This document shows positions 1 through 64,000 of a stretch of DNA of 64,000 nucleotides, one piece after another. A model generated the notes under the pieces. The model was not told the origin of the DNA and made no database searches. It saw only the letters and a list, made by a program, of their open reading frames with translations. The stretch's first letter is position 1. Each line of letters begins with the position of its first letter. Source of the stretch: an uncultured Chloroflexia bacterium (lineage in GTDB: Bacteria; Chloroflexota; Limnocylindria; QHBO01). A program made the translations under genes and the position numbers. The DNA lies in assembly GCA_963825525.1 (NCBI GenBank), contig CAWGTN010000002.1, positions 352,001 to 416,000 of the forward strand. The letters run 5' to 3'.

Positions 1-585
1 CCATCCATCAGCGACAAGCCGATCCCCCGCCTCGAGCGGGGCGAACACGTCCTGCGCGTCGGCCCACAGCATGACGAGCGCCGCCACCAGCCGATCGCGG
101 CCCTCCCCTTCCGCGAGTCGTCGGATCCACGCGTCGGCGTGGAGCATGTGGTACGTCTCCTCCCGCCGCATCTTGCCCGCCAGCGCGGCGAGGCCGTCAT
201 GCGCCGACGCCGCCAGGGCGGTGAGGCGGACGGCATCGGCGGTCTCGTACAGGTAGCGACGCGCCACGCTGAAGGCCCAATCACCCCGGGCGTGATTCAG
301 GAGCGCGGCATGCCGGTAGTCGGCGATCGCGCGACCGAACGCGATGCGATCGGGGTCGTCATCGGTCAGCTCCGCCAGCATCTCGTAGAGCGCCTTGGCG
401 TGGCCGATCTCGTCCTGGGCGATCGAGCTGGTGGCGACGTCCTCCTCGAGCATGGGCGCGATACCGGTCCACTCCGAGTCCCAGAAGCCGATCACGAACT
501 CGTCATCGGCGACCGTCAGCAACAGCTCGGCGAGTGCATCCCGCGCCGACGAGTCGAGGCGGGTCACGTCCGACGAGGTAGTCAC
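1..585 (-). CDS. paaC: 1,2-phenylacetyl-CoA epoxidase subunit C (runs off window start)
   Basis: Manual translation from GTG 585: ...LLLTVADDEFVIGFWDSEWTGIAPMLEEDVATSSIAQDEIGHAKALY; start overlaps paaB stop (GTGA). Confidence 0.9.
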   Translation of the reverse strand, partial: MTTSSDVTRLDSSARDALAELLLTVADDEFVIGFWDSEWTGIAPMLEEDVATSSIAQDEIGHAKALYEMLAELTDDDPDRIAFGRAIADYRHAALLNHARGDWAFSVARRYLYETADAVRLTALAASAHDGLAALAGKMRREETYHMLHADAWIRRLAEGEGRDRLVAALVMLWADAQDVFAPLEAGDRLVADGW

Positions 586-884
586 GACTCCTCCGCCTCC
601 GTGACCGCGCGCTGCTTCGCCGCCTCGAGCTTGTGCTTGATGATGTACCCGCCCGGCTTCTTGTGGGATCGGTCGAACGGCGGCTTCAGCAGGTCGGGAT
701 CGTCCAGCTCGGTGATGGCCTCGCGTGCCACGATCCACAGCCGATGTGATTCGCCTCGGCGCCCGTAGAACTCCCTGGCGTAGTGCACCGCCAGCTCCTC
801 GTCGGGCGCGTTCACGTTGCCGGCGTGGATCATCGGGTCGCCCTCGTCCGCTTGACGGAAGACCTCCCAGACGCGATCGGTCAC
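582..884 (-). CDS. paaB: 1,2-phenylacetyl-CoA epoxidase subunit B
   Basis: VWEVF...HAGNVNAPDEELAVHYAREFYGRR...LWIV motif; lies between paaA and paaC. Confidence 0.9.
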   Translation of the reverse strand: MTDRVWEVFRQADEGDPMIHAGNVNAPDEELAVHYAREFYGRRGESHRLWIVAREAITELDDPDLLKPPFDRSHKKPGGYIIKHKLEAAKQRAVTEAEES

Positions 885-896
885 GTTGTCACCGCG

Positions 897-1856
897 TCAG
901 GCGGCGGCCGTCGCGTTCCCCGCCAGCGCGTCGCGCACCCATTGGGTATCGGCGAAGTTCACGCGTCGGAAGCCCAGGCGCTCCTCGGAGGCCGGTCCGT
1001 GCCCCGTGACGACGGATTTCAGCTCGGCCCAATCGGGCTCGGTGTAGGCCCAGCGGCCGGTATCGGCGTCATGCCGCAGCTCCGGGTCCGGGATGCGCAG
1101 GCCGAGCTCGAGGATGCGCGGCACGTAGATCGACAGGAACTCCTGGCGCAGCTGCTCGTTGTTCTTGGCCTTGATGCCCCAATGCAGGTCCTTGTCCTTG
1201 GCCGGATCGGTCGGCGGGCCATGCATCTGCATGAGCGGGCCCCACCACCGGTCGAGTGCCTCCTGGACCATGGCACGCTGGGTCTCGGTTCCATTCATGA
1301 GCGTGAGCACGACGTCACGCCCATGCATGATATGGACGGACTCCTCCCAGCAGATCTTCTTCATCGTCCGCGCGTACGGGGCGTACGAGGAGTCACGCAG
1401 CGCCTGCTGGCTGACGATGGCGGCCGCGTCGACGAGCCAGGCGATGATCCCGACATCGGCCCATGACTTCGTCGGGTAGTGGAAGACGTTGTGGAATTTC
1501 GTCTTGCCATCCAGGAGATCGGCGAGCATCTGCGCACGCGGCTTGCCGAGGTCCTCGGCCACCCGGTACAGGAGCTGGGCGTGCCCGACCTCGTCCTGGA
1601 TCTTGCTGGTCAGGGCCAGTTTCCGCCGCAGGTTCGGTGCGCGCATGATCCAGTCCCGCTCCGGCAGCACGCCCATCAGCTCGGAGTTGGCGTGCATCTC
1701 CACGAACTTCAGGACCGCGGCGCGGTAGTCGTCGGGCATCCAGTCATCGGCTTCGACCTTTCCGCCGGAGCCGACATGCGCGTAGAAGGCGTCGGCGTCG
1801 CCCGCCGCATAGCGCTGGGGCCCGCCAAGGGGTTGGATCGTGACTTCGTCATTCAT
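897..1856 (-). CDS. paaA: 1,2-phenylacetyl-CoA epoxidase subunit A (diiron)
   Basis: DWMPDDYR, HANSE, KIQDEVGH, ICWEESVH diiron motifs. Confidence 0.95.
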   Translation of the reverse strand: MNDEVTIQPLGGPQRYAAGDADAFYAHVGSGGKVEADDWMPDDYRAAVLKFVEMHANSELMGVLPERDWIMRAPNLRRKLALTSKIQDEVGHAQLLYRVAEDLGKPRAQMLADLLDGKTKFHNVFHYPTKSWADVGIIAWLVDAAAIVSQQALRDSSYAPYARTMKKICWEESVHIMHGRDVVLTLMNGTETQRAMVQEALDRWWGPLMQMHGPPTDPAKDKDLHWGIKAKNNEQLRQEFLSIYVPRILELGLRIPDPELRHDADTGRWAYTEPDWAELKSVVTGHGPASEERLGFRRVNFADTQWVRDALAGNATAAA

Positions 1857-1887
1857 GCGTCAACTAAGGGTACTGCAACGCCTGCTC

Positions 1888-2130
1888 TCAGTCGTGTGGG
1901 GCGCGCTTCAACGGGCGGTGCCAGCGCTCGTAGGCCTCGGACGGGGATGCCTCAACGCGCAACGTTTCTGACTCCTGGTTCAGCTCCGTCCGTGGGACGT
2001 AGAGATCAACCGGAATCAGGCTGGCCGTGCGAACGAGGAGGTAGTCGGCAAAGACAGCATCCACGATGCCGATCCTGGCGCCACCGCGGCCGGACAGCCG
2101 AGCTCCGGCCCGGACCTCATCGCTTCCCAT
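1888..2130 (-). CDS. Small hypothetical protein, PRC-barrel/DUF2171-like
   Basis: 80 aa, G.RIG.VD.V...YL.V...DLYVP pattern; TACGCT 6 nt before ATG. Confidence 0.6.
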   Translation of the reverse strand: MGSDEVRAGARLSGRGGARIGIVDAVFADYLLVRTASLIPVDLYVPRTELNQESETLRVEASPSEAYERWHRPLKRAPHD

Positions 2131-2168
2131 CGCTCTAGCGTACCGGGCGCGACATGCGGGAGCGTCGG

Positions 2169-3062
2169 TCAGCCCGCAACAAGGATGGTTCGCTCCCCGA
2201 CCGACACCGTCAGCGGCAGGCTGCCGAACGGTTCGCCATCGAGGTGGACCAGGGTGCTCGAGTCTCCCTCGATGGTCACCTCGCGGCCGCGTCCCATGGT
2301 CACTCGCGCGTGCTTCACGTGGGTGCCTCGATACAGGTTGGGCAGCTGACGAACCGCGGTCAGCCGCGAGATGTCACCCACGATGCAGACGTCGAGGTGC
2401 CCGTCGTCGACCCGCGCCGCCGGCGCAATCCGCATCCCTCCGCCGTAGTAGGCGCCATTCGCGATGGCGACGAAGAGCACGCTCGCCGTTAGCGCCCGGC
2501 CGTCGATCGTGATCGAGACCTGCTGGTTTCGAAAGCGCTGCAGCTCCATCAGCGTCGTCACCAGGTATCCAGCACGACCCACCTGCCACCAGGACCGCAG
2601 CGCCATGCGGGCGGCTACCTGGGCGTCGAAGCCGATGCCGCCCGCGGAGGCGAACCAGCGCGACCGCCCCTCACCGTTCCGCGCCTGCGCCACATCCACG
2701 GTTCGCGTCGCGTGGCCCACTGCCGATCGCCAACCCGGCTCGAGTGCGGAGGCCAGCCCGAGGCTCCGGGCCAGGTCGTTACCGGAGCCCAGAGGCACGA
2801 TCCCAAGCTCCATCGAGTCGCCGCTCGCGAGCAGTCCGTTGACGGCCTCCTGCACCGTTCCGTCGCCACCCACCGCGATCACGCGCCCGTGTCCGCGGTC
2901 GCGTGCGGCCGCCGCCAGCTCCTCGACATCACCGGGTCGGGAGGTCACCACGATCCGGGCATCTCCCCGCGCACGCAACCGATCACGGATCCATGGCACG
3001 GCCCTGCGCGCGCGTCCGCCTCCGGCCGCCGGATTGACGATGACGAGTGGGGCTTGAGCCAT
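2169..3062 (-). CDS. Diacylglycerol/lipid kinase family protein (YegS/DgkB-like)
   Basis: NPAAGGG, GGDGT, PLGSGNDLAR, YYGGG, DGE motifs. Confidence 0.92.
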   Translation of the reverse strand: MAQAPLVIVNPAAGGGRARRAVPWIRDRLRARGDARIVVTSRPGDVEELAAAARDRGHGRVIAVGGDGTVQEAVNGLLASGDSMELGIVPLGSGNDLARSLGLASALEPGWRSAVGHATRTVDVAQARNGEGRSRWFASAGGIGFDAQVAARMALRSWWQVGRAGYLVTTLMELQRFRNQQVSITIDGRALTASVLFVAIANGAYYGGGMRIAPAARVDDGHLDVCIVGDISRLTAVRQLPNLYRGTHVKHARVTMGRGREVTIEGDSSTLVHLDGEPFGSLPLTVSVGERTILVAG

Positions 3063-3115
3063 CGGCGCCATTGTGGCGATTGGCCGCCCGCGGCGATGGC
3101 CGCTACCGTGAACGC

Positions 3116-3934
3116 ATGCATCGGATCCTCGTCGCCATAGCGCGGTTCACGGGCGCCGCCGCCGGCGCATTCATCGGGCTCGTCGTCGTCCAGCTCATGC
3201 GGCTGCGCCGCCAGGTCTTCCTGCCGGGATGGCCCGGCTTCGACATCAGGAACGTGGTCGATCCGGTCGGCGGCGCCGGAGCCCATCCGCCGATTCGCCT
3301 CGTCGTGCTGGGTGACTCCACGACGGCCGGCGTGGGCGTGGACCGCGCCGAGGAGTCGCTCCCGGTTCGGTTGGCGCAGCGCGTGGCCGATGCCGAGGGT
3401 CGCCGCGTCCACGTCGTCAGCTACGGATGGGCAGGGGCGCGGGTCGCGGACCTCGTGCGTGATCAGATCACGCGATCGATGACACCCCGGCGGTCCAGCG
3501 ACCATGGCCCCTTCCTGCAGGATGCCGACATCGTGGCCGTCGTGATCGGCTCCAACGACGCCACCCACAACACGCCGCCTGCCCGCTATCGAGCAGATCT
3601 GCGGGCCACCATCGATGCCATCGTCCGCGCGGCACCGGAAGCGCGCATGGTGCTTGCCGGCATCCCAACCTTCCGCGGGGCCCTCAGCTCCCTCGAGCCG
3701 CTCATCTTTCTGGCGGACCAGTACGCCCGCATCCTGCGTCCCATCAGCCAGGCCGAGGCGGACAGGGCCGGCATCCTCTACGCCGACCTGCGCTCGGGCC
3801 TGCCGCCCCTGCTCGCGGGCCAGACGGGCATCCTCGCCCAGGACGGTTTCCACCCGTCCGCGATCGGGTACGACGCATGGGCGGAGGTCATCTACCTCGC
3901 CCTGGAGGCACCGCAGCGCGCACGCGAGGCCTGA
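3116..3934 (+). CDS. SGNH/GDSL hydrolase
   Basis: LGDSTTAG, GSND, DGFHP blocks; N-terminal hydrophobic segment. Confidence 0.9.
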   Translation: MHRILVAIARFTGAAAGAFIGLVVVQLMRLRRQVFLPGWPGFDIRNVVDPVGGAGAHPPIRLVVLGDSTTAGVGVDRAEESLPVRLAQRVADAEGRRVHVVSYGWAGARVADLVRDQITRSMTPRRSSDHGPFLQDADIVAVVIGSNDATHNTPPARYRADLRATIDAIVRAAPEARMVLAGIPTFRGALSSLEPLIFLADQYARILRPISQAEADRAGILYADLRSGLPPLLAGQTGILAQDGFHPSAIGYDAWAEVIYLALEAPQRAREA

Positions 3935-4031
3935 CTCCGGCAGAATCCGCTTGCGACCGGCATCCTCCGAGTGCGATGCTGGCACCACAGCACCCGCCTT
4001 GCTGCAGCTCCTTGTGCCCACGGGGAACCAC

Positions 4032-5247
4032 GTGCGTCTCATCCTGGTCCTGCTCACGGCCGCCGCCACGCTCGCTGGCGGCCTGGGCCTTGCCGCGCCC
4101 GCGCGTGCCTCGACGCCGGTCAAGGTCGCGATCATCGTGGGGCCGGTCGGCGAGGAGCTGACCCCGGTCTACATCAGCCTGGCGGAGGCATCGGCCACCG
4201 CGGCCGAGACGCGCGGTGCGACCGTTGCTCGCGCCTACTCGCCTGAGGCGAATGCCGAGAACGTGCTGGCCGCGGTCGAGGGTGCCAACATCGTCATCTA
4301 CCTCGGCCACGGGGTGGGCAGCCCGAACCCGTACTCGGCTGATCCGAACGCCGCGACCACCAACGGCTGGGGGCTCAACGGGCCGGGTGCGGTCGGCACC
4401 CACGCCGATTCCTGGCAGGACGAATCGCTGGCCTACTACGGCGAGTCATGGATCGCCGAGCATGCGAAACCGGCACCGGGCTGGGTGATGATCTACTCCA
4501 ACGCCTGCTACGCGCCGGGAGCCAGCGAGGGCTTCGACACGCCGGCCGATGAGGCGACCGCCGCCGCACGGGTCAGCGCCTACTCGCGCGCACCGCTGGC
4601 CGAGCTTGGCGCATCGGCCTACTTCGCCACCGACTTCTACGAGGGGGCAGCCCAGCTGGTGGCCACCATGCTCGATCGCCCCGACCTGCCGTTCGGCGAG
4701 GTCTTCGCCTCCGAGCCGCGCTACGTGCCCGACGGATTGACTCGCCTCCCGCACGGCCTGGTGGAAGGGGCCGAGACTTGGCTGCAGCGCTCGCCGTACT
4801 TCGATGGCAAGCTGGACTACTGGTACGCCTTCGCCGGCAACCCCGCGGCCAGCCTCACCGTCGGCACCACGGGTGGCGCCGGCATCGTTGCCGATGCCTC
4901 GGCCGCGTCCTTCGTCGTCAACGACGGGATCGTCGCCGGGCTGGCATCGAGCTACGGCGAGAGCGCCGGCTGGGAAGGCAAGCCGACGGTCGCATTGCCC
5001 CTGGATCTCGGCGGCGGCATCCCAACCGCCGATCCGTCATGGGTCCTGATCTGCGCGGATCGCTGCATCTCCGTCCCGGTCGTCGACTCGTGTCCGTGCT
5101 ACGCCGGAACCGCGGATGAGCGGGTTGCCAACCTGTCGCATGCCGCATGGCGGCTCATCACCGATGCGCCGCTCGAAGAGGGCCTGATCCGGGTCGAAGT
5201 CCACCTGACGCCGATCGCCAGCGGGTGCCGGAAGCCCGGACAGCTAG
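4032..5247 (+). CDS. Secreted protein with caspase/gingipain-like His-Cys motifs and a C-terminal RlpA-like domain (3' end uncertain; ORF as given runs to 5498)
   Basis: Signal peptide; IYLGHG and YSNACY motifs; VVDSCPC...NLSHAAW...GLIRV tail. Confidence 0.6.
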
Positions 5248-7227
5248 GCCGGCGCGCCGAGGCCTCGTTCCTGCTCGGGGAGCAGCGCGCGTCCGGCGCT
5301 CCGCTCACCGCGAAGGTGGAATCGTCGCGAGAGTGGACCGATCTCGTGGTGGAGCATGTCGGCCCACGGACGGACCTCGGTGCCGGCCACCGGATAGCGA
5401 CCGGCGAAGACCGCGCGCGCCAGTTCGCCCTGGGCCGTGACCTGGCCCGGCTCGAACTCGAACGCGTAGTGGTGCTCACCGCTGGCGGCGCGGCGTGAGG
5501 ACCTGATCCGCGCCCACAGGGACGTGATCCCGTTGGGCAGCGTGAAGCTGACGAGGTGCGCCTCGCGCTCGACGAGCGGCTCAACGGTCGCGATGAGTGC
5601 ACCGCCAACCGATACGTCCTGGACGGAGGCCACCGAACCGTCGACAGCTCCGGGAACATCGACGGCGAAGCGCACGGAGCTCCTGCGCTCGGCGGCGTAG
5701 CGCAGCGACCGGACGCGTCGGATGGCCACCCAGACCAGCGAGGTGTTGACGACCAGCCACACGAACGCGCCGGCGGCCGCCGTTTCGGATGTCGTACGGA
5801 ATCGTGAATGCCCCGAGCAGGTGGAGGACATAGATCGTCGCCCCGACCACGGAAACGCCAAGCGTCGCGCGCAGCATGAGCGGCGCATCGATCCGGCCGC
5901 GGTCCGACGCGACCCGGCCCTTCGGCGTGACCTTGAAGCGCGGGGTCGTGGTCGTGATCAGCGTCAGGGTTGCCAGGAAGTTCGGCGACATGCGGACGAG
6001 GTCGAAGACGACCGACAGGACGGGCCGATACGCGCCGCGGCCCAGCAGGTAGAGGGCCACCTGCTGAAGGCCGTAGGTCATGAGGAAGGCGACGGCAAAG
6101 GTGAGGCCATCCGCCAGGATCGGGATCTGTCCGCTCACCAGCACGATCGGCGGGAGCAGCAGGAATCCGAGCGTGCGCCACGAGTCGAACCAGCCAAGCA
6201 GGGTGGCGGCATACCCAAGCCGCTGGCCGAGGGTCAGGCCCGGAACGGTGAGAGGATTCTCGGTACGGAGCACCTGCATCGCCCCGGTCCCCCATCGGTT
6301 CCGCTGGAGCTGATACTGCGCGGCGTCGTCGGCGGCGAGGCCGCGCGCCAGCACCTCGTTGTGATAGACGGTCTTCCAGCCGGCACGATGGAAACGGATC
6401 GTGGTGTGGATGTCCTCGGTGATCGTGTCGGTGGCGGCTCCTCCGACCGCTCGCAGTGCCGACGCGCGAACGACGGCGCTCGTCCCGCACCAGAACGCGG
6501 CGTTCCATCGATTCTTGCCGGGCTGGAGCAGCCGATAGAAGAGCGTCTGCTCGTGGAAGGGCTCGCCGTACGCAACGCCGCTGCCGTGTTCGAAGCTCGT
6601 GACGTTGTAGAAATCCTGCGGCGTCTGGACGAGTGCGACGCGACGGTCCGAGAAGTAGCCGAGCGTGGCGCGCAGGAAGTCGGGCGCGGCGACGTGATCG
6701 GCATCAAGCACGCCCAGGATCTCCGCGTCGACGACGCCCAGCGCGTGGTTGAGGTTGCCCGCCTTTGCGTGCTCGTGCGTCGGCCGAGACAGGTACCGCG
6801 CCCCGAGGGACTCGGCCAGCTCGGCAATCTCCGGGCGTTCGCCGTCGTCCAGGACCCAGGTCTCGTGCACCGGCTCGAGCGCGACCGCGGCCGAGATGGT
6901 GGGAATCAGGATCTCTGGACCCTCGTTGTAGGTGGGAATGAGCACCGCGATGCTCGGCATCTTGCGCGGGCTCCGGCGGCGGGGCCGAACGTCCACGTCC
7001 CACAGGCTGAAGGCGAAGAGGCCCAGGCCGATCGCGGCGTGAACCTCCAGGATGAGCATCGGAAACGCGATGTACCACGCCGAGAGATTGAGGGTGGAGG
7101 TCGCGCGCCACGTCAGATAAGCCGTCGTCGCCACCAGGGCGAGGACGGTCATGCCGCGGATGAGCAGGAGACGGCGCGGCGAATCCGGTGGAGGCAGGTG
7201 TCCGCGACGCCGCGCGTTGCGGGCCAT
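5244..7227 (-). CDS. Cellulose synthase-like GT2 with C-terminal PilZ domain (frameshift near 5790)
   Basis: DDG, HAKAGN, DADH, QTPQ, TED, QRNRW in ORF 5581-7227; RRSSVR and DVSVGG PilZ motifs in ORF 5244-5888. Confidence 0.88.
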
Positions 7228-7293
7228 GCGCCAAGGACACCATGGTGCAGGACCATCGGGCCATCGGCCAAAGGTCCTCTCAGGGGCGGTACC

Positions 7294-8853
7294 CTAGGTG
7301 ACGGTGACCTGCACCGCGTGGTGGCCGCGGGCGCCATTCGGCGCCGGGCGCGACTTCTGGTCGGTCTGCACGTCGCCGTTGCCATCGGTCGCGCGCACCC
7401 TCAGCAGATGATCGCCGGCGGTCGCGTCCCAGCGACGGACCCACTGCACCCAGGTGGCGTCGGAGATCGGTGAGCTGATCTCGGCCGGCTGCCATCCGTC
7501 CTCGTCGATCTGCACTTCCACCGCGCTCACGCCACGGTCGGGCGCCCATGCGACGCCGGCGATCGCCACGGTTCCGGCGTCGATGCGCGCCCCGGATCCG
7601 GGCACGTCGATCCGCGACTGGGTGAGGATCGGCGCTTCCTTCGACCAGCCCAACGGCACCCAGTAGGCATCGAACGCATCGAGCGTGGTCAGCTCGATCT
7701 CGGTGAGCCACTTCGTCGCGCTCACGTATCCGTACAGGCCGGGCACGATCAACCGCGCCGGGAACCCGTGGTTCGGCGGCAGCGGCTCCCCGTTCATCGC
7801 CACGGCGACCAGGGCCTCGCGATCGTCGGCCAGCGCCCACGCAGTCGGGAAGCCGACGGTGAAGTTGTCCACGGCCCGACCCACGAGCTGGGTCGCCGCG
7901 GGCTGCACCCCAGCGCGGTCCAGCAGATCCTTGAGTCGCACCCCGGTCCACAGGGCATTTCCCACCAGGCCGCCCCCCACCTCGTTGCTGACGCAGGCGA
8001 TCGTCACATACTCCTCGCGCAGCGGGAGGTTCACGAGCTCGTCGTAGGTCAGCTCGAATGGCCGATCGACCATGCCCGTCACACGCAGCCTCCACGTGTC
8101 CAGGTCAGGGCGAGGAACCAGCAGCGCCGTGTCGATACGGTAGAAGTCGCGGTTCGGGGTGACGATCGGGCTCAGACCGCTGACGCTGAGCCCTGCTCCA
8201 TCCGGCAGTGGGGGGGCGGTCACTGCGGGCTGTGGAATCGGGCCTGCCTGCGGCTGCGCGCTGCGACGGCCGCCCTCGAGCAGAGCCCTTCCGGTCACAC
8301 CGCCGATGGCCGCAACGCCGGCGACGGCAATCGATGTTCCGATGAAGTGGCGCCGGCCCCAGTTCGGCATCTCGGCAACCTCGCGGCCGCGCGCGTCCGA
8401 CGCCATGGCGAGGAGCCACGCCAGCACGCCGGCGGCACTACCCGCCGCCGCCGCGGCAACCACAAAGGTCGGCAGCGCCTCCGACAGCGGATCACGCAGG
8501 CCGACGGCCAGAGCGAAGACCCCTCCGGCACCGATGGCCAGCTGCGCTGCACCGGGCCGAGTGCGCGCCAGCACGCCGATCGCCGCAGCGAGGCCGACGG
8601 CCACCATGGCGATGAACACGTTGAGCACCAGCTTGTCCGCCTCGCCGAACAGCTCGACGACGAACTGCTTGGCACCGGGCGGCTGCAGTGAGATGACGAA
8701 GTCACCGACGGCGATGATCGGGCTGGCCGCCCCGGGCAGAAGGCCCGCGAGCAGCTCCGCACCACCGAGTCCCGCCGCGCCCGCCGCAAGGCCGGCGATG
8801 GCACCGACCCGTCGACGCGGAACGCTCGCTGATTGGTTGGTATTCATGCTCAT
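7294..8853 (-). CDS. Membrane-anchored molybdopterin-dependent oxidoreductase (sulfite oxidase family)
   Basis: TPNRDFYRID, CVSNEVGG, HGFPARLIVPGLYGYVSATKWL; N-terminal TM helices; twin-Arg-like GRRHFI. Confidence 0.92.
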   Translation of the reverse strand: MSMNTNQSASVPRRRVGAIAGLAAGAAGLGGAELLAGLLPGAASPIIAVGDFVISLQPPGAKQFVVELFGEADKLVLNVFIAMVAVGLAAAIGVLARTRPGAAQLAIGAGGVFALAVGLRDPLSEALPTFVVAAAAAGSAAGVLAWLLAMASDARGREVAEMPNWGRRHFIGTSIAVAGVAAIGGVTGRALLEGGRRSAQPQAGPIPQPAVTAPPLPDGAGLSVSGLSPIVTPNRDFYRIDTALLVPRPDLDTWRLRVTGMVDRPFELTYDELVNLPLREEYVTIACVSNEVGGGLVGNALWTGVRLKDLLDRAGVQPAATQLVGRAVDNFTVGFPTAWALADDREALVAVAMNGEPLPPNHGFPARLIVPGLYGYVSATKWLTEIELTTLDAFDAYWVPLGWSKEAPILTQSRIDVPGSGARIDAGTVAIAGVAWAPDRGVSAVEVQIDEDGWQPAEISSPISDATWVQWVRRWDATAGDHLLRVRATDGNGDVQTDQKSRPAPNGARGHHAVQVTVT

Positions 8854-8963
8854 CACCCAGCGTACGCCGGTTTGTGACGAGCGTATGAATCGGCTCGTCG
8901 CGTGCGCTCGTCCGGGAACATGGGGAGAGCGCGGGGGTGAGCGGCCTGCCTATCATCGGCGGC

Positions 8964-10019
8964 ATGCCCGAACGCATCGATCTTCGTTCCGATACGGTGA
9001 CATTGCCCAGCCCCGCCATGCGCCATGCCATGGCGAATGCCGAGGTCGGCGATGACCAGTACGGCGAGGACCCGTCCGTCAACCGGCTCCAGGAGCAGGC
9101 CGCCGAACTGCTCGGCCAGCCGGCCGCACTCTTCCTGCCGAGCGGCACGATGACGAACCAGGTCGCGCTGCGAACGCTCACTCGCCCGGGGGATGACGTC
9201 CTGGTGCCGGTCGAGTCGCACATCGTCCTGCATGAGACGGGCGCCGGCGGTGCCAATGCCGGCGTCCAGTTCAGCACGATCGGGGCGGGAGGGACGTTCG
9301 ACGAACATGACGTGGCCGCGGCCATCAAGCCCGCCGGCCACATCGTGTACCCGCCGACCACGCTGCTCGTTGCCGAGAACACGCACAACCGCGGCGGAGG
9401 CATCGTGCTGGACCGGCAACGGCTGCTCGCCTCCCTTGAGGTGGCTCGCGGCCATGGGCTCGCCACCTACCTGGACGGCGCTCGGCTGCTCAATGCGGCA
9501 GTGGCCTCGCGGCGTCCCGCCGCCGAGCTGGCCACCGGGTTCGACCTCGTCGGCATATCCCTCAGCAAGGGTCTCGGCGCGCCGGCCGGATCCCTGCTCG
9601 CGGGCACGACCGAGCTCATTGCGCGTGCCCACCGCTACCGGCGAATGGCCGGCGGTGCCATGCGCCAGGTTGGCATCCTGGCCGCCGCAGGGTCCTACGC
9701 CCTCGAGCACAACGTTCAGCGCCTGGCCGACGACCATGCCAATGCGCGCCTCCTTGCCGATGAGCTGATGCGCGGCGACGACATCCAGATCGACGACTCC
9801 ACGGTTCAGACCAACATCGTGGTGATGTCACTCGTCGACCGGCGCGGAGTGCCGGATGCGGCGACATTCGTGGCGCGCTGTGCCGAGCGCGGGGTGCTCC
9901 TGAATGCATTCGGGCCGCGGTCGGTGCGCGCGGTGACGCACCTCGATGTGGGCGCGGACCAGTGTCGGGCTGCGGCGCGGGTCATGCGCGCCATCGCGGA
10001 TGGCCGAGAGGCGCCCTAG
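8964..10019 (+). CDS. ltaE: Low-specificity L-threonine aldolase
   Basis: IDLRSDTVT, PSGTMTN, ENTHN, DGAR, SKGLGAP. Confidence 0.93.
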   Translation: MPERIDLRSDTVTLPSPAMRHAMANAEVGDDQYGEDPSVNRLQEQAAELLGQPAALFLPSGTMTNQVALRTLTRPGDDVLVPVESHIVLHETGAGGANAGVQFSTIGAGGTFDEHDVAAAIKPAGHIVYPPTTLLVAENTHNRGGGIVLDRQRLLASLEVARGHGLATYLDGARLLNAAVASRRPAAELATGFDLVGISLSKGLGAPAGSLLAGTTELIARAHRYRRMAGGAMRQVGILAAAGSYALEHNVQRLADDHANARLLADELMRGDDIQIDDSTVQTNIVVMSLVDRRGVPDAATFVARCAERGVLLNAFGPRSVRAVTHLDVGADQCRAAARVMRAIADGREAP

Positions 10020-10438
10020 ACCTGCTCCATCGGCTCGACGCCCTCGGGATCGAGCGTCAGCGATGCCGAGTTGATGCAATAGCGGAGGCCGCCGGGCTGG
10101 TCATGGGCATCGTTGAAGATGTGGCCAAGGTGGCCGCCGCAGCGTGCACAGTGGACCTCGGTCCTCGTCATGAGGAAGCTGCGGTCGGTCTCCGTCTCCA
10201 CCGCACCCTGGGCGGTCGGCGCATAGAACGATGGCCAACCGGAGCCTGACTCGAACTTGGTGCTGGCGTCGAACACCTCGGCGCCACAGCCGGCGCAGCG
10301 GTACACGCCGGGTCGATGCTCGTCCCAATACGCCCCGCTGAATGCCGGCTCGGTTCCCTGCTCGCGCAGGACGCGGTACTGCTCCGGCGTCAGCGACGCC
10401 CGCCACTCGTCGTCGGTGCGGTCGACCTTCTCACTCAT
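10016..10438 (-). CDS. msrB: Peptide-methionine (R)-S-oxide reductase
   Basis: GTEPAF, KFESGSGWPSF, HLGHIF, RYCINS. Confidence 0.96.
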   Translation of the reverse strand: MSEKVDRTDDEWRASLTPEQYRVLREQGTEPAFSGAYWDEHRPGVYRCAGCGAEVFDASTKFESGSGWPSFYAPTAQGAVETETDRSFLMTRTEVHCARCGGHLGHIFNDAHDQPGGLRYCINSASLTLDPEGVEPMEQV

Positions 10439-10504
10439 GCACACAGCGTACGCCGGACTCCCAGACGGTGCATGCATCGGCCTGGCGGATCGTATGCTTG
10501 GCCG

Positions 10505-11023
10505 ATGAATCGACGCGTGCTCCTCGCGCCGGGGGCGTCCGGGACCATCGATGGCCTGCGCGACCACGAGCGCGGCCTGCTGGCTCGTGGGATGACGGTC
10601 ACACTCGTCAGCCTCCCGCGCGGACGGGCCGAGCGTGCCATGCCCATCTACCGCGCCGCTCTCGATGCAGTGAGTGATCCGACCGCCGTCATCGGCGGCC
10701 ACTCATTCGGCGGTCGAGTCGCGTCCCTGCTCAGCGTCGAGCACGCTCCGGCCGGCCTCGTTCTGCTCTCGTATCCGCTTCATGCTCCGGGCCGCCAGGC
10801 GGCGTGGGACGAACGGACCGCTCATTGGCCATCGATCACGTGCCCGGTCCTCCTCCTCTCGGGAGAATCGGATCCGTTTGCCAACCTTGCACTGCTGCGC
10901 GAGGCCGTGGAGCGTCTGCCCGCTGGCTCTCTCGTGACGTACCGCGGGGTCGGCCATGGACTCCGGCCCGTGCTGGAGGATGCGCTCGACCGCATCGCGT
11001 CATTTGCGGACGGGCTGCCCTGA
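10505..11023 (+). CDS. Alpha/beta hydrolase
   Basis: GGHSFGGR nucleophile elbow, YPLH, GESDPF, GH. Confidence 0.88.
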   Translation: MNRRVLLAPGASGTIDGLRDHERGLLARGMTVTLVSLPRGRAERAMPIYRAALDAVSDPTAVIGGHSFGGRVASLLSVEHAPAGLVLLSYPLHAPGRQAAWDERTAHWPSITCPVLLLSGESDPFANLALLREAVERLPAGSLVTYRGVGHGLRPVLEDALDRIASFADGLP

Positions 11024-11106
11024 CGTGCCGCGTCCGGCAAATGACGTAGTCGGCCACCGCCATTCGTGTATGTTGCGGGCCACGTGAGTTCCCGAGAATC
11101 ACCATC

Positions 11107-11556
11107 ATGAACGCCGTCGTGACTGCCAACCCACCCGCCCCCGTGTCCGTTGCCGGCTCCCGCCCGCGCGCGATCTCCGCGCTGCGAGGCATCCTTTTGC
11201 TCGAGGCCGCACTGGGACTCGCGGGCACGATCTTCCTCAGCATGCTCGCTTCAGCCCTCGCGTCGTTCCTGGGTGGTGAGTCCGGCCGAGAGGCGGAGGA
11301 GATGGTGCGATTCGCTGCGGGTGGCGTGATCATCTTCGCCATTGCGGCCGCGGCCACCGCCCGCGGCGTCCGCAGGGCGCGCGGATGGTCATGGACCAGC
11401 GCTGCCCTGCTCCAGCTGGCGCTCGCCAGCGGCAGTGCCGTGCTTCTCGCCGTCACCCCATGGGCATTGGCGGCGTTCGGCGGCTTTGTACTGGCGGCCG
11501 TGAGCATGCTGCTCCTCAGCGCACCGTCGGTTCGGCGCGCGCTCGGGCAGGTGTGA
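11107..11556 (+). CDS. Hypothetical membrane protein (about 4 TM)
   Basis: 149-aa hydrophobic ORF filling the gap between real genes. Confidence 0.7.
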   Translation: MNAVVTANPPAPVSVAGSRPRAISALRGILLLEAALGLAGTIFLSMLASALASFLGGESGREAEEMVRFAAGGVIIFAIAAAATARGVRRARGWSWTSAALLQLALASGSAVLLAVTPWALAAFGGFVLAAVSMLLLSAPSVRRALGQV

Positions 11557-11590
11557 GGGACCCTCTCGGAACCCGCTAGGCTCATCGTCA

Positions 11591-12607
11591 ATGAGCCAGG
11601 CCAACCGCCACGATCCCGGTCCGGAGGCAGCCGGAAGTCGCGCCGACGAGCGTGGCGATGCCGCGCGTGAGCCGCTGAAACTCGAATCCGCAACGGTGCG
11701 CATCGGTACCGCGTCGTGGACCGACCCGACCATGACCGCGCCGGGCGTGTTCTACCCGCCGGATGCCACGACCGCAGAGGATAGGCTCGTCTTCTACGCG
11801 AACCAGTTCCCGATAGTCGAAGTCGACGCCACGTACTACGCGCTTCCGGCGCGGCGCACCGGCGAGCTGTGGCTCGAGCGGACACCTCCGGACTTCACGT
11901 TTGACATCAAGGCGCACGCCCTGATGACGGGTCAGCCCTCCGAGGTCAGCCGGCTGCCGAAGGACCTGCGCGAGGAGCTGCCCGCCGAGCTGGTGGCACG
12001 TAAACGGGTGTACGCCCGGGATCTGCCGCGCGAGATCGAGGACGAGATCTGGGCACGCTTCATGGACGGCATCGAGCCGCTGCGAAGCTCCGGCAAACTC
12101 GGCGCCATCTTCCTGCAGTATCCGCGCTGGTTCTTCCCGACCAGCGAGTCGCGACAGGAAATCCTGAGCGCCCGCGAGCGTCTCGGGGACGCGCCGTTCG
12201 CCATCGAGCTGCGTCATGCCAGTTGGTTCAACGAGAAGAATGCGACCCGCACCATCGACTTCCTTCAGAGCAATGAGATTCCGTTCGTGATGGTGGACGC
12301 GCCACCGGGAACGAAGTCATCCGTGCCGCCGATGTCTCTCGTGACCTCGCCAAAGCTGGCCGTCGTCCGTTTCCACGGGAGGCGCACCGAGACGTGGGAG
12401 CAGCGCGGCATCCCGGTGGTCGAACGATTTCGGTATCTGTACGACGAGGCGGAGCTCGGCGAGTGGGTGCCGCGAATCCGCGAGGCGGCGGCGCAGGTTC
12501 CCGAGCTGCACGTCCTCATGAACAACTGCTACGCCAACTACGGGACGACCAATGCCCGCGAGATTGCCGATATGCTCGCCGCCGACCTGCCACAGCTGAA
12601 GAGCTGA
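11591..12607 (+). CDS. DUF72 domain protein
   Basis: IGTASW, VEVDATYY, LQYP, ELRH, RFHGR, YLY, NN motifs. Confidence 0.92.
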   Translation: MSQANRHDPGPEAAGSRADERGDAAREPLKLESATVRIGTASWTDPTMTAPGVFYPPDATTAEDRLVFYANQFPIVEVDATYYALPARRTGELWLERTPPDFTFDIKAHALMTGQPSEVSRLPKDLREELPAELVARKRVYARDLPREIEDEIWARFMDGIEPLRSSGKLGAIFLQYPRWFFPTSESRQEILSARERLGDAPFAIELRHASWFNEKNATRTIDFLQSNEIPFVMVDAPPGTKSSVPPMSLVTSPKLAVVRFHGRRTETWEQRGIPVVERFRYLYDEAELGEWVPRIREAAAQVPELHVLMNNCYANYGTTNAREIADMLAADLPQLKS

Positions 12608-12624
12608 CGCGCTACGCTGCAGAC

Positions 12625-13419
12625 GTGGGGATCAGGCGCGGCGTATTCGGGCTGGTGGTGGCGATGGTCCTCGGTGCCTGCACATTGCCGCCGATCGACA
12701 CTCCCACGCCCACGGCAACTCCCACCCCAGCGGTGACGCCGACTCCGACGCCATTGGCATCCCCGACCCCGCCACCCACACCCTCGCCCAGCGCTGCGCC
12801 GCTGGCCCCCGACTTCAACGCGGGTGAAGTCGTCAGCACCGCCGTCGACGGCCTTCGAGTCCGAAGCCTGCCCGGACTGGAGCGCCCGGTCGTCACCGGG
12901 CTCCTGCCTGCCGGGTACGACCTCGTGGTGGTCATGGGCCCGATCCAGGTCGAGGACCGTGCCTGGTACCTCGTGATCCCGGCAGCCGACCGCGAACCGG
13001 CCTTCGAGGAGGGATGGGTGGCTGCCGGCGTCGAGCCGGATCCCCTGCTGAGCTCGACCGGCGGAGTCGCCGATGGCTCGCTGTACGTCGTCTCGTTGGA
13101 CGGCACGGCGGACGCCGAGCAGGGACCCATCGAGATCGGCGATGGCGATCATCTCATCCGATGGATCGCCGTCGACCCGGAGCGCACGCGGTGCTCGTTC
13201 GCCGTGTCGCTCTCTCCCGCCGGCGGTGGCGATCCGCTGCCGGCCATCCGCGCGACCATCGGAACCGGCGTTGATCGGGGCATCCTCCAGCCCCAATCGT
13301 TCGATGCCCTCGGCATCCGCGGGTCCGTCTTCGTCAACGTCGCGTCCGACTGCGGGTGGGCACTCACCATCCTGCGCGCTCCCCCGGCAGCCTCGCCGGG
13401 GCCGTCCCCTTCATCCTGA
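12625..13419 (+). CDS. Hypothetical lipoprotein with Pro/Thr linker and SH3-like domain
   Basis: Lipobox LGAC; PTPT linker; LRVRSLPG...WY...GWVA; TACGCT 6 nt before GTG. Confidence 0.75.
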   Translation: MGIRRGVFGLVVAMVLGACTLPPIDTPTPTATPTPAVTPTPTPLASPTPPPTPSPSAAPLAPDFNAGEVVSTAVDGLRVRSLPGLERPVVTGLLPAGYDLVVVMGPIQVEDRAWYLVIPAADREPAFEEGWVAAGVEPDPLLSSTGGVADGSLYVVSLDGTADAEQGPIEIGDGDHLIRWIAVDPERTRCSFAVSLSPAGGGDPLPAIRATIGTGVDRGILQPQSFDALGIRGSVFVNVASDCGWALTILRAPPAASPGPSPSS

Positions 13420-13433
13420 TCGGCGAACTCGCC

Positions 13434-14024
13434 TCAGCATCCAGCCCAGATTCCAGCACCGGCGGCCCGAGCGGCGCGTTCGGCGGCATCCAGCCGCGCC
13501 TGGTGCCGCGTGTCCGGCGGGAACGTGCGAGCTTCGATGAGTCCGCGCGCCACCAGGGCCTCGCCGACGTGCACCCATTCGCCGTCCTCCACGATCCAAG
13601 GATGCCGCAGGAGCCTCCCGAACCGATCACGGTCGGTCGCGTCGGCTTCCAATGTCAGCTCCACTCCCATGACCAGGTCGATGTTGGCCCGTGTGGCCGC
13701 GTCCGCGCCGCATTCGGCCGGGCTTCCGGCATCCGGGTGGGCTACCTCCGGGGCGTCGACCCCGACGTACCGGACGCGCTCGCGAAGGGCGCCGAGCTCG
13801 ACGGTGACCGTGTCGCCATCGGCCACGCGGACAACCACTCCCCGCTCCAGGGCACCTGCAGGACCGTCGTTGGATGCATTTGGGGCGATTGACGGGCTCG
13901 GCGGCGCACCCAACACCGCCACCAGTGCGACCAGGCCGGCACCCATGGCCAGGACCGCAACGATTCCGAGGAGTCGCTCGGGTCGGAGCCGCTCTCCCGC
14001 CGTGCTAGCGCTCGGATCCGGCAA
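13434..14024 (-). CDS. Thermonuclease (SNase) family protein
   Basis: VADGDT, VRYVGVDAPE, DRFGRLL, GIW. Confidence 0.92.
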   Translation of the reverse strand: MPDPSASTAGERLRPERLLGIVAVLAMGAGLVALVAVLGAPPSPSIAPNASNDGPAGALERGVVVRVADGDTVTVELGALRERVRYVGVDAPEVAHPDAGSPAECGADAATRANIDLVMGVELTLEADATDRDRFGRLLRHPWIVEDGEWVHVGEALVARGLIEARTFPPDTRHQARLDAAERAARAAGAGIWAGC

Positions 14025-14634
14025 GGGACTCAGTCAGGGTGGCGCCGGTGGGATCGAACAGCAGGCAGATGAAGGACCGATCGCCGTTGCTCCACGAACC
14101 CTCGGAGGGACTGATCATCGAGCCATGGATCTCAGACGCTTCGAACGACGTTCCGACGTACATCTCGAATTCAGGCGCGCAGCTTCGATTGAAGATGTTG
14201 GGCAGGCTGGAGTCAGGCGGGTACGACCCGTCGCCCTCGTACGTCGCCACGGCAAACACCTCGTATGCGTGCGGCTCGGTGCAGGGCACGGCGTCAACTT
14301 CGCTGATCTCGTCGGCGTCCGCGCCGTTGAAGCAATCGCCCGCCCGCAGCTCGTCAATCGACAGGGTGCCGGCCGAGGCCAGCGCGCCGTCGTCGCCGCG
14401 GCGTGCGGACGTCGCCCACCCGACGGCGAGCGCGATCGCGATGGCCGGGACCCACCAGAAGCGGATCCAGCGTCGCCATGGCGCATCCGGCGCGAGCTTG
14501 GGCGCCGTCGCCTCCCATCGCGCCTGATCGTCAGCTGAGGATTCGGCCCCACGCAGCAGCCCGCATCGGCCGCACGCGGCGTCGGACTCCTCGTTGTCGG
14601 CAAAACATCTCTTGCAGACCCATCGATCACTCAT
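14005..14634 (-). CDS. Septum-formation-family protein with N-terminal RanBP2-type zinc finger
   Basis: WVCKRCFADN...CGRC; TM; GDCFN, VPCTEPHAYEV, PSEGSWSNGDRSFIC. Confidence 0.8.
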   Translation of the reverse strand: MSDRWVCKRCFADNEESDAACGRCGLLRGAESSADDQARWEATAPKLAPDAPWRRWIRFWWVPAIAIALAVGWATSARRGDDGALASAGTLSIDELRAGDCFNGADADEISEVDAVPCTEPHAYEVFAVATYEGDGSYPPDSSLPNIFNRSCAPEFEMYVGTSFEASEIHGSMISPSEGSWSNGDRSFICLLFDPTGATLTESLAGSER

Positions 14635-15236
14635 TCGGGAACCCTAGTCGATTCGGCGGCCCGGGCGTCCGCCCATCCCCGGACGAAGGCCTCCTGGTCG
14701 GCCGTCTCGACGGCCTCGGGGTGGCGTACCTGGCGAACGCGGGCGATGGCGTCGTCCGGATCCCAGCCCGCGGCAACCAGGGCGCAGGCAACGATGGTTC
14801 CCGTCCGCCCTACGCCGCCCATGCACGCCACCGCCACGTTCGCGGATTCGCGCGCCTCGGCGATGCTGTGCAGGATGGCGTCCATCTCCTCCAGTGACGC
14901 GGGCGGATCGCCATCGGGCATCGGATGTCGATCCACGATGATCCCGATGGCGGCTGCGTGCGCCGCCACGTCAGGGTGGCCCCAGCGTCCGAGTTCCACA
15001 TCCTCGACCAGCAGAAGGAGGCGGCCGACCCCGGCGTCCGCCAGGCCCTGAAGGTCCGTGGCCAGGTCATTGCGGTAGACGCGGCCGGGATACCTGGTCG
15101 ATGCGCCGTGCTTGCCCGGTAGCACGGTCATGCCCAGGCGACCCGGGCGATGATCGTTGAGATCCGCCTCCGGCAACCAATCGATGGCCGGAGCCGGATC
15201 GTGCGCCGGTCCCGGAGCGCTAATTGAGCTGGCCAT
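14631..15236 (-). CDS. Dual-specificity/tyrosine protein phosphatase (CDKN3-like)
   Basis: CX5R loop CMGGVGRTG; AVET..Q. Confidence 0.88.
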   Translation of the reverse strand: MASSISAPGPAHDPAPAIDWLPEADLNDHRPGRLGMTVLPGKHGASTRYPGRVYRNDLATDLQGLADAGVGRLLLLVEDVELGRWGHPDVAAHAAAIGIIVDRHPMPDGDPPASLEEMDAILHSIAEARESANVAVACMGGVGRTGTIVACALVAAGWDPDDAIARVRQVRHPEAVETADQEAFVRGWADARAAESTRVPE

Positions 15237-15747
15237 TGTTGCGGACGCAGAAGTGCCCGGTGGGGTCCAGTGGCTCGCCACAGAACGGGCACGCCGGTCT
15301 ACCCGACGCAACCAATGCCTCCGCCCGGCGGGCAAAGGCGCGCGCGGTCGGCGCATCGATCCGAATTCGAAGCAGGTCGGGGCCATCCTCGGCCTCGTCC
15401 GGCAGCTCGGCGTACTCCCCGTCCTCGGTCGGGGTCTGCGCCTCGATCACCACCGCGGACGTCGTCGCGTCCCAGGCCAGCGCCATGGCACCGACGCGGA
15501 AGAGCTCGACCACCGGCTCCTCGAGCGGCAGCTCGTCACTCGGAGCCGCCTCGGCTGGCACATCGACCGCGTCGAGCAGGTCCCCGAGCCGCTTGGCAAG
15601 TGCCGCGACCTGGACCTTCTCGACCGCGACACTGATCATCGCGTCTCCCTTGCGTGCCTGGAGGAAGAATGCCCGGTCGCCGGGTTCGCCGATCGTGCCG
15701 GCAAGAAAGCGGTCGGGCTCGTCGAAGACGAAGAGGCGTCGTGTCAT
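15220..15747 (-). CDS. DUF3090 family protein
   Basis: GTIGEPGDRAFFLQA, EKVQV, FRVG, GRPACPFCGEPLDPTGHFC. Confidence 0.88.
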   Translation of the reverse strand: MTRRLFVFDEPDRFLAGTIGEPGDRAFFLQARKGDAMISVAVEKVQVAALAKRLGDLLDAVDVPAEAAPSDELPLEEPVVELFRVGAMALAWDATTSAVVIEAQTPTEDGEYAELPDEAEDGPDLLRIRIDAPTARAFARRAEALVASGRPACPFCGEPLDPTGHFCVRNNGQLN

Positions 15748-15864
15748 CCGTTCCATCGTAGCGTCTGGCGACCCGGTAGAGTTTCGGTGCAGATGAGCAC
15801 CACGGTCGCCGAGGGAGCCACCTGACCGATGCGACAGCGGCTTCGACCCTTTCGGTCTCGCGCC

Positions 15865-16419
15865 ATGGCCCGTCGACCGGGCTCCGAGGGCGCTCTCGAG
15901 CTGTCGCCCCGGGCGCGACGCATCGGCGGCTGGGTCGCGGCGGCGCTCCTGATCGGAGCCTTCGCACTCGCGTTCCGTCTCCTGGGTGGCAACGGGGATG
16001 GGACCGTGACCACCGCTTCGCCCTCCGGCACGATCGCCGGGCTGGCGCCCATTCGATTCGGCACAGCGCTCGACCCCGCATCGGGAGAGGTCGCGGCGGA
16101 CGCAGAGACCGACCGATTCACATCGGGCGACGCGTTCGCCTATTCGGTCGAGCCAACCGCAACGGTGCCGGCGGCCGTCTACGTGGAGGTTCGAAGGACA
16201 TCCGGGGGTTCGATCGAAATCACGCAGTCACCGACCGACCCGCAACCTTTGCGCAACGCCCGTGTCATCGCGTTCACCGTTCCCGCCGGGGACCTCCTCG
16301 ACGCCTTTGGTCCGGGGACCTACACGATGCTCATCTACGCCGAGGCGGATGGCGACCCGCTCGCCGAAGGACGTTTCGAGCTCATCGAGGTGCCCTCCAG
16401 TCCGGCGACAAGCCCCTGA
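15865..16419 (+). CDS. Hypothetical single-TM exported protein
   Basis: One TM followed by a beta-rich domain ending PGTYTM...LAEGRF; start could be 15829. Confidence 0.7.
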   Translation: MARRPGSEGALELSPRARRIGGWVAAALLIGAFALAFRLLGGNGDGTVTTASPSGTIAGLAPIRFGTALDPASGEVAADAETDRFTSGDAFAYSVEPTATVPAAVYVEVRRTSGGSIEITQSPTDPQPLRNARVIAFTVPAGDLLDAFGPGTYTMLIYAEADGDPLAEGRFELIEVPSSPATSP

Positions 16420-16460
16420 ACAAGAGGAAGGGATCGGAGACGTGCCCCATCTCCGATCCC
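16420..16460 (-). terminator. Intrinsic terminator
   Basis: Perfect 11-bp stem GGGATCGGAGA/TCTCCGATCCC (16430-16460) followed on the minus strand by TTCCTCTTGTT. Confidence 0.7.
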
Positions 16461-16495
16461 TGCTGGCAAGCCGGCGTGCCCATCCGACTCGTCTC
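16420..16495 (-). ncRNA. Candidate small RNA with two hairpins
   Basis: Upstream TTGACA-18-TACTGT promoter; hairpin loops AUGGGCACG and UGGGGCACG; ends in a terminator. Confidence 0.45.
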
Positions 16496-16500
16496 TCGGC

Positions 16501-16530
16501 ACAGTACGGTCACTCAACCGCACCTGTCAA
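16501..16530 (-). promoter_or_regulatory. Sigma70-type promoter
   Basis: TTGACA (16530-16525), 18 nt spacer, TACTGT (16506-16501). Confidence 0.6.
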
Positions 16531-16533
16531 TAC

Positions 16534-17832
16534 TCAATTGACCGTGAGTGCCTCACTGGTGAGCTCGTACGCGCCACGATGGTCTCCGGCCTGTGCGCGC
16601 AGGTCGGCCCAGTCCCGCAGAACCTCCCGCAACCGGCCCGGAACCCTGCTCGAACGAGCGAGCGTCGCCGCATCACCAAACCGTGCTTCGGCCTCTTCGG
16701 CCCTGCCGCTCGCGCGCAGTGCCCGCGCCTGTGTGAGGGTGGCGCCCAGCTCCGCGAGCTGATTGCCGCTGCGTGTGGCGTAGTCGACGGCCGCGGCGGC
16801 CAGGGTCATGGCCTCATCGGCTTCGCCCGCGGCCAACGCGACCTGCGCCTCGGTGTCGGCGACGGCCGCCAGCCAGCGCTCGTCGCCGGTCGCTTCGATC
16901 TGCGCCCGCGCATCCCCGGCGAGCTCGCGAGCTCGCTGCACCTGCCCGGTCGCCAGGAACGCAAGCGCGAGGTCATTCTCGATGCGAGCCGACTCGAAGA
17001 TCGCGCCCGCGGCGCGATACAGGGCCATGCCCTGCGTTCCCGCCCGGATTGCCGCTTCGAAGTCCCCGACCTCGCGATAGCCCACGGCCAGGTTGAACAG
17101 GAAAGCCGCGCGACGCCGATCATCGAGGTCCGCGGCCAGACCGCGCGCCTCTTCCAGGTACGACAGCGCACGCGTCGAATTTCCGGTTCGAGACTCGACA
17201 GCGGCAAGCGAAGTCAGAAGCCGCATCTCGAAATCGGGCTCCACGCGCAGGCCGGATCGGACCTGCTCGAGGAGCGCGGACAGGATGCTGCGCGCATCAG
17301 GTTCGTTGTCGGACTCGTACAGTCCGTATGCGAGCCAGTAGCGCGCGAGTGCCGCATCGGCATCGCGGCCCGCCAGTCCGTAGATCCGTGCGGCTTCCGA
17401 GGCCGCCGCCACCGTCTCGTTCCCGCGGTCGAGGCGCGCAAGCGCTTCGGCCAGCCCCCGCAGCAGGTCTGCGCGCGTGGAATCGTCGGACGGAAGGTCG
17501 AGCAGCTCGGTGTAACCGTCGGCGGCCGCTTGCCAGCTGCCGGCAGCCAGCTGCATATCGACCTCGAGACGGGTCCACGTCGGATGCGACTCATCGATGA
17601 AATGGCCCGGCGGCAGGTTCAGCCGCTCGGAGATGTAGTTGAGCGCGACCATGGAGGGTCGAGCGATACCGGTTTCGAGGGCGCTGACATACGCCTTGGT
17701 GTAGCGCTCCCCGGCAAGCTGCTGCTGCGTGAGCCCGGTCCGATGGCGAGCTTCGCGGATGCGTTGCCCGATGCGGTGCGCGAGCTCACGGTCCTGGTCG
17801 GTGGCTCGGGCACTCGTCTTGGTCCGTGGCAT
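16534..17832 (-). CDS. XRE HTH + TPR transcriptional regulator (RRNPP-like)
   Basis: IGQRIREAR..GLTQQQLA..YTKAYVSALETG..RPS HTH; Ala-rich helical repeats including FLFNLAVGY and IENDLALAF. Confidence 0.9.
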   Translation of the reverse strand: MPRTKTSARATDQDRELAHRIGQRIREARHRTGLTQQQLAGERYTKAYVSALETGIARPSMVALNYISERLNLPPGHFIDESHPTWTRLEVDMQLAAGSWQAAADGYTELLDLPSDDSTRADLLRGLAEALARLDRGNETVAAASEAARIYGLAGRDADAALARYWLAYGLYESDNEPDARSILSALLEQVRSGLRVEPDFEMRLLTSLAAVESRTGNSTRALSYLEEARGLAADLDDRRRAAFLFNLAVGYREVGDFEAAIRAGTQGMALYRAAGAIFESARIENDLALAFLATGQVQRARELAGDARAQIEATGDERWLAAVADTEAQVALAAGEADEAMTLAAAAVDYATRSGNQLAELGATLTQARALRASGRAEEAEARFGDAATLARSSRVPGRLREVLRDWADLRAQAGDHRGAYELTSEALTVN

Positions 17833-18008
17833 TGCGCGAGTCTACACCCGCTGGCAAGCGCTACTTGACCGTGGCATGCCCCGATCGTACTGGCGGGGAC
17901 GGGTGGGGCGGGACCGTTGGGTCATTGCCCGGTGGTTCCTTCGGCGCGACCGTGGCTGAGCGCCTTCGACGACGAAGGTCGGCCCGACCCACGTCAAGGA
18001 GAACATCG

Positions 18009-18134
18009 ATGCGAACCCGGCGAATCGCCCGCTCCATCCTGGTCGCTGGCACTGCGGCGGCGCTGAGCATTCTCAGCATCGTCTCGACTGTCATGGCCGT
18101 CACCGGCGGTGCGGACTTCCCCCTCCGCCGCTGA
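18009..18134 (+). CDS. 41-aa secreted propeptide (putative signalling peptide)
   Basis: SD AAGGAG; MRTRRIARSILVAGTAAALSILSIVSTVMA-VTGGADFPLRR. Confidence 0.8.
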   Translation: MRTRRIARSILVAGTAAALSILSIVSTVMAVTGGADFPLRR

Positions 18135-18182
18135 TCCTCGATCCATTCCGGGCCGCGGCGCGGCCCGGAGAGCGCTGAGCCC

Positions 18183-18767
18183 CTAGTGCCCGTGCTGGTA
18201 GTAGGGGTTTTCGCCTGCGTCGTGATCGGTCACGTCGACGATGGCCGTCACTGACGGGACGGCCGCCCGTACCGCGGTCTCGACACCCTGCTTGAGCGTG
18301 ACGTTGACCGCCGAGCAGCCCTGGCATCCGCCGCCGAAGCGCATGTATGCCGTGCCATCCTTGACGTCCACAAGCGTCACCTGCCCGCCATGGGATCCGA
18401 CGCCCGGGTTGATCTGTCGATCGATGACGTCCTGAACGGCGCGCGCCACCGGATCCTGCCAGCCCTCGTTCGGATTCTCAATGCGCAGGCCGCCACCGGT
18501 GACCGCCGGGTCGAGCTCGATCGATGCGCCCGCGAGATCGGTTGCGCTCGTCGGGTCGAGCACAACGGTCAGTCCATCGGATTCGACCGACAGGTCATTA
18601 TCGGCCCGTTCACGCGGATCCTCGAGCGCGATCTCGTACTGGAAACGACGTCCCTCTTTTGCCAGGACGCGTACCCGGAGAACTGCCTCGGGGAAGTTGT
18701 TGAAGGACCGAACGCCCTCGATCTTGGATCGAGCTTCGTCGGAGATGGTCAGGAGCGGATTGATCAT
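18183..18767 (-). CDS. nfuA: Fe-S biogenesis protein, NfuA-like
   Basis: Degenerate A-type domain plus INPGVGSHGG...FGGGCQGC...DVTDH..GENPYY. Confidence 0.88.
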   Translation of the reverse strand: MINPLLTISDEARSKIEGVRSFNNFPEAVLRVRVLAKEGRRFQYEIALEDPRERADNDLSVESDGLTVVLDPTSATDLAGASIELDPAVTGGGLRIENPNEGWQDPVARAVQDVIDRQINPGVGSHGGQVTLVDVKDGTAYMRFGGGCQGCSAVNVTLKQGVETAVRAAVPSVTAIVDVTDHDAGENPYYQHGH

Positions 18768-18874
18768 CAGCGCCATGGTACTGCGGGACGTCTGCCGCTG
18801 CACCGGCCCCCATGGTGAAGCGGCCGTAGCCTCCACGTGAAGAAGCCTTTGCAGCGCAGGGTGAGGCGTGCATT

Positions 18875-18889
18875 CGGCACGCGGTGTGC
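18875..18889 (+). promoter_or_regulatory. Putative sigma54 -24/-12 promoter
   Basis: CGGCACGCGGTGTGC (GG-N10-GC) upstream of the lipoprotein gene. Confidence 0.45.
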
Positions 18890-18946
18890 GCGCTCGAGAC
18901 GGAGAGCGCCCGCTGCGCTCTCAACCAACCGATGCACAGGGGAACC

Positions 18947-19459
18947 ATGAACAAGTTGAATCCATTGCACCGCGTCGCCGCTCTCGCAGCCGCCGCAGCC
19001 TTCGCGCTGGCCGCCTGCGCCCCGGCCGGCGGTGGCAGCTCCGGCGAGCCGGCCACATCGCCCGGGTCGGAAAGCGCACGTCCTGCGCCATCAGCCAGCG
19101 AGGAGGTTGCCAGCCGCGTCTCGATCGACGACGTGCTCGCCGATCCCGCGTCCTTCCAGGATGCGGATGTGACGATCATGGAGAACGTCGACGAGGTCTA
19201 TGTCGTCGACCGCGCATTCCGCTTCAGCGGCACCGAAGTCCAGGGCGACCTGCTCGTGGTCGTCGCTCCGGACGCAGCCATCGACAAGGAGATCCAGCCA
19301 GACCGGGTCGTGACGGTGACCGGCCGCATCGTGCCGTTCACCGACGAGGCGATGCAGGCGGCGGGCATCGACCTGACCACGGATGACGACGCGGTCGCGG
19401 GCTACGCGGGGAATGCGGTCCTGGTGGCGGCACGCGTCGCCGATCCGCTGTCCCAGTAG
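18947..19459 (+). CDS. Hypothetical lipoprotein (OB-fold-like)
   Basis: Lipobox LAAC; SD GGGGA; V.IDDVLADP..F....VT pattern. Confidence 0.75.
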   Translation: MNKLNPLHRVAALAAAAAFALAACAPAGGGSSGEPATSPGSESARPAPSASEEVASRVSIDDVLADPASFQDADVTIMENVDEVYVVDRAFRFSGTEVQGDLLVVVAPDAAIDKEIQPDRVVTVTGRIVPFTDEAMQAAGIDLTTDDDAVAGYAGNAVLVAARVADPLSQ

Positions 19460-19463
19460 GGGG

Positions 19464-22070
19464 TCAGCCGAGCGGCGGCAGGTCCTGCGCGTCCGTGAGG
19501 ACGGCGGCGAAGCGGTCCCCGTCCTGCGCGACCCGGGCCGGCGCATCATGGATGGTCCACCGGTCCGGGCGCAGGTCCGGGTCGTCGAGCTCGTCCCAGG
19601 AGATCGGCATGCTCACCGGGGCGCCGGGCGCCGGTCGCGGGCTGTACGGCGCGACGAGTGTCTTGTTGATGGCGTTCTGCGTGAAGTCAAGGCGCGCCTT
19701 GCCCTTCCTCGCACGTTTCGCCCATTCCCAGCTCACGAGATCGGGGACGGTGGCGCCCACCGCTCGTGACAGGCCCTCGACCCAATCGCGCGTGTCGTCG
19801 AACCCGGGGCCCGGGTTGATGCGGATCCAGACCTGGATCCCCCGCTTCCCGGTGACCTTCGGGTAGCCGCGCACGCCGAGGTGATCGAGGGCGGTTCGAT
19901 ACAGTCGCCCGAGCTCGACGACCTCGTCCCACGTGGTGTCCGGCCCCGGATCGATGTCGATCAGCGCGTAGGACGGTCGATCCGGGGTGGCCATCGGCGA
20001 CGTCCAGGGGTGCATCTCGATGGCGCCCTCCTGCGCGAGCCACAGCAGCGTCGCAGGCTCATCCACGACCGGATAGTCCTTCGGACCTTCCTCCCGATGG
20101 TGGTACGTCCATCGATTCACCCACTCGGGCGCATGACCCGGCAGGTCCTTCTGCCAGAACCCCTTCTGCTCGACCCCGTTCGGAAAGCGCTGGACGGTCA
20201 GCCCACGATCGGCCAGGTACGGCACCAGGATCGGGCCGATGGCGAGGTGGTACCGAAGCAGGTCTCGCTTCGTGATCGGGTCACCGCCGTCTCGCCCGGG
20301 AAAGAGCGTCTTGTCGAGATTCGTGACGCGCAGCTCGCGGCCCGCGGCCGCCCAGACGCCTTCCCGTTCGATAGCGGCCAGTCCGTCTTGAGCTCCCTGC
20401 GGGGCCGACACCACAACCTCATCCTTGACCGCCGACTCGGCGGCCGCCACCGCGCGCCTGCTGGACACCGAACGCTCGCGGCGAACCGCAGTCGGTGCCT
20501 TCCCAACCTCGATGCCCTTGAACGCGGCCTGTCGGAGCAGGTCATCCGCCGTCCAATCCGCGAACTCCACCCGGATGACGAGCCGTGGCTCGACCCAGTG
20601 CGCGCCCTTCAAGCGCGGCACGACCTCCAGCGCCGATGCGTCCCGGGCGAGCTCGTCGAGCTTCGTGCGCAGCTCGCGGCGGGTCCGGGCATCGATGCCG
20701 CTGCCCACCTGGCCGGCATGCACCCAGTGGTCGCCGCTTCGCACGGCGACGATCAGGGACCCGAGATCACGGTGGCTGCCCTGGCCCTGGAGCCATCCCA
20801 CCACCACGACCTCCTGCTCCCGTCGAAGCTTGACCTTCAGCCAGCTGCGCGCCCGACGGCCGGGCTCGTAGCGCGACAGGCGGAGCTTGGCGACGATGCC
20901 CTCGAGCTCCTGGCTGCGTGCCGCCTCGGTGAATGCGTTTCCCTCACCATCGACGTGGCTGGCGTACCGCACCAGCGGATGCGGCCGCAGGCGTGAGCGG
21001 AGGAGTCGCTTTCGCTCGATGAGCGGCACATCGAGCAGGGAGCGCCCGTCGATGTGGAGCAGGTCGAACACCTGGTACACGACCGGCGCCGGCGCTCCCG
21101 GGCGCTTCGACCCCGGTGCGCGTCCGGTGCGGATGCCCGTCCGATCCTGGAGCAGGCTGAAGCTGGGCCGCCCGTTGTCGTCCAGCGCGACCACCTCCCC
21201 ATCGACGATCGCATCGGTGGCATCGATCCAGGCGGCGTCGCCCGCCAGGTCCGGGAAGTACCTGGCCGCGTCCTGCTGATTCCGGGTCCAGAGCCGGGCG
21301 ACGCCGTCCCGGATCACCGCCTCGACTCGGTAGCCATCCCACTTGATCTCGAACAGCCAATCCGGGTCGTCGAACGGGGCGTCGGCCAGGGTGGCGCGCA
21401 TCGGCGAGATGAAGCTCGGCATCGGCTCCGCGCGGGCGGCAGAGAGGTCGATCTCGCCCACCGGGCCGGGCATCGACCCCTCGAACCTGGGCTTCCCGCC
21501 GTCGCGGACCTCGTCATTGGTGCGCCCCGTCTTCACGCTGGCCGGATGATCCTCGGCATCCCAGCCGTCGACGGCGGTCCCGTCCCGCTTGTGAATCAGC
21601 AGCCACTGCTCGCGCTCGTCGCCCCCACCGCGCCGGCGGTTGTCGGTCCGGACGATCGTGAATCGGCCACGAACCTTCTCGCCATGCAGCTCGAACTTGA
21701 TCTCTCCCGCCCGCAGTCCGGCAGCCGGATCGGGAGTCTCGGCTTCCGGTTGGTAGGTGCCCCAATCCCATACGATCACGTCCCCGCCGCCATACTCGTC
21801 CTTCGGGATCACGCCCTCGAAGTCGAAGTACTCGATCGGATGATCCTCGGTGCGCATCGCCAGCCGGCGGGCCGCTGGATCGAGTGTGGGACCCTTCGGC
21901 ACCGCCCAGCTGACCAGCACGCCGCCGATCTCCAGTCGCACGTCGTAGTGCAGTGCGGTGGCGCGGTGACGCTGAATCGTGAACCGGCCGCTCCGATCGA
22001 CGAGCTCGCCCGGCGCGGGCTCGGGCGTGGCGGCGAAGTCACGCTTGCGTCGGTACTCCTCGAGCGGCAT
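19464..22070 (-). CDS. ligD: DNA ligase D (phosphoesterase-ligase-polymerase)
   Basis: LEEYRRKRDFAATPEP, HYDVRLE, EIKWDGYR, EGIVAK, DIDP, APYSPR. Confidence 0.96.
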   Translation of the reverse strand: MPLEEYRRKRDFAATPEPAPGELVDRSGRFTIQRHRATALHYDVRLEIGGVLVSWAVPKGPTLDPAARRLAMRTEDHPIEYFDFEGVIPKDEYGGGDVIVWDWGTYQPEAETPDPAAGLRAGEIKFELHGEKVRGRFTIVRTDNRRRGGGDEREQWLLIHKRDGTAVDGWDAEDHPASVKTGRTNDEVRDGGKPRFEGSMPGPVGEIDLSAARAEPMPSFISPMRATLADAPFDDPDWLFEIKWDGYRVEAVIRDGVARLWTRNQQDAARYFPDLAGDAAWIDATDAIVDGEVVALDDNGRPSFSLLQDRTGIRTGRAPGSKRPGAPAPVVYQVFDLLHIDGRSLLDVPLIERKRLLRSRLRPHPLVRYASHVDGEGNAFTEAARSQELEGIVAKLRLSRYEPGRRARSWLKVKLRREQEVVVVGWLQGQGSHRDLGSLIVAVRSGDHWVHAGQVGSGIDARTRRELRTKLDELARDASALEVVPRLKGAHWVEPRLVIRVEFADWTADDLLRQAAFKGIEVGKAPTAVRRERSVSSRRAVAAAESAVKDEVVVSAPQGAQDGLAAIEREGVWAAAGRELRVTNLDKTLFPGRDGGDPITKRDLLRYHLAIGPILVPYLADRGLTVQRFPNGVEQKGFWQKDLPGHAPEWVNRWTYHHREEGPKDYPVVDEPATLLWLAQEGAIEMHPWTSPMATPDRPSYALIDIDPGPDTTWDEVVELGRLYRTALDHLGVRGYPKVTGKRGIQVWIRINPGPGFDDTRDWVEGLSRAVGATVPDLVSWEWAKRARKGKARLDFTQNAINKTLVAPYSPRPAPGAPVSMPISWDELDDPDLRPDRWTIHDAPARVAQDGDRFAAVLTDAQDLPPLG

Positions 22071-22080
22071 GGCGCTTGGG

Positions 22081-22743
22081 TCAGGCCGGGAGATCGAGGC
22101 CGTCGAGCGTCTCGAGCACCTCGGCCGCCCCCGCATCGCGGAGCGCATCGGCGTCGACAGCGGCCCCCGCCAGGACGCCGACCGCGCGCATCCCGGCGGC
22201 CACTGCGGCTCGCATGTCCCAGGTCGAGTCCCCGATGTACCAGCAGCGTTCGGGCGCGACGCCGACCTCGCGTGCGGCGAGCAGCAGGAGATCGGGTGCC
22301 GGCTTGGCATGCTCCACGTGGCTGCCATCGATGACCCGAGGCTCCTGGTCCAGGCCCAGGGCGGCGATCGAGGTGCCGACCTGCTCCCTGCGCGAGGACG
22401 TGGCGATCGCCCAGGTCCAGCCGGCGTCATTCAGGGCGCGGAGCTGCTCACGAGCCCCCGGAAGAGGCCGAGGGGCGCGATTGCGCTCGTCGAAGAGCTC
22501 GCCGCTGCGCCGATCCACGGCCTCTGCCGTCCGGTCATCCATCTCGCGGCCGGCAGCCCTCGCGCCTTCGCGGGCGAGCCGTCTGCCATCGATGCCGATC
22601 ATCGGCTCGACCATCGACCGGGCGACCGGGATGTTGAACTCCTCGAACACGGCAACCCAGGCTTCGATGCGTGCCGGAACGGTGTCGACCAGCGTGCCGT
22701 CGAGGTCGAACAGGACGGCATCGGGGCGAGAAGGGTTCGGCAT
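22081..22743 (-). CDS. HAD family phosphatase
   Basis: FDLDGTLVD, ATSS, KPAPD, IGDSTWD. Confidence 0.92.
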   Translation of the reverse strand: MPNPSRPDAVLFDLDGTLVDTVPARIEAWVAVFEEFNIPVARSMVEPMIGIDGRRLAREGARAAGREMDDRTAEAVDRRSGELFDERNRAPRPLPGAREQLRALNDAGWTWAIATSSRREQVGTSIAALGLDQEPRVIDGSHVEHAKPAPDLLLLAAREVGVAPERCWYIGDSTWDMRAAVAAGMRAVGVLAGAAVDADALRDAGAAEVLETLDGLDLPA

Positions 22744-22763
22744 GGTCGTACGATACCGGGCCG

Positions 22764-23369
22764 ATGACAACGTCGATCGATCCAACGACCCTGGACGCCG
22801 ATCCGATCAGCCAGCTTCGCGCCTGGCTGACGGAGGCCGCGGACGCCGGCGTCGCCCTGCCCACGGCCTTCGCCCTGGCAACCGCCGATGACGAGGGGAT
22901 GCCGTCGGTTCGGTACGTGCTGCTCAACGGCCTCGATGCGGATGGCCTGCGCTACTTCACGTACCGGGGCAGTCGCAAGGGCCGTGATGTGGCCATCAAC
23001 CCGTGGGCGGCCGCCGCCTTCTGGTGGCCGGCGCTCGACCGCCAGGTGCGCGTGAGCGGGTCGATCCGCCTCCTGTCCGATGCCGATTCACTGGCGTACT
23101 GGCGCACACGGCCGCGGGGAAGCCAGCTCTCCGCCAGCATCTCGACCCAGGGCCAGGAAATCGGCTCCCGCGCGGAGCTCGAGGCCCGGGTGGCAGCGCT
23201 GGACGCGGCCAATCCGGGTGAGCTGCCGCTGCCGCCGATGTGGGGCGGATACCTCATCGTCCCGCGCACCTTTGAATTCTGGACGAGCCGTCAGGACCGC
23301 CTGCATGATCGGGTCGAGTATCGGCGCGGGGGTGATGAGAGCTGGACCCGCCGCCGCCTCCAGCCCTAG
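22764..23369 (+). CDS. pdxH: Pyridoxamine 5'-phosphate oxidase
   Basis: LATA..PSVR, SRKG, RQVRVSG, EFWTSRQDRLHDR, RLQP. Confidence 0.93.
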   Translation: MTTSIDPTTLDADPISQLRAWLTEAADAGVALPTAFALATADDEGMPSVRYVLLNGLDADGLRYFTYRGSRKGRDVAINPWAAAAFWWPALDRQVRVSGSIRLLSDADSLAYWRTRPRGSQLSASISTQGQEIGSRAELEARVAALDAANPGELPLPPMWGGYLIVPRTFEFWTSRQDRLHDRVEYRRGGDESWTRRRLQP

Positions 23370-23785
23370 GCGGGATCCTCTCCCTCCGGGGGCAGCTCCA
23401 CCTCTCCCTCGTCGGGGAGCTCGACGATCACCGATGCGTGGCGCGGTGACCGGTTGTACGCCACCGCCATCAGCGCGCCGGTGAGCCCGCCGATGAACCC
23501 GGCAATGGCGGCCACCACGACCCCGGTGATCGGGATGACGAGGTACCAGGTGCTGCTGATCCAGCGCAATGCGTCGAGCTGGTCGCCCAGCGGCAGGAGG
23601 CTGCGAGCGACTCCGAGGGTGAAGGCGAGGTCCCGCTGCCAGCCGAGCATGCTCCCGGCCAGCCAGGCCAGCAGCGCGCCGAGGATCGTCCCGAGCACGA
23701 GGCCCAGCGTCGCACCCACCCACCAGCCCGCGCCGAACGAGGCTCGCACCGAGACGCCGGCCAGCCGGCCTCGCACGTGCTTCAT
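23366..23785 (-). CDS. Hypothetical membrane protein
   Basis: ATGA overlap with the upstream GH2 gene; two hydrophobic segments. Confidence 0.7.
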   Translation of the reverse strand: MKHVRGRLAGVSVRASFGAGWWVGATLGLVLGTILGALLAWLAGSMLGWQRDLAFTLGVARSLLPLGDQLDALRWISSTWYLVIPITGVVVAAIAGFIGGLTGALMAVAYNRSPRHASVIVELPDEGEVELPPEGEDPA

Positions 23786-26035
23786 CGGGTCCTCGGGGCC
23801 GCGCGGCCACCGCGTCGCGCGAGAACCACGACCGCCGTCGCGAGCGTGAGGATCGTGAACCCGAGCGCATAGGCAAGGTAGAGGGCCAACGTCCATTCGC
23901 CCACCCGGCCGACGGGCGTGGCACGGGCACGATCGATGTCCGGCTCGAGGGCAAGTGCATCTCCGCGGCCACCTGGAGCGTTGAACTCATCGGCGGCGAG
24001 CTCTCCGGCCGGACGTAGCGTGCCGTCAGGCTTGTACAGGCCGAAGTCCTCGACACCGATCCCGGCGATCTGGGTGGCGAAATCGCGCAGCGTCCACCAC
24101 GTCGCGCCGGCCACGAACCCGTATGGACGGTCGCCACGGAGTCTCTCGATCGCCTCATAGGTATCGGCAAAGATCACGCGCTGGCGCTCCTCGTCAAAGG
24201 CTTCATCGGCCCAGCGGCCGAATTCCAGGATCATGATCGGTTTGCCCGGGTTCGCGTCGCGTGCAGCGAACAGTGCCGGGCCCGTGTCGGTGGACGGCTC
24301 ATCCCCGTAGAACACACCGTGATAGAACGTGAAGCCTGCCACGTCGAGCGGCTCGTGCGTCGGGTCGTCCGGCGCCCATCCGTACGCCACCTGCCCGGTG
24401 AGCCGCGTGCCGTCGATCTCGCGATCGATCTCGTGCATGACACGCATCGCCTCGGTCCGCTCCTCCCCGCCGGTCGACTCGTTCGCAAATCCGTGGAACA
24501 GGACCGACGGACGATTCATGTCGCGGAGCGCCATTTCGCGGAGCATCTGCTGCGGTATGCCGCGCCCCAGGGTGCGCTCGAAGATGAGCGGGGTGGCGTG
24601 GTAGAGCGGCACCTCCTCCCACACCGCGAAGCCGAGCCGATCCGCCAGCATGAGGGTCACCGGATCGGCTGGCTCGTGGCCGGTGCGCAGGAGGTCCGCT
24701 CCGACCTCGGCTGCCTGGCGCAGCTTGGCGAGCACATCGTCGGGCGCCTGCGCCGGCGTGCCGCTCAGCAGCTCACCATCAGGCCCGAACTCCAACGTTT
24801 CCGGATGCACGCCGACGCCTCGGAAGAACACCGGCTCACCGTTCAGCAGGACGTGTGGCCCGTCCGGGTCAACGGCAACGTGCCGAATACCGAACGTGGT
24901 CCAGTACTCATCGCGGTCACGCCCCTCGCGCGCGTCAAGCGGCGGGTCGCCGGCGATGAGCTGCACGCGCAGGACGTACAGGGCGGGCACGGCCGGACTC
25001 CAGGCATCGGCGCCGCCGAACTGGAGGGAGAGGGTCGCCTCGCTCACCCCGCCACGCCCGGGGAACTCGATCTGCTGCGCGATCTCGGCGAGCGGATCAC
25101 CGAAGTCGGCGACGAGCGACCGTGGATCGGGGTCGAGGAGGTTCTCATCATTGACCGATGCCGCCAGGATCGTGGCGCGCAGGGTTGCCGTTCCGTTCGC
25201 TGAGACGAGCGTCGGCTCGTCGGACGATCCGCGGCTGCCGGCCAGCGATGCCGCATGCGCCACCAGCACATCGACGTCGACGGCATCCAGATGGGTCACG
25301 ACATCGGCCCTCACGACGTGCGACGCGGCCGATGCCTCCAGCCAGACCGGTCCGGTCAGGCCGCCGTAGTTCCACCAGTCGATGAGTCCCCACGGCACGA
25401 CATCGCTGCGCGTGCCGAGCGGGATGGTGTGAACGCGGACGGCCAGAACATTGGAGCCACCGACGGCGGCGGCTCCACGCGACGTCGAACGCAAACGGCG
25501 TGGTGCCGCCCTCGTGGTACCCGAGCCACGTCCCGTTCAGCCACACATCGGCAACGTAGTTCGCCGATGCGAAGTGCAGGGTCACGGCTCGGCCCGCCCA
25601 GTCGGCGGGAAGCTCGAATGCGTGTCGGTACCAGGCGCCGCCCTCCTCGCCATCGGGTGGCGCGTTCGTTGTCCCGGGCACCGAGATCGTCTCCCACGCC
25701 GCGTCGTCGTGGTCCGTCAGCTGCCGGCCGCCGGCCTCGTCCTCGATGGCGGCCAGCGAGACGTCGCGTGCCTGCATGGTCAGGCGCTGGTCGAGCGCAA
25801 TTCGTTCGACCTTCCAGGTTCCATCAAGGTCGATCCGTGGTCGCGGCTGCCAGTCGAACGAGGGCACCGGAATGCCGTTCTGCATGGCCACCTGGGCACC
25901 GAAGTGCTCCTCGAGGGTCAGGGTCGGCGCCAGCGTGCCCGCGACGCTGGGCGGAAGGCACCCGGCGAGCCCGATCACGACGAGGACCGATACCAGGCCG
26001 ATGCGAAGGAGTGCGGCGCGCATTGGCGGCATCAT
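23782..26035 (-). CDS. Glycoside hydrolase family 2 (beta-galactosidase/glucuronidase-like) lipoprotein, frameshift near 25470
   Basis: LAGC lipobox, WYR..F, HEGGTTPF, WWNYGG, FGIR, LNGEPVFFRG, RTGHEP, ANE, EFG; C-terminal TM. Confidence 0.88.
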
Positions 26036-26076
26036 GGCAGCGCTCGCGGTCCCGTGCAGTCGGGCATACTCCCCGC

Positions 26077-26980
26077 GTGAGTGGGAACGTCCTCGTCATC
26101 GGCTCCATCAACATCGACCTGGTCGTGACGTCCGATCGGCTGCCGCGGCCCGGCGAGACGGTGCTGGGTGGGCGGTTCGCCGTCCACGACGGTGGCAAGG
26201 GCGCAAACCAGGCCGTGGCGGCCGCCCGTGCCGGGGCTCAGGTCACGATGATCGGCGCGGTGGGGACCGATGCGCACGGCGATCGGGCACTTGCGGCTCT
26301 CGACGCAGAGGGAATCGACACGACCCGCATTCGGCGTCTCGACGACCAGCCGACGGGTGTGGCGATCATCGCGGTTGGCCCACGCGGCGAGAACCAGATC
26401 GTGGTGGCTCCGGGCGCCAACGGGACGCTCGCCCTGGATGCCGAAGACCATGCGGCCATCGGCGCGGCCGACGTCCTGCTCACGAACCACGAGATCCCGG
26501 CTGAAGCGTCCCTCGACGCGCTTCGCGCCGCCGCGGCCGCCGGGGTCACCGCCATTCTCAACCCGGCGCCGGCGCGCGCGCTCTCGGCCGAGGTGCTCGC
26601 GCTGGGGCCGATCCTGACGCCGAACGAGCATGAGCTGATCGTGGCCATCGGCAACGATGAGACCGGCGCCGCACTCGACGAGCTGGCCAGCCGCAATCGT
26701 GGCCCGATCGTCGTCACCCAGGGGCCCGCGGGCGCGTTGCTGGCCGATGGGGACCGCCGCGAGCGATTCGAGGGTCGGCCGGCGACGGACGCCGTGGACA
26801 CCACCGGGGCGGGCGACACGTTCTGCGGGGTGCTTGCCGCCTGGCTGGCCCAGGGCCACTCACTCGAGGAAGCGATCAGGGCCGCAAACGCAGCCGCATC
26901 GCTGTCCGTCTCGGCGGCTGGCGCTCGGGACGGTATGCCACGTGCGGGACGCAATTGAGCAGGCGCTCGGCAGGGACTGA
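26077..26980 (+). CDS. rbsK: Ribokinase (PfkB family); indel near the C-terminus
   Basis: GSINIDLV, GGKGANQA, NPAP, PNEHE, DTTGAGDTF. Confidence 0.92.
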
Positions 26981-26991
26981 GCTCCGGTCCC

Positions 26992-27423
26992 TCAGGCTGC
27001 CCGCTCGAACGTCACGATCGGGATGATGCGGGTCGTCTTCTTCGGGTACTCCCCGATCCCCGTGTGGGTCGCAACATGCTGATCCCACAACCGCTGGCGC
27101 TCTTCGCCTTGCGGAACCGCGGCCCGTGCGCTGAAGGTCTTGCGATCCACCTCGATGACGGCGGTGGAGTCCTTGCGCAGGTTGTGGAACCACGCCGGAT
27201 GTGTCGGCGCGCCGCCCTTCGAGGCGGTGACCACGTAGCGATCTCCATCCTTCGTGTAGGCCAACGGGATGGTGCGCTGCTCACCCGTCTTCGCGCCAGT
27301 GGTCGTCAGCAGCAGGACCTGCTGACCCGCAAACCATCCCGTGACGGGATGGCCTTCGCGTCGAATCTCGTCCGTCAGGATGCGGGTCGCGCGCTGGTAG
27401 TCGGTTTCAGTCGTCTGGGTCAC
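26992..27423 (-). CDS. Deazaflavin (F420)-dependent nitroreductase family protein
   Basis: LLLTTTGAKTG..R..PL, ASKGGAPTHPAWFHNL, Y..KTTR.IP. Confidence 0.9.
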   Translation of the reverse strand: MTQTTETDYQRATRILTDEIRREGHPVTGWFAGQQVLLLTTTGAKTGEQRTIPLAYTKDGDRYVVTASKGGAPTHPAWFHNLRKDSTAVIEVDRKTFSARAAVPQGEERQRLWDQHVATHTGIGEYPKKTTRIIPIVTFERAA

Positions 27424-27484
27424 AGGGATGCCTCGGTCATGTTGTTGCATATGCAACTATCGTAGCAGACCTGGGAGTCGAGCG

Positions 27485-27518
27485 CAGAGACACCGCCGCG
27501 GTGGACCCGCGACGGTGC
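27485..27518 (-). terminator. Probable terminator hairpin after the FAD oxidoreductase
   Basis: CACCGTCGCGG-GTCCA-CCGCGGCGGTG stem on the minus strand, followed by TCTCT. Confidence 0.5.
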
Positions 27519-27544
27519 CCTGGCCTACCGGACCGGCCGGTGGC

Positions 27545-28942
27545 CTAGGTGGGGCGGATGTTCTGGTTCAGCCGGAACACGTTTGACGGGTCCCAGCGTG
27601 CCTTGATCTCGGACAATCGGCGGTGGGTCGCCGGCGGGTACGCCTGCCGAATCCGGTCCTCCCCTTCCGCTTCGAGGAAGTTCACGTAGACCCCGGTCGC
27701 GGCCGGCGCCACCTCGGCGAAGTACGCCTCCGTCCAGGCCGTGTCCTCGGCGACCTTGTCCGGGTCGACGTGGATGGTGAAGACCGAGAACATCGCCTTC
27801 GCCTCACGATGCGCGAAGGCCGTTGCATCGGGAGCCACGCGCGCCATCTCACCACCGAAGATCCGGAGCTGGGTGATCCCGGCCATCGGCGTTTCCGTGG
27901 AGCTCATGCGCTCCACGATGGTGGCGATCATGGCGTCATCCAGCTCATCGGCGAAGATCGAGCGCGTCGTGTTCGGCGCGGGCATTCCGCCCTCCTCGGT
28001 GAACTGGTAGATCCCCGGGTAGGGCATCGGCATGACAACGTCCGCGATCGGGGTTGCCAGGCGCCGGAACGGCTCGATCGCCGCCTGGCCCTCGGCCAGG
28101 TCGCCGGCCCATACCAGGGTGACCATCACGCTCGGCGTGCCGACCAGCTCCTCGGGGATGAACGGCGCCGGGGGCGCGCCCATGATGAACGTGATCGTCG
28201 TCAGCTCATCGGGAGCCTCGGCGGCCGCCTTCAGGACGCCATTGAGCACGTCGGTGGAGAGCGGCAGGACGAGCGCCCCCGACAGGGTCTCGCCCACCGG
28301 CACGGCGTCGTACTCGAACCTGGTGACGATGCCGAAATTGCCTCCCCCACCTCGCAGGGCCCAATACAGGTCGGCGTTCTCGGACGCCGATGCGGTGACC
28401 AGCTCAGCCTCGGCGGTGACGACCTCGAAGCTGCGAACGTGGTCGATGGCCAGACCATGCTTGCGCGCGAGGTAGCCGATGCCGCCGCCCAGCGTCAGCC
28501 CGGCGATACCCACGCTCGACGTGTCGCCGAACGGGACGGCCAGGTCGTGCTCGGCGGTTGCGGCTGTGACCTGGCCCGCCGTCAGGCCGGCGCCCGCGAA
28601 GACGGTGCGCGTCTGTGGGTCGATGTGAAGGCCACGAAGGCCGCGCAGGTCGATGACCACGACGCCGTCGCCGGTGCTGTACCCGGCGAGGCTGTGCCCG
28701 CCGCTGCGCACCGCGATGTCCAGATCCGCCTGTCGCGCGAAGGCCACAGCCACCTGGACATCATTGGCATTCGCCGCACGGACGATGGCCGCGGGACGGC
28801 GGTCGTGGAGAAGATTCCAGACCACGCGGGCCTCGTCGTACTCGGCTGATCCGGGAGCCAGGACGTCCCCGGTCAGGGCGTTGGCAAGTTCGGTGAGATC
28901 GGTCGGGACGGTGCGCGCGGACTCGTTGATAACCGGCTGCAT
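27545..28942 (-). CDS. FAD-binding oxidoreductase (VAO/BBE family)
   Basis: RSGGHS, GLTLGGG.G, LRGGGGNFGIVT, YVNF, WDPSNVF. Confidence 0.93.
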   Translation of the reverse strand: MQPVINESARTVPTDLTELANALTGDVLAPGSAEYDEARVVWNLLHDRRPAAIVRAANANDVQVAVAFARQADLDIAVRSGGHSLAGYSTGDGVVVIDLRGLRGLHIDPQTRTVFAGAGLTAGQVTAATAEHDLAVPFGDTSSVGIAGLTLGGGIGYLARKHGLAIDHVRSFEVVTAEAELVTASASENADLYWALRGGGGNFGIVTRFEYDAVPVGETLSGALVLPLSTDVLNGVLKAAAEAPDELTTITFIMGAPPAPFIPEELVGTPSVMVTLVWAGDLAEGQAAIEPFRRLATPIADVVMPMPYPGIYQFTEEGGMPAPNTTRSIFADELDDAMIATIVERMSSTETPMAGITQLRIFGGEMARVAPDATAFAHREAKAMFSVFTIHVDPDKVAEDTAWTEAYFAEVAPAATGVYVNFLEAEGEDRIRQAYPPATHRRLSEIKARWDPSNVFRLNQNIRPT

Positions 28943-29131
28943 GTGTGGAGAGCTCCTCGGGAGAGTGATCGAATGTTGACCACTGCATCCTTCGGGTTTG
29001 GCCGGGCGTTTCCATCGGCCATCCGGCGCCTTGCGTTGCGGCCGATGGACCGGGGCGTGCCTACGTCAGGTGTCGCGCGATGGCAGGGTTGCGAGTCGGG
29101 TCCGCGAGCTGCTCCAGCTTCTGCGCCTGGC

Positions 29132-29557
29132 TCAGGCCGACTCTGCCGCCCGCTTCATGCCCTCGGCCTCGAGGTTCATGTAGTCGTTGGTCAGGTTCTT
29201 GTAGAACAGGGCGATGATCGGGATGAGGAAGCCGCGCATGTCGAGCGTGAGCGTCAGGCGTGACCGGTCCTCTCCGAGCGCTTCCACGCGGTGGCCGGCG
29301 ACGCTGGTGATCGCGCGCGTCGTCTGTGTCCACTCGAAGTAGGAAGGCGCGTCCCAGGCCGTGATGTCCCAGGTGCCCTCGGGTAGCTTTTGGCTGCTTG
29401 AGTCGCACGCGGCTGCCCTTGGTGAGCGGCGCAGGCGTTTCAGGAGCTCGACGGTGTCGACGGTCTCGATGCGCTGCGGCCAGGCCTCGAGGTCGCTGAG
29501 CACGTCCCAGACACGCTGCTGAGGGGAAGCGATCTCGATCGACTTCTCAAACGGCAT
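29132..29557 (-). CDS. SRPBCC family protein (internal compensating indels)
   Basis: SIEIAS...VWDVLSD...EAEGMKRAAE; the natural GSRVRLKQPK segment lies in a shifted frame. Confidence 0.8.
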   Translation of the reverse strand: MPFEKSIEIASPQQRVWDVLSDLEAWPQRIETVDTVELLKRLRRSPRAAACDSSSQKLPEGTWDITAWDAPSYFEWTQTTRAITSVAGHRVEALGEDRSRLTLTLDMRGFLIPIIALFYKNLTNDYMNLEAEGMKRAAESA

Positions 29558-29675
29558 GTCGGGGCTGGCGAAACCCTCGCCGCGACAATTGCGTCTGTGG
29601 CGAGGCAAGTGGGTTCGCGAGTTGATGGACGAAACTGCCCAACCAAGTGATCCACTTCGTGCGTAGGGAGAGCCC

Positions 29676-30305
29676 GTGAGCCAGATGCGGATAGTGGCGC
29701 TGCTCGCTGTTGCCTTGCTCACGGCGTGCGCAGAAGTGTCACCAGCGCCATCACCTCGGATCATTTATGGCCTCCGGCCCGAGTACGACCTCGAAGGCCT
29801 TCTGATTCAGTCGGAGGTGATCGCTGTGGTCGACGTCATCAATTCGCGCGACCGCATCAACAACGCCTTCAACAGACCCATCGACCGGACTCGCGATCTC
29901 ATTTTCCAAGATTCGCAACTTGAGGCGACCGTGACAATCCGAGGCTCCGCGCCGACTCAGGTTCGTCAGACAGGCGGGAAGGTGGGTGACTTTGAGATGC
30001 GAATCGACGGATCGCAGCTCTTGGAGTCGGGCGAGCGTTACCTGCTATTTCTCACCGACTGGCTGTGGAATGAGGATGGCGCAATCATCCCTGCCATTGG
30101 CATCACCGGGGGAAACGCGGGCATTTTCACGTGGAATGGCTCCAGCTGGGTCAATGACGTGGGCCTGACTGTCACTGCCAAGCAGCTAGCGGAGCAGGTG
30201 GTGCTTCACCCGAATGATCCATCCGCGGGTATGCCCCTCACGCCCGAACAGCTTGCCGGTTGGCAGGAGTTCATCAGCCCGACGGCCGATCCCGCGTTAC
30301 CCTAG
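29676..30305 (+). CDS. Hypothetical lipoprotein, visibly more AT-rich
   Basis: SD GGGAG; lipobox LTAC; GGKVG....GERYLLFL motif. Confidence 0.7.
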   Translation: MSQMRIVALLAVALLTACAEVSPAPSPRIIYGLRPEYDLEGLLIQSEVIAVVDVINSRDRINNAFNRPIDRTRDLIFQDSQLEATVTIRGSAPTQVRQTGGKVGDFEMRIDGSQLLESGERYLLFLTDWLWNEDGAIIPAIGITGGNAGIFTWNGSSWVNDVGLTVTAKQLAEQVVLHPNDPSAGMPLTPEQLAGWQEFISPTADPALP

Positions 30306-30460
30306 AACTCGTGCCAGGAAGGTGGGCAATGTCGTTCCACCTGCCCGCGTCTCCTAGCTTCATCGCCCGCCCTTTGGTTATGAAGGTGTAGGGCGTTGAG
30401 TCGACGTCAGCAAGGCATCGCCATCGCAGAACGAGGGTGACTCATGGGTGGAGGCGAGGT

Positions 30461-30537
30461 TGGTGGGCGACACTGGACTCGAACCAGTGACCTCTTGCAT
30501 GTCAAGCAAGTGCTCTAACCAGCTGAGCTAGCCGCCC
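30461..30537 (-). tRNA. tRNA-Val(GAC)
   Basis: GGGCGGCTAGCTCAGCTGGTTAGAGCA-CTTGC-TTGACAT-GCAAG...GGTTCGAGTCC...CCCACCA. Confidence 0.97.
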
Positions 30538-30630
30538 GCGCAGATGCGCTCAAAGAGCCGAAACCGATCCTAGCAGAATCGCATTTCGGGCACGAATCTA
30601 GAATCCGCCTTCGTCCGACGACGTCTCCCC

Positions 30631-31131
30631 TCAGAGCCCCTGTCGCGACCTGCGCCGCCACATTGCCAGCGTCAACGCTCCGGCCAGCGCGGCAAGCCCG
30701 ATGACGAACGTCTGCGAACCGTTACTTGGCGGGACGGCGGTGTCGGGTTGCGCCGAGGGCGTGGGACTGCCGACGGTGAATGTCACCTCGCCCTCGACAG
30801 TATCGCCGTCCTCCGCCACCACCGCGTAGGCCACGGTGTACGTTCCGGCCGCTGTGGCGGTGACATCGGCGCGAAGCACGTTGCGCTCGGCAACATCCAG
30901 GTCCAGGGAGCCCGTGCCGACGGTCGCGCCCGTCGCATCGGTCACGGTGAAGGCCGATTCGGCCGACACCTCACCTTGGAACGTCAGCACCACCTCCGAT
31001 GGAGGTGCATCGAGCTGGGCACCATCGGCCGGACTCGACTCCGCGAGCTCGGTGTGGGCGAGCGTCGCGGCCGGGACGCCAAACGCGAGCGCAAGGGCCA
31101 ACGAGGCTGGCAGGAATGAACGAAGACGCAT
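30631..31131 (-). CDS. copC: CopC copper-binding protein with C-terminal anchor
   Basis: Signal peptide then AH..L..SSPADG, GTYTV.Y..V.EDG; QPDTA + TM + RRRSR tail. Confidence 0.85.
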   Translation of the reverse strand: MRLRSFLPASLALALAFGVPAATLAHTELAESSPADGAQLDAPPSEVVLTFQGEVSAESAFTVTDATGATVGTGSLDLDVAERNVLRADVTATAAGTYTVAYAVVAEDGDTVEGEVTFTVGSPTPSAQPDTAVPPSNGSQTFVIGLAALAGALTLAMWRRRSRQGL

Positions 31132-31203
31132 CGGCAAACAGGACCTTCGAGAGCGGGTGTCCCGTTCAGCGTAGCGCGTGACCGTCCGACCGTCCGCGGA
31201 CGC

Positions 31204-31464
31204 TCAGCGCTCCCAGTCGCTCGCGTGCGGGATGGCCGATGCGAGCACGCGGGCGATCTCACCGCGGTAGCGAGCCCCCGACGGGTGACGCGCCAGCCAG
31301 TGGAGGTAGTCCGGATCGGCCTCGGCGAGCTCCTGGATCGTGCGACCGGCGTGATGTCCGAAGTCGATCCGCGTGACATCGAAGCTGGACCCATGGCCGG
31401 GCCCGACGGGCACGGAGGCATCGCCATCGATCTCGAATGCGCGGGGATCCTGTTGATCCGCCAT
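31204..31464 (-). CDS. Small protein with DUF3820-like motif
   Basis: IDFGHHAGRTIQELAEADPDYLHWL. Confidence 0.65.
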   Translation of the reverse strand: MADQQDPRAFEIDGDASVPVGPGHGSSFDVTRIDFGHHAGRTIQELAEADPDYLHWLARHPSGARYRGEIARVLASAIPHASDWER

Positions 31465-31539
31465 GGTGGCTCCGCAAGTGCTTGTTCGTGTGGCGAGCAT
31501 CCTATCCCGCGCGGTGACGGCCGGCAACACCTTTCGCTC

Positions 31540-33155
31540 TTACCGAATCGGGACGTCGCGACCCTCCACCAAGGTCAGCTCCGAGCGCACTTCGGCGAGC
31601 GGGGCGCCCGCTTCGAGAAGCAAGTCCAGGCCGGTCGTCAGCACGGCGAGGTCGGCTCTCGCCCCGACGCGGAGATGGCCCTCGTCCCCCGCTCCCAGCG
31701 CAGATGCCGGCCCGAGCGTGTACGCCCCCAGGGCCTCGGAGAACCGCATGGCCTGGTCCGGACGCCAATCCCCGCGCGCATCTCCCGGGAAGGAGCGATG
31801 CACGGCGGCGTACAGACCGAGCCATGGGTTGACCGACTCCACGGGCGCGTCCGAGCCTGCGGCCAGAACGGTGCCGTGGTCCAGCACTCGCCGCCAGGCA
31901 TAGGCATCGTCCGCGCGATCTGCCCAGTGCTCCTCAACGAGGTCACGATCGGCCGCCGCATGGATCGGCTGGATGCTGGCCACGACCCCCAGCTGCGACA
32001 GGCGGGCCGCATCTTCCGGTCGCACCAGCTGGACGTGCTCGAGCCGATCCCGTGGCGCATCGTCGACACGCGCCGGCGCATGCTCGAGGGCATCCAGCGC
32101 CACGGCCACCGCACGGTCGCCGATGGCGTGGAGCGCGAGGCCGATGCCCGCCGGTCGAGCCATGGCCGCGTCCGCCGCCAGCCGCTCCGGGCTGACCCGC
32201 AGGATGCCGGCGATCGCCATCCGGCGTGAAGAGCGCGGCGGTTCCCGAGCCCAGCGCGCCATCGGTGTAGTGCTTGGCCCAGCCGATGCGCATCGTGCGG
32301 CGGTCGACGATGGGCGTGCCGGTCCGCAGGCCGCGCGCGATCGCGGCGGGAATGGCATCGGCGGGAATCCCGATCGACAGGCGCAGGCGGCCATCGATGA
32401 GGTCGCCCAGGTCCGAAAGGGTGGACGCGGAGTCACCGAGGTCCGCATCGGCGCCGATGCCATTGCGGTCGGTGTAATCCCCCGCCTCCGATGCGCCGGT
32501 GATCCCCAGGGAGGCAAGCTCGCGGAGCGTCCGATCCAGGGGGTCGCGCAGGGCGGTGCCCTGCAGACGGCTGACGAGCGGCGCCACGAGGTCCATGGCT
32601 CGCTCGCGCAGGATGCCATTCGGCTCGCCATGCTCGTCGCGCTCGAGGCGCCCACCGTCCGGGTCGGGCGTCCCGCCGCGGATCCCCGCCATCGCAAGAG
32701 CGGCGCGCGACGCCCACGCCGAGTGCCCATCGTGACTCATGAGGTAGGCCGGCCGGCCATCCACGGCCTCGTCCAGGCGGGAGGACATGCCGGCCAGCTG
32801 CGCCTCGCTCCAGCCGCGCCCGCGCACCCAGGCATCCGGGGCCAGCTCCTCCGCGGAGGCACGCAGGCGGGCAACAACGGCAGCGCCGTCGGGGGCGTCG
32901 TTGAACGTGACGGCCAGGGTGGATCGAGCCAGGTCCACGAGGTGAATGTGGAAGTCGTGGAGGCCGGGAATGACCGCCGAGTCGCGAACGTCGATGAGCC
33001 GCGCACCGGGCGGAACCGCCACCTCGTCGCGGCGGCCGGCCTCGATCACGCGGCCATCGGCAATGGCGATGGCCTCCGCCGTCTCGAGGCCCTCGGCGTT
33101 GGCTGCCGAGCACGATCTGTCCGCGAATGACGATCTCCGCCCGGGGCGAGCTCAT
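31540..33155 (-). CDS. Amidohydrolase family 3 (YtcJ-like), frameshifted near 33105 and 32220
   Basis: PGLHDFHIH, DGHSAW, DGALGS, HAIGD, RLEHVQ, GSDAP across three frames. Confidence 0.88.
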
Positions 33156-34482
33156 GCGTCCGGGCGGCGAGGCGCGCGACGCGTCTGGACGAAACCGGCG
33201 GGCTCGGGCCCGAAGCGCGATGCGGACCAGCGCCGCCGGCACCACCACCAGCCAATGGCTCAGGAAGAGGGCGCCACGCGTTGCACCGCCAACCAGCGGC
33301 AGCCCACGCCGTCCCGCGGCCGCGAGGCCACCCAGGCCCAGCAGGAACACCCCGAAGCCGTAGCCGATGAACAGGGTCACCGGGACCGTCCAATCGACTG
33401 GTCGGGGCATCGGGATGGTGACGAGGGAGGCCACGATGGTGGCCACGAACAGCGGCGGAATGAGGAATTCGCCGGTGAACGCCAGGAAATCGGCCTTGCG
33501 ACTGAGCGGCTGCGACCCGGCCAGCAGACCGGGACCATGCTCGAGGAGACGCCGCAGACTGCCCTCCGCCCAGCGCAGCCGCTGACGCCACAGCGCATCC
33601 AGCGTCTCGACCGCCTCCTCCCCCACCTCGGCCTCGGGCCCCAGGGTCACGTGTCGCCCATAGGCCGACAGGCGTGTCGACAGCTCCAGGTCCTCGGTCA
33701 AGGACCGCTCGCTCCATCCGCCCACCGCCTCGAGTGCCTCGCGCCGCACGAACATCCCGTTGCCGCGCAGCTCCGCGGTGCCATCGGTCACCCAGCGACC
33801 GCATTGGCTGGCCATGTCCATGAGCTGCTCCTCGGCCTGCGCCCGCGGTCAGCCACGAATGGTCCGCGTTGCGGGGTCGTCGCGCCACCTGCAGCGCATC
33901 GGCTCGCGGGTCACGGGTCCAGGCGCGCATGACGCGTTCGAGAAATGACGGATCGACCCGCGTATCGGCGTCGATGATGCCGATGACGTCGCCCGACACG
34001 TACGGCATGGCAAAGGCCAGGACCGCGCCCTTGGTGGCGCGGCCCGATCCAGGCTCGCGGCGGCGAACGCTGACGCTCGCCCCATCCTGCACGGCCGAGC
34101 GCGCGGCCTCGCCGGTCGCGTCGTCGGAACCATCGTCGACGACCAGGACCTCGAACGCCGGCGTCCCCTCCCGGTGATAGCGAATGGCGGAGAGCGAACG
34201 GACGGTGTCGTCGATGACCTCCTGCTCGTTGCGGGCCGGGACGATGAGCGAGACGAATGGGAGGTCGTTCGCGAGGCCCGTCGGCTCGCTTGCGCCGCTT
34301 CTGGCGTCGAGCAGCGAGCGTCGCATCACGCGGCTGCCGCGCCAGGCCAGCCACGCGACATAGGCCATCGAGACGCCGATCGCGAGCTGGAGGGTTCGGG
34401 CGGCGAACGGGATCGTGATGGTCACCCACGCCACGAGGATCGAAGCGAGGAGGAAGGCGGCGGCGAAGAGCCTAGTCGCCAT
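33152..34482 (-). CDS. Glycosyltransferase family 2, frameshifted near 33845 and 33200
   Basis: PARNE, DDGSDD, DAD, LRGNG, LTEDL, QRLRWAEG. Confidence 0.85.
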
Positions 34483-35987
34483 CGGCAGCCGGCCGCCGGC
34501 GGCGCCTCCGTCGGTGCGGTGGCTCGGGCGCGGGCTGCGCGGCCGGAGCGCCGGGCGCCGGCGCGTCGTCGACGGCGCTGCCCGGGTCATCGCCCTGGTC
34601 ATGGTCGTGGAGTCCCGCCCGGCTGTTGCGTCGCCACGAGGCGATGCCAGCCGCCAGCGCCCCGAGGCCAAGGACCGCCATGACCACCGGAATGCCGGCG
34701 CCGGGGAAGGCCAGGTTGATGACGTCGGCCGAAGCCGGCGCCAGGATCACCGGCAGGAACGAAGCCAGCGACAGCAGGGTATTGAGAATCCCGAAGATCC
34801 GACCCCGCACCTCGCTCGGCAGCTCCTCCTGGAGCGCGGTCTGCGACGGGATGGCGACGAACGCGTACTCCAGGCCGGCGAAGACCGCGATCACCACGAC
34901 GACCGCGATGAGGCTGATGAACGGCGAGATGGACGGAATGGCGTCCTCGAGGGGCGAGAAGGCCGGGCCGAAGACCGCGGTGATGGGCCGAACGAGGGCC
35001 AGCGCGACGAGCGTCACGCCCATCGCCACCAGGCCGACGTCGATCACCAGCCGCTTCGGCAATCCCTTGCCGTACGAGTTCAGGAACAGGATGCCCACCA
35101 CGGCGCCCAGGCCGGCCGGACCCATGATGAAGAAGAAGTCCTCAGCCCGAAGCAGGAGGATGTCGGTCGCAAAGCCGGGTCCGATGGCGCCCAGCACGCC
35201 GATGAGGCTGGCTGCCACGCCGAGGTAGGTCAGGCTCCAGGCGATCCGCCGGTTGGCGCGGATGAAGCCGATGCCCTCCGACAGCTGGCCCATGAGCTCA
35301 CGGACCGCGCGACCGGCGGCATCGCCGACAGCCGGCGCCTCGTGATCCGGACGGACGGACGGCAGACGGCGTGATGGCCGCTGCCGACAGGGCGAACATG
35401 ATCGCCACGATGATGTAGACAGCGGTCGAGCCCAGCACGTTGAGAACGAGCGGTCCCAGGACGCCGAACCCCAGGGCGAAGGTGGCATTGACCGTGACGA
35501 TGAAGAACGAGTTCGCGGCCATCAGATGCCGACGATCCACGATCCGCGGGATCGAAGTGAGCTCGGCCGGCGCGAAGACTGCGGTTGCCGTGGCCACCAC
35601 GAAGTTCACGAGATAGACGAGCGGCACGATGGCGGTGGAAGTCGTCGGCGCGACGAAGATGAACAGGATGACGCCGACCGCCCGGACCACGTTCGTGGTC
35701 AGCATGATGACCTTCGCGTCGCCACGCTCGACCAGCACTCCGCCGAGCGTGCTGAACAGGACGGCCGGCACGAGGAACGTCAGGATGAGCACCGCATTCG
35801 CCGTGTTCGACTGGCCCGTGCTCTCGAACACGGTGACCATGAGGGCGGCCAGCACCATGTTGCTCGCCAGCTGGCTCAACGCCTGGGCCGACCACAGATA
35901 GACGAACGCGCGGTTCTTGAAGACCGATCCCGTCCCCGTCAGATCCTGCGTACCTGCAGCGTCGGGTGGCAGCTCGATGTGCGCCAT
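34472..35987 (-). CDS. MFS transporter, frameshift near 35360
   Basis: F..LWSAQALSQ, FAPAE, QTALQE..RGRIFG; about 12 TM over two frames. Confidence 0.88.
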
Positions 35988-35991
35988 CGAA

Positions 35992-36204
35992 CTAGGACTC
36001 CTCGGGGCCGCGTGCCAGGTAGCCGGTGAATCGTCGCTCCACCTCCAGGCGGTCCATGAGAATGCGATGGCCGCAGCCTGCGCACACGAGGCCGATGTCG
36101 GCGCCGAGTCTCACGACTTCCCAGTCATGGCTGCCGCACGGATGCGGCTTGCGAAGTCGCAGCTGATCACCGATGCGCAGGTCGAGGGGACCGGCCACGA
36201 TCAC
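35992..36204 (-). CDS. DUF951 family protein
   Basis: LRKPHPCGS..WEVVRLGADI...C.GCG..I. Confidence 0.9.
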   Translation of the reverse strand: MIVAGPLDLRIGDQLRLRKPHPCGSHDWEVVRLGADIGLVCAGCGHRILMDRLEVERRFTGYLARGPEES

Positions 36205-37565
36205 TCGCCACCCTCCCCGGACGTGACCCCGGTGAAGTTGAACGACCCCAGGTGCGCGGCCGGCACGCGATACGTGCCGAGGAACTCGCCCGGCAGCAGC
36301 ATCGTGCTCGCGCCGAGCGCGCGGACGTCGCTGAATGCCTCGGGGATCGACTGGGTGAATCGGAAATTCATGAGTGGCCGGGTGATCCGACCATCCTCGA
36401 TCAGGAACGTCCCATCCTTGGTCATGCCGGTCAGGATCGCCTTCTTCGGATGCACGACGTTGATGTAGTGGAAGCGCGTGACCCACACGCCGCGCTTGAC
36501 GCCGGCGATGAGCTCGGCGCGTGGCGTCTCACCCGGGGCCATGAAGACATTGAACGGCATTGGGCCGTACAGGCTGGGTGCCGGCAGCGCATGGCCGGTG
36601 GAACCGGTACCCGCACGGGAGCCCGTGGCCGCATCGTGGACCACGGCGTTGGCGATCCCTTCGTCGATGAGCTGGACCCGCTGTCGGGCCATGCCCTCGA
36701 AGTCGATCGCCGACGGGATGCCGGTCGGATCGGCGCCGTCGTCCCAGATGCTCACGCGCTCGCTCATGAGCCGCTGGCCGAGGTCCATGAAGGACCGCCC
36801 CTCCTCGAGCGCCAGGCCCGAGAAGCCGATGTAGGCCAGGTACTCGAGAAGGCCGGCGACGGCATGCTCCTCGAGGATCACCTCGTACTCGCCCGGATCC
36901 AGGGGGCCGGCGCCGCGCATCGTGTCGCCCTTGGTTGCGGCGTCCTTCCCGATCGCCTCGGCGTCGATCTCGCCCAGGTCGGTGGCTCCGGCATGCGCGT
37001 AGCCCGAGGCCGCTCCGGCCCCGTAGCCGTCCATCATCACCGTCAGCAGCTTGGCTCGCGTGGCGCGGTGGCGCGCCCGAACCCCGTGGGAGTTCGCGAC
37101 CGCGACCGTCCCGACGCCGGTCGAGAACGAGCCAGATGTCTGGAGTCCCTTCGCCTCGCCGGCAGCGATCACGGCCCTTGCGCCCTCGGCTCGCCTGTCA
37201 GGCGACGCATCGGCCGTGGCCTGCACGAACCCGAGGTCCGGGTCATGTTCCCGACCGTCCGGCTCGGGCATGATCGCGGCGCGCGGGTTGGGTTCCGATC
37301 GCTGGGCAATCGCGGTCGCGCGCTCCACGACCTCCCGGATCCCGGCGTCGTCGAGCCGATTGGTGCCGGCCACCCCGATGCGCTGCTGGTCGATGACCCG
37401 CACCTGGAGCGCCGCGTCGTGCTCCCGCACGTTCTGGTGGATCTGGTTGTTCGCGAAGCGGGTGAGCGCCGAGTCCTCCGCCATGTAGAGCGCTTCGGTG
37501 GCTTCGGCGCTCGAGGCGGCAAGGGCCAGGTCCAGGATCTCGTCGACCCGATCGGCGGCTACCAC
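36201..37565 (-). CDS. TldE/PmbA family protein
   Basis: LTRFANNQIHQN, DFEG, STGHA, TGMTKDG; no HExxxH. Confidence 0.88.
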   Translation of the reverse strand: MVAADRVDEILDLALAASSAEATEALYMAEDSALTRFANNQIHQNVREHDAALQVRVIDQQRIGVAGTNRLDDAGIREVVERATAIAQRSEPNPRAAIMPEPDGREHDPDLGFVQATADASPDRRAEGARAVIAAGEAKGLQTSGSFSTGVGTVAVANSHGVRARHRATRAKLLTVMMDGYGAGAASGYAHAGATDLGEIDAEAIGKDAATKGDTMRGAGPLDPGEYEVILEEHAVAGLLEYLAYIGFSGLALEEGRSFMDLGQRLMSERVSIWDDGADPTGIPSAIDFEGMARQRVQLIDEGIANAVVHDAATGSRAGTGSTGHALPAPSLYGPMPFNVFMAPGETPRAELIAGVKRGVWVTRFHYINVVHPKKAILTGMTKDGTFLIEDGRITRPLMNFRFTQSIPEAFSDVRALGASTMLLPGEFLGTYRVPAAHLGSFNFTGVTSGEGGE

Positions 37566-39007
37566 CGACCCACCCCCACCTGCACGTTGCGGAATCTCGC
37601 AGGGGCCGCCCCGTGACCGACGTGCCCGGTCTGCATCGGCTCGCCCTTGCCGCAGTTCGGCAGGCCCCACAGCGTCCATTCGTCTGCGCCGCAGATGGCG
37701 TCGCAGCTGCCCCAGAAGCGGGGGGTGATGCCGGTGTAGGTCGGGTTCTTCACGAGCTGGGTGCGCTTTCCATTCTTGATGATCCAGCCGGCCTGGTCGC
37801 CGAACTGGAAGTTCAGCCGTCGATCGTCGATCGACCAGCTCTTGTTGACGCTCATGTAGATGCCGTCACGGGTATCGGCGATGAGGTCCTCGAGAGACCC
37901 GGCGTTGCCCGGGCGAAGGTTGATGTTCGTCATGCGGATCAGCGGGATCTGGCTCCAGGTCCACGCTCGGCTGCTGCCCATGCTCTGACGGCCGATGCGC
38001 GGCGCCGTCTCGCGGCTGGTCAGGTAGCCCACCAGGATGCCGTTCTCGATGAGTGGCACGTTCTGGGCCGGGACACCCTCGTCGTCGAATCCGAACGTGC
38101 CGAGACCGCCGGGGGCGGTGGCATCGGCGTCGATGTTCACGATCTCGCTGCCGTAGCGCAGGTTCCCGAGCTTGTCCGTGGTCAGGAAGCTCGTGCCCGC
38201 GAAGCTCGCCTCGGTTCCGAACACGCGGTCCAGCTCGGTCGGATGACCGCATGACTCGTGAATCTGGAGTGCGACCTGCGTGGAGTCGATGATGAGGTCC
38301 ATCTCGCCCGACGGGCACTGCGGAGCATCGAGCAGCGCGACCGCCAGCTCGGCCGTCTCCTGGGCGTGTTCGACGAGGTCAAGCGCACGCACGGCCTCGA
38401 AGCCACCGGTGACCACCTGGCCACCGAACGAGTTCGGGTAGCTTCGCTGCTGAACCTCGCTGTCATTGACCGCGGTCGCCTCGATGCCGCCGCCGGCCTC
38501 CACGATCTCCTGCTCGATCCGGGCGCCCGTGGAGGATGCGAACGTCTTGATCTCGCGACCGGCCACAACGCTCCCCTCACGGATCGCGATCCCCGGCACC
38601 CGACCCATGGCCGCATCGGCCTCCATGAGGATCTTCAGCTTGTCGTCGAGACTGACGGCGAAGGGGTCATCGGTGTACGGCGTCCGGTAGGTCGCGGTGA
38701 CGGGAGCCGTATCGTCGAGCTCGACAGGCTCCTTCTGGGCGGTCGCCGACGCGCGAGCGATTTCGACCGCCTCGGCGGCGATCCGATCCGCCTCCCCGGG
38801 TTCGAGATGGGCGCTGGAACTGAATCCCCAGGCGCCGTTGACGAGGACACGAATCCCGAAGCCGGCGCTCACGTTTGAGGTGGCCGCCTCGAGCGCACCG
38901 TTCTTCACCGTCAGCCCCTCGTTGCGGCGCTCGACGATCCGAATGTCGGCGTACTGGGCGCCAAGTCGGTCAGCCGTATCGAGGGCGCGGTCGATCAGAT
39001 CGTTCAC
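37559..39007 (-). CDS. tldD: TldD family metalloprotease
   Basis: GFGIRVL..GAWGF, HESCGHPTELD, RMTN, CGKGEP. Confidence 0.93.
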   Translation of the reverse strand: MNDLIDRALDTADRLGAQYADIRIVERRNEGLTVKNGALEAATSNVSAGFGIRVLVNGAWGFSSSAHLEPGEADRIAAEAVEIARASATAQKEPVELDDTAPVTATYRTPYTDDPFAVSLDDKLKILMEADAAMGRVPGIAIREGSVVAGREIKTFASSTGARIEQEIVEAGGGIEATAVNDSEVQQRSYPNSFGGQVVTGGFEAVRALDLVEHAQETAELAVALLDAPQCPSGEMDLIIDSTQVALQIHESCGHPTELDRVFGTEASFAGTSFLTTDKLGNLRYGSEIVNIDADATAPGGLGTFGFDDEGVPAQNVPLIENGILVGYLTSRETAPRIGRQSMGSSRAWTWSQIPLIRMTNINLRPGNAGSLEDLIADTRDGIYMSVNKSWSIDDRRLNFQFGDQAGWIIKNGKRTQLVKNPTYTGITPRFWGSCDAICGADEWTLWGLPNCGKGEPMQTGHVGHGAAPARFRNVQVGVGRW

Positions 39008-39043
39008 AGCAGTTCCATGCGGTTGGGTGGATGGCGGTACAGG

Positions 39044-39715
39044 CTACTCGACGGGCTGGGCGACCTGCGGGCTGAGATCGCGCAGGGTCCCCGGCACGCG
39101 CAGGTCGGTCCGTTCCTCGATCACGAAGACCGCGTCGATCGACTGCTGGAGGAGGGTCAGGATCCCGCCGGGACGCTCCATGGCGCTCTGCAGCCCCTGG
39201 GGTGAGCCGATTGCCCGGATCGTGAACGAGCGCCCGATGGGCACGCCGTCGATCTCGATGCTGCCGGGACCGAGCACGGCGACCGACCGGGCGGTGATCC
39301 GAACGTCGTCGATGGCGATCGCCTCCGCAGCGGCGTTGCGCAGCTCGTAGATGAGGTCGTTGACCGCCGTCGGGTCGAATGACCCGTCGACCCGCATCTC
39401 GATCCCCTGCCCGTCAACGGCCCGGAGCCCGGCGAAGGCGGCGAGGCGAGCCAGGTCCTCCTCGGTCAGCTCGCGAGCGGACTGGCCCTGCAGCTCGGCG
39501 CGCTCGTAGTCGCGGATCTGCTCGTTCAGGTTGGCAAGGCCATCGCGAAGCTCCACGTTGCGCCTTGACAGGGTGTCGATGAGGGTCGACAGCTCCTGCG
39601 CCGAAAGGCTGGAGAGCTCGATGGGCCGGGCCTGGGAGCGCAGCTGTCCGACCAGCAGGACGCCGATGACGAGGGCGACCGCGAACAGGCTGATCTGGGC
39701 CATTCGGGCGATCAT
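39044..39715 (-). CDS. DUF881 family protein
   Basis: TM, coiled coil, AG...V.G.GI, ELRNAAAEAIAI. Confidence 0.88.
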   Translation of the reverse strand: MIARMAQISLFAVALVIGVLLVGQLRSQARPIELSSLSAQELSTLIDTLSRRNVELRDGLANLNEQIRDYERAELQGQSARELTEEDLARLAAFAGLRAVDGQGIEMRVDGSFDPTAVNDLIYELRNAAAEAIAIDDVRITARSVAVLGPGSIEIDGVPIGRSFTIRAIGSPQGLQSAMERPGGILTLLQQSIDAVFVIEERTDLRVPGTLRDLSPQVAQPVE

Positions 39716-40497
39716 CAGTCGTCCCCGGTCACGGGCGCGCCCCAGCGCAGCCCCGTGCTGCCGACGAAGGCGGGAAGCTCAACGTTGTCGCGAGCCTGGC
39801 TCTCGAACTGAAGGCCGTAGGCCTCGATCCGCCGCGCAACTCGTACAAGGTAGGTGGGATGGGCGAGGAACCGCTCGTGGAGCCCCTCGGGCCCGATGGC
39901 CTCGATGCGGAACGGCGGCGACAGGAATGCCGTGTTCACCAGGATCGAGGACCCGACTCCATAGATGGACGTCGTGGACACCAGCCTCTCGGCCGGGATG
40001 CCCTCGGCGGCGCCGCCGGCGATCGTGATCGCCTCCGCTCCCGATGCCCACAGAGCCGTCACGAGGTCCCGAATGTCGTCGACCAGGACGATGTAGTTCG
40101 CGGGACTCTCCCCTTCGGGGACCGGCCGCGTGGAGTCGGCGATCTCGATCACGGCCCCAGGCCCGGCGACCGCGTCGAGGCCCGAAGCGAGGCGCGCCAC
40201 CGCGAGCGCATCAGTCAACGCCTTCAGCTCGCTCGCAGATCCCTCGCTTCGCTCCTGGAAATCGCGCACCCGCGACTCGGCCGCGGTGATGTCCTCGCGC
40301 AGGGCGTCCTGCTGCCGCCGGAGCTGCTCCGCCTCGGTGATGAGCACGCGTTGCGCGGAGGTCACGAACTCCTGGCGGGCAAACTGGCTGTTCCACTGGG
40401 CAGCACCCACGAACCCGATGGCGGCCAGCGCCACGGCAATGCTGATCGCCCATTGCGGTCGCGAGAAGCGACGCGGAGCCGGGTGTCGGCGCGTCAT
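39715..40497 (-). CDS. DUF881 family protein
   Basis: GPG...I.D, LWASGAEAI, PPF.IEAIG. Confidence 0.88.
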   Translation of the reverse strand: MTRRHPAPRRFSRPQWAISIAVALAAIGFVGAAQWNSQFARQEFVTSAQRVLITEAEQLRRQQDALREDITAAESRVRDFQERSEGSASELKALTDALAVARLASGLDAVAGPGAVIEIADSTRPVPEGESPANYIVLVDDIRDLVTALWASGAEAITIAGGAAEGIPAERLVSTTSIYGVGSSILVNTAFLSPPFRIEAIGPEGLHERFLAHPTYLVRVARRIEAYGLQFESQARDNVELPAFVGSTGLRWGAPVTGDD

Positions 40498-41819
40498 GAC
40501 GCGCGCCGTTCCGCCCGGCGGAGGACGAGAACGGCCGCCACGATGGCTGCAGCTGCCGCGATGACGAGGAGGACGAGGAGCAGCAGGGCGTCGCCCGCGG
40601 CGCCACCCGAATCCGTGCCGGGTGCCGCGTCGGGCGGAACCTCGGGACGTCCGTCGACCCCGCCGGGATCGACACTGCCGGCCGCCGGGCGGTCCACGTT
40701 CGACGCACCGATCGGGTCGGGGCTGACCGGTTGCGGCGCGTCAACCCCGAACTCGTCGAAGAACTCGGTGTACAGAGCATCGGCGCTGATGCCTGTGCCG
40801 GCCTCGAGAGCCTCGGCATCGCTCGCGCCATCCTGGAATGCGGCGGCGATGCGGGCGATTGCCTCACGGCCGTATCGGTCGACGATGAGGTCCACCATCG
40901 TGGTCCCCTGCGCGTAGGACAGCTGGCCGGCGCGGTCACCGATCGGGAACTGCTCGCTGATGGCATCGAACGAGAACAGACCGCCGCCACTCGCCTCGAA
41001 CTCGACGATGCCGCGCTGCTGACCCGCATCCTGGGACTCCGACCAGGTCGCGATTCCCTCGTTCAGCCAGCGGGCCGGTTCGTGGAACGCGTTATCGGTG
41101 GCGTCGGCGAAGACGATATGGGTGACCTCGTGGACCATCGCGACCTCGAGGTAGTCGTTCGAGCCGGCTCCGAGCCACATGAAGATCGTCCGCATCTCGG
41201 AGAAGGCGGCCGCCCCGGTCCACTCGCGGGCTCCGGGACCCAGCGCCTTGAAGAAGTCGTCACGCGACGCGTACACGAAGACGTCCACCGGCCCGGCCAG
41301 GCGGGTGCCGAGCAGATCCTCCGCCTGGGCAACGCCATCCGCCGTCAGCTCCCCGAAGCGTCGAGCCTGCGCCTCGGCATCTCCGTACCAGTGGACGGTG
41401 GCCTCCCCGAGCTGCGCTCGCTGCCACCCCAGGCTCTCGCGGTCGTCCTCGTAGCGAATGGTGGATGTCTCGCTCAGCTCAGCCGTTCCGTCGTCGGTTG
41501 TCGCCCGCCACCAGTACGTGATCAGGGTGTTGGGCGTCACGTAGTCGACCGACGTGTCCCACACGTAGGTCGCGGAGCTGCCGCTCGCCTCGACGGGAAG
41601 GACGACCGCGGTATCGCTGCCGGGGAACCGTGCCAGCAGCTCGAGCCGATCCGGCTCGCCGCCCTGGAGCTCCACGTCGAAGCGAATCTCGACCTCGTAC
41701 GTCGAATCGGCGCTCACCTCACCGAATCCGCTGAAGGCGGCCACGGGCGATGCGAGCACAAGGGTGGTCGCCGCCAGCGCGAGCACCGGAACGACAGCTC
41801 CTCGAATCAGCCGTCCCAT
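40494..41819 (-). CDS. Secreted, membrane-anchored zinc metallopeptidase (MA clan)
   Basis: HEVTH...PARWLNEG; signal peptide; C-terminal TM. Confidence 0.85.
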   Translation of the reverse strand: MGRLIRGAVVPVLALAATTLVLASPVAAFSGFGEVSADSTYEVEIRFDVELQGGEPDRLELLARFPGSDTAVVLPVEASGSSATYVWDTSVDYVTPNTLITYWWRATTDDGTAELSETSTIRYEDDRESLGWQRAQLGEATVHWYGDAEAQARRFGELTADGVAQAEDLLGTRLAGPVDVFVYASRDDFFKALGPGAREWTGAAAFSEMRTIFMWLGAGSNDYLEVAMVHEVTHIVFADATDNAFHEPARWLNEGIATWSESQDAGQQRGIVEFEASGGGLFSFDAISEQFPIGDRAGQLSYAQGTTMVDLIVDRYGREAIARIAAAFQDGASDAEALEAGTGISADALYTEFFDEFGVDAPQPVSPDPIGASNVDRPAAGSVDPGGVDGRPEVPPDAAPGTDSGGAAGDALLLLVLLVIAAAAAIVAAVLVLRRAERRAS

Positions 41820-43360
41820 GACACCCTCCCGAAATCGATCAGGCCGATCGTGAGGTTGCCCAGGCCGCGCAGGCCGTCGGCCACCAACCACCAATTCTCG
41901 TCATACGACCACGGAATGACCGGCGCCTCCTCCGCCACGCGCTCCTCGACCGCGTCGTACGCGCGGCCGACCTCGTCTTCGGCTGCCCCCGCGGCCGCGT
42001 CCAGCAGTCGAACGAAGTCGGCGTCGCGCCATCGCCCGTAGTTGCTCAGTGCGTCCGGCTCGAGGAGAAGGCCGTACAGCGCGTGCGGAGACGCGTAGTC
42101 GGCGATCCAGTTGATCGTGAAGATCTGCGGCGGTCTCGACTCCAGGTCCTGGAGAAATGCCCCGGCACCGGGAGTCTCCGTCTCGATGGTCACGCCCAGC
42201 TCTTCGCGCCATACGGCGACAGCCGGGTCAACAAAGAGCCCGTAGGCGTTGACCGTGATCGTGCCCAGGTCCGCCCGATCCTCGTACCCGGCCTCGTCGA
42301 GCAATTGGCGGGCGCGGGCTGGATCGCTCGCCAGGCGCGGGCTGAAGCCCTCTGGCCAGATGGCGGGAGGCACGATGCTCGCCGCCGCCATCGATCCACC
42401 GCCCTCCGACAGCGGCACCAGGCGCTCCCGGTCGAGTGCAAGGCTGAACGCCAGGCGCACGCGGGCATCGTCGAACGGCGGACGCGACGTGTCGAATCCG
42501 AAGTAGCTGATGGTGAGCGGCTCGGCGGCATGCAGCCGCTTGCCGAGGTCGCGGTCATAGGCAATCCAGGTGGCGTCCGAGCCGGCCACCGGCGCCAGGT
42601 CGACGTTCCCGTCCGCGAACGCGTTCACCGATCCGCCGTCAGCACCTCCCACCCACCGAACCTCGTCGATCGGAGGCGGACCGGCGACGTAGCGCGGGTT
42701 TGCCTTGAGCACGACATCGGCGCCATCGAGGCCATCGATGACGTAGGGGCCGCTGCCGACGAAGGCATCCGGGTTCTGCCAGGTCGGCGTCGCATCGGCC
42801 GTCGCCGGGACGACGAACGTGGTCGGAGTTGCCACGATGTCAAGAAAGTACGAGGCCGGGTGCCGAAGGGTGACGATCAGGGTTCGATCATCGGGCGCCG
42901 CGATCGCGACCTCGTCCGCCTCGATCTCCCCGGCGATGCGCTCCGGCGCGCCACGGATGATGCTCAGCACATCGGGCGCCGTTGCACTCGTGGCCGGGTC
43001 CAGCAGGCGAAGCCACGAGCGTCGGACATCCTCGGCCACCAGCGGATCGCCATCGCTGAACTCGAGATCGGGTCGAATCGCGAACTCATAGGTGAGCCCG
43101 TCGTCGCTGATCTCCCACCCGGAGGCGAGAGAGGGGTACGGCTCGCCGGTCTCGTCCAGCCGCGTCAACCCGGCATACACCTGGAGCAGGAACTGCACGT
43201 CGCCGGCGTTGATGATGAACGCCGGATCGAGGGTGCTCGGCGCTCCGCCCAGGTAGCGGAGGGGCGGGCCGGCGGCGCGCGCGCTGCTGCCCGGAAGCGC
43301 CACGGCCAGCACGACAGCGCCCGCCGCGACCAACGCGGCTACCCGTGTCAGATGTCGCAT
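41807..43360 (-). CDS. Peptide ABC transporter substrate-binding protein (family 5)
   Basis: TLDPA, LASGW.ISDDG..Y.F, FSDG, GSGPY, PFDDARVR.A, W.ADY. Confidence 0.9.
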   Translation of the reverse strand: MRHLTRVAALVAAGAVVLAVALPGSSARAAGPPLRYLGGAPSTLDPAFIINAGDVQFLLQVYAGLTRLDETGEPYPSLASGWEISDDGLTYEFAIRPDLEFSDGDPLVAEDVRRSWLRLLDPATSATAPDVLSIIRGAPERIAGEIEADEVAIAAPDDRTLIVTLRHPASYFLDIVATPTTFVVPATADATPTWQNPDAFVGSGPYVIDGLDGADVVLKANPRYVAGPPPIDEVRWVGGADGGSVNAFADGNVDLAPVAGSDATWIAYDRDLGKRLHAAEPLTISYFGFDTSRPPFDDARVRLAFSLALDRERLVPLSEGGGSMAAASIVPPAIWPEGFSPRLASDPARARQLLDEAGYEDRADLGTITVNAYGLFVDPAVAVWREELGVTIETETPGAGAFLQDLESRPPQIFTINWIADYASPHALYGLLLEPDALSNYGRWRDADFVRLLDAAAGAAEDEVGRAYDAVEERVAEEAPVIPWSYDENWWLVADGLRGLGNLTIGLIDFGRVSWDG

Positions 43361-43425
43361 GCGGGCTCCATTGGCGAGGCGGCCAGGATGAGAGCTCGAC
43401 GCACGGCGGCTAGTATACGGTCGCC

Positions 43426-43962
43426 GTGCAGCCCGTCCATGAACACCGATTTCAACCCCAGCCCGCGGGCAGTCTGACCCTGCGCCAGTTCGTCGAATCT
43501 CTTCGCCGATGGACGCCGGAGATGCGCCAGATGGTGCAGATCGCGCTCACTCGCACGGCGGAAGAACGCGGGACCTACCTCCAGCAGTTCCATGCCGGCC
43601 ATCACGAGCGGCAGCCCGGACCACTCGACGGCTTCATGCGATGGGCGTACTCCGACCCGCGGCTGGAGGACATCCCCCTCCTGCTGGCCGAGCTGGACCG
43701 CACCGATGGGGACTACGCGGGCGCGCTGGAGCACGAGGCCGATGTCCTCGTCCGGGAACGCGCTCATGGCAAGTCGGCGGCTCAGCGCGTGGCGGACTAC
43801 CTCGCCCTGCTCGGCATGGAGACGAGCGATCGCGTCCGCGCCGCGGTGGCAAGCCTGCTTCCGCCGGAGACGCCGGCCCCGGCCGTTACCGCCACCATCC
43901 GGCAGATGCGCCGCAGATGGCTCGAGCTGTATGGCGACGATCCCTTCTTCGGCGAGGATTGA
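43426..43962 (+). CDS. Hypothetical protein
   Basis: 178-aa ORF with protein-like composition in an intergenic slot. Confidence 0.6.
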   Translation: MQPVHEHRFQPQPAGSLTLRQFVESLRRWTPEMRQMVQIALTRTAEERGTYLQQFHAGHHERQPGPLDGFMRWAYSDPRLEDIPLLLAELDRTDGDYAGALEHEADVLVRERAHGKSAAQRVADYLALLGMETSDRVRAAVASLLPPETPAPAVTATIRQMRRRWLELYGDDPFFGED

Positions 43963-43963
43963 C

Positions 43964-44584
43964 GTGAGGTCGCGGCGCACGCTGGGGTGGGCGTTGATCG
44001 CCTACGGCATGCTCGGCATCGCACTCATCGTGGGCGGAGCACCGGCCGGCCTGTCGCTGGCGGCGAGCGTCGAACGACTCGCGGTCACGGCCGACGACAC
44101 GCTCCGCGCGGCCGTGACGAGTACCGAGGCCGCCGCGGCAGCATTCGTGAACGTGGATGGCAGTCTCGCTCAGGCGGAGTCATCGGCAGGGTCGGCCGCC
44201 CAGCTCTCGCGCGACGCATCGGGCACGCTGGCCTCACTCGCGGCCGCCATGGAGCTCTCGGTGTTCGGCGTTCAGCCGCTGTTGCCGCTGGCCGGCGAAT
44301 TCGAGACCAGCGCCAGCCAGGCATCGGCTCTGGGCGATGAGCTGGCGGATGTGGCGGGTTCGATGGGCGGAACCCGGGAGGACGTGGCCCGCATCGGCAC
44401 CGAGCTCAGTGGGTTGAGCACCGAGCTCGGCAAGCTCAGGGAAGCGGGCGGGAGCGGTAGTGCTCCCCCTCCGATCCGCGCGTTCGTCCTGCTCCTGCTC
44501 GCCTGGCTGATGGTTCCGGCGGTCGGCGGCATCGTGGGTGGCGCCGCGCTCCTCAGATCCGGGATGCCACGCTCAACGACCTGA
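43964..44584 (+). CDS. Hypothetical membrane protein (TM-helical-TM)
   Basis: GTG 2 nt after the previous stop; hydrophobic ends flank an Ala/Ser helical region. Confidence 0.65.
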   Translation: MRSRRTLGWALIAYGMLGIALIVGGAPAGLSLAASVERLAVTADDTLRAAVTSTEAAAAAFVNVDGSLAQAESSAGSAAQLSRDASGTLASLAAAMELSVFGVQPLLPLAGEFETSASQASALGDELADVAGSMGGTREDVARIGTELSGLSTELGKLREAGGSGSAPPPIRAFVLLLLAWLMVPAVGGIVGGAALLRSGMPRSTT

Positions 44585-44588
44585 AGGA

Positions 44589-45797
44589 TCAATCGGCGGT
44601 GCGGATCACCCGTCGCAGGCGCAGCAACGCCCCGACATACAACACCACGCCGATCCCGAGCAGCGCGAAGAGCATCCACGGTGTGGTCACCGACCCTCGG
44701 AGCATGAGGTCCTGGAGCGTGGCGATGCCGTGGGTCACCGGCAACGCGTACGCGATGTACTGCATCCACTCGGCGAAATCGCTGACGGGCAGAACGAATC
44801 CGGAGAAGAAGACGCTCGCCAGGAGGATGAGCATGCTCAGCTGCACCGCCTGCCGCTCCGAGTCCGCGACCAGGGAGATCAGCAGCCCGAACCCGAGCGA
44901 CGCGAACGTCAGCAGCAGCACGATCCCGGCGAACATCGCGATGCTCCCGAGCAGGGGAACCCCCAGCACCCCGACCAGCAGCGCGCCAACGATGCCGCTC
45001 ACCACCAGGCTGAGTGCCGCGTAGGCCACGTACTTGCCGACAAGAAGCTCCATCGACGTCACCGGGGCCACCCTGAATCGGTCCATCTGGCCGGACAGCC
45101 GCTCACGGACCATCGACAGGGCGGTCAGCGTGATGGCCAGGTGCTGGATCACGAGCGCGAAGACTGCCGGGCCGAAGAAGTTCAGGACCTGCGGCTGCGA
45201 GGGCGCCACGTTCTCGGTCTCGGCCGTCGTGGGCCGCGCAATGACCTCGGGCGGAATGTTGGTGGCGGCCGGCCCCAGCTCACCCTCCGCGAAGTCGATC
45301 CCCTCGCCGGCCGCGCGCTCCACGATCTCGGCATTCAGGCTGCTCACCAGGATCGAGGTGGCCAACGTGGCCAATTGGTCGTAGACCGGGTCGACCTGGT
45401 TCCACGCCACGCGGATCGTCGTCTGGCGCCCAGCACGCAGCTCCTTCTCAGAGTCCTGCGGGACGATGACCAACAGGTCCATCTCGCCGTTGCGGAGGCG
45501 CTGTTCGGCCGCCGCACGGTCCTCGGACACCCGCGTCACTTCGAGGCGGCCGGGGGCCAGGCTCTCGTACGACTCGGCGGATCGCGAGAAGTCGCTTCCA
45601 ACGGGCACCACGATCTCCGTGGCGAAGGGGGCGCGGTAGCCGCTGTAGCCGAGTCCGAACAGAAACATCACGAGGAACGGGCCGAGGATGAGGCTGAGGA
45701 CGACCCCGGGGCGCCGGAGGACCTCTCGGAGCTCCTTGCCCGTGAACGAGGCCATGCGGACCACGCTGTGCGAGATGCCCTGCCAGGCGCTACCCAC
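44589..45797 (-). CDS. ABC-2 type permease
   Basis: KELRE..R, MVRER..G, GKY, FFSGF..P, LPVTH. Confidence 0.9.
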   Translation of the reverse strand: MGSAWQGISHSVVRMASFTGKELREVLRRPGVVLSLILGPFLVMFLFGLGYSGYRAPFATEIVVPVGSDFSRSAESYESLAPGRLEVTRVSEDRAAAEQRLRNGEMDLLVIVPQDSEKELRAGRQTTIRVAWNQVDPVYDQLATLATSILVSSLNAEIVERAAGEGIDFAEGELGPAATNIPPEVIARPTTAETENVAPSQPQVLNFFGPAVFALVIQHLAITLTALSMVRERLSGQMDRFRVAPVTSMELLVGKYVAYAALSLVVSGIVGALLVGVLGVPLLGSIAMFAGIVLLLTFASLGFGLLISLVADSERQAVQLSMLILLASVFFSGFVLPVSDFAEWMQYIAYALPVTHGIATLQDLMLRGSVTTPWMLFALLGIGVVLYVGALLRLRRVIRTAD

Positions 45798-46788
45798 GTG
45801 CCTGGTCCTCCAGCGGCTCGGGAGCGGGTCGTCCCTCGCGCGAGGCTCGCCGGCGCTCGACCAGCCCGGTGAAGACCTCGTCGAAGGTCGGCTGATGCTC
45901 CTCGAGACCGGTCACGCCGATGCCGGCGCGGCGAAGGGTCTCGATGATCTGCGGCGTGGTGCTCGCGGCGTCCTCGGTCGTGACGATGAGCTTGCGGGCA
46001 GCCGGCTGGCGCACTCCGGTCACACCGGCCACGCTGGCCAGGACATCGGCGTCGACCGCGCGCTCGGTGTTCACCTCCAGCACTTCTCCGCCGAAGACGA
46101 GCCGGCGCAGGGCGTCGGGCGTGTCGAGCGCGACGAGTTCACCATCGGCAATGAGGGCCACCCGGTCGCAGTACTCGGCCTCGGTGACGTACTGCGTCGT
46201 GACCACCAGGGTTCGTCCGTCGTCTCGAAGCGCCCGGAGCTCGTCCCAGATCGCCTGGCGCAGGACCGGATCGATCCCGGCCGTGGGCTCGTCAACGAAC
46301 AGCACATCCGGGCGGTGGACCAGCGCGCAGGCGAGCTCGAGCCGGCGCTGCATGCCGCCTGAGAGGTCGCGCGCCAACCGGTGGCGAGCGTCATAGAGGT
46401 CCACGACCTCGAGCGCCCGCCGGATCTCGCGCCGACGTCGGAACGGCCCGATGCCGTAGAGGGCGGCAACGAACCCGACGTTCTCCTGGGCGGAGAGATC
46501 CTCGTACAGGCTGAACAGCTGGGGCATGTACGCGATGCGCCCGCGCGTCCTGCGGGTGAAGTCCATCGGGTCCTCGCCGAGAACGCTGATCTCACCTTCG
46601 TTACGGCCCAGCGTCCCGGTCAGCATCCGGATGGTCGTGGTCTTGCCCGACCCGCTCGGGCCGACGACGCCGAGGATGGTGCCGCGCTCAACCTCGAACG
46701 AGAGGTCATCGACGACGGTGCGGTCCTCGAAGGCGCGAGTCACGTGGGCGACCGAGATGATCGGTTGCGTGGCTTGTGGTGCGGTCAC
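45790..46788 (-). CDS. ABC transporter ATP-binding protein
   Basis: GPSGSGKTT, LSGGMQRR, VDEPTAG. Confidence 0.93.
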   Translation of the reverse strand: MTAPQATQPIISVAHVTRAFEDRTVVDDLSFEVERGTILGVVGPSGSGKTTTIRMLTGTLGRNEGEISVLGEDPMDFTRRTRGRIAYMPQLFSLYEDLSAQENVGFVAALYGIGPFRRRREIRRALEVVDLYDARHRLARDLSGGMQRRLELACALVHRPDVLFVDEPTAGIDPVLRQAIWDELRALRDDGRTLVVTTQYVTEAEYCDRVALIADGELVALDTPDALRRLVFGGEVLEVNTERAVDADVLASVAGVTGVRQPAARKLIVTTEDAASTTPQIIETLRRAGIGVTGLEEHQPTFDEVFTGLVERRRASREGRPAPEPLEDQARG

Positions 46789-46800
46789 GGCCGTGCCGAA

Positions 46801-46816
46801 TGCAAGTCGTGTGCCG
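46801..46816 (-). promoter_or_regulatory. Putative sigma54 promoter
   Basis: CGGCACACGACTTGCA ending 12 nt before the GTG start. Confidence 0.55.
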
Positions 46817-46868
46817 CCCGCCGAGCAAGCCCTCGGCGCGAATTGGGATCCCCTGGTCCGGTCCGTTC

Positions 46869-46885
46869 CGGCATGCGATGTGCCA
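46869..46885. promoter_or_regulatory. Putative sigma54 promoter (fits both strands)
   Basis: Plus: CGGCATGCGATGTGC; minus: TGGCACATCGCATGC. Confidence 0.45.
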
Positions 46886-46923
46886 GTCGAAGCGGTGTAG
46901 CCGATGAGGAGACCAGCAACCCG

Positions 46924-47175
46924 ATGACCAGCATGACCGCCGACGAGCGTGACGATCTTCGCAAGGACCAGTTCGCCTACGTCGACCGCGAGGGTGGCGA
47001 GCACCTGCCGATCCACGACGAGTCCCACGTGCGAAACGCCATTGCTCGCTTCAACCAGACCGATTTCGAGAGCAAGACGGCCAAGGAGGAGGCGCGCAAG
47101 AAGATCCTGCGCGCCGCCGATCGGCACGGCATCGAAGTGGACGAGGACAGCAACGTCCGCCAACCGGTGCGCTGA
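46924..47175 (+). CDS. Small protein, DUF6582-like
   Basis: SD GAGGAG; R.DL...FAY...LPIHDESHVRNAIARF.Q. Confidence 0.8.
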   Translation: MTSMTADERDDLRKDQFAYVDREGGEHLPIHDESHVRNAIARFNQTDFESKTAKEEARKKILRAADRHGIEVDEDSNVRQPVR

Positions 47176-48006
47176 TGCGACCGATCTGGAAGGGCGCAAT
47201 CAGCTTCGGGATGGTCACCATCCCGGTGAAGGTCTACACGGCCACCGAGGGGAAGGACGTGCGGTTCCGGCTCCTCCACAAGACGGACGGAGCGCCGATC
47301 GAGGAGAAGCGGTTCTGCACCGAGGATGGGAAGGAAGTGGCCTGGGATGACCTCGTCCGTGGATACGAGGTCAGCAAGGGCGAGTTCGTGATCCTGGAGC
47401 CCGACGAGATCGACGCAGCCAAGCCTGAAAGCAGCACGACGATCGACATCGGCGACTTCGTGGAGGCTTCGGAGATCGACGCCGTCTACTTCGAGAAGAG
47501 CTACTTCCTCGAGCCGACCGGGGTCGGTGCCAAGCCCTTCAGCCTCCTGCGCCGCGCGCTCGAGGAGACCGATCGAGTGGCCCTGGCACGCGTGACACTC
47601 CGAACCCGGGAGCGGCTCGCCACGCTCCGCACGTACGAGGACACGCTGCTCCTCGAGACGATGTTCTGGCCCGATGAGATTCGATCGACCGGTGCGCTGG
47701 ACCTTCCCGAAGGCGAGGAGGCGCGCGTCCGTGGCAAGGAGCTCGACATGGCGCGAACCCTCATCGGCGATCTGGCCGACCGGTTCCGTCCCGAGCGCTA
47801 TACCGACACATACCGGACGGCGCTCGAGAGCCTGATCGAGCAGAAGATGCGGGGCGAGGTAAAGAACTCGAAGCGTCGAAAGGCCGAGCCCAAGGTCATC
47901 GACCTCATGGAGGCGCTCAAGGCGAGTGTTGCGGAGGCCGGCAAGAAGGGCACGAAGCGTCGCTCCGACCGCGGGCCGGCAGAAGAAGCGCCGCTCCGCC
48001 GCCTGA
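47175..48006 (+). CDS. ku: Ku protein (NHEJ); probable indel near 47975 makes the ORF read through
   Basis: MRPIWKGAISFGMVTIPVK, KSYFLEP, VIDLMEALKAS, basic tail; TGA at 48004-48006 in the shifted frame. Confidence 0.93.
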
Positions 48007-48011
48007 GTCGG

Positions 48012-48230
48012 CTAGAAGCGCTCCTGCTCTTCCTCGAGGTCGTCGCCGCCGACGCTCCCCGACCGCTCGGGTTCCGCGGATCCGCCGACACCGAGCGTGA
48101 CGTCCGCCCGCGACGTCCCCTCCACTTCGCGACGCTCACCCGGAGTGAAGCTGTCGCTCGTGTCGTCGGGCGTCAGGTCGCCGGTGGCGCCGGTCATGCC
48201 GCCACCACCGGCGTTGCCGCGATCGGTCAT
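48012..48230 (-). CDS. Small acidic hypothetical protein
   Basis: MTDRGNAGGGG...; ATGA overlap with the presumed SRPBCC stop. Confidence 0.55.
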   Translation of the reverse strand: MTDRGNAGGGGMTGATGDLTPDDTSDSFTPGERREVEGTSRADVTLGVGGSAEPERSGSVGGDDLEEEQERF

Positions 48231-48692
48231 CGCTGGCTTCCCGCCTCGACCTCGCCGCGCCAGGCGCCCGATCTCGGAGCCGCGGCTCTCGATGAACTCC
48301 TTGAAGCGTTCGAGGTCGCCCTTGACCTGACGGTCGAGGAACCCGAGCGCGCTTCCGACGGTCTCGACCAGTCCCTCTGGGTCAGCGTCCAGCTGCAGGG
48401 TCACCCGGGTCGTCTCGTCGTCGATGCGGTGAAAAGTCACGACGCCGGCGTTATCGGCGCCCGAGGTGGAGTTCCACGCCACGCGCTCGTCGGCATGCTG
48501 CTCGGTGACCTCGGCGTCCCACTCCTTTTCCTTGCCCGCCACCTCGGCAACCCAATGGAGATGGGTGTCATCGGTCTGCGTGACCGACTTCACGCCTTCC
48601 ATGAAGTGAGGGAAGTCCTCGAACTGGGTCCACTGGTTGTAGGCGGTGCTGACGGGCACCTTGACGTCGATGCTCTCTACGACGGAAGCCAT
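48227..48692 (-). CDS. SRPBCC/polyketide cyclase family protein (indel near 48270)
   Basis: SD GAGGAG; YNQWTQFEDFPHFMEGV, GDLERFKEFIE; the GAWRGEV tail is in a shifted frame. Confidence 0.88.
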
Positions 48693-48747
48693 GGTCGATC
48701 TCCTCTGCGCGTGCGGCGCGATGCGATACGTGGTTGCCTGACCACCT

Positions 48748-48763
48748 TGCAAGGGACGCGCCA
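48748..48763 (-). promoter_or_regulatory. Putative sigma54 promoter
   Basis: TGGCGCGTCCCTTGCA, close to the TGGCACG-N4-TTGC consensus. Confidence 0.6.
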
Positions 48764-48860
48764 GCGCGCACCTCCTCCCATCCCGGCTGAGGGCAAAGGG
48801 TCCGTATACTCATGAGGCCCGCCGCCACCCAGCCCGTCCCGATGTGCCCGCGGAGGCTCC

Positions 48861-51077
48861 GTGCAGTTCACTCCCCCGAGCGTCCCCCGTAAGCCGAGTG
48901 CGTGGCTCGCTCTCGGGTGGCTGGCCGCGATGATCCTGGTCGCCTCGATCGCGCCGGCGCGGGTATCGGCGCACGCCGAGCTCGTGACCTCCGACCCGAT
49001 CGCGAACAGCTCACTTGTCGAGGCCCCGTCGACCCTGACGGTGACGTTCAGCGAACGGATCGATCCTGATCGGGCCAGCATCGAGGTACTCGATCTCCAG
49101 CTGCGCCCGGTCGCGGGCGTCGGGCCGGCGCGGGTCGACCCCGAGGGCGTCACCGTCACCTTGGACCTGCCCGTCCTGGATCCGGACGTCTACACCGTCC
49201 GCTATGACGTGGTATCGACGACCGATGGCCACACGACCAGTGGGTTCTATGCGTTCATCGTCGATCCGACCGGTGCCCAGGCGCCGCCGAGCTCGACGCC
49301 CACCGCAACGTCCCCCTCCGCGGACGCGTTGGCGGTTGCTGCCCGCTGGCTGAGCCTGCTGGGCACGCTGATCGGGCTCGGCACCCTGGTGACCTGGTGG
49401 CACTCCGGCCGCCCGCTGGGCTTCCTGGTGCCCTGGCGCCTCGTGGCCGTGTCATCGTTCGTGGGCGCAGGGGCGCTGGCGGTCTACCTCATGCTCTCCG
49501 CCCGCACCATTCCCCCGGGGCCGGGTGGCCTGCCATTCGACCCTGCGGCCGCGTTCGGGTGGACGCCGTTTGCGGTGGCGATGCGAGTGGCCCTGCTGGG
49601 CGGACTGCTGGCCGGGTCGCTTGCCATCCTCGGAGCGATACGAGGGTCAGCCACCGGTCGGTGGTTGGTCGTCGCCGTGGCGCTTGCGGTCGGCACCTCG
49701 CTGGCGGGAATGAGCGCCGGCGGCCATGGATCGTCCCTCGGTGGACCCGTCAACGGGGCGATCGACTGGCTCCACCTGGTGGCGGCGGCTGCGTGGCTCG
49801 GGGGCATCCCGGCGATCTACGTCATGGGGCGAAGAACCGCGACGCGGGACGTGCTGCGCCGGCATGGCAGGCTGGCCCTGGTTGCGGCCCCACTCGTCAT
49901 CCTGACCGGGGTCGCCAACTCCCCCCTGGTCCTGGGCTCGGCGCGCGGCCTGGTGGCCAGCGAGTACGGCAACCTGCTGCTCGCCAAGGCCACGTTGGCC
50001 AGCATCGCGCTCGCAATCGGCGCTGTGAACCACTTCCTCCTCCGCGGTCGCGGGCGCGGGAGCGCGTCCCTCCTGGTCGCCGCCGAGCTCTCGGTGGCGG
50101 TGGTGGCCGTGCTGGCTGCCGCCACGATGGTGACGGTCCAGCCAGCTGCGGCCCGCCAGGACGTTGTGATCGGGCCGGCCATTCAGCCCGCGCACTTCTT
50201 CGGTGAGGCCGGTCCCACGTCGATCCATGCCTCGGTCAGCATCCCAGCCCCGGGCCGCCAGACGTACCAGGTCACCCTTCGCGACGCCGATACGGGAGCG
50301 CCCCGCGACGACATCCAGAAGGTCTTCCTCGAGTTCACGCCAGTGGAGACCATCGGGCTTGGCACCGAACGCATCGAGCTGGAGCCGAACACGCTCGAGG
50401 GTCTGTACTCGACGGCCGCGGCGGCCACCCCGGTCATCGGCGAGTGGCAGATGCGCGTTGTCGTCCGGCGCGCCGGTGCGCTCGACGAGTCCGTCGAGTT
50501 CGGGATGGCGGTACAGGAGCCCGGCCCCGCCCTGCGTGCCCCGCCGCCGGATACCGGCATCGGCGTCCCGTCACCGATGGCGGCGCTGTGGACGGCGCTG
50601 CCCTCGGGGTTGTCGGGCTGGATCCCGGCCTTCGCGTTGCTCGGGTTAGGCATATGGCTCGGCCGCGTTCATGCGGGACTCGCTCGCCTGCGCATCCCGG
50701 TCCTGGCGCTGGCCGTGATCCTGTTCCTCGGCGTCGGATCTCGTTCCCTGGTGGAGGGTGCGAATCGGCCGACGGTGTCGGACCTGGCGCCATACGCAAG
50801 TGCCGCCGCCGGGGATCCCGAGATCGGCGAGCGCATCTACCGGGCGAACTGCGCGGCGTGCCACGGGACCGATGGCACCGGCGACGGTCCGGTGCAGACG
50901 GCCGTGACACCGAGGTCGCTTGCCGATCGGGTCCCCGCCCTCTCCGACGCCGAGGTGTCGTACCGTATTGCGACGGGCACCGCGGGCACGCCGATGCCGG
51001 CCTTTGCCGCCAGCCTGACCGAACAGGAGCGCGATGACCTCGTGAGCTACCTTCGGGCCAGGTGGGGCACGCCGTGA
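48861..51077 (+). CDS. CopC-CopD fusion with C-terminal cytochrome c domain
   Basis: AHAELVTSDP, DGH; GH..., WLHL...W.GG, YGNLLLAK; CAACHG...MPAF. Confidence 0.88.
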   Translation: MQFTPPSVPRKPSAWLALGWLAAMILVASIAPARVSAHAELVTSDPIANSSLVEAPSTLTVTFSERIDPDRASIEVLDLQLRPVAGVGPARVDPEGVTVTLDLPVLDPDVYTVRYDVVSTTDGHTTSGFYAFIVDPTGAQAPPSSTPTATSPSADALAVAARWLSLLGTLIGLGTLVTWWHSGRPLGFLVPWRLVAVSSFVGAGALAVYLMLSARTIPPGPGGLPFDPAAAFGWTPFAVAMRVALLGGLLAGSLAILGAIRGSATGRWLVVAVALAVGTSLAGMSAGGHGSSLGGPVNGAIDWLHLVAAAAWLGGIPAIYVMGRRTATRDVLRRHGRLALVAAPLVILTGVANSPLVLGSARGLVASEYGNLLLAKATLASIALAIGAVNHFLLRGRGRGSASLLVAAELSVAVVAVLAAATMVTVQPAAARQDVVIGPAIQPAHFFGEAGPTSIHASVSIPAPGRQTYQVTLRDADTGAPRDDIQKVFLEFTPVETIGLGTERIELEPNTLEGLYSTAAAATPVIGEWQMRVVVRRAGALDESVEFGMAVQEPGPALRAPPPDTGIGVPSPMAALWTALPSGLSGWIPAFALLGLGIWLGRVHAGLARLRIPVLALAVILFLGVGSRSLVEGANRPTVSDLAPYASAAAGDPEIGERIYRANCAACHGTDGTGDGPVQTAVTPRSLADRVPALSDAEVSYRIATGTAGTPMPAFAASLTEQERDDLVSYLRARWGTP

Positions 51078-51104
51078 TCGCGATCCAGACGAGGAGAAGA
51101 TGAG

Positions 51105-51479
51105 ATGCAGAGACTTGTGCGCCCGCTGACCGCACTCGCCGCGGGGACGTTGCTCCTCGCCGGCTGCGCGGGGGGCGAATCGGGCTGCACGGACCTCCCG
51201 GACCGTGTCGAGATCACCGTGACCGCCGAGGCATTGGTTCCCGCCCAGCCCGCGGTGTGTGCAGGGCACGAGGTGACGCTGGTCCTGACCGCCGAGGTCG
51301 ACGGAGTGCTCCACATCCATGGCTACGACGAAGAGGCGCCGGCGACCCCGATCGTGGCCGGCGAGGTCAAGGAGCTCACGTTCACGGCGTCCCGCAGCGG
51401 TCAGTTTCCGGTGGAGCTCCACAGCAATGACGACCCGCAGGGCGTCGATGTAGGGATCTTCACAGTCCATGAGCCCTAG
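51105..51479 (+). CDS. Cupredoxin-like lipoprotein
   Basis: LAGC; LHIHGYD; G.FPVELH. Confidence 0.78.
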   Translation: MQRLVRPLTALAAGTLLLAGCAGGESGCTDLPDRVEITVTAEALVPAQPAVCAGHEVTLVLTAEVDGVLHIHGYDEEAPATPIVAGEVKELTFTASRSGQFPVELHSNDDPQGVDVGIFTVHEP

Positions 51480-52998
51480 CCGACGGACTGCCGCGGTCGC
51501 CGCGGCCCTGGTCTTGCTGCTCATGCTCATCCCGGGTCGCGTGGCAGCGCACGCCGTCGGCGGGACGTTCGAGCTGCCGGTGCCGCTGTGGCTCTATCTG
51601 GCCGGTGCCGGCGCCGCCGTGGCTGCGTCGTTCGTCGTGCTGGCCGTGGCGTCGCGCGGGGCACCCAGGGCAGCGCCCATCATCCCGATTCCTGCGTCAC
51701 TGGAGCACGTCGCCCGGCCCGTGCTCCGTGCCCTCGGGATGGTGTGGTGGTACGGCGCCATCGTGGTTGGGTTCGTGATCGGCGACATCTCGCCGCTGCC
51801 GGCCGTGCTGCTGTGGATCGGCATCTGGGTCGGTCTGCCCATCGTCTCGGTGCTGATCGGCAATCCATGGCCGTCGCTCAGCCCATTCCGCACGACCTTC
51901 GCGGGTCTCGAGTGGCTGGCGCGGCGTGCCGGCGCGGGTCGGCTGGACCTGGGCCTCACCTACCCTCCGGGCCTGGCGCGCTGGCCGGCATTCGCTCTTC
52001 TGGCGATTGCCATCTGGGTCGAGCTCGTGCTGCCGGGCGGCGAGGTGGCGGGCACCGTGGCGGTCCTCATGCTGTCGTACACGGTGATCACCTTGGCCGG
52101 GATGCTGTCCGTTGGACCCGCCGCATGGCTCCGTCACGCCGAACTGTTCGAGGTCCTGCTCGGTTGGTTCGGCAGGATCGGGCCGATCGGTCGCATCTCG
52201 ACCGATCCCGCCCTGTGCGCCGGCTGCGGCGATGAATGCGATCCGTCCCGATGCGTTGATTGCCCCGAGTGCTCCACCACGGCCGATGATGGCGAACGCC
52301 ATGCGGTGCTGCGGCCCTGGGCCGCCGGGCTGATGGACGCGGGCCGGTCCGGTCCGTCCGACGCGGCATTCATCATCCTGGCGCTGGCCGGCGTCACCTA
52401 CGACGGACTGCAAGAGACCTCGATCGGTGGATGGCTGTTCGACCTCGTCTACGGTCCACTCGCCTCGCTGCTGGGTCCCACGGACGCCCGGACGTTCCTC
52501 CTCGCCGAGACGGCGCAGTTCGCGCTGGTCTTCGTCTCATTCATGGCGGCCTTCGTGCTGGTGATCGCGTCGGCCCGGCTCATCGGCGCATCTCAGCACC
52601 GGCGACCCCTCGGGTCGGACCTCGGCCGCTACGCGATCACCCTGCTCCCGATCGCGGGCGGATACCTCATCGCGCACTACTTCACGCTGGTCATCCAGGG
52701 CATCGTCTGGCTGCCGTCGCTGATCGTCGATCCGTTGATGAGCCTGGCCCCCCAGCTCGACGCCATCCCGATTGCTCTCGTCTGGTACACGAGCGTCGGG
52801 GCGATCGTGGTCGGGCACGTCATCGGGATCGTGCTGGCGCATCGGCTTGCGAAGGCGGATGACCCGAGCCGCTCGACCATCGCCGGCCTACCCCTGGTCG
52901 GGTTGATGATCGGATACACGGTCCTGTCACTCTGGATCATCGCCGCGCCGCTGGTCGTCGAGCCCGGTATTCCGCCGGCCGCGCTGCTCCTTCCATGA
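51469..52998 (+). CDS. Multi-pass membrane protein with a six-Cys insert
   Basis: AH..LPVPLWLY, SPF, YDG, LLPIAGGYLIAHYF, GHV...AH, M..YT..SLW; CAGCGDECDPSRCVDCPEC. Confidence 0.75.
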   Translation: MSPSRRTAAVAAALVLLLMLIPGRVAAHAVGGTFELPVPLWLYLAGAGAAVAASFVVLAVASRGAPRAAPIIPIPASLEHVARPVLRALGMVWWYGAIVVGFVIGDISPLPAVLLWIGIWVGLPIVSVLIGNPWPSLSPFRTTFAGLEWLARRAGAGRLDLGLTYPPGLARWPAFALLAIAIWVELVLPGGEVAGTVAVLMLSYTVITLAGMLSVGPAAWLRHAELFEVLLGWFGRIGPIGRISTDPALCAGCGDECDPSRCVDCPECSTTADDGERHAVLRPWAAGLMDAGRSGPSDAAFIILALAGVTYDGLQETSIGGWLFDLVYGPLASLLGPTDARTFLLAETAQFALVFVSFMAAFVLVIASARLIGASQHRRPLGSDLGRYAITLLPIAGGYLIAHYFTLVIQGIVWLPSLIVDPLMSLAPQLDAIPIALVWYTSVGAIVVGHVIGIVLAHRLAKADDPSRSTIAGLPLVGLMIGYTVLSLWIIAAPLVVEPGIPPAALLLP

Positions 52999-53708
52999 CC
53001 GAGGTCAGCATCGGGCTTGCGTTCCTTGCCGGCCTGATCTCGTTCATCTCGCCGTGCGTGCTGGCCCTGCTGCCGGTCTACCTTGCCTTCCTGGGCGATG
53101 CGGCTGCGCTTTCGACCATTCCGGGCGGTGCAACCGTCACCTCGAGGACGTCGGTTGTCACGCAGGCGCTGCTGTTCATCGGCGGCTTCACGGCCGTCTT
53201 CGTGATCCTCGGCACGTCACTGGGCCTCGTCGGCGGGCCGCTGTTCCGGATCCCGGAGATCCGGCAGGTTGCGGGCGTGGCCGTGATCGTCCTCGGGGTC
53301 CTGACGACCGGCGTCTTCGGCCCGGTCCTCGATCGCGTGCGCGTGGGCCTGGATCCCGCCGCTCTGCCGGCGGCGCGTTCGGTTCGATCGTTGGCGCTCG
53401 GTGCGTTCGTGGCGGTCGGCTGGTCACCGTGCATCGGCCCGGTCCTGGGCGCCATCTTCACGATGGGGGTCTCCAGCGGCTCCGCGCCGGCGGTGTTCGT
53501 GCTGCTCGTGGCCTACTCGGCGGGACTCGCCGTTCCGTTCCTTGCGGCCGCGGTTGCGCTCCCCCGCCTCCGGCCGCTGCTCGACTGGCTGCGGCGTCAC
53601 CACACGGCGGTCCAAGTGGTCTCCGGCGCGTTCATTATCGGCATCGGCATCATGATCTTCTTCAACGTCTTCGCCCAGCTTGCGGGGCTGTTCGTCTTCG
53701 TGCTGTAG
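52995..53708 (+). CDS. ccdA: Cytochrome c biogenesis protein CcdA
   Basis: SFISPCVL, GWSPCIGPVL, YSAGLAVPF. Confidence 0.93.
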   Translation: MTEVSIGLAFLAGLISFISPCVLALLPVYLAFLGDAAALSTIPGGATVTSRTSVVTQALLFIGGFTAVFVILGTSLGLVGGPLFRIPEIRQVAGVAVIVLGVLTTGVFGPVLDRVRVGLDPAALPAARSVRSLALGAFVAVGWSPCIGPVLGAIFTMGVSSGSAPAVFVLLVAYSAGLAVPFLAAAVALPRLRPLLDWLRRHHTAVQVVSGAFIIGIGIMIFFNVFAQLAGLFVFVL

Positions 53709-53711
53709 GAC

Positions 53712-53726
53712 TGGCACGGGCCCTGC
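53712..53726 (+). promoter_or_regulatory. Putative sigma54 promoter
   Basis: TGGCACGGGCCCTGC upstream of the PfpI gene. Confidence 0.55.
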
Positions 53727-53764
53727 GTCGTCCCTCTGGCAAAGCCGAGTACCAGGAGAACCCG

Positions 53765-54337
53765 ATGAACCTCGACGGACTCAAGGTCGCCGTGCTGGTG
53801 ACCGATGGTTACGAGCCAAGCGAGCTGACGGAGCCGGTCGCCGCCCTGCAGCAGGCGGGAGCGACCACCACGATCATCTCGAACCACGACGGCACCATCA
53901 CTGGGAAGACTGATGCCGACACCGCGCAGGTCGACCTCACCCTCGACGGGGCCGATGCTGCCGAGTTCGACGCATTGCTGATCCCCGGCGGCACGAAGAA
54001 TCCCGACACAATGCGACAGGAGCCGAAGGCGGTCGATTTCGTGCGCGCCATGTTCGACGCGAAGAAGCCGATGGCCTCCATCTGCCACGGCCCGTGGATG
54101 CTCATCGAGGCCGACGTCGTGCGCGGCCGCCGCGTGACGAGCTACCCCTCGCTGAGGACGGACCTGCGCAACGCCGGCGCCGAGTGGACCGATGAGGAGG
54201 TCGTCGTCGACCAGGGCCTCGTCACGGCCCGCACGCCGAAGGATCTCCCCGCGTTCAACGCCAAGATGGTCGAGGAGTTCGGCGAGGGCACCCACGACCG
54301 CCGATCGACGGCCGCCGAGCCCGTCAGCGCCGGCTGA
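53765..54337 (+). CDS. PfpI/DJ-1 family protein
   Basis: SD AGGAG; DGYEPSE, IPGG..NPD, ICHGPW, DLPAF. Confidence 0.93.
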   Translation: MNLDGLKVAVLVTDGYEPSELTEPVAALQQAGATTTIISNHDGTITGKTDADTAQVDLTLDGADAAEFDALLIPGGTKNPDTMRQEPKAVDFVRAMFDAKKPMASICHGPWMLIEADVVRGRRVTSYPSLRTDLRNAGAEWTDEEVVVDQGLVTARTPKDLPAFNAKMVEEFGEGTHDRRSTAAEPVSAG

Positions 54338-54446
54338 CGATCGGGAGGCGGGATGTCGAGCGCGTCCTCGCCCGAGTCGCGCACCGAGGCACCGCAGCAA
54401 GCGCCTGCCGAGGGTCGTCCGGCGCCGTGATCGGTATCCTTGCGGC

Positions 54447-54794
54447 ATGCCAGCCATTCCCAGCGGGACGGTCACCTTCGTGTTCACCGATATCGAAGGC
54501 AGCACGCAGCTTCTGAAGCGGCTTGGAGACCGCTACGCCGAGCTCCTGGGCCAGCATCGGCGCCTGCTGCGCGCCACCTTTGCCGAGCATGACGGCCAGG
54601 AGATCGACACGCAGGGCGATGCGTTCTTCTATTCGTTCGCACGTGCCCGCCAGGCAGTGGCCGCGGCGGTCCAGGCCCAGCGAGCGCACGACGAAGCCTC
54701 GTGGCCCGACGACGTCGTCCTCCGCGTCCGGATGGGCCTCCACACCGGTGAGCCTCTCGTCGGTGAGGAGGGGTACACCGGCCTCGATGTCGTC
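54447..54794 (+). pseudogene. Truncated class III adenylate/guanylate cyclase
   Basis: PSGTVTFVFTDIEGST, QGDAF, RMGLHTGE..GYTGLDVV, then homology stops before the RAAR helix. Confidence 0.75.
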
Positions 54795-54933
54795 CTGACC
54801 GACGATGACTTGGCAGTGGGCGCCCAGCCCATCCGACATGTTTGCGGTGCTTTCCACCGGATGGACCGCACTTGTCACGATGCTGCCAAAGAGTCGGGGC
54901 TCGGCCCTGCACGGACCAGTACGTGGAACGCCG

Positions 54934-55527
54934 CTACTCGGTGCCCTCGAGCCAGCCCTCTCGCAGCGCCCTGGCCGTCAGCTCCGTGCGTGAGGCGACG
55001 CCCGTTCGTTCGAACAGTCGCCGCAGATGCGATTCCACGGTTCTCGAGCTGATGCCAAGCCGCCCGCCGATCTCATCGTTCGACGAGCCGCTGACGATGA
55101 GGTCGACCACCTCCCGCTCCCGGGCCGATAGCCGGACCCCACCTCCGGGCCTGACGCCGAAGGCCAGTCCGCCCGAGGCCGCCCGCCGAATCGCGTCCAG
55201 CAGCTCCGACGTGGGGGCGGTCTTGACCACAAACCCGGCCGCGCCGAGCCGCATGGCGGCATCGGCGTATTGAGGGTAGTCGTACGACGTCAGGCAGACC
55301 ACGGCCGGCAATGCCGAGTCACCGCGGTCGCGCAGGAGCTCGAATCCGGACTCCTGCCCGAGGCGGAGGTCGAGCAGCAGGACGTCGACCGAGCCATCGA
55401 GGAGCGGGCGCAGCTCGTCCAGCGATCCAGCCACTCCGGCGATCTGCATGTCATCGGCGCGATCGATGATGGCGGCCGTTCCCTCGCGCACCAGCGGATG
55501 GTCGTCGACGACCGCGACCCGGATCAT
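54934..55527 (-). CDS. NarL/LuxR family response regulator
   Basis: VDDHPLVREG, LLDLRL, K, LSARERE..SNDEI..TVESH. Confidence 0.94.
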   Translation of the reverse strand: MIRVAVVDDHPLVREGTAAIIDRADDMQIAGVAGSLDELRPLLDGSVDVLLLDLRLGQESGFELLRDRGDSALPAVVCLTSYDYPQYADAAMRLGAAGFVVKTAPTSELLDAIRRAASGGLAFGVRPGGGVRLSAREREVVDLIVSGSSNDEIGGRLGISSRTVESHLRRLFERTGVASRTELTARALREGWLEGTE

Positions 55528-55539
55528 CGGCTCACTGGC

Positions 55540-57950
55540 TCATTGCGGGCGCCACTCGAGAGCGACACGCGTGCCGCCGCTCGGCCAGCGACGAACGTCG
55601 AGCAGGGCGCCGATCTGCTCCGCCCGCTGCTGCATGTTGACGAGCCCGAAGTGGCCATCGCCCGGCGCCTCCTCGGTGGCGTCGGAGCCGATCCCGTCGC
55701 CGGCGTCGTCGATGGCCAGCGTGACCCGTCCATCGGCGCTCACGTCGTAGCGGACCGCGATCGGCGGCTTGCCATGCTTGATCGCATTGGTCAGCGCTTC
55801 CTGGGCGACGCGGAAGACCGCCAGCTCCACGTCGGCGGGCGGGCGCGAGGCGTCGGAGCGCTCGAGCTTCACCACGCCGCCGGCAAGGGGCTCGACACGC
55901 TCGACGAGCCATTCGAGCGCGGCTCCGGCACCCAGATCGTCGAGGATCGGCAGGCGCAGGTCCCCGACCACGGAGCGCAGCTTCGTCGCGACCTCGCGTG
56001 CCTCGGCGGCTTCGGCTTCGTGGCCACCCTCGTCGAGGGTACGGACCAGCATGGTGAGCTGCTGGAGCGCGTCGTCGTGGAGGTCCGCGGCCAGGCGAGC
56101 GCGCTCCGTCTCCGCGGCCGCGACCGCGACGTCGCGCTGGAGCTGGGTCCTGACTGCCAGTCCAACGAGCGGATTGATCGCGAGGTAGCGCCAGACCACG
56201 ATCCCGCCAAGCCAGCCGGCAAGGATCAGCCCGCCGGCCGAGTTCGGTACGAGGACCAGCGACGCGACAAGTGGTGTTGCGGCCACCGCAAGCGTCTCGA
56301 GGCGCCACGCCATCGCCCTCGGTTCGGTCCGATCAGCGAAGGCGACCGGGATGCCCGGGATGAGTGGGATCAATCCCACCAGAGGGACGAAGAAGCGGGA
56401 TTGGAGCAGGGCGGTGATGACGAACAGGCCGGCGAGGCCGACCGAAGCCATGAAGAGGCGTGCCGCAAGTGATGGATCGGAGTGGCGCGACGCGAGCAGA
56501 TGCGCGACCGACAATCCGGCAAAGGCGGCCGGCAGCAACAGGATCGGTTGACCTTCGGAGTACGACCCCCAGGCGGCGGGCACCAGGAGGATCGGAACGG
56601 CGACGGCTGCTGCCAGACGGAATGGCCGCATCGGTCCAGTCGCTGCCGAACACGCCCTGGCGCAGCCCGATCCAGATCACGAGGCCGACGGCAGAACCGA
56701 GGACGATCGCCCACTCCGACTGGTGGGTGAGAGAGATGACCAGTGCGAGGCCGATGAGCGCGAGGGTGAGCAGGTCCCGACGCTCGCGATCGAGCGGGGA
56801 CGCCGTCGGATCCGGCGAGATCCGCACCGATCGCATGCGCGCGAACCCCGCGCTGACCCGTCGCATTCCTCGCTCCCACGGAAGCGCAAAGCTGGTGGCA
56901 ACAGCCCCGAACGCCACCATGGGCCACACCGGCATGACGTCGCTCGGCACGATGGCAACGAGGCCGATGGCGGGCAGGATGCCCAGCGCAAACAGCTGCC
57001 CGCGCTCGCGTGCGCTGCGCTTCCCGGTCAGTCCGGCAAGCACCCCGGGCGCGAATGCAACGGCGCCATAGAGCACGGCGATCGGGCCTCGCTCGTCCGG
57101 TGACAGCGTCGGCGTCGTCATGTGCTGCACCACGAGCAGCGCCGCCACCACGGCGGCTCCGCCAGTGATCGCCAGTCCCGCCCGCCTACGGCCCTGAGAC
57201 GACATGTGGTCGACGAGTCCCATGCCCAGGAGCACGGCCACAGCAAGCGTGGTCGCCCAGGTCGCGGCGACGCCGACCCCGCTACCGACTTCGACGACCG
57301 GGACCAGCAGGAGCGGCAACGCCACGGCCACAGCGGCGACGAACGCCAAGCGCCGTCCCGCAGCGCCCATCAGTCCGCGGAGGAGGAGATACGCGACGAT
57401 GGCGGCCAGCAGCAGGCCGAACCCCACGGCGTAGATGTCGGTGGCGAGCGTGCTCTCGAGCCACTGGCGCTCCATCATTCCGTACCCGTACACCACGACC
57501 CCGCGCTGGTCGCCCTCGAACGCGCCTGTCTTCGTAGACGTCGCCCACGATGATGCCGGCGATGCGGCCGGATGAGATCGCCTCGATCGGGATGGACATG
57601 GCGTCGCCGTATTCCGAGTGCATGACGACCTCCCCGACGCCAGGCGAATCCAGCGTCGATACGGACTCAACCGGGGCACCGTCGACCGTGGTCAGGGACA
57701 CGACGCGCGAGCCGGGGTAGATGCCGTTGCGCGCGGCGTTCCCATCAGGCGTGACGGACACGACGAAGACGCCCGGGAGGGTCGCATCCGCGAATCCGGG
57801 CAAGGGCATCATCGCGGCGGCCTGCGATCCCTCCGCGAGCTCGAGCCCGATGGCGACGCGGCCGTTCGCCCACAACGCGACGCTCGACAGCACGGCGCCG
57901 GTCGCGATGAGGATCGCCAGGACGTCGCGCCAGGTGGGTCGCAGCGGCAT
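55540..57950 (-). CDS. Polytopic sensor histidine kinase (HisKA_3) with N-terminal PDZ-like domain; frameshifts near 57530 and 56630
   Basis: VVSVTPDGNAARNGIYPG..VDGAPV; many TMs; ERARLAADLHD, QEALTNAIKH, HFGL..M..RA. Confidence 0.82.
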
Positions 57951-58075
57951 GCTCGGACCATACCAGCGCTCCATCGGCCCACCAATGCGGTAGATCACCT
58001 AATCGGAAGCGGTGAGCCACCGGATGGGCGTCGGCTCATCTCACGGTCACCATTGGCTGCCGAGGAGGTGAATCG

Positions 58076-58171
58076 ATGCAGACCCTTCGCGCGTCCGCCA
58101 TCGCGGTCCCGTTCGTCGCCCTCGCCGTGCTGGTGGCGCTGCTCTCTCTGATCGTCGGGCCGGGGGCCTAG
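58076..58171 (+). CDS. 31-aa hydrophobic peptide
   Basis: SD GAGGAGGTG; MQTLRASAIAVPFVALAVLVALLSLIVGPGA. Confidence 0.7.
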   Translation: MQTLRASAIAVPFVALAVLVALLSLIVGPGA

Positions 58172-58202
58172 GCGTCTTTGCCGGCTAAGCACCGAGATTC
58201 GG

Positions 58203-58631
58203 CTAGGCGGGCGAGGCGTCCCCGATTTGACGGCCTTCACCTTCGCAGCCCCAGCCGATCCTTGGCTGCGGACGGCCACCGATCAAGGGTCCGTCGCGTT
58301 CGACGAACACGATGAGCTGCTCGTTCGGTGTCCCCGCGACGTCGCCAACTTCGCCGTCGGGCGGCGGCACGCACCAGCACTCGGAGTAGCCTGCGTTCCC
58401 GTTCATCGACGTCCCGTAGGAGTAGCGCCAGCTTGGACGGATGCCAGCAGCCTCGAGCGCCGCGCTCGCCTCTTCGGCGCTGAGTCCGGTGATCGGAGGC
58501 ACTTCCCTGTCGCCAAGCACCTCATCGGCAGCCGGCGGGTCCTGGCAAGCCAAACCGCTCTCTCCGATCCCGAGCCCGCACGCCGTCAGCACCGTGAACA
58601 GGCCGATGAGCAACCCGACTCGCACGACCAT
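58203..58631 (-). CDS. Hypothetical lipoprotein with PASTA-like segment
   Basis: LTAC; VPPITGLSAEEA.AALEAAG; CWCVPPP. Confidence 0.7.
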   Translation of the reverse strand: MVVRVGLLIGLFTVLTACGLGIGESGLACQDPPAADEVLGDREVPPITGLSAEEASAALEAAGIRPSWRYSYGTSMNGNAGYSECWCVPPPDGEVGDVAGTPNEQLIVFVERDGPLIGGRPQPRIGWGCEGEGRQIGDASPA

Positions 58632-58632
58632 G

Positions 58633-58734
58633 CTACGAGCGGCGGAACGCGAAGATCATCACCACGATCACGATGATGACCACGACCAGCCCCACGATGA
58701 GCCCGACTGGCGAGCCAACATCGACCGTATTCAC
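58633..58734 (-). CDS. 33-aa single-TM small protein
   Basis: GGGAGG upstream; MNTVDVGSPVGLIVGLVVVIIVIVVMIFAFRRS. Confidence 0.6.
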   Translation of the reverse strand: MNTVDVGSPVGLIVGLVVVIIVIVVMIFAFRRS

Positions 58735-58759
58735 GCGGCGATCCTCCCCTGGGTCGTTC

Positions 58760-58835
58760 TGGCGCCCCCGGAGGGATTCGAACCCCCGACGCCCGCCTTA
58801 GGACGGCGGCGCTCTATCCACTGAGCTACGGGGGC
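58760..58835 (-). tRNA. tRNA-Arg(CCT)
   Basis: GCCCCCGTAGCTCAGTGGATAGAGCG-CCGCC-GTCCTAA-GGCGG...GGTTCGAATCC...GGCGCCA. Confidence 0.95.
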
Positions 58836-58869
58836 GGCGCCAGCTCAAGCCTACCGTATCATCCGCGCC

Positions 58870-59103
58870 ATGCCGTCCCGTCCCACGCTCTATGTCCGCC
58901 ACGGGTGCCACCTGTGCGAGGACGCGAGCGTCCTTCTCGACGCCATGCTGGGAGCCGATGGATGGGACGCGGTCGACATCGAGGCCGATGACGACCTCCT
59001 CGTGCGCTACGCGCACCGAATCCCCGTGCTCGCCGTCGACGGCGAGGATCGGTGCGAACTGATGATCACCCGTCCCGACGTCGAGGCGGCGCTGGCCCGA
59101 TGA
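58870..59103 (+). CDS. Glutaredoxin-like protein (DUF836)
   Basis: GCHLCEDA, VDI..D..L..RY..RIPV. Confidence 0.88.
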   Translation: MPSRPTLYVRHGCHLCEDASVLLDAMLGADGWDAVDIEADDDLLVRYAHRIPVLAVDGEDRCELMITRPDVEAALAR

Positions 59104-59657
59104 TCCCCGCGGTGCTGCGGCGACGTCGGTGGAGCCTCGCATGGCTCATCGGCATCATCGGCCTGGCGATCGTATTCGGCGTGCTGGCGACCATCCCGCT
59201 GCTGCGCGGCACGCCCGACGGTCGGAGTGGGCCCCTGGTCGGCCAGCCGGCGCCTGAATTCCGGCTCGAGGACCTCGCGGGCCGCACCTGGTCCCTCGAT
59301 GAGGCCGATGGCCGCCTGGTCTGGGTCAACTTCTGGGCCACGAGCTGCGAGCCATGCCGCACCGAGATGCCGGCCATGCAACGCCTGGCGGACGCCTACC
59401 CCGACGAGCTGCTCATCCTTGGGATCGATTGGGGCGAGGGACGCGACGCTGTCACAGACTTCGTCGACCGCTACGGCGTCGAGTATCCGATCCTGCTGGA
59501 CCCCACTCTCGAGACCTACTACCGCTGGGCGGGAACGGACGGCCTTCCACGCCACTACTTCATCGGCGCCGAGGGGACCGTCCTGCGAGAGGTGATCGGC
59601 CCGCTCGATCCGGCACGCATGGTGACGATCGTCGAGGAGCTACTGGAGGGGGCGTGA
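59100..59657 (+). CDS. TlpA/ResA-like thiol-disulfide oxidoreductase
   Basis: TM; APEF.L; VNFWATSCEPCRTEMP; GLP. Confidence 0.9.
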   Translation: MIPAVLRRRRWSLAWLIGIIGLAIVFGVLATIPLLRGTPDGRSGPLVGQPAPEFRLEDLAGRTWSLDEADGRLVWVNFWATSCEPCRTEMPAMQRLADAYPDELLILGIDWGEGRDAVTDFVDRYGVEYPILLDPTLETYYRWAGTDGLPRHYFIGAEGTVLREVIGPLDPARMVTIVEELLEGA

Positions 59658-59713
59658 GCGCGAAACAGGCCGGGCGTCGCGCCCGGCCTGTTGGCATGTG
59701 GATCGGCTCGAGG

Positions 59714-60148
59714 TCAGCCCTCGACGACGATCGCCCCGGTCATCTCGGCCGGGTGCAGGTCGCACACGAAGAAGTACTCCCCCGCCTCGAGCGTGGGAAC
59801 CTCGACCTCGACAGTCGCGCCGGCGTCGATGATCTCGCCGGTGACGATGGCCTCGCCACCCTCCTCGGTGTAGACGCTGAAGTTGTGCGGGACGGTGTCG
59901 TTGTTGACGAGGGTGACGGTGAACGCCTCGCCGGCCGTCGCCTGGATAACGTTGGCGTCGAACGCCAGGTCGGCCGCGGTGATCTCGGCGGCGCCATCGA
60001 TGACGCCGATGGTGCCACCACCTGTGTTGTCGTCATCGGCCGACGCGCCGTCGCCGCTCCCGGAAGAGCACGCCGCGAGCACGAAGGCGAGGGTAGCGAG
60101 GATGATCAGGAACGGCGCACGACGCAGCGCCGATGGGTTGGTCTTCAT
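59714..60148 (-). CDS. Cupredoxin (type 1 copper) lipoprotein
   Basis: LAAC; PHNF; CDLHPAEMTG. Confidence 0.88.
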   Translation of the reverse strand: MKTNPSALRRAPFLIILATLAFVLAACSSGSGDGASADDDNTGGGTIGVIDGAAEITAADLAFDANVIQATAGEAFTVTLVNNDTVPHNFSVYTEEGGEAIVTGEIIDAGATVEVEVPTLEAGEYFFVCDLHPAEMTGAIVVEG

Positions 60149-60246
60149 TCGAGGAATTGTCCTTTCGACGAAGTCGATGCGGCTTCGGAAGTGGCGTCTC
60201 GCATGATACCCGGGTGAGCGCGTCACGTCCGGTGCCGACCAAGCGC

Positions 60247-61125
60247 TCAGTCGGCCGCGCGGTAGCCCCTTTCAGTCGCCTCGATCCGGATCGGCAGCGC
60301 ACCTGGGTCGTGCGTGAAGTAGCACCACCAGCCCTCCGTCGCGGCGCGCGCCACGAGCTCGTTGCGGACCTCGATGGCGTCGATCGGATAGTCGTCGTAC
60401 GCGCTGGTCCAGCGCACGGGAATCTGCCATCGGGTCGGAATCAGGTCGCCCCAGAAGATCGCACGTTCGGTCGGGTCGCCGGCGCGCCCGCGCGCGCGCT
60501 CAGTGCCCAGCAGCACGGCCTGCGAGCCGCGGGTATGGCCTCCCGTGCGAAGAACCCGAACGCCTTCCACGAGCTCCACCTCGCCATTGACTTCCGCCAG
60601 CTGGCCGGCCGCCCGCACAGCGTCCAGCTGCTCGACTTCCATGACGCCCTGCAGCCGAAGCTCGTCGCCGTGGGCCGCTTCCGCCTCGTCGCGCTGGATG
60701 ACGTAGCGCGCATTCGGAAACGCGGGGGTTCCGTCCGCACCGAGCATCCCGCCGGCATGGTCGTAGTGAAGATGAGAAACGACCACGAAGTCGATGGAGG
60801 CCGGATCCTCGCCGACCGCGCGCAGGGCCGCCACCGGGTCACCGCCCTCGACGCCCTTGATGTCGCGATCCTTGTCGCTCATCCGCACGCCGGTCCCGGT
60901 CTCGACCAGGATTCGCTTGCCGCCGGCCTCGACGAGCAGAAGGTTCAGGCGACAGGTCAATCGGCCGCGATCGTCCACCTCGACCAGCCGGCTCCACAGC
61001 GGCTTCGGCACGACGCCGAAGAAGCCGCCGGCATCGGGCCGGAACCAGCCGGAGCGCAGGACCCGGACCGACACGTTGCCGGCGAAGACGCGCGCCTCGC
61101 CAAGATGGTGGAGCGGCTCGCTCAT
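60247..61125 (-). CDS. MBL-fold metallo-hydrolase (YtnP-like)
   Basis: [35 protein letters not shown]. Confidence 0.9.
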
Positions 61126-61703
61126 CGGCTCACGCGGCCGCGATCGAAGTCGGCGTGGTAGCGGCTGGCCGTGGGATCCGTCTGGCCGCGGTACTTGCTC
61201 CCGATCCGCTTGTCGCCGTAGCCGATCTCGACCGGCGAGCTGAGGCGTTGGAAGCTGATCTGGCCGATCTTCATGCCGTCGTAGAGCTTGATCGGCAGGT
61301 TGGCCACGTTGCTCAGCTCGAGCGTCAGCGTGCCTTCCCAGCCCGGATCCACGTAGCCGGCCGTCGAATGGATGAGGAGGCCCAGGCGTCCCAGGCTCGA
61401 CTTGCCCTCCAGCCGCGCGACGAGGTCGTCGGGCAGGGCCACGCGTTCGAACGTGGCGCCAAGCACGAACTCGCCGGGGTGGAGGATGAATGGCTCGTCG
61501 CCGATGATCTCCACCAGCTCGGTGAGCTCCGGCTGGTCGGCCCTGGGGTCGATCACCGCAGTGCGGTTGTTCCTGAACACGCGGAAGCGATTGCCCAGGT
61601 GCAGGTCAACGCTCGATGGCTGGACAGCCTCAGGTGTGTATGGGTCAACGACGATTCGGCCCGCGTCGATCTCGGCGCGGATGTCGCGGTCGGACAGGAT
61701 CAT
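61122..61703 (-). CDS. dcd: dCTP deaminase
   Basis: [38 protein letters not shown]. Confidence 0.95.
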
Positions 61704-61715
61704 GCGTCGCTGATC

Positions 61716-62180
61716 TTACGACCCCGGCCGCTGCTTGATGAGCCGATCGACTTCGCGCTGCAACGTCTCGATGTCGTCGTACGCGTGATAGACCGATGCA
61801 AAGCGGATGTAGGCCAGCTGGTCGAGCTCACGCAGGGCGTCCGTCGCCAGGCGCCCGATCTCGGTGGATGGCAGCTCGGCGTCGCCGCGGGTGCGCAGCT
61901 GGCTCTCGATGTCGTCGAGTGCGGCCTCTACCCGGTCGAGCGTCACCGGGCGCTTCTGGAGCGCCTTGAGCAGACCCGTGCGCAGCTTCTCGCGGTCGAA
62001 CTCCTGTCGGCTGCCGTCACGCTTGATGACGACGAGGCGCGCGCCCTCAGGCCGCTCGTAGGTCGTGAAGCGATATGAGCACGTCTCGCACTCTCGTCGT
62101 CGGCGGATGGTGCTCCCGGCTTCGAGGTCGCGCGAGTCGATGACGCGCGTGCCGGTCTCTTCGCAGCGTGGACATCGCAT
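61716..62180 (-). CDS. nrdR: Transcriptional repressor NrdR
   Basis: MRCPRC, VIDSR, IRRRREC..C..RFTTYE, ATP cone, YIRFASVY. Confidence 0.96.
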   Translation of the reverse strand: MRCPRCEETGTRVIDSRDLEAGSTIRRRRECETCSYRFTTYERPEGARLVVIKRDGSRQEFDREKLRTGLLKALQKRPVTLDRVEAALDDIESQLRTRGDAELPSTEIGRLATDALRELDQLAYIRFASVYHAYDDIETLQREVDRLIKQRPGS

Positions 62181-62207
62181 GAGTCTGAGCGTGGCTCCGT
62201 TGCGGAC

Positions 62208-62253
62208 TACACCAGTGGTTGTACCGTTCCGGAGAGTACCACAACATGTGGAC
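62208..62253. promoter_or_regulatory. Tandem NrdR-box-like sites
   Basis: CACAACATGTGG (62240-62251) and weaker CACCAGTGGTTG (62210-62221), 30 bp apart. Confidence 0.55.
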
Positions 62254-62266
62254 CTCGAAGCGGACG

Positions 62267-62785
62267 TCAGCGCTGGCGAGTGCGCTCCAGACGCGCGGTG
62301 ACGGATCCGTCGGCAAGCAGCCCCGGCTCCCAGTGAAGCAGGACATCCACGATCTCGGTCATGCGCAGCCGGGCGTGGGTGACGTTGGCGTGGGCCCGCT
62401 TGTAGTACGTGAACGGCTCTTCGTCGCCCGGGGGCCGATGCGGAAGCCGCGTCAGCGAGCATCCGCGCTCGGCGGTGACGATCCCGCGCAGCACGCGTTC
62501 CAGGTTGGCCTCGTACTCCATGTGGAGCCCGTGGAGATCCTCGGGCGCCATCATGCCCTGCAGGCCCATGACCTCATCGTCGAGCGTGTCCTCCTGGGCG
62601 GTGAGCCGCTCGACCGCCTCGTCGGGGTCGAGATCCCGCCGCCGGAGCGCGTCGATCTCGTCGGCGACCGAGGCGATCTGGCCGTCGATGCGCGCGGAGC
62701 GATCCGACATCTCGTTGCGGTACGCGGCCAGCTCCTTGCCGGGTCCGAAGACACTCCGTCGCCGGCCGCCGAACAGCACCTTCAT
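62267..62785 (-). CDS. Hypothetical protein
   Basis: 172-aa helical ORF; TAGGCT 6 nt before ATG. Confidence 0.65.
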   Translation of the reverse strand: MKVLFGGRRRSVFGPGKELAAYRNEMSDRSARIDGQIASVADEIDALRRRDLDPDEAVERLTAQEDTLDDEVMGLQGMMAPEDLHGLHMEYEANLERVLRGIVTAERGCSLTRLPHRPPGDEEPFTYYKRAHANVTHARLRMTEIVDVLLHWEPGLLADGSVTARLERTRQR

Positions 62786-62794
62786 GCTCGTAGC

Positions 62795-63784
62795 CTACCC
62801 GCTGGCCGACGATTTGCGGCGGCGAATCTCGGCAGTCAGGGCCGGCACGATCTGGAACAGGTCCCCGACCACGAACAGGTCCGCGAACTCGCCGATGGGA
62901 GCGTCCGGATCACGGTTGATGGCCACGACGTGCTCCGCGGTCTGCATGCCGACCCGGTGCTGGATGGCACCACTGATTCCCGCGCCGATGTAGAGCGCCG
63001 GCTTCACGACCTTGCCGGTCTGGCCGATCTGGAGCTGGTACGGGATCCAACCCGCGTCGGCCGCGGCACGCGACGCGCCGACGGCACCACCCAGCGCCTC
63101 GGCCAGCTCGCGCAGCGGGCCGAAGCCCTCCTCGCCGCCGACACCGCGGCCGCCGGCCACGATGATCGTCGCCTCCTCGAGGTTGACGACCTTTGCATCG
63201 GCCTCGTGGCTCTCGGCGACGGTTGCCTTCCCCAGTGCCGACTCGGCGGCCTCGGGCGCCCCGCTGACCTCTGCCGTGCCGGAACCGCCATCGGCGGGCG
63301 TGAACGTGTTGGCGAGCACCAGGACCACCGATGGCGTCGGGGCCCCGTCCGCCGGTCGGGCGGTGGTGATGACGCGCCCCTGCAAGGTCGCCTGCTCGGA
63401 CTCGACCACGCCGTCGACGATCCGCGCGGCGCGCACGGGGCCGAATGCCGGAAGGTCGAGCGATCCCACGAGCGCAGCAGCCAGGTCGCGTCCGTTGGGC
63501 GTTGCCGGGGCGAGGACCGCGAGGCCGGCGTCGCGTGCCGCCGCGATCGCTGCGGGCGCGTAGGTGATGGCCGGGCGATCCTCATTGCCCAGCACGATGG
63601 CGCGCGCGGCGCCATGGGCACCCAAGGCAGCGGCACCTTCGGCGGCGCCGGCTCCGTACGCCAGGGCCACGGCGCTGCCGCCGGACTGAGATGCCAGCTC
63701 GGCCGCACCGGTTGCGAGCTCGAGAGCCGAGCGGGCCGGCGCTCCGCCGGTGAACTCGGCCAGGAACAGGATGTCGTTGCTCAT
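62795..63784 (-). CDS. etfA: Electron transfer flavoprotein subunit alpha
   Basis: GGRG, GASRAA, QIGQTGK..P..Y...[10 protein letters not shown]. Confidence 0.95.
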
Positions 63785-63786
63785 GG

Positions 63787-64000
63787 TCAGATCAGCTTTC
63801 GTGAGGCGAGCCAGTCGGCGATCTTGGCCGCGGCTTCGGGGGCTGGCAGGTCGGCGATCCGCTCCGTGGGAGGCTTCTCCTCCGGGGCGCGCGCATCGGT
63901 GACCTTGGTCAGGGCCGCGCCGTGGAGATCATCGGCCGAAAGGCCGACGTCACTCAGTGACCACGTCTCCATCGGCTTGCGCTTGGCGGCCATGATGCCC
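63787..64000 (-). CDS. etfB: Electron transfer flavoprotein subunit beta (C-terminal part)
   Basis: GIMAAKRKP...L.DVG; directly upstream of etfA. Confidence 0.85.

Follow-up and report, generated by a model that had tools for sequence, protein, structure and literature searches.

RNAIII of the staphylococcal agr system and the Qrr sRNAs of Vibrio are controlled by quorum sensing, and in both cases a signalling regulator drives an RNA that is encoded beside the signalling genes. RNAIII, which is a much larger RNA than the one considered here, repeats a short motif in several hairpin loops. The regulators of the RNAIII and Qrr systems are of the two-component or sigma-54 kind, and C-rich loop motifs pair with ribosome-binding sites. 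CsrB and RsmZ are protein-sequestering RNAs that present many copies of a GGA motif in hairpin loops, where it binds CsrA or RsmA. The enterobacterial DapZ and MicL are sRNAs embedded in the 3' ends of genes; they have their own promoters, are Hfq-dependent and have known seeds. The operator of AimR, the receptor of the arbitrium system of Bacillus phages, consists of two repeats that lie far apart.

As arbitrium is described in PMC6458997 and PMC8464984, AimR is a transcription factor that controls aimX, and binding of the peptide to AimR lowers aimX expression. RRNPP-type peptide signalling is described for Firmicutes in PMC10075063.

Here we analyze a locus in a stretch of 64,000 nt (the window) from a genome of the Limnocylindria, a class of Chloroflexota. 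The Limnocylindria are an abundant, uncultured lineage of soil and freshwater, and a full-text literature search returned no paper that combines them with small RNA or with quorum sensing. On balance, we think that the locus holds an independently transcribed sRNA gene, which would be the third part of a conserved unit together with a small peptide gene and the gene of an XRE-HTH/TPR regulator, referred to below as the receptor.

Results

Layout of the locus

The receptor gene and the convergent gene are separated by 114 nt, which hold a promoter and two hairpins, P1 and P2 (Table 1). Several features that a preliminary description had read from this gap stood up to inspection. The minus-strand promoter TTGACA-18-TACTGT, 3 nt past the receptor stop codon, was confirmed from the letters of the window, as was the convergent orientation of the next gene. 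The two loops, described as nearly identical, both contain GGGCAC, and 11 pairs were found in the terminator hairpin of 11 bp, to which a minus-strand terminator call applies. The first hairpin had been given as GTCGG/CCGGC; these arms are present, but they are only the core of an 8-pair stem that includes G-U pairs. The predicted RNA would start at 16496-16494, and its end would fall within the U-rich tail (16429-16420). In the window it measures about 75 nt (short form), whereas a longer variant has about 105-130 nt (long form).

Table 1 Features of the locus, with positions counted from the first letter of the window
Feature	Position	Strand	Remarks
Convergent gene	15829-16419	plus	membrane-anchored protein of unknown family
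Predicted sRNA, ~70-77 nt	16420..16496	minus	ends inferred from promoter and terminator geometry
Hairpin P2, 11 pairs	16460-16450 with 16440-16430	minus	GGGAUCGGAGA/UCUCCGAUCCC
P2 loop	16449-16441	minus	UGGGGCACG
Hairpin P1, 8 pairs	16491-16484 with 16474-16467	minus	CGAGUCGG/CCGGCUUG; G-U pairs included
P1 loop	16483-16475	minus	AUGGGCACG
sRNA -10 hexamer TACTGT	16501..16506	minus	TAnnnT type; 18-nt spacer after the -35
sRNA -35 hexamer TTGACA	16525..16530	minus	exact in 78/79 sequences
Candidate operator, 17-bp palindrome GTCAAT-N5-ATTGAC	16526..16542		exact match to GTCAA-N7-TTGAC
Receptor stop codon TGA	16536-16534	minus	
Receptor gene, 432 aa	16534..17832	minus	XRE-type HTH followed by TPR repeats
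Receptor -10-like TAGACT	17839..17844	minus	6 nt before the ATG
Second candidate site GTCAAG-N6-CTTGCC	17853..17869	minus-strand sequence	1 mismatch; 21-37 nt upstream of the receptor ATG
Peptide-gene promoter TTGACC-17-TACTGG	17865..17893	plus	divergent; its -35 forms the second half of the site at 17853-17869
Small peptide gene, 41 aa	18009..18134	plus	signal-peptide-like N-terminus; C-terminal ...VMA/VTGGADFPLRR

The promoter was compared across 79 orthologous loci whose sequence extends to the receptor's 3' end. A TAnnnT -10 lies 17-18 nt from the -35 in 78 of them, and the commonest forms of the hexamer are TAGGCT (32 sequences) and TACGCT (17 sequences). A simple sigma-70 consensus scan did not call the sRNA promoter, because TACTGT agrees with TATAAT at only 3 of 6 positions. 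By the TATAAT standard the sRNA -10 is weak, and it should be noted that the conserved TTGACA could simply be an operator half-site.

Conservation and structure of the element

The case made in the preliminary description depended on conservation of the promoter and the loops in homologous loci, and this conservation was found. The element is kept in 79/79 loci, TTGACA and TAnnnT each in 78/79, and the GGGCAC of the P2 loop is invariant in all 79 sequences. As natural variants of the loop motif, GGGCAC and GGGUAC are found. In the 46 short-form loci, the sRNA has a nucleotide identity of 0.91 to the window, vs 0.77 for the receptor coding sequence. The receptors of loci that keep the promoter, both loop motifs and their position have 64-85% residue identity to that of the window.

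Folding of the minus strand gives -45.7 kcal/mol (z -2.26, with 7 of 200 shuffles as stable) and folding of the plus strand -35.6 kcal/mol (z -1.31). This single-sequence signal is modest, and the comparative evidence is decisive. In the short form, 98.9% of 835 cells are paired, a share that falls to 34-50% when the partner is shifted by 1-3 columns, and both sides change in 6 of 19 pairs, a count reached by none of 500 shuffles. In the long form, 92.8% of cells are paired and both sides change in 6 of the 9 P1 pairs; 9 of the 10 P2 pairs never vary among the 29 sequences. A G-U pair stands at columns 6/32 in 41 of 44 distinct short-form sequences, and changes from U-A to U-G occur in 14 (in P1) and in 6 of the 44. 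Since G-U pairs become A-C mismatches on the opposite strand, the fold fits only the receptor strand.

Taken across loci, these comparisons confirm a discrete, conserved and structured element that is predicted to be non-coding and to be more than a plain terminator. The promoter, the loop motifs and the position are kept, and P1 covaries. A near-invariant hairpin together with GGGCAC loops suggests a partner that recognizes sequence. The P2 stem in particular points to a protein ligand, since neither a terminator nor a pairing seed would require such invariance.

Distribution of the element

A covariance model of regions behind receptor homologues had been put forward in the preliminary description as a check, and two models of the element, R1 and R2, find it in the family genomes, directly downstream of the receptor. 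R1 scores 97.5 bits on the window element (E 1.7e-18), which is the sole strong match in the genome and thus a single copy. Among 50 sampled genomes of one Limnocylindria family (f1), R2 matches 49 and R1 45. No match was found in 100 genomes from other families of the class, and R2 matched none of 140 genomes from the rest of the phylum. When G000 is added to the 49 sampled genomes, R2-positive genomes number 50, and in 49 of these the match follows the receptor directly and lies on its strand. In the remaining genome the match is at a contig start, where adjacency to the receptor cannot be judged.

A comparison with Rfam, likewise put forward there, matched no family at the sRNA. At the gathering score, Rfam 15 finds two tRNAs elsewhere in the whole window and nothing at the sRNA. 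With E values up to 10, a 351-nt region gave three miRNA models only, at 13.7-15 bits (cut-offs 60-83), and five other loci, long forms included, gave one miRNA model at 27.7 bits (cut-off 60). By these searches the element is a new family of predicted sRNA.

In the species-genome collection, 106 stretches contain the exact 31-nt P2 pattern; viral contigs gave 0 matches. To judge by its distribution, the locus is a chromosomal module that is inherited vertically within one Chloroflexota family, and not a phage arbitrium system. Receptor homologs in another family of the class (48-53% identity) have no such sRNA, promoter or palindrome behind them, and neither does a receptor paralog in the window's genome. 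The whole neighbourhood (LigD, a NifU-like gene, peptide, receptor, convergent gene and phosphatase) is syntenic across loci, so the adjacency of sRNA and receptor alone says little.

Receptor, peptide and candidate operator

The receptor, which has an ortholog in 50/50 sampled genomes of the family, matches the Pfam domains HTH_31 (6.8e-8) and TPR_12 (3.4e-12). Its AlphaFold model (mean pLDDT 87.3) is all-helical with TPR-like helix pairs. The best PDB sequence match is the HTH of PlcR (E 5.4e-5), restricted to the HTH region, and Foldseek on the model ranks generic TPR proteins (LGN) first, RapF 34th and PlcR 39th. As modelled, the architecture fits the RRNPP type, with an N-terminal XRE-type HTH and a TPR-type domain; specific RRNPP kinship is no part of this match. 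TAGACT, TACACT or TATACT is kept at the receptor -10 position in the loci displayed, and the receptor mRNA would be leaderless or almost so. Small ORFs orthologous to the peptide gene were found in 70 loci, either as a form of 37-41 aa with a signal-peptide-like core or as a form of 12 aa, present in many long-form loci, that lacks such a core. Both forms end in a common G-G-G-x-[FW]-P motif.

The palindrome at the end of the receptor gene covers the final codons and the stop codon and reaches into the sRNA -35; its conservation extends across loci. In L053, L056, L057, L076, L077 and L080, which have their stop codon 24-35 nt farther upstream, the palindrome persists as a separate copy. A site is found 37-40 nt upstream of the receptor ATG in 78/78 loci, and in 68 of 76 the other half of this second site doubles as the peptide-promoter -35. 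The 2.58-Mb genome holds two exact palindromes vs 0.53 expected, and three sites in all; sites at both promoters are present in four of five other genomes. Given that the palindrome stands on the sRNA promoter and on the receptor and peptide promoters, the sRNA is probably co-regulated with the cassette, and the sRNA, the regulator and the tiny peptide gene probably form one regulatory unit. A third palindrome (G000 C4:64278) was considered as a regulon member and rejected: it was not found in 12 genomes of the genus and therefore lies outside any conserved regulon.

We propose that the regulator binds the 17-bp palindrome GTCAA-N7-TTGAC as a dimer. The centre of the site would be ~40 bp upstream of the sRNA start and likewise ~40 bp upstream of the start of the peptide gene. 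A centre ~40 bp upstream of the start is the typical position of a class II activator. As the same type of site is present at the peptide and sRNA promoters, one protein would switch both together. The site also lies over the core of the receptor's own promoter, where binding may lead to autorepression.

Possible actions of the RNA

With lower confidence, we suggest that the sRNA acts in trans via its two GGGCAC loops. We tentatively favour a role as a ligand or decoy that offers two sites to an RNA-binding factor, one that is sequence-specific and probably a dimer; an action of a kind not named in this section seems improbable. Genome-wide, 113 of 2015 occurrences of GGGCAC (5.6%) fall in hairpin loops, against a median of 4.5% for 60 hexamer permutations. 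This share is the highest among the permutations, yet the margin is small and the motif is barely enriched in loops.

Alternatively, the GGGCAC loops could be seeds for GUGCCC sites in mRNAs, possibly as kissing loops. Repeated, invariant, single-stranded loop hexamers are typical of seed regions, and the preliminary description had raised base pairing with GTGCCC-type targets; however, a search of the genome and the family loci found no conserved target. Just 15 of 79 loci have GTGCCC at +19 of the receptor mRNA, and a pyrG leader hairpin with a loop matching loop 2 is found in G000 only, one of 30 family loci; both were rejected as targets. A crude test on 61 loci, with mononucleotide shuffles and unrestricted duplexes, gave the sRNA no more complementarity to the 5'UTR of the peptide mRNA than the shuffles had (mean z 0.08). 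One 5'UTR, that of a gene for a 188-aa protein in which Pfam finds nothing (G000 C1:79032-79595), starts with a 13-nt complement of the sRNA after a TACACT -10, and 10 of 12 genus loci have an exact copy of its core GCCCATCCGA between flanks that vary. Against this, the genome contains ~17 complements of 13-14 nt to the sRNA, which is the chance level, so one such match in a UTR is expected by chance. Among the 30 family loci, moreover, the motif is not kept beyond the genus, nor do its changes follow those of the long-form loops. We treat this UTR as a candidate lead only. Seed pairing also leaves the near-invariant P2 stem unexplained, and we regard it as possible but on the doubtful side.

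A different reading dispenses with a separate sRNA. The hairpins would be the 3'UTR and terminator of the receptor mRNA, kept for termination, stability or 3'-end protection, and TTGACA and TAnnnT would be kept merely as parts of a regulator-binding region behind the gene. P2 does have the features that define an intrinsic (Rho-independent) terminator, being called on the minus strand with the tail TCCTCTTGTT (the sequence tail after P2 is UUCCUCUUGU). With P2 as the only terminator of the receptor gene, the hairpin sequence must be part of the receptor mRNA, and TTGACA is also half of the palindrome. P2 must then be the predicted intrinsic terminator common to the receptor mRNA and the sRNA. 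At least 4 T are present in the 10 nt past P2 in 58 of 79 loci; 21 have at most 2 T and no U-rich tail, so the RNA there must end elsewhere. A terminator role leaves the invariance of the P2 loop and stem unaccounted for, since ordinary terminators are without family-wide conservation of loop and stem sequence, and termination needs neither P1 nor the loop motifs. The fixed -35/-10 spacing of 17-18 nt in 78/79 loci is hard to explain without a promoter, and the peptide gene is driven by the same geometry of site plus promoter. A role as 3'UTR or terminator alone is, in our judgement, unlikely.

Action in cis on the convergent gene is more unlikely still. Its mRNA would run into the sRNA region, to which it is fully complementary, and would be subject to antisense control or transcriptional interference. 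The gene ends 10 nt from P2, the plus strand has neither a T-run past the hairpin nor a U-tailed terminator for this gene, and its synteny extends to 67 of 80 loci. However, the sRNA is kept in the 13 of 80 loci where tblastn found no convergent neighbour, the G-U pairs show selection on the receptor-strand fold, and antisense action needs neither invariant loops nor an invariant stem sequence. P2 is also able to form on the plus strand and may stop the convergent mRNA there.

A small protein starting at the AUG of loop 1 is hardly credible, although two minus-strand ORFs, of 43 and 62 codons, overlap this part of the sequence and both short-form loops contain AUG: these AUGs sit in hairpin loops without a spaced ribosome-binding site, neither long-form loop has one, and the distance from loop to loop (29-37 nt in the short form, 59-68 nt in the long form) varies by non-multiples of three, so no reading frame is kept, which rules this reading out.

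Discussion

If the sRNA gene is indeed the third part of a conserved unit, a complete signalling module can be sketched, which we offer as speculation and consider rather unlikely in its full form. An exported peptide with the G-G-G-x-[FW]-P motif would be sensed inside the cell by the HTH-TPR receptor, the receptor would act through one type of operator to switch on both the peptide gene and an effector sRNA, and the GGGCAC loops of the latter would sequester either an RNA-binding protein that forms dimers or a group of mRNAs.

The predicted RNA family comes with more than 100 natural sequences, a clear promoter, a candidate operator and a candidate regulator next door, and the sRNA, operator and regulator are testable in a heterologous host without culturing the organism. 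A working peptide-receptor-sRNA unit in Chloroflexota would widen the picture of RRNPP signalling beyond Firmicutes and be a second independent instance of an aimX-like layout. Outside Firmicutes and their phages, the full signalling module, if true, would be the first peptide circuit of an RRNPP-like kind to have an RNA output, and it would be core to an abundant uncultured lineage of soil and freshwater.

The preliminary description had taken the RNA to be a dedicated non-coding output of the cassette, analogous to aimX. This reading is supported in part, by the discrete, conserved and structured element and by the palindrome shared with the cassette. The comparison with aimX covered the layout, and the likeness is one of layout only; the present locus is chromosomal and not a phage arbitrium system. 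In the AimR-AimP-aimX system of Bacillus phages, too, the output locus stands beside the genes for an HTH-TPR receptor and a small peptide. However, aimX belongs to phages of Firmicutes, whereas the present locus is vertically inherited in one Chloroflexota family, with 0 viral-contig matches. The gene order differs too, as the peptide gene lies between receptor and output in the phages and is divergent and upstream here, and an operator of two distant repeats differs from the 17-bp palindrome.

RNAIII and the Qrr sRNAs resemble the present case in having a dedicated RNA beside signalling genes, here by prediction, and RNAIII also in its repeated loop motif. The loops of RNAIII and Qrr are C-rich, in contrast to the G-rich GGGCAC loops described here, and Rfam gave no match to such families. 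CsrB and RsmZ share the presence of the same short motif in successive hairpin loops of a small RNA that is transcribed independently, here by prediction. The present element differs from sponges of that type in that it has two GGGCAC loops and no A(N)GGA, and its P2 stem is near-invariant as well. As with DapZ and MicL, the end of the upstream gene and the promoter overlap and one terminator serves both transcripts, so that the same sequence would exist as a 3'UTR and as a short RNA. The present promoter, unlike theirs, begins 3 nt past the stop codon, and the sRNA is probably regulated by the very gene that precedes it.

A conserved element behind the receptor gene

The chromosomal DNA comes from an uncultured bacterium of the class Limnocylindria (Chloroflexota) with a genome G+C content of 68.6%, and the best relatives of its HTH-TPR receptor gene are all MAGs of the Limnocylindria group. 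A promoter, TTGACA-18-TACTGT, had been proposed 3 nt past the receptor stop, and its position and minus-strand orientation agree with the sequence. The predicted sRNA starts about 7 nt past TACTGT, is about 75 nt long, and comprises two hairpins, P1 and P2, joined by a linker of about 6 nt. Both loops contain GGGCAC, in keeping with their description as near-identical, and P2 has the expected 11 pairs and is called a terminator by a consensus scan. The neighboring gene is convergent as described. The stem of the first hairpin is present as described, except that it is longer. The consensus scan called no promoter here, because TACTGT shares only three of six positions with TATAAT. The single-sequence folding signal is modest (z of −2.26 for the minus strand versus −1.31 for the plus strand).

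Features of the receptor locus in the window, and related sites elsewhere in the same genome (G000, contigs C1–C4)
Feature	Position	Strand	Remark
Syntenic block	13510-22430		
Convergent gene	15829-16419	plus	stops 10 nt from P2
Predicted sRNA	16420-16496	minus	short form
Hairpin P1		minus	8 pairs, loop AUGGGCACG
Hairpin P2		minus	11 pairs, loop UGGGGCACG, then U-rich tail
−10 TACTGT	16506-16501	minus	18 nt after TTGACA
sRNA promoter spacer	16507-16524	minus	
−35 TTGACA	16530-16525	minus	starts 3 bases past receptor stop
Palindrome	16526-16542		17 bp
Receptor gene	16534-17832	minus	432 aa; TGA stop at 16536-16534
Second palindrome site	17853-17869		
Peptide-gene 5'UTR	~17900-18008	plus	~105 nt
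Small peptide gene	18009-18134	plus	divergent
188-aa gene 5'UTR	C1:79596-79650	minus	
pyrG (CTP synthase) upstream region	C2:866150-866260	minus	
Receptor paralog	C3:76139-77392	minus	45% identity
Third palindrome site	C4:64278-64294		

In a protein-guided scan with each species represented by a single genome, 109 receptor relatives were found, of which the best 80 loci (64–85% amino acid identity) were kept. In all 79 of these that extend to the 3' end of the receptor gene, the element lies directly behind the stop. Promoter counts were made on the window and 78 loci (n = 79), leaving out L073, which is cut by a contig end. The promoter and loops, whose conservation the preliminary description had made a test, are kept at homologous loci: TTGACA is exact in 78/79 sequences, the single exception being TTGACT, and a TAnnnT hexamer follows 17–18 nt past the −35 in 78/79, with a deletion in L022. 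In loop 2, GGGCAC never varies (79/79), and in loop 1 it is almost invariant. Over 46 short-form loci, identity to the window is 0.91 for the RNA versus 0.77 for the receptor coding sequence. The non-coding stretch thus evolves more slowly than the adjoining gene, and is therefore under selection of its own.

The exact 31-nt P2 pattern was found in 106 stretches of a 185,579-species collection, once in each, and had zero matches in viral contigs. Among the matches listed, 74 of 80 are labelled Chloroflexota or Limnocylindria and the other six are bins labelled otherwise. The listed stretches with 150 nt of upstream sequence (n = 79), a set that overlaps and is not independent of the receptor-derived loci, carry the promoter in 77 cases, the palindrome GTCAA-N7-TTGAC in 76 and the loop-1 motif in 78.

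Two RNA forms

The short form (~75 nt) is that of the window. The long form (~105–130 nt) has an additional hairpin inside P1, which places the first GGGCAC in an internal loop. One long-form subgroup encloses P2 in an outer helix as well and has no U-tail, so the RNA end must lie further on. In the short form, 98.9% of 835 cells are paired, versus 34–50% when the partner is slid by 1–3 columns, and both sides have changed in 6 of 19 pairs, which 0 of 500 shuffles equalled. In the long form 92.8% of cells are paired; both-side changes occur in 6 of the 9 P1 pairs, and 9 of 10 P2 pairs never vary among 29 sequences. A diverged copy, from a genome whose receptor is 57% identical, differs in the P2 stem, keeps the GGGCAC loop and has both palindromes.

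A G–U pair occupies columns 6/32 in 41 of 44 distinct sequences, and U–A has changed to U–G in 14 and in 6 sequences. Since G–U pairs would be A–C mismatches on the opposite strand, the selected strand is that of the receptor. The loop motifs lie 29–37 nt apart in short-form and 59–68 nt apart in long-form sequences, a spread that preserves no reading frame, as expected of the non-coding element originally proposed.

Distribution among Limnocylindria

Searched with covariance models of the short form (R1) and of the long form (R2), the 2.58-Mb genome gives a single strong copy with each model. In the class sample, R2 matches 49/50 and R1 45/50 genomes of family f1, the family that carries the sRNA, and both match 0/100 genomes of four other Limnocylindria families. 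In the phylum sample, R2 matches 10/10 f1 genomes and 0/140 from the rest of the Chloroflexota. Among the sampled genomes, matches in the suggested covariance-model check are confined to f1. The f1 tallies include the unpublished genomes G084, G093 and G120, without which R2 stands at 46/47; the unpublished G067, G091, G106, G112, G291, G298 and G303 enter other tallies only, among them that of the receptor search. The receptor ortholog is present in 50/50 f1 genomes. By coordinate comparison, the R2 match immediately follows the receptor, on the receptor strand, in 49 of the 50 genomes with a match (49 sampled plus G000); the remaining match is at a contig start, where this position cannot be judged.

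No such sRNA, promoter or palindrome was found behind the receptor homologs of another family (48–53% identity) or behind the receptor paralog of G000. About 100–230 nt past the paralog stop is a small gene in convergent orientation, whose product bears a signal peptide and ends ...EGQPPIPR (...DSLPPIPK in genus relatives), and a palindrome of CAAC-N5-GTTG type lies upstream at this G000 locus. Four genus relatives have, right past the paralog stop, GGGCAC and then a hairpin with a GAGCAC loop.

Around the receptor, synteny is family-wide: LigD, a NifU-like protein, the peptide gene, the receptor, the sRNA, a membrane-anchored 196-aa protein and a DSP-type phosphatase. The NifU-like gene is absent from the neighborhood in the long-form group.

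A palindrome at the predicted sRNA, peptide and receptor promoters

The sRNA −35 is the right half of a palindrome, GTCAAT-N5-ATTGAC, whose left half falls in the final receptor codons. In six loci (L053, L056, L057, L076, L077 and L080) the receptor stop is 24–35 nt further upstream and a separate left half is kept beside the −35; selection thus acts on the DNA motif itself, which is no by-product of the protein C-terminus. A second site, GTCAA-N7-TTGCC, lies 37–40 nt upstream of the receptor ATG in 78/78 loci. Just past it is a TAGACT-type −10 that leaves only 6–7 nt to the ATG, which would make the receptor mRNA leaderless or almost so. On the opposite strand, the far half of the second site (TTGACC or TTGACT) doubles as the −35 of a predicted divergent promoter that would drive the small peptide gene, with a TAnnnN hexamer 16–18 nt further on in 68/76 loci. 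From these positions, the sRNA and peptide promoters are alike in build, with the palindrome centre about 40 bp upstream of the predicted start, and the second site also overlies the receptor promoter core.

The sRNA promoter spacer is also conserved; its direct repeat, GGTGC-N5-GGTG(A/C), has a period of about one helical turn and may be a second binding site or a piece of receptor 3'UTR structure. The peptide promoter spacer lacks conservation of this kind.

The whole genome holds two copies of the exact palindrome (expected 0.53) and three of a relaxed form. In other f1 genomes the pattern matches both the sRNA and receptor promoters in 4/5, with few other matches. The third site of G000, the only other exact copy, sits behind a tRNA gene where a contig ends, and overlaps a TTGACT-17-GATACT promoter that reads off that end. 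A search of 12 genomes of the genus did not recover it, so it may belong to a strain-specific inserted element.

Such palindromes are usually read by XRE-type HTH dimers. Because the receptor is the only protein with such a domain encoded at the locus, we infer that it would be the reader.

The receptor and the peptide gene

The receptor combines an XRE-type HTH with TPR repeats, and its top PDB sequence match is the HTH of PlcR (E = 5.4e-5). The structural model is confident (pLDDT 87.3) and matches generic peptide-binding TPR proteins first, with RapF at rank 34 and PlcR at rank 39. The peptide gene was found in 70 loci in two forms with a common aligned start. The longer form (37–41 aa) ends ...TGGGDFPR(xx) and has a signal-peptide-like core; in the shorter form (12 aa, MRSAHTGGGWPS type) the ribosome-binding site is strong and there is no such hydrophobic core. 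Both ends share the motif G-G-G-x-[FW]-P. Based on these features the layout resembles an RRNPP cassette, with putative peptide secretion and sensing.

In all loci the peptide gene has a conserved 5'UTR, which contains GGGACCGAUGGGUCAUUG. Its stem CCGAUGGG/CCCAUCGG covaries, for example to CGGAGUGG/CCACUCCG in locus L003, and its AUGGGUCA resembles the loops of the sRNA themselves and not their complements.

Possible modes of action

Comparison of the loci shows a structured, single-copy RNA that is selected on the receptor strand and invariably follows the receptor, and its promoter-like and operator-like region is conserved. The element would be transcribed independently, besides serving as the receptor 3'UTR, and the receptor would control it jointly with the peptide gene. 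The identical loop motifs and the near-invariant P2 stem best fit a sequence-specific, probably dimeric, RNA-binding partner, a reading we offer tentatively.

Pairing through a loop seed comes a close second and is equally tentative. A search for targets, GTGCCC motifs among them as proposed, gave none that holds family-wide: GTGCCC is in the receptor mRNA of only 15/79 loci, the pyrG leader loop qualifies in this genome alone (1/30 family loci), and complementarity of the sRNA to the peptide 5'UTR shows no excess. One lead is the 5'UTR of a gene for a 188-aa protein without a Pfam family. It starts with a 13-nt complement to the sRNA, and its motif (core GCCCATCCGA) follows a TACACT −10 and is complementary to the P1/loop-1 junction. 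The core is exact in 10/12 loci of the genus, and neither kept nor covarying in 30 family loci.

The pyrG leader itself has a conserved CCCGAGU...CUCGCG helix in many of the 30 family loci, preceded by a TAAGAT/TAGACT-type −10; the remaining pyrG loci have another conserved leader, ...GATAGAATCGGAAAAACCCCGGAGG.

Comparison with known systems

Searches of Rfam with the window, the 351-nt sRNA region and five other loci, made as the preliminary description had suggested, matched the sRNA to no known family. In the full-text literature, Limnocylindria was not found combined with small RNA or with quorum sensing, and RRNPP with Chloroflexi only in one paper, which is unrelated. A survey of RRNPP systems places peptide signalling in Firmicutes (PMC10075063). 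We conclude that the element is real and worth following up. It represents a new RNA family, and one in a new phylum, with an unexplained pair of GGGCAC loops and putative expression and function. Among the closest known arrangements, with logic in common with the element, are quorum-sensing-driven RNAs such as RNAIII and sRNAs embedded in 3' ends with their own promoter. The same is true of aimX behind the arbitrium receptor. The proposed aimX-like output is partly supported, by a conserved structured RNA with an operator-like promoter region in an RRNPP-like layout; the full reading, with its expression and function, is putative.

Follow-up and report, generated by a model that had tools for sequence, protein, structure and literature searches.

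Cytoplasmic HTH-TPR receptors for peptide signals, such as PlcR and NprR, are treated in excerpts of two papers (PMC10075063, PMC10518010) as a trait of Bacillota, their phages and plasmids, and part of a third paper (PMC3763537) describes asparagines of RNPP receptors as contacting the peptide backbone, with one such residue shared by every receptor of the group. A term search of the structural-phylogeny paper PMC12700828 gave no mention of Chloroflexota or Actinobacteria. No paper joining RRNPP, PlcR, NprR or Rgg with Chloroflexota was found in a search that lay outside subscription journals and supplements and gave one incidental match; the RRNPP literature since 2023 held none on Chloroflexota by title among the matches listed, and Limnocylindria combined with quorum sensing gave no literature match.

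Chloroflexota are a mostly single-membrane phylum, far from Bacillota, and their Limnocylindria are abundant, uncultured bacteria of soil and freshwater. In the 64,000-nt stretch of DNA analysed here, called the window below, which belongs to a Candidatus Limnocylindria (Chloroflexota) MAG, we have identified a cassette composed of a gene for a 432-aa XRE-HTH and TPR regulator on the minus strand and a divergent 41-codon ORF on the plus strand, the start codons of the two lying 176 bp apart (Table 1). What had been observed in the preliminary description of this DNA is confirmed: the 432-aa regulator and the divergent ORF across the 176-bp gap are present, with the ATG at 18009, the TGA ending at 18134 and the AAGGAG motif, and ORF calls together with Pfam domains bear out the architecture of an HTH-TPR regulator adjoining a small signal-peptide ORF. 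The proposed Chloroflexota host is also correct, since near-identical proteins come from Candidatus Limnocylindria / Chloroflexota. The setting is chromosomal and, as had been claimed, lacks a phage context, the neighbours of the cassette in the window being NfuA, LigD, DUF3090 and a PTP phosphatase, and also hypothetical secreted proteins. The interpretation of the cassette as a peptide-signalling pair is supported in part. We favour, with moderate confidence, an RRNPP-like receptor-propeptide pair working like PlcR-PapR or NprR-NprX.

Table 1. Features of the cassette and its flanks (positions in the window)
Feature	Position	Strand	Remarks
Receptor gene	16534..17832	-	432 aa, cytoplasmic regulator, starts with ATG
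Receptor XRE-type HTH	aa 21-75, nt 17608-17772	-	Pfam HTH_31
Receptor TPR superhelix	aa ~85-432, nt 16537-17580	-	Pfam TPR_12
Divergent control region	17833..18008	.	176 bp between start codons; conserved blocks in the 18-locus alignment
TAGACT, -10-like hexamer	17839..17844	-	6 nt upstream of receptor ATG; putative promoter element
GGCAAGC-N3-ACTTGACC, imperfect inverted repeat	17853..17870	.	between the two putative promoters; conserved in the 18-locus alignment
Block GGGACCGTTGGGTCATTG	17910..17927	+	peptide gene upstream or 5' untranslated region; conserved, unique in the genome
Shine-Dalgarno AAGGAG	17997-18002	+	6 nt before ATG
Propeptide gene	18009..18134	+	41 codons and stop; product MRTRRIARSILVAGTAAALSILSIVSTVMAVTGGADFPLRR
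Propeptide residues 1-30	18009-18098	+	basic n-region, hydrophobic core, V-M-A
Propeptide tail VTGGADFPLRR, residues 31-41	18099-18131	+	conserved core TGG[GA]DFP (35-sequence alignment A5)
9-bp perfect G+C stem CCGGGCCGC / GCGGCCCGG, loop GGC	18148..18168	.	in the gap where the peptide gene and nfuA converge

The receptor, the small ORF and the region between them

The receptor shows the RRNPP domain plan and fold. It has an N-terminal XRE-type HTH, as in the PlcR, NprR, Rgg, PrgX and AimR branches (HTH_31, 33.2 bits over residues 21-75, Pfam cut-off 27), and a C-terminal TPR-type superhelix of the RRNPP(A) class, in which 5-9 repeats occur (TPR_12, 46.8 bits, Pfam cut-off 30.1). Its profile aligns collinearly with PlcR, starting in the HTH and continuing into the TPRs (residues 18-256 on 3-250, E 9e-14), and matches NprR (E 5e-13) and Rap proteins too; consensus TPRs, LGN and kinesin light chain outscore PlcR and NprR in the same profile search. 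PlcR is also the best PDB match in the single-sequence search, through the HTH (E 5.4e-5); TPR proteins outside RRNPP are found among the top structural matches. None of the curated RRNPP models of Pfam or NCBIfam reaches its cut-off on the receptor. The asparagines noted earlier in the TPR-like repeats hold up unequally: FLFNLA indeed occurs at 244 and IENDLA at 284, and 40/54 aligned homologues share N286, which is predicted to lie in the first helix of a TPR pair, while N247 is N in just five of the 54 and is no family feature. Co-folding of the receptor TPR domain (85-432) with the 41-aa propeptide, for which alignment A4 served the receptor and alignment A5 the propeptide (the latter including one row from G006, a genome flagged as unpublished), scored 0.06 and 0.12, the mark being 0.32, values that count neither way on binding.

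The small ORF is a real gene, tightly linked to the receptor gene. It is found at the same position in 18/18 same-genus loci with upstream DNA (17 ATG, 1 GTG), the full set of 20 being reduced by two loci cut off before this DNA; when L010, the locus from G006, is left aside, the count becomes 17/17. Most of these 18 orthologous ORFs are preceded by a GGAG-type motif, at a distance of 6-10 nt from the start. Among 75 named MAG loci having at least 330 bp of upstream DNA, 57 carry a small ORF of the signal-peptide type and the remaining 18 a 12-codon ORF at the same spot. A filter combining an SD-like motif, a basic N-terminus, a 15-residue Kyte-Doolittle mean >1.8 and a length of 25-70 codons is passed by 84 ORFs in the whole 2.58-Mb genome, the chance expectation being 0.008 per 500-bp strand. 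With an overall dN/dS of 0.34, the conservation on which the preliminary description had made its reading depend is thus found, and a chance ORF in GC-rich DNA is ruled out by conservation, dN/dS and a frame-shifted control ratio of 1.81.

The C-terminal core is the most constrained part of the peptide, dN and dS being 0.057 and 0.75 in tail codons 30-38, against 0.204 and 0.43 in the signal part. Residues after FP vary among orthologues both in number (0 to 5) and in sequence, so that the distance from FP to the stop is not kept. Because the tail is the most constrained part, and because a leaderless clade (see below) keeps a GGGWP core without the signal peptide, the tail is taken as the functional part. 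As in RRNPP(A) systems, the product of the adjoining gene is a propeptide that begins with an export signal, recognised by eye and from hydropathy only, and has a short region at its C-terminus; the h-region, about 20 residues long, could anchor the product in the membrane instead of being a cleaved signal. A Tat signal was considered and rejected, as twin arginines occur only in the peptide of the window and some others, many orthologues having RTKRI or RTSRI.

Between the two genes, the block AGTCTACA around the -10-like hexamer of the receptor gene is conserved in the 18-locus alignment, and TATACT, TATCAT or TATAGT stands at this spacing from the receptor start in homologues. The position of TAGACT, if it acts as a promoter element, implies a leaderless receptor mRNA. 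The imperfect inverted repeat GGCAAGC-N3-ACTTGACC, which contains TTGACC, a -35-like hexamer for the peptide gene, has a single occurrence in the 2.58-Mb genome and is a candidate operator. No PlcR-box-like palindrome was identified here. In the 5' region of the peptide gene, an RNAalifold consensus of 18 sequences reached no more than -4 kcal/mol, with little support for its pairs, and conservation of the control region is therefore more likely at the DNA level. A scan of 17700-18300 for sigma-70 promoters and for intrinsic terminators, a terminator call requiring a T run, found nothing; the stem at 18148..18168 could be a bidirectional terminator hairpin, though without a T run.

Peptide types across receptor clades and within the genome

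Peptide type tracks receptor clade, and each Limnocylindria receptor clade examined has its own. A search for related loci gave 491 relatives, or roughly 500 pairs of receptor and peptide. The preliminary description had called for a search for adjacent small ORFs beside homologous receptors, and orthologues, the paralogue clade and 30%-identical homologues each proved to carry their own. Orthologues of family f3 (~50% identity) are divergent in 4/4 cases, with G-rich tails ending ..[FY]P; paralogues (~45% identity) are convergent in 9/9 cases and encode 35 aa with the tail [DE][GS]xPP[IF]P[RKH], the paralogue in the same genome having a convergent 35-aa ORF that ends PPIPR, as part of EGQPPIPR. 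Three homologues at 30% identity have C...C tails, and ..CC tails also occur in homologous cassettes of other clades. Divergent, convergent and co-directional arrangements are thus represented by three clades, all of which keep a short-tailed signal-peptide ORF beside the receptor. On the receptor tree the peptide classes require 18 changes versus a shuffled mean of 61.6, a figure to be read with the fact that related genomes share labels, so that clade-specific classes are also expected from simple vertical co-inheritance of neighbouring genes.

The 18 of 75 loci with the 12-codon ORF form a nested clade, in which a leaderless M-x5-GGGWP-x, for example M-R-S-A-H-T-G-G-G-W-P-S, replaces the signal-peptide form; the whole signal peptide is lost, and the ORF has its own SD and adjoins the receptor gene. 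Third codon positions in this clade show no excess of variation (0.186, 0.212 and 0.188 for the three positions), and protein-level selection is therefore not demonstrated in it. Outside the class Limnocylindria, 40 receptor loci comprise nine with a clear adjacent small signal-peptide ORF, six doubtful cases and 25 with none.

The genome itself has two receptors and three peptide genes. A second gene for the same tail, at G000:C1:23471-23593, is unlinked to the cassette and encodes a different signal peptide, yet TGGADFPLRR is identical in both, with six synonymous and no non-synonymous differences in 10 codons. The rare GGA variant stands in both copies in 2/2 genomes having it in the linked copy and in 0/13 others, numbers that are small. 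The setting of the unlinked gene is operon-like, EamA being followed by the peptide and then, 57 bp further and co-directional, by an E1 dehydrogenase gene. Upstream it has distinct conserved repeats of its own, in which GGTAAG stands three times in direct orientation with an 11-bp period; elsewhere in the genome this triple repeat is found just once, ahead of a gene for an unrelated small basic protein. An operator common to both peptide genes was sought and none was found, as the half-site likeness between the GGTAAG repeats and the single GGCAAGC of the cassette is weak.

Proposed mechanism and alternative explanations

As a receptor-propeptide pair, the cassette would work as follows. The 41-aa product would be exported by Sec and cut after V-M-A; the released 11-mer would be shortened from its variable basic end, leaving a core of some 7-8 residues, TGG[G/A]DFP, and re-imported, probably via one of the Opp/Dpp-type ABC importers; the trimmed peptide would then alter the oligomeric state or DNA binding of the regulator at the 176-bp control region that the two genes share, and possibly elsewhere. 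SBP_bac_5 (Opp/Dpp-type) gave eight matches over cut-off in the genome, corresponding to at least six genes, which show only that importers of the right class exist. We infer export, processing, uptake, binding to the TPR domain, regulatory output and the reporting of cell density, and the term "quorum sensing" would be a reading of the architecture and not a result.

Perhaps the regulator controls the small gene but does not bind the peptide as a ligand. The peptide would then be an effector in itself, for example a small secreted or membrane-anchored one that targets the envelope, other cells or a different sensor, and the TPR domain would sense something else, such as a protein partner or a metabolite. 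A divergent regulator-target pair is in fact the commonest arrangement of XRE regulators, TPR domains bind many kinds of partner, non-RRNPP proteins stand among the top structural matches, the long h-region could be an anchor, and the second peptide gene lies in a different operon-like setting with upstream repeats of its own. We nonetheless regard such an effector as rather unlikely, as the leaderless 12-codon form keeps the C-terminal core only and has no hydrophobic sequence, which is hard to square with a membrane or envelope role, and as three differently arranged clades keep the ORF by the receptor, which argues for a functional couple over one promoter arrangement.

Two other readings of the small ORF were weighed. 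That it is a RiPP precursor, modified by enzymes encoded elsewhere and with the HTH-TPR protein as pathway regulator, we hold to be improbable: the genes beside the cassette in the window include none for a modifying enzyme, a protease or a dedicated transporter, the peptide core lacks Cys and the Ser-Cys or Thr-Cys pairs of the common classes, and the leader is a Sec-type signal and no recognition leader. RiPP precursors typically have strongly conserved short C-terminal cores, a trait shared by the peptide here; moreover, the Cys-rich tails (C...C; ..CC) in homologous cassettes of other clades could form rings, and the TPR region has a weak similarity to the RiPP TPR protein HaaT of NCBIfam (E 1e-4, far below cut-off). 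Known arrest peptides have conserved C-terminal motifs containing Pro near the stop codon, and the ..FP or ..WP end could likewise stall ribosomes, making the ORF a cis-acting leader that controls a neighbouring gene. The location of the unlinked copy upstream of the co-directional E1 dehydrogenase gene would suit such a role, as would the core of the mini-ORF clade, whose conservation extends to the nucleotide sequence. It is nevertheless highly improbable for the cassette, where nothing lies downstream of the ORF on the same strand in the window and nfuA converges on it; ligD, the next gene in the leaderless clade, likewise converges on the 12-codon ORF, and the variable stretch after FP means that the motif keeps no set distance to the stop.

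If the favoured receptor-propeptide reading is true, either the origin of RRNPP-type signalling would move far back or horizontal spread would have to be assumed. The soil community behaviour of a major uncultured lineage would gain a synthesisable handle, a peptide of 7-8 residues, and, with no need to culture the organism, the system would lend itself to direct in vitro tests using synthetic peptides and recombinant receptor; the Sec-dependent form, the leaderless form, the paralogous pair and the second, unlinked signal gene offer built-in specificity controls. More tentatively, Chloroflexota may run their own family of RRNPP-like channels, with several parallel pairs in one genome, Sec-dependent propeptides and, in one lineage, a 12-residue hydrophilic signal, and homologous cassettes in other classes of the phylum; peptide signalling through cytoplasmic receptors would then be ancient and common among soil bacteria, and no Firmicute speciality.

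Comparison with known receptor-peptide systems

The Rap-Phr systems, found in Bacillus and in its phages and plasmids, also use a Sec-exported propeptide with the signal in the C-terminal part; Rap proteins, however, have an N-terminal 3-helix bundle in place of an HTH and act on response regulators, not on DNA. RopB-LCP of Firmicutes resembles the nested 12-codon clade in having an ultra-small ORF without a secretion signal beside the receptor. According to excerpts of PMC10518010, leaderless peptides of 8-10 aa pair with RRNPPA receptors in RopB-LCP, which gives a precedent, and the known LCPs are highly hydrophobic; set against these, the 12-aa peptide here is hydrophilic and Gly-rich, and its receptor is not of the Rgg/RopB type.

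In PlcR-PapR of the Bacillus cereus group, the active part lies at the C-terminus of a Sec-exported propeptide, to which the tail described here may be likened. PlcR, with 5 TPRs and a length of about 285 aa, is shorter than the present receptor of 432 aa, and papR lies downstream of plcR, whereas the small ORF is divergent from the receptor gene.

NprR-NprX, also of the Bacillus cereus group, is alike in the N-terminal XRE HTH followed by about nine TPR pairs, in a nearly equal receptor size and in a Sec-type propeptide of about 40 aa encoded beside the receptor. Sequence identity between the two receptors is only 10-14%, and the peptide core here is Gly-rich with an aromatic-Pro end, unlike NprX. 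NprR-NprX belongs to Bacillota and has its peptide gene co-directional and downstream, whereas the present cassette belongs to Chloroflexota and has it divergent and upstream. By the offset of a structural alignment that is not residue-exact, N286 falls within about one helical turn of Asn275 of NprR.

The cassette and its small gene

The cassette reads from the window as the preliminary description had it, with a 432-aa regulator on the reverse strand, a divergent 41-codon ORF, 176 bp between their start codons and the Shine-Dalgarno (SD) sequence AAGGAG, which lies 6 nt 5' of the small ORF's ATG. The small ORF encodes MRTRRIARSILVAGTAAALSILSIVSTVMAVTGGADFPLRR, in which a basic n-region and about 20 hydrophobic residues are followed by V-M-A and an 11-residue tail. 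The neighbours are ordinary chromosomal genes (NfuA-type Fe-S protein, LigD, DUF3090, PTP-type phosphatase and Septum_form protein) and no phage or mobile genes were seen around the cassette, in line with the absence of phage context claimed earlier; the proposed Chloroflexota host also agrees with near-identical receptor proteins, whose source names are Chloroflexi or Candidatus Limnocylindria MAG. About 24 kb from the cassette lies an SBP_bac_5 (Opp/Dpp-type) substrate-binding gene (about 42056-43144, reverse strand; G000:C2:394056-395144), inside the window and one of at least six in this genome.

The small ORF is a genuine gene, because a receptor orthologue occurs in 24/24 other sampled genomes of the genus, an ORF holds the same position at 18/18 genus loci with upstream DNA (20 loci returned; 17/17 without L010, from G006, a genome flagged as unpublished), its 38 gap-free codons vary most at third positions (0.321 vs 0.168 and 0.114 at the others), its dN/dS is 0.34 vs 1.81 in a frame-shifted control, and constraint peaks in the tail codons (dN 0.057, dS 0.75; for the signal part dN 0.204, dS 0.43). 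The adjacent small ORF that had been proposed as a check on receptor homologues was thus present at every one of these loci, and it was found in other receptor clades as well. Of the 18 start codons, 17 are ATG and one is GTG, and a GGAG-type SD lies before most of them. In the entire 2.58-Mb genome 84 ORFs pass the small-ORF filter, giving 0.008 expected per 500-bp strand.

Coordinates of the cassette, its control region and related peptide genes (window positions unless a locus or contig is named)
Feature	Position	Strand	Remarks
Receptor ORF, 432 aa	16534-17832	-	read from window sequence
Peptide ORF, 41 codons	18009-18134	+	read from window sequence
TAGACT	6 nt 5' of receptor ATG (17830-17846)	-	TAnnnT hexamer; read from sequence and homologue comparison
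GGCAAGC-N3-ACTTGACC	17853-17870	intergenic	conserved in 18 orthologues, unique in genome
GGGACCGTTGGGTCATTG	17910-17927	intergenic	conserved in 18 orthologues, unique in genome
9-bp G+C hairpin	18148-18168		between converging peptide gene and nfuA; read from sequence
Paralogous cassette in the window's genome (G000:C3)	L021:1301-1408 (peptide), 1426-2793 (receptor)	+ (peptide), - (receptor)	35-aa signal-peptide ORF, tail EGQPPIPR
Unlinked 40-aa signal-peptide ORF	L120:3972-4094 = G000:C1:23471-23593	-	outside window; genome-wide ORF scan; third small ORF of G000
12-codon leaderless ORF (M-R-S-A-H-T-G-G-G-W-P-S and variants)	L119:1290-1328	-	replaces signal-peptide gene

Control regions and an unlinked peptide gene

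No SD precedes the receptor gene in the window or in the compared homologues, where TATACT, TATCAT or TATAGT ends 6-7 nt before the receptor start. Such a -10-like hexamer so near the ATG, here as in homologues, suggests that the receptor mRNA is leaderless. We infer that GGCAAGC-N3-ACTTGACC is a candidate operator.

Flanked by a gene for an EamA transporter and one for a fused E1 dehydrogenase, the unlinked peptide gene keeps this site in 24/30 genus loci (counting L126, from G050, a genome flagged as unpublished), two of the six lacking it being cut at that end. Its signal peptide is quite unlike that of the window, yet its tail, CTGGADFPLRR vs VTGGADFPLRR, is identical in the last ten residues, whose codons show six synonymous differences and zero non-synonymous ones. 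The 7-residue core is identical between copies in 11 of the 15 genomes with both; the rare GGA variant (for GGG) stands in both copies of the window's genome, G000, and of G046, and in neither copy of the 13 others. As these two genomes share only 80% receptor identity and GGG is found in closer relatives of G000, their GGA variants look like two events, though in a small sample. Since the residues past FP vary freely in both copies, the functional core is predicted to end at FP or one residue later. Upstream of the unlinked gene, three GGTAAG direct repeats with an 11-bp period resemble a binding site for some other factor, one of response-regulator type. The sole other genomic repeat of the GGTAAG-N5-GGTAAC type lies outside the window, at about 303,000-303,180 of G000:C2 (reverse strand), where it precedes a short and highly basic ORF (MAKGRDRPRKEQKRK...).

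Peptide classes across receptor clades

Related loci from named genome records (n = 80) are nearly all titled Limnocylindria, Chloroflexota or Chloroflexia. Eight (L042, L044, L070, L072, L077, L095, L096, L111) are titled Steroidobacteraceae, Angelobacter or Binatia; they have the same peptide gene and receptors 67-83% identical to the window's (all but one at 78-83%), so close to the Limnocylindria one that these contigs are probably mislabelled bins. Among the 75 loci with at least 330 bp upstream, 57 have a signal-peptide ORF of 36-43 aa, with tails including TGGGDFP (plus 0-5 residues), TGGGTWPIRF, TGGG[TN]FP[HS], TTGGGFPH, SNG[NG]GFP and SGGGSWPL. The remaining 18 have none within 1.5 kb on either side. 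In all of them a 12-codon ORF that has an SD of its own, M-[RC]-x-x-[HS]-x-G-G-G-W-P-x, stands in its place, equally far from the receptor start (L119 and L089, L094, L099, L101-L105, L107, L110-L115, L117, L118). These loci form a single clade on the receptor tree, nested among signal-peptide clades, which points to one loss of the signal peptide with the C-terminal core retained. ATG, SD distance, reading frame and stop position are kept in 18/18, and the core GGC GGC GGC TGG CCC is near-invariant in nucleotides; all three codon positions vary equally, so that selection on the peptide is not separated from selection on the DNA in this clade. At L119, the sole leaderless locus with neighbours read, nfuA is absent and the next gene is ligD.

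More distant receptors have peptides of their own. Orthologues in family f3 (~50% identity) have divergent 40-41-aa ORFs at 4/4 loci (tails GGGGAPFPR, GGGPPPFA, DGGGSPFPK and GGGGTIYPR), and a paralogue clade (~45%) has a convergent 35-aa ORF just beyond the receptor 3' end at 9/9 loci, with the tail [DE][GS]xPP[IF]P[RKH]; the paralogue receptor of the window's own genome is 45% identical to the window's. Homologues at ~30% identity, from another family of the class, are mixed: three are preceded by a co-directional 40-41-aa ORF whose tail has the form C...C, two are paired with ORFs of other tails, and for two the filter passed no ORF. On the receptor tree the peptide classes require 18 changes, against a minimum of 14 and a shuffled mean of 61.6 (as low in 0/200 shuffles), which shows clustering, not co-evolution, because labels are common to related genomes.

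Homologues at E <= 1e-30 occur in 97/301 sampled Chloroflexota genomes. The pairing is general in Limnocylindria and partial in other classes, since 9/40 loci there have a clear co-directional upstream signal-peptide ORF (28-32 aa, one of 60 aa; tails such as ..WPNP or ..CC), 6/40 being doubtful and 25/40 without an ORF by the filters.

Several forms stand apart. The 60-aa ORF upstream of the receptor at L180 (G302:C1) has two IWPN motifs in its tail, and the 28-aa ORFs of its relatives L181 and L186 end in WPNP(T); the longer ORF may hold the signal twice in tandem, as reported for some propeptides of Bacillota (PMC11343458). Co-directional upstream Cys-tailed ORFs, of 31-32 aa ending ..CC, ..CCP or ..CCV or of 40-41 aa with a C...C tail, occur at L200-L202, L205, L209 and L214 (other Chloroflexota classes) and at L034-L036, and might close into rings, by disulfides or otherwise. 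In L046, L084, L092, L096, L100, L116 and the unlinked ORF L120:3972-4094, a Cys immediately follows the predicted cleavage site (VMA-C, VAA-C, AAA-C); this is lipobox-like, and these peptides might be lipid-anchored first. One family of another class has two HTH-TPR homologues ~3 kb apart on opposite strands (G279:C1:2927155-2932757), with similar pairs in G190, G086, G271, G335, G147 and G165.

The receptor and its proposed mechanism

Pfam places HTH_31 (residues 21-75) and TPR_12 on the receptor, both over cut-off; no curated NCBIfam model reaches cut-off. The AlphaFold2 model, built on an alignment of 54 sequences, is confident and all-helical (pLDDT 93.7, pTM 0.77), with the HTH, a linker and paired helices 117-430. 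Foldseek ranks PlcR, RapF and phage Rap below generic TPR proteins (LGN/Pins). The family profile aligns with PlcR collinearly through the HTH and on into the TPRs (E 9e-14); it also hits NprR (E 5e-13) and Rap proteins, with consensus TPRs scoring above these; a single-sequence search of the whole PDB has the PlcR HTH as top match (E 5.4e-5). Asparagines hydrogen-bond the peptide backbone in RNPP receptors, NprR Asn275 being conserved in all (PMC3763537). Both Asn motifs of the preliminary description are present, but only N286 (IENDLA) is conserved, being Asn in 40/54 homologues vs 5/54 for N247 (FLFNLA). By structural-alignment offset, not at residue level, N286 lies within about one helical turn of Asn275.

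A receptor-propeptide pair of RRNPP-like type is, in our judgement, somewhat better than an even prospect. The data show that the genes are real and linked, how constraint is distributed, that peptides are specific to receptor clades, and the receptor's domain plan and fold; all of the biochemical steps we infer. The peptide would be exported by Sec and cleaved after V-M-A, its variable basic end trimmed off and the remainder taken up, the at least six SBP_bac_5 genes of the genome being candidate importers; the TGG[G/A]DFP core would then bind the TPR groove and change receptor binding to DNA at the shared control region. Alternatively, the small ORF may simply be a target gene of the regulator, its peptide not being the ligand, which we hold to be unlikely though of real weight. 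That it encodes a RiPP precursor seems improbable, and a cis-acting leader or arrest peptide highly so, fitting poorly because nothing follows on the same strand in the window or in the leaderless clade.

RRNPP-type systems are treated as a trait of Firmicutes and their mobile elements in PMC10518010 and PMC10075063, and no literature joining them to Chloroflexota was found in searches of openly available articles, supplements apart. The closest known systems to the receptor-propeptide pair are NprR-NprX and PlcR-PapR, and for the 12-codon form RopB-LCP, as far as PMC10518010 describes it. Compared with the former two, what differs here is the phylum, Chloroflexota, the gene order, divergent in this cassette and convergent in the paralogues, and the Gly-rich aromatic-Pro core; unlike RopB-LCP, the leaderless variant is hydrophilic, and a second, unlinked signal gene distinguishes the Limnocylindria cassette from the known systems.
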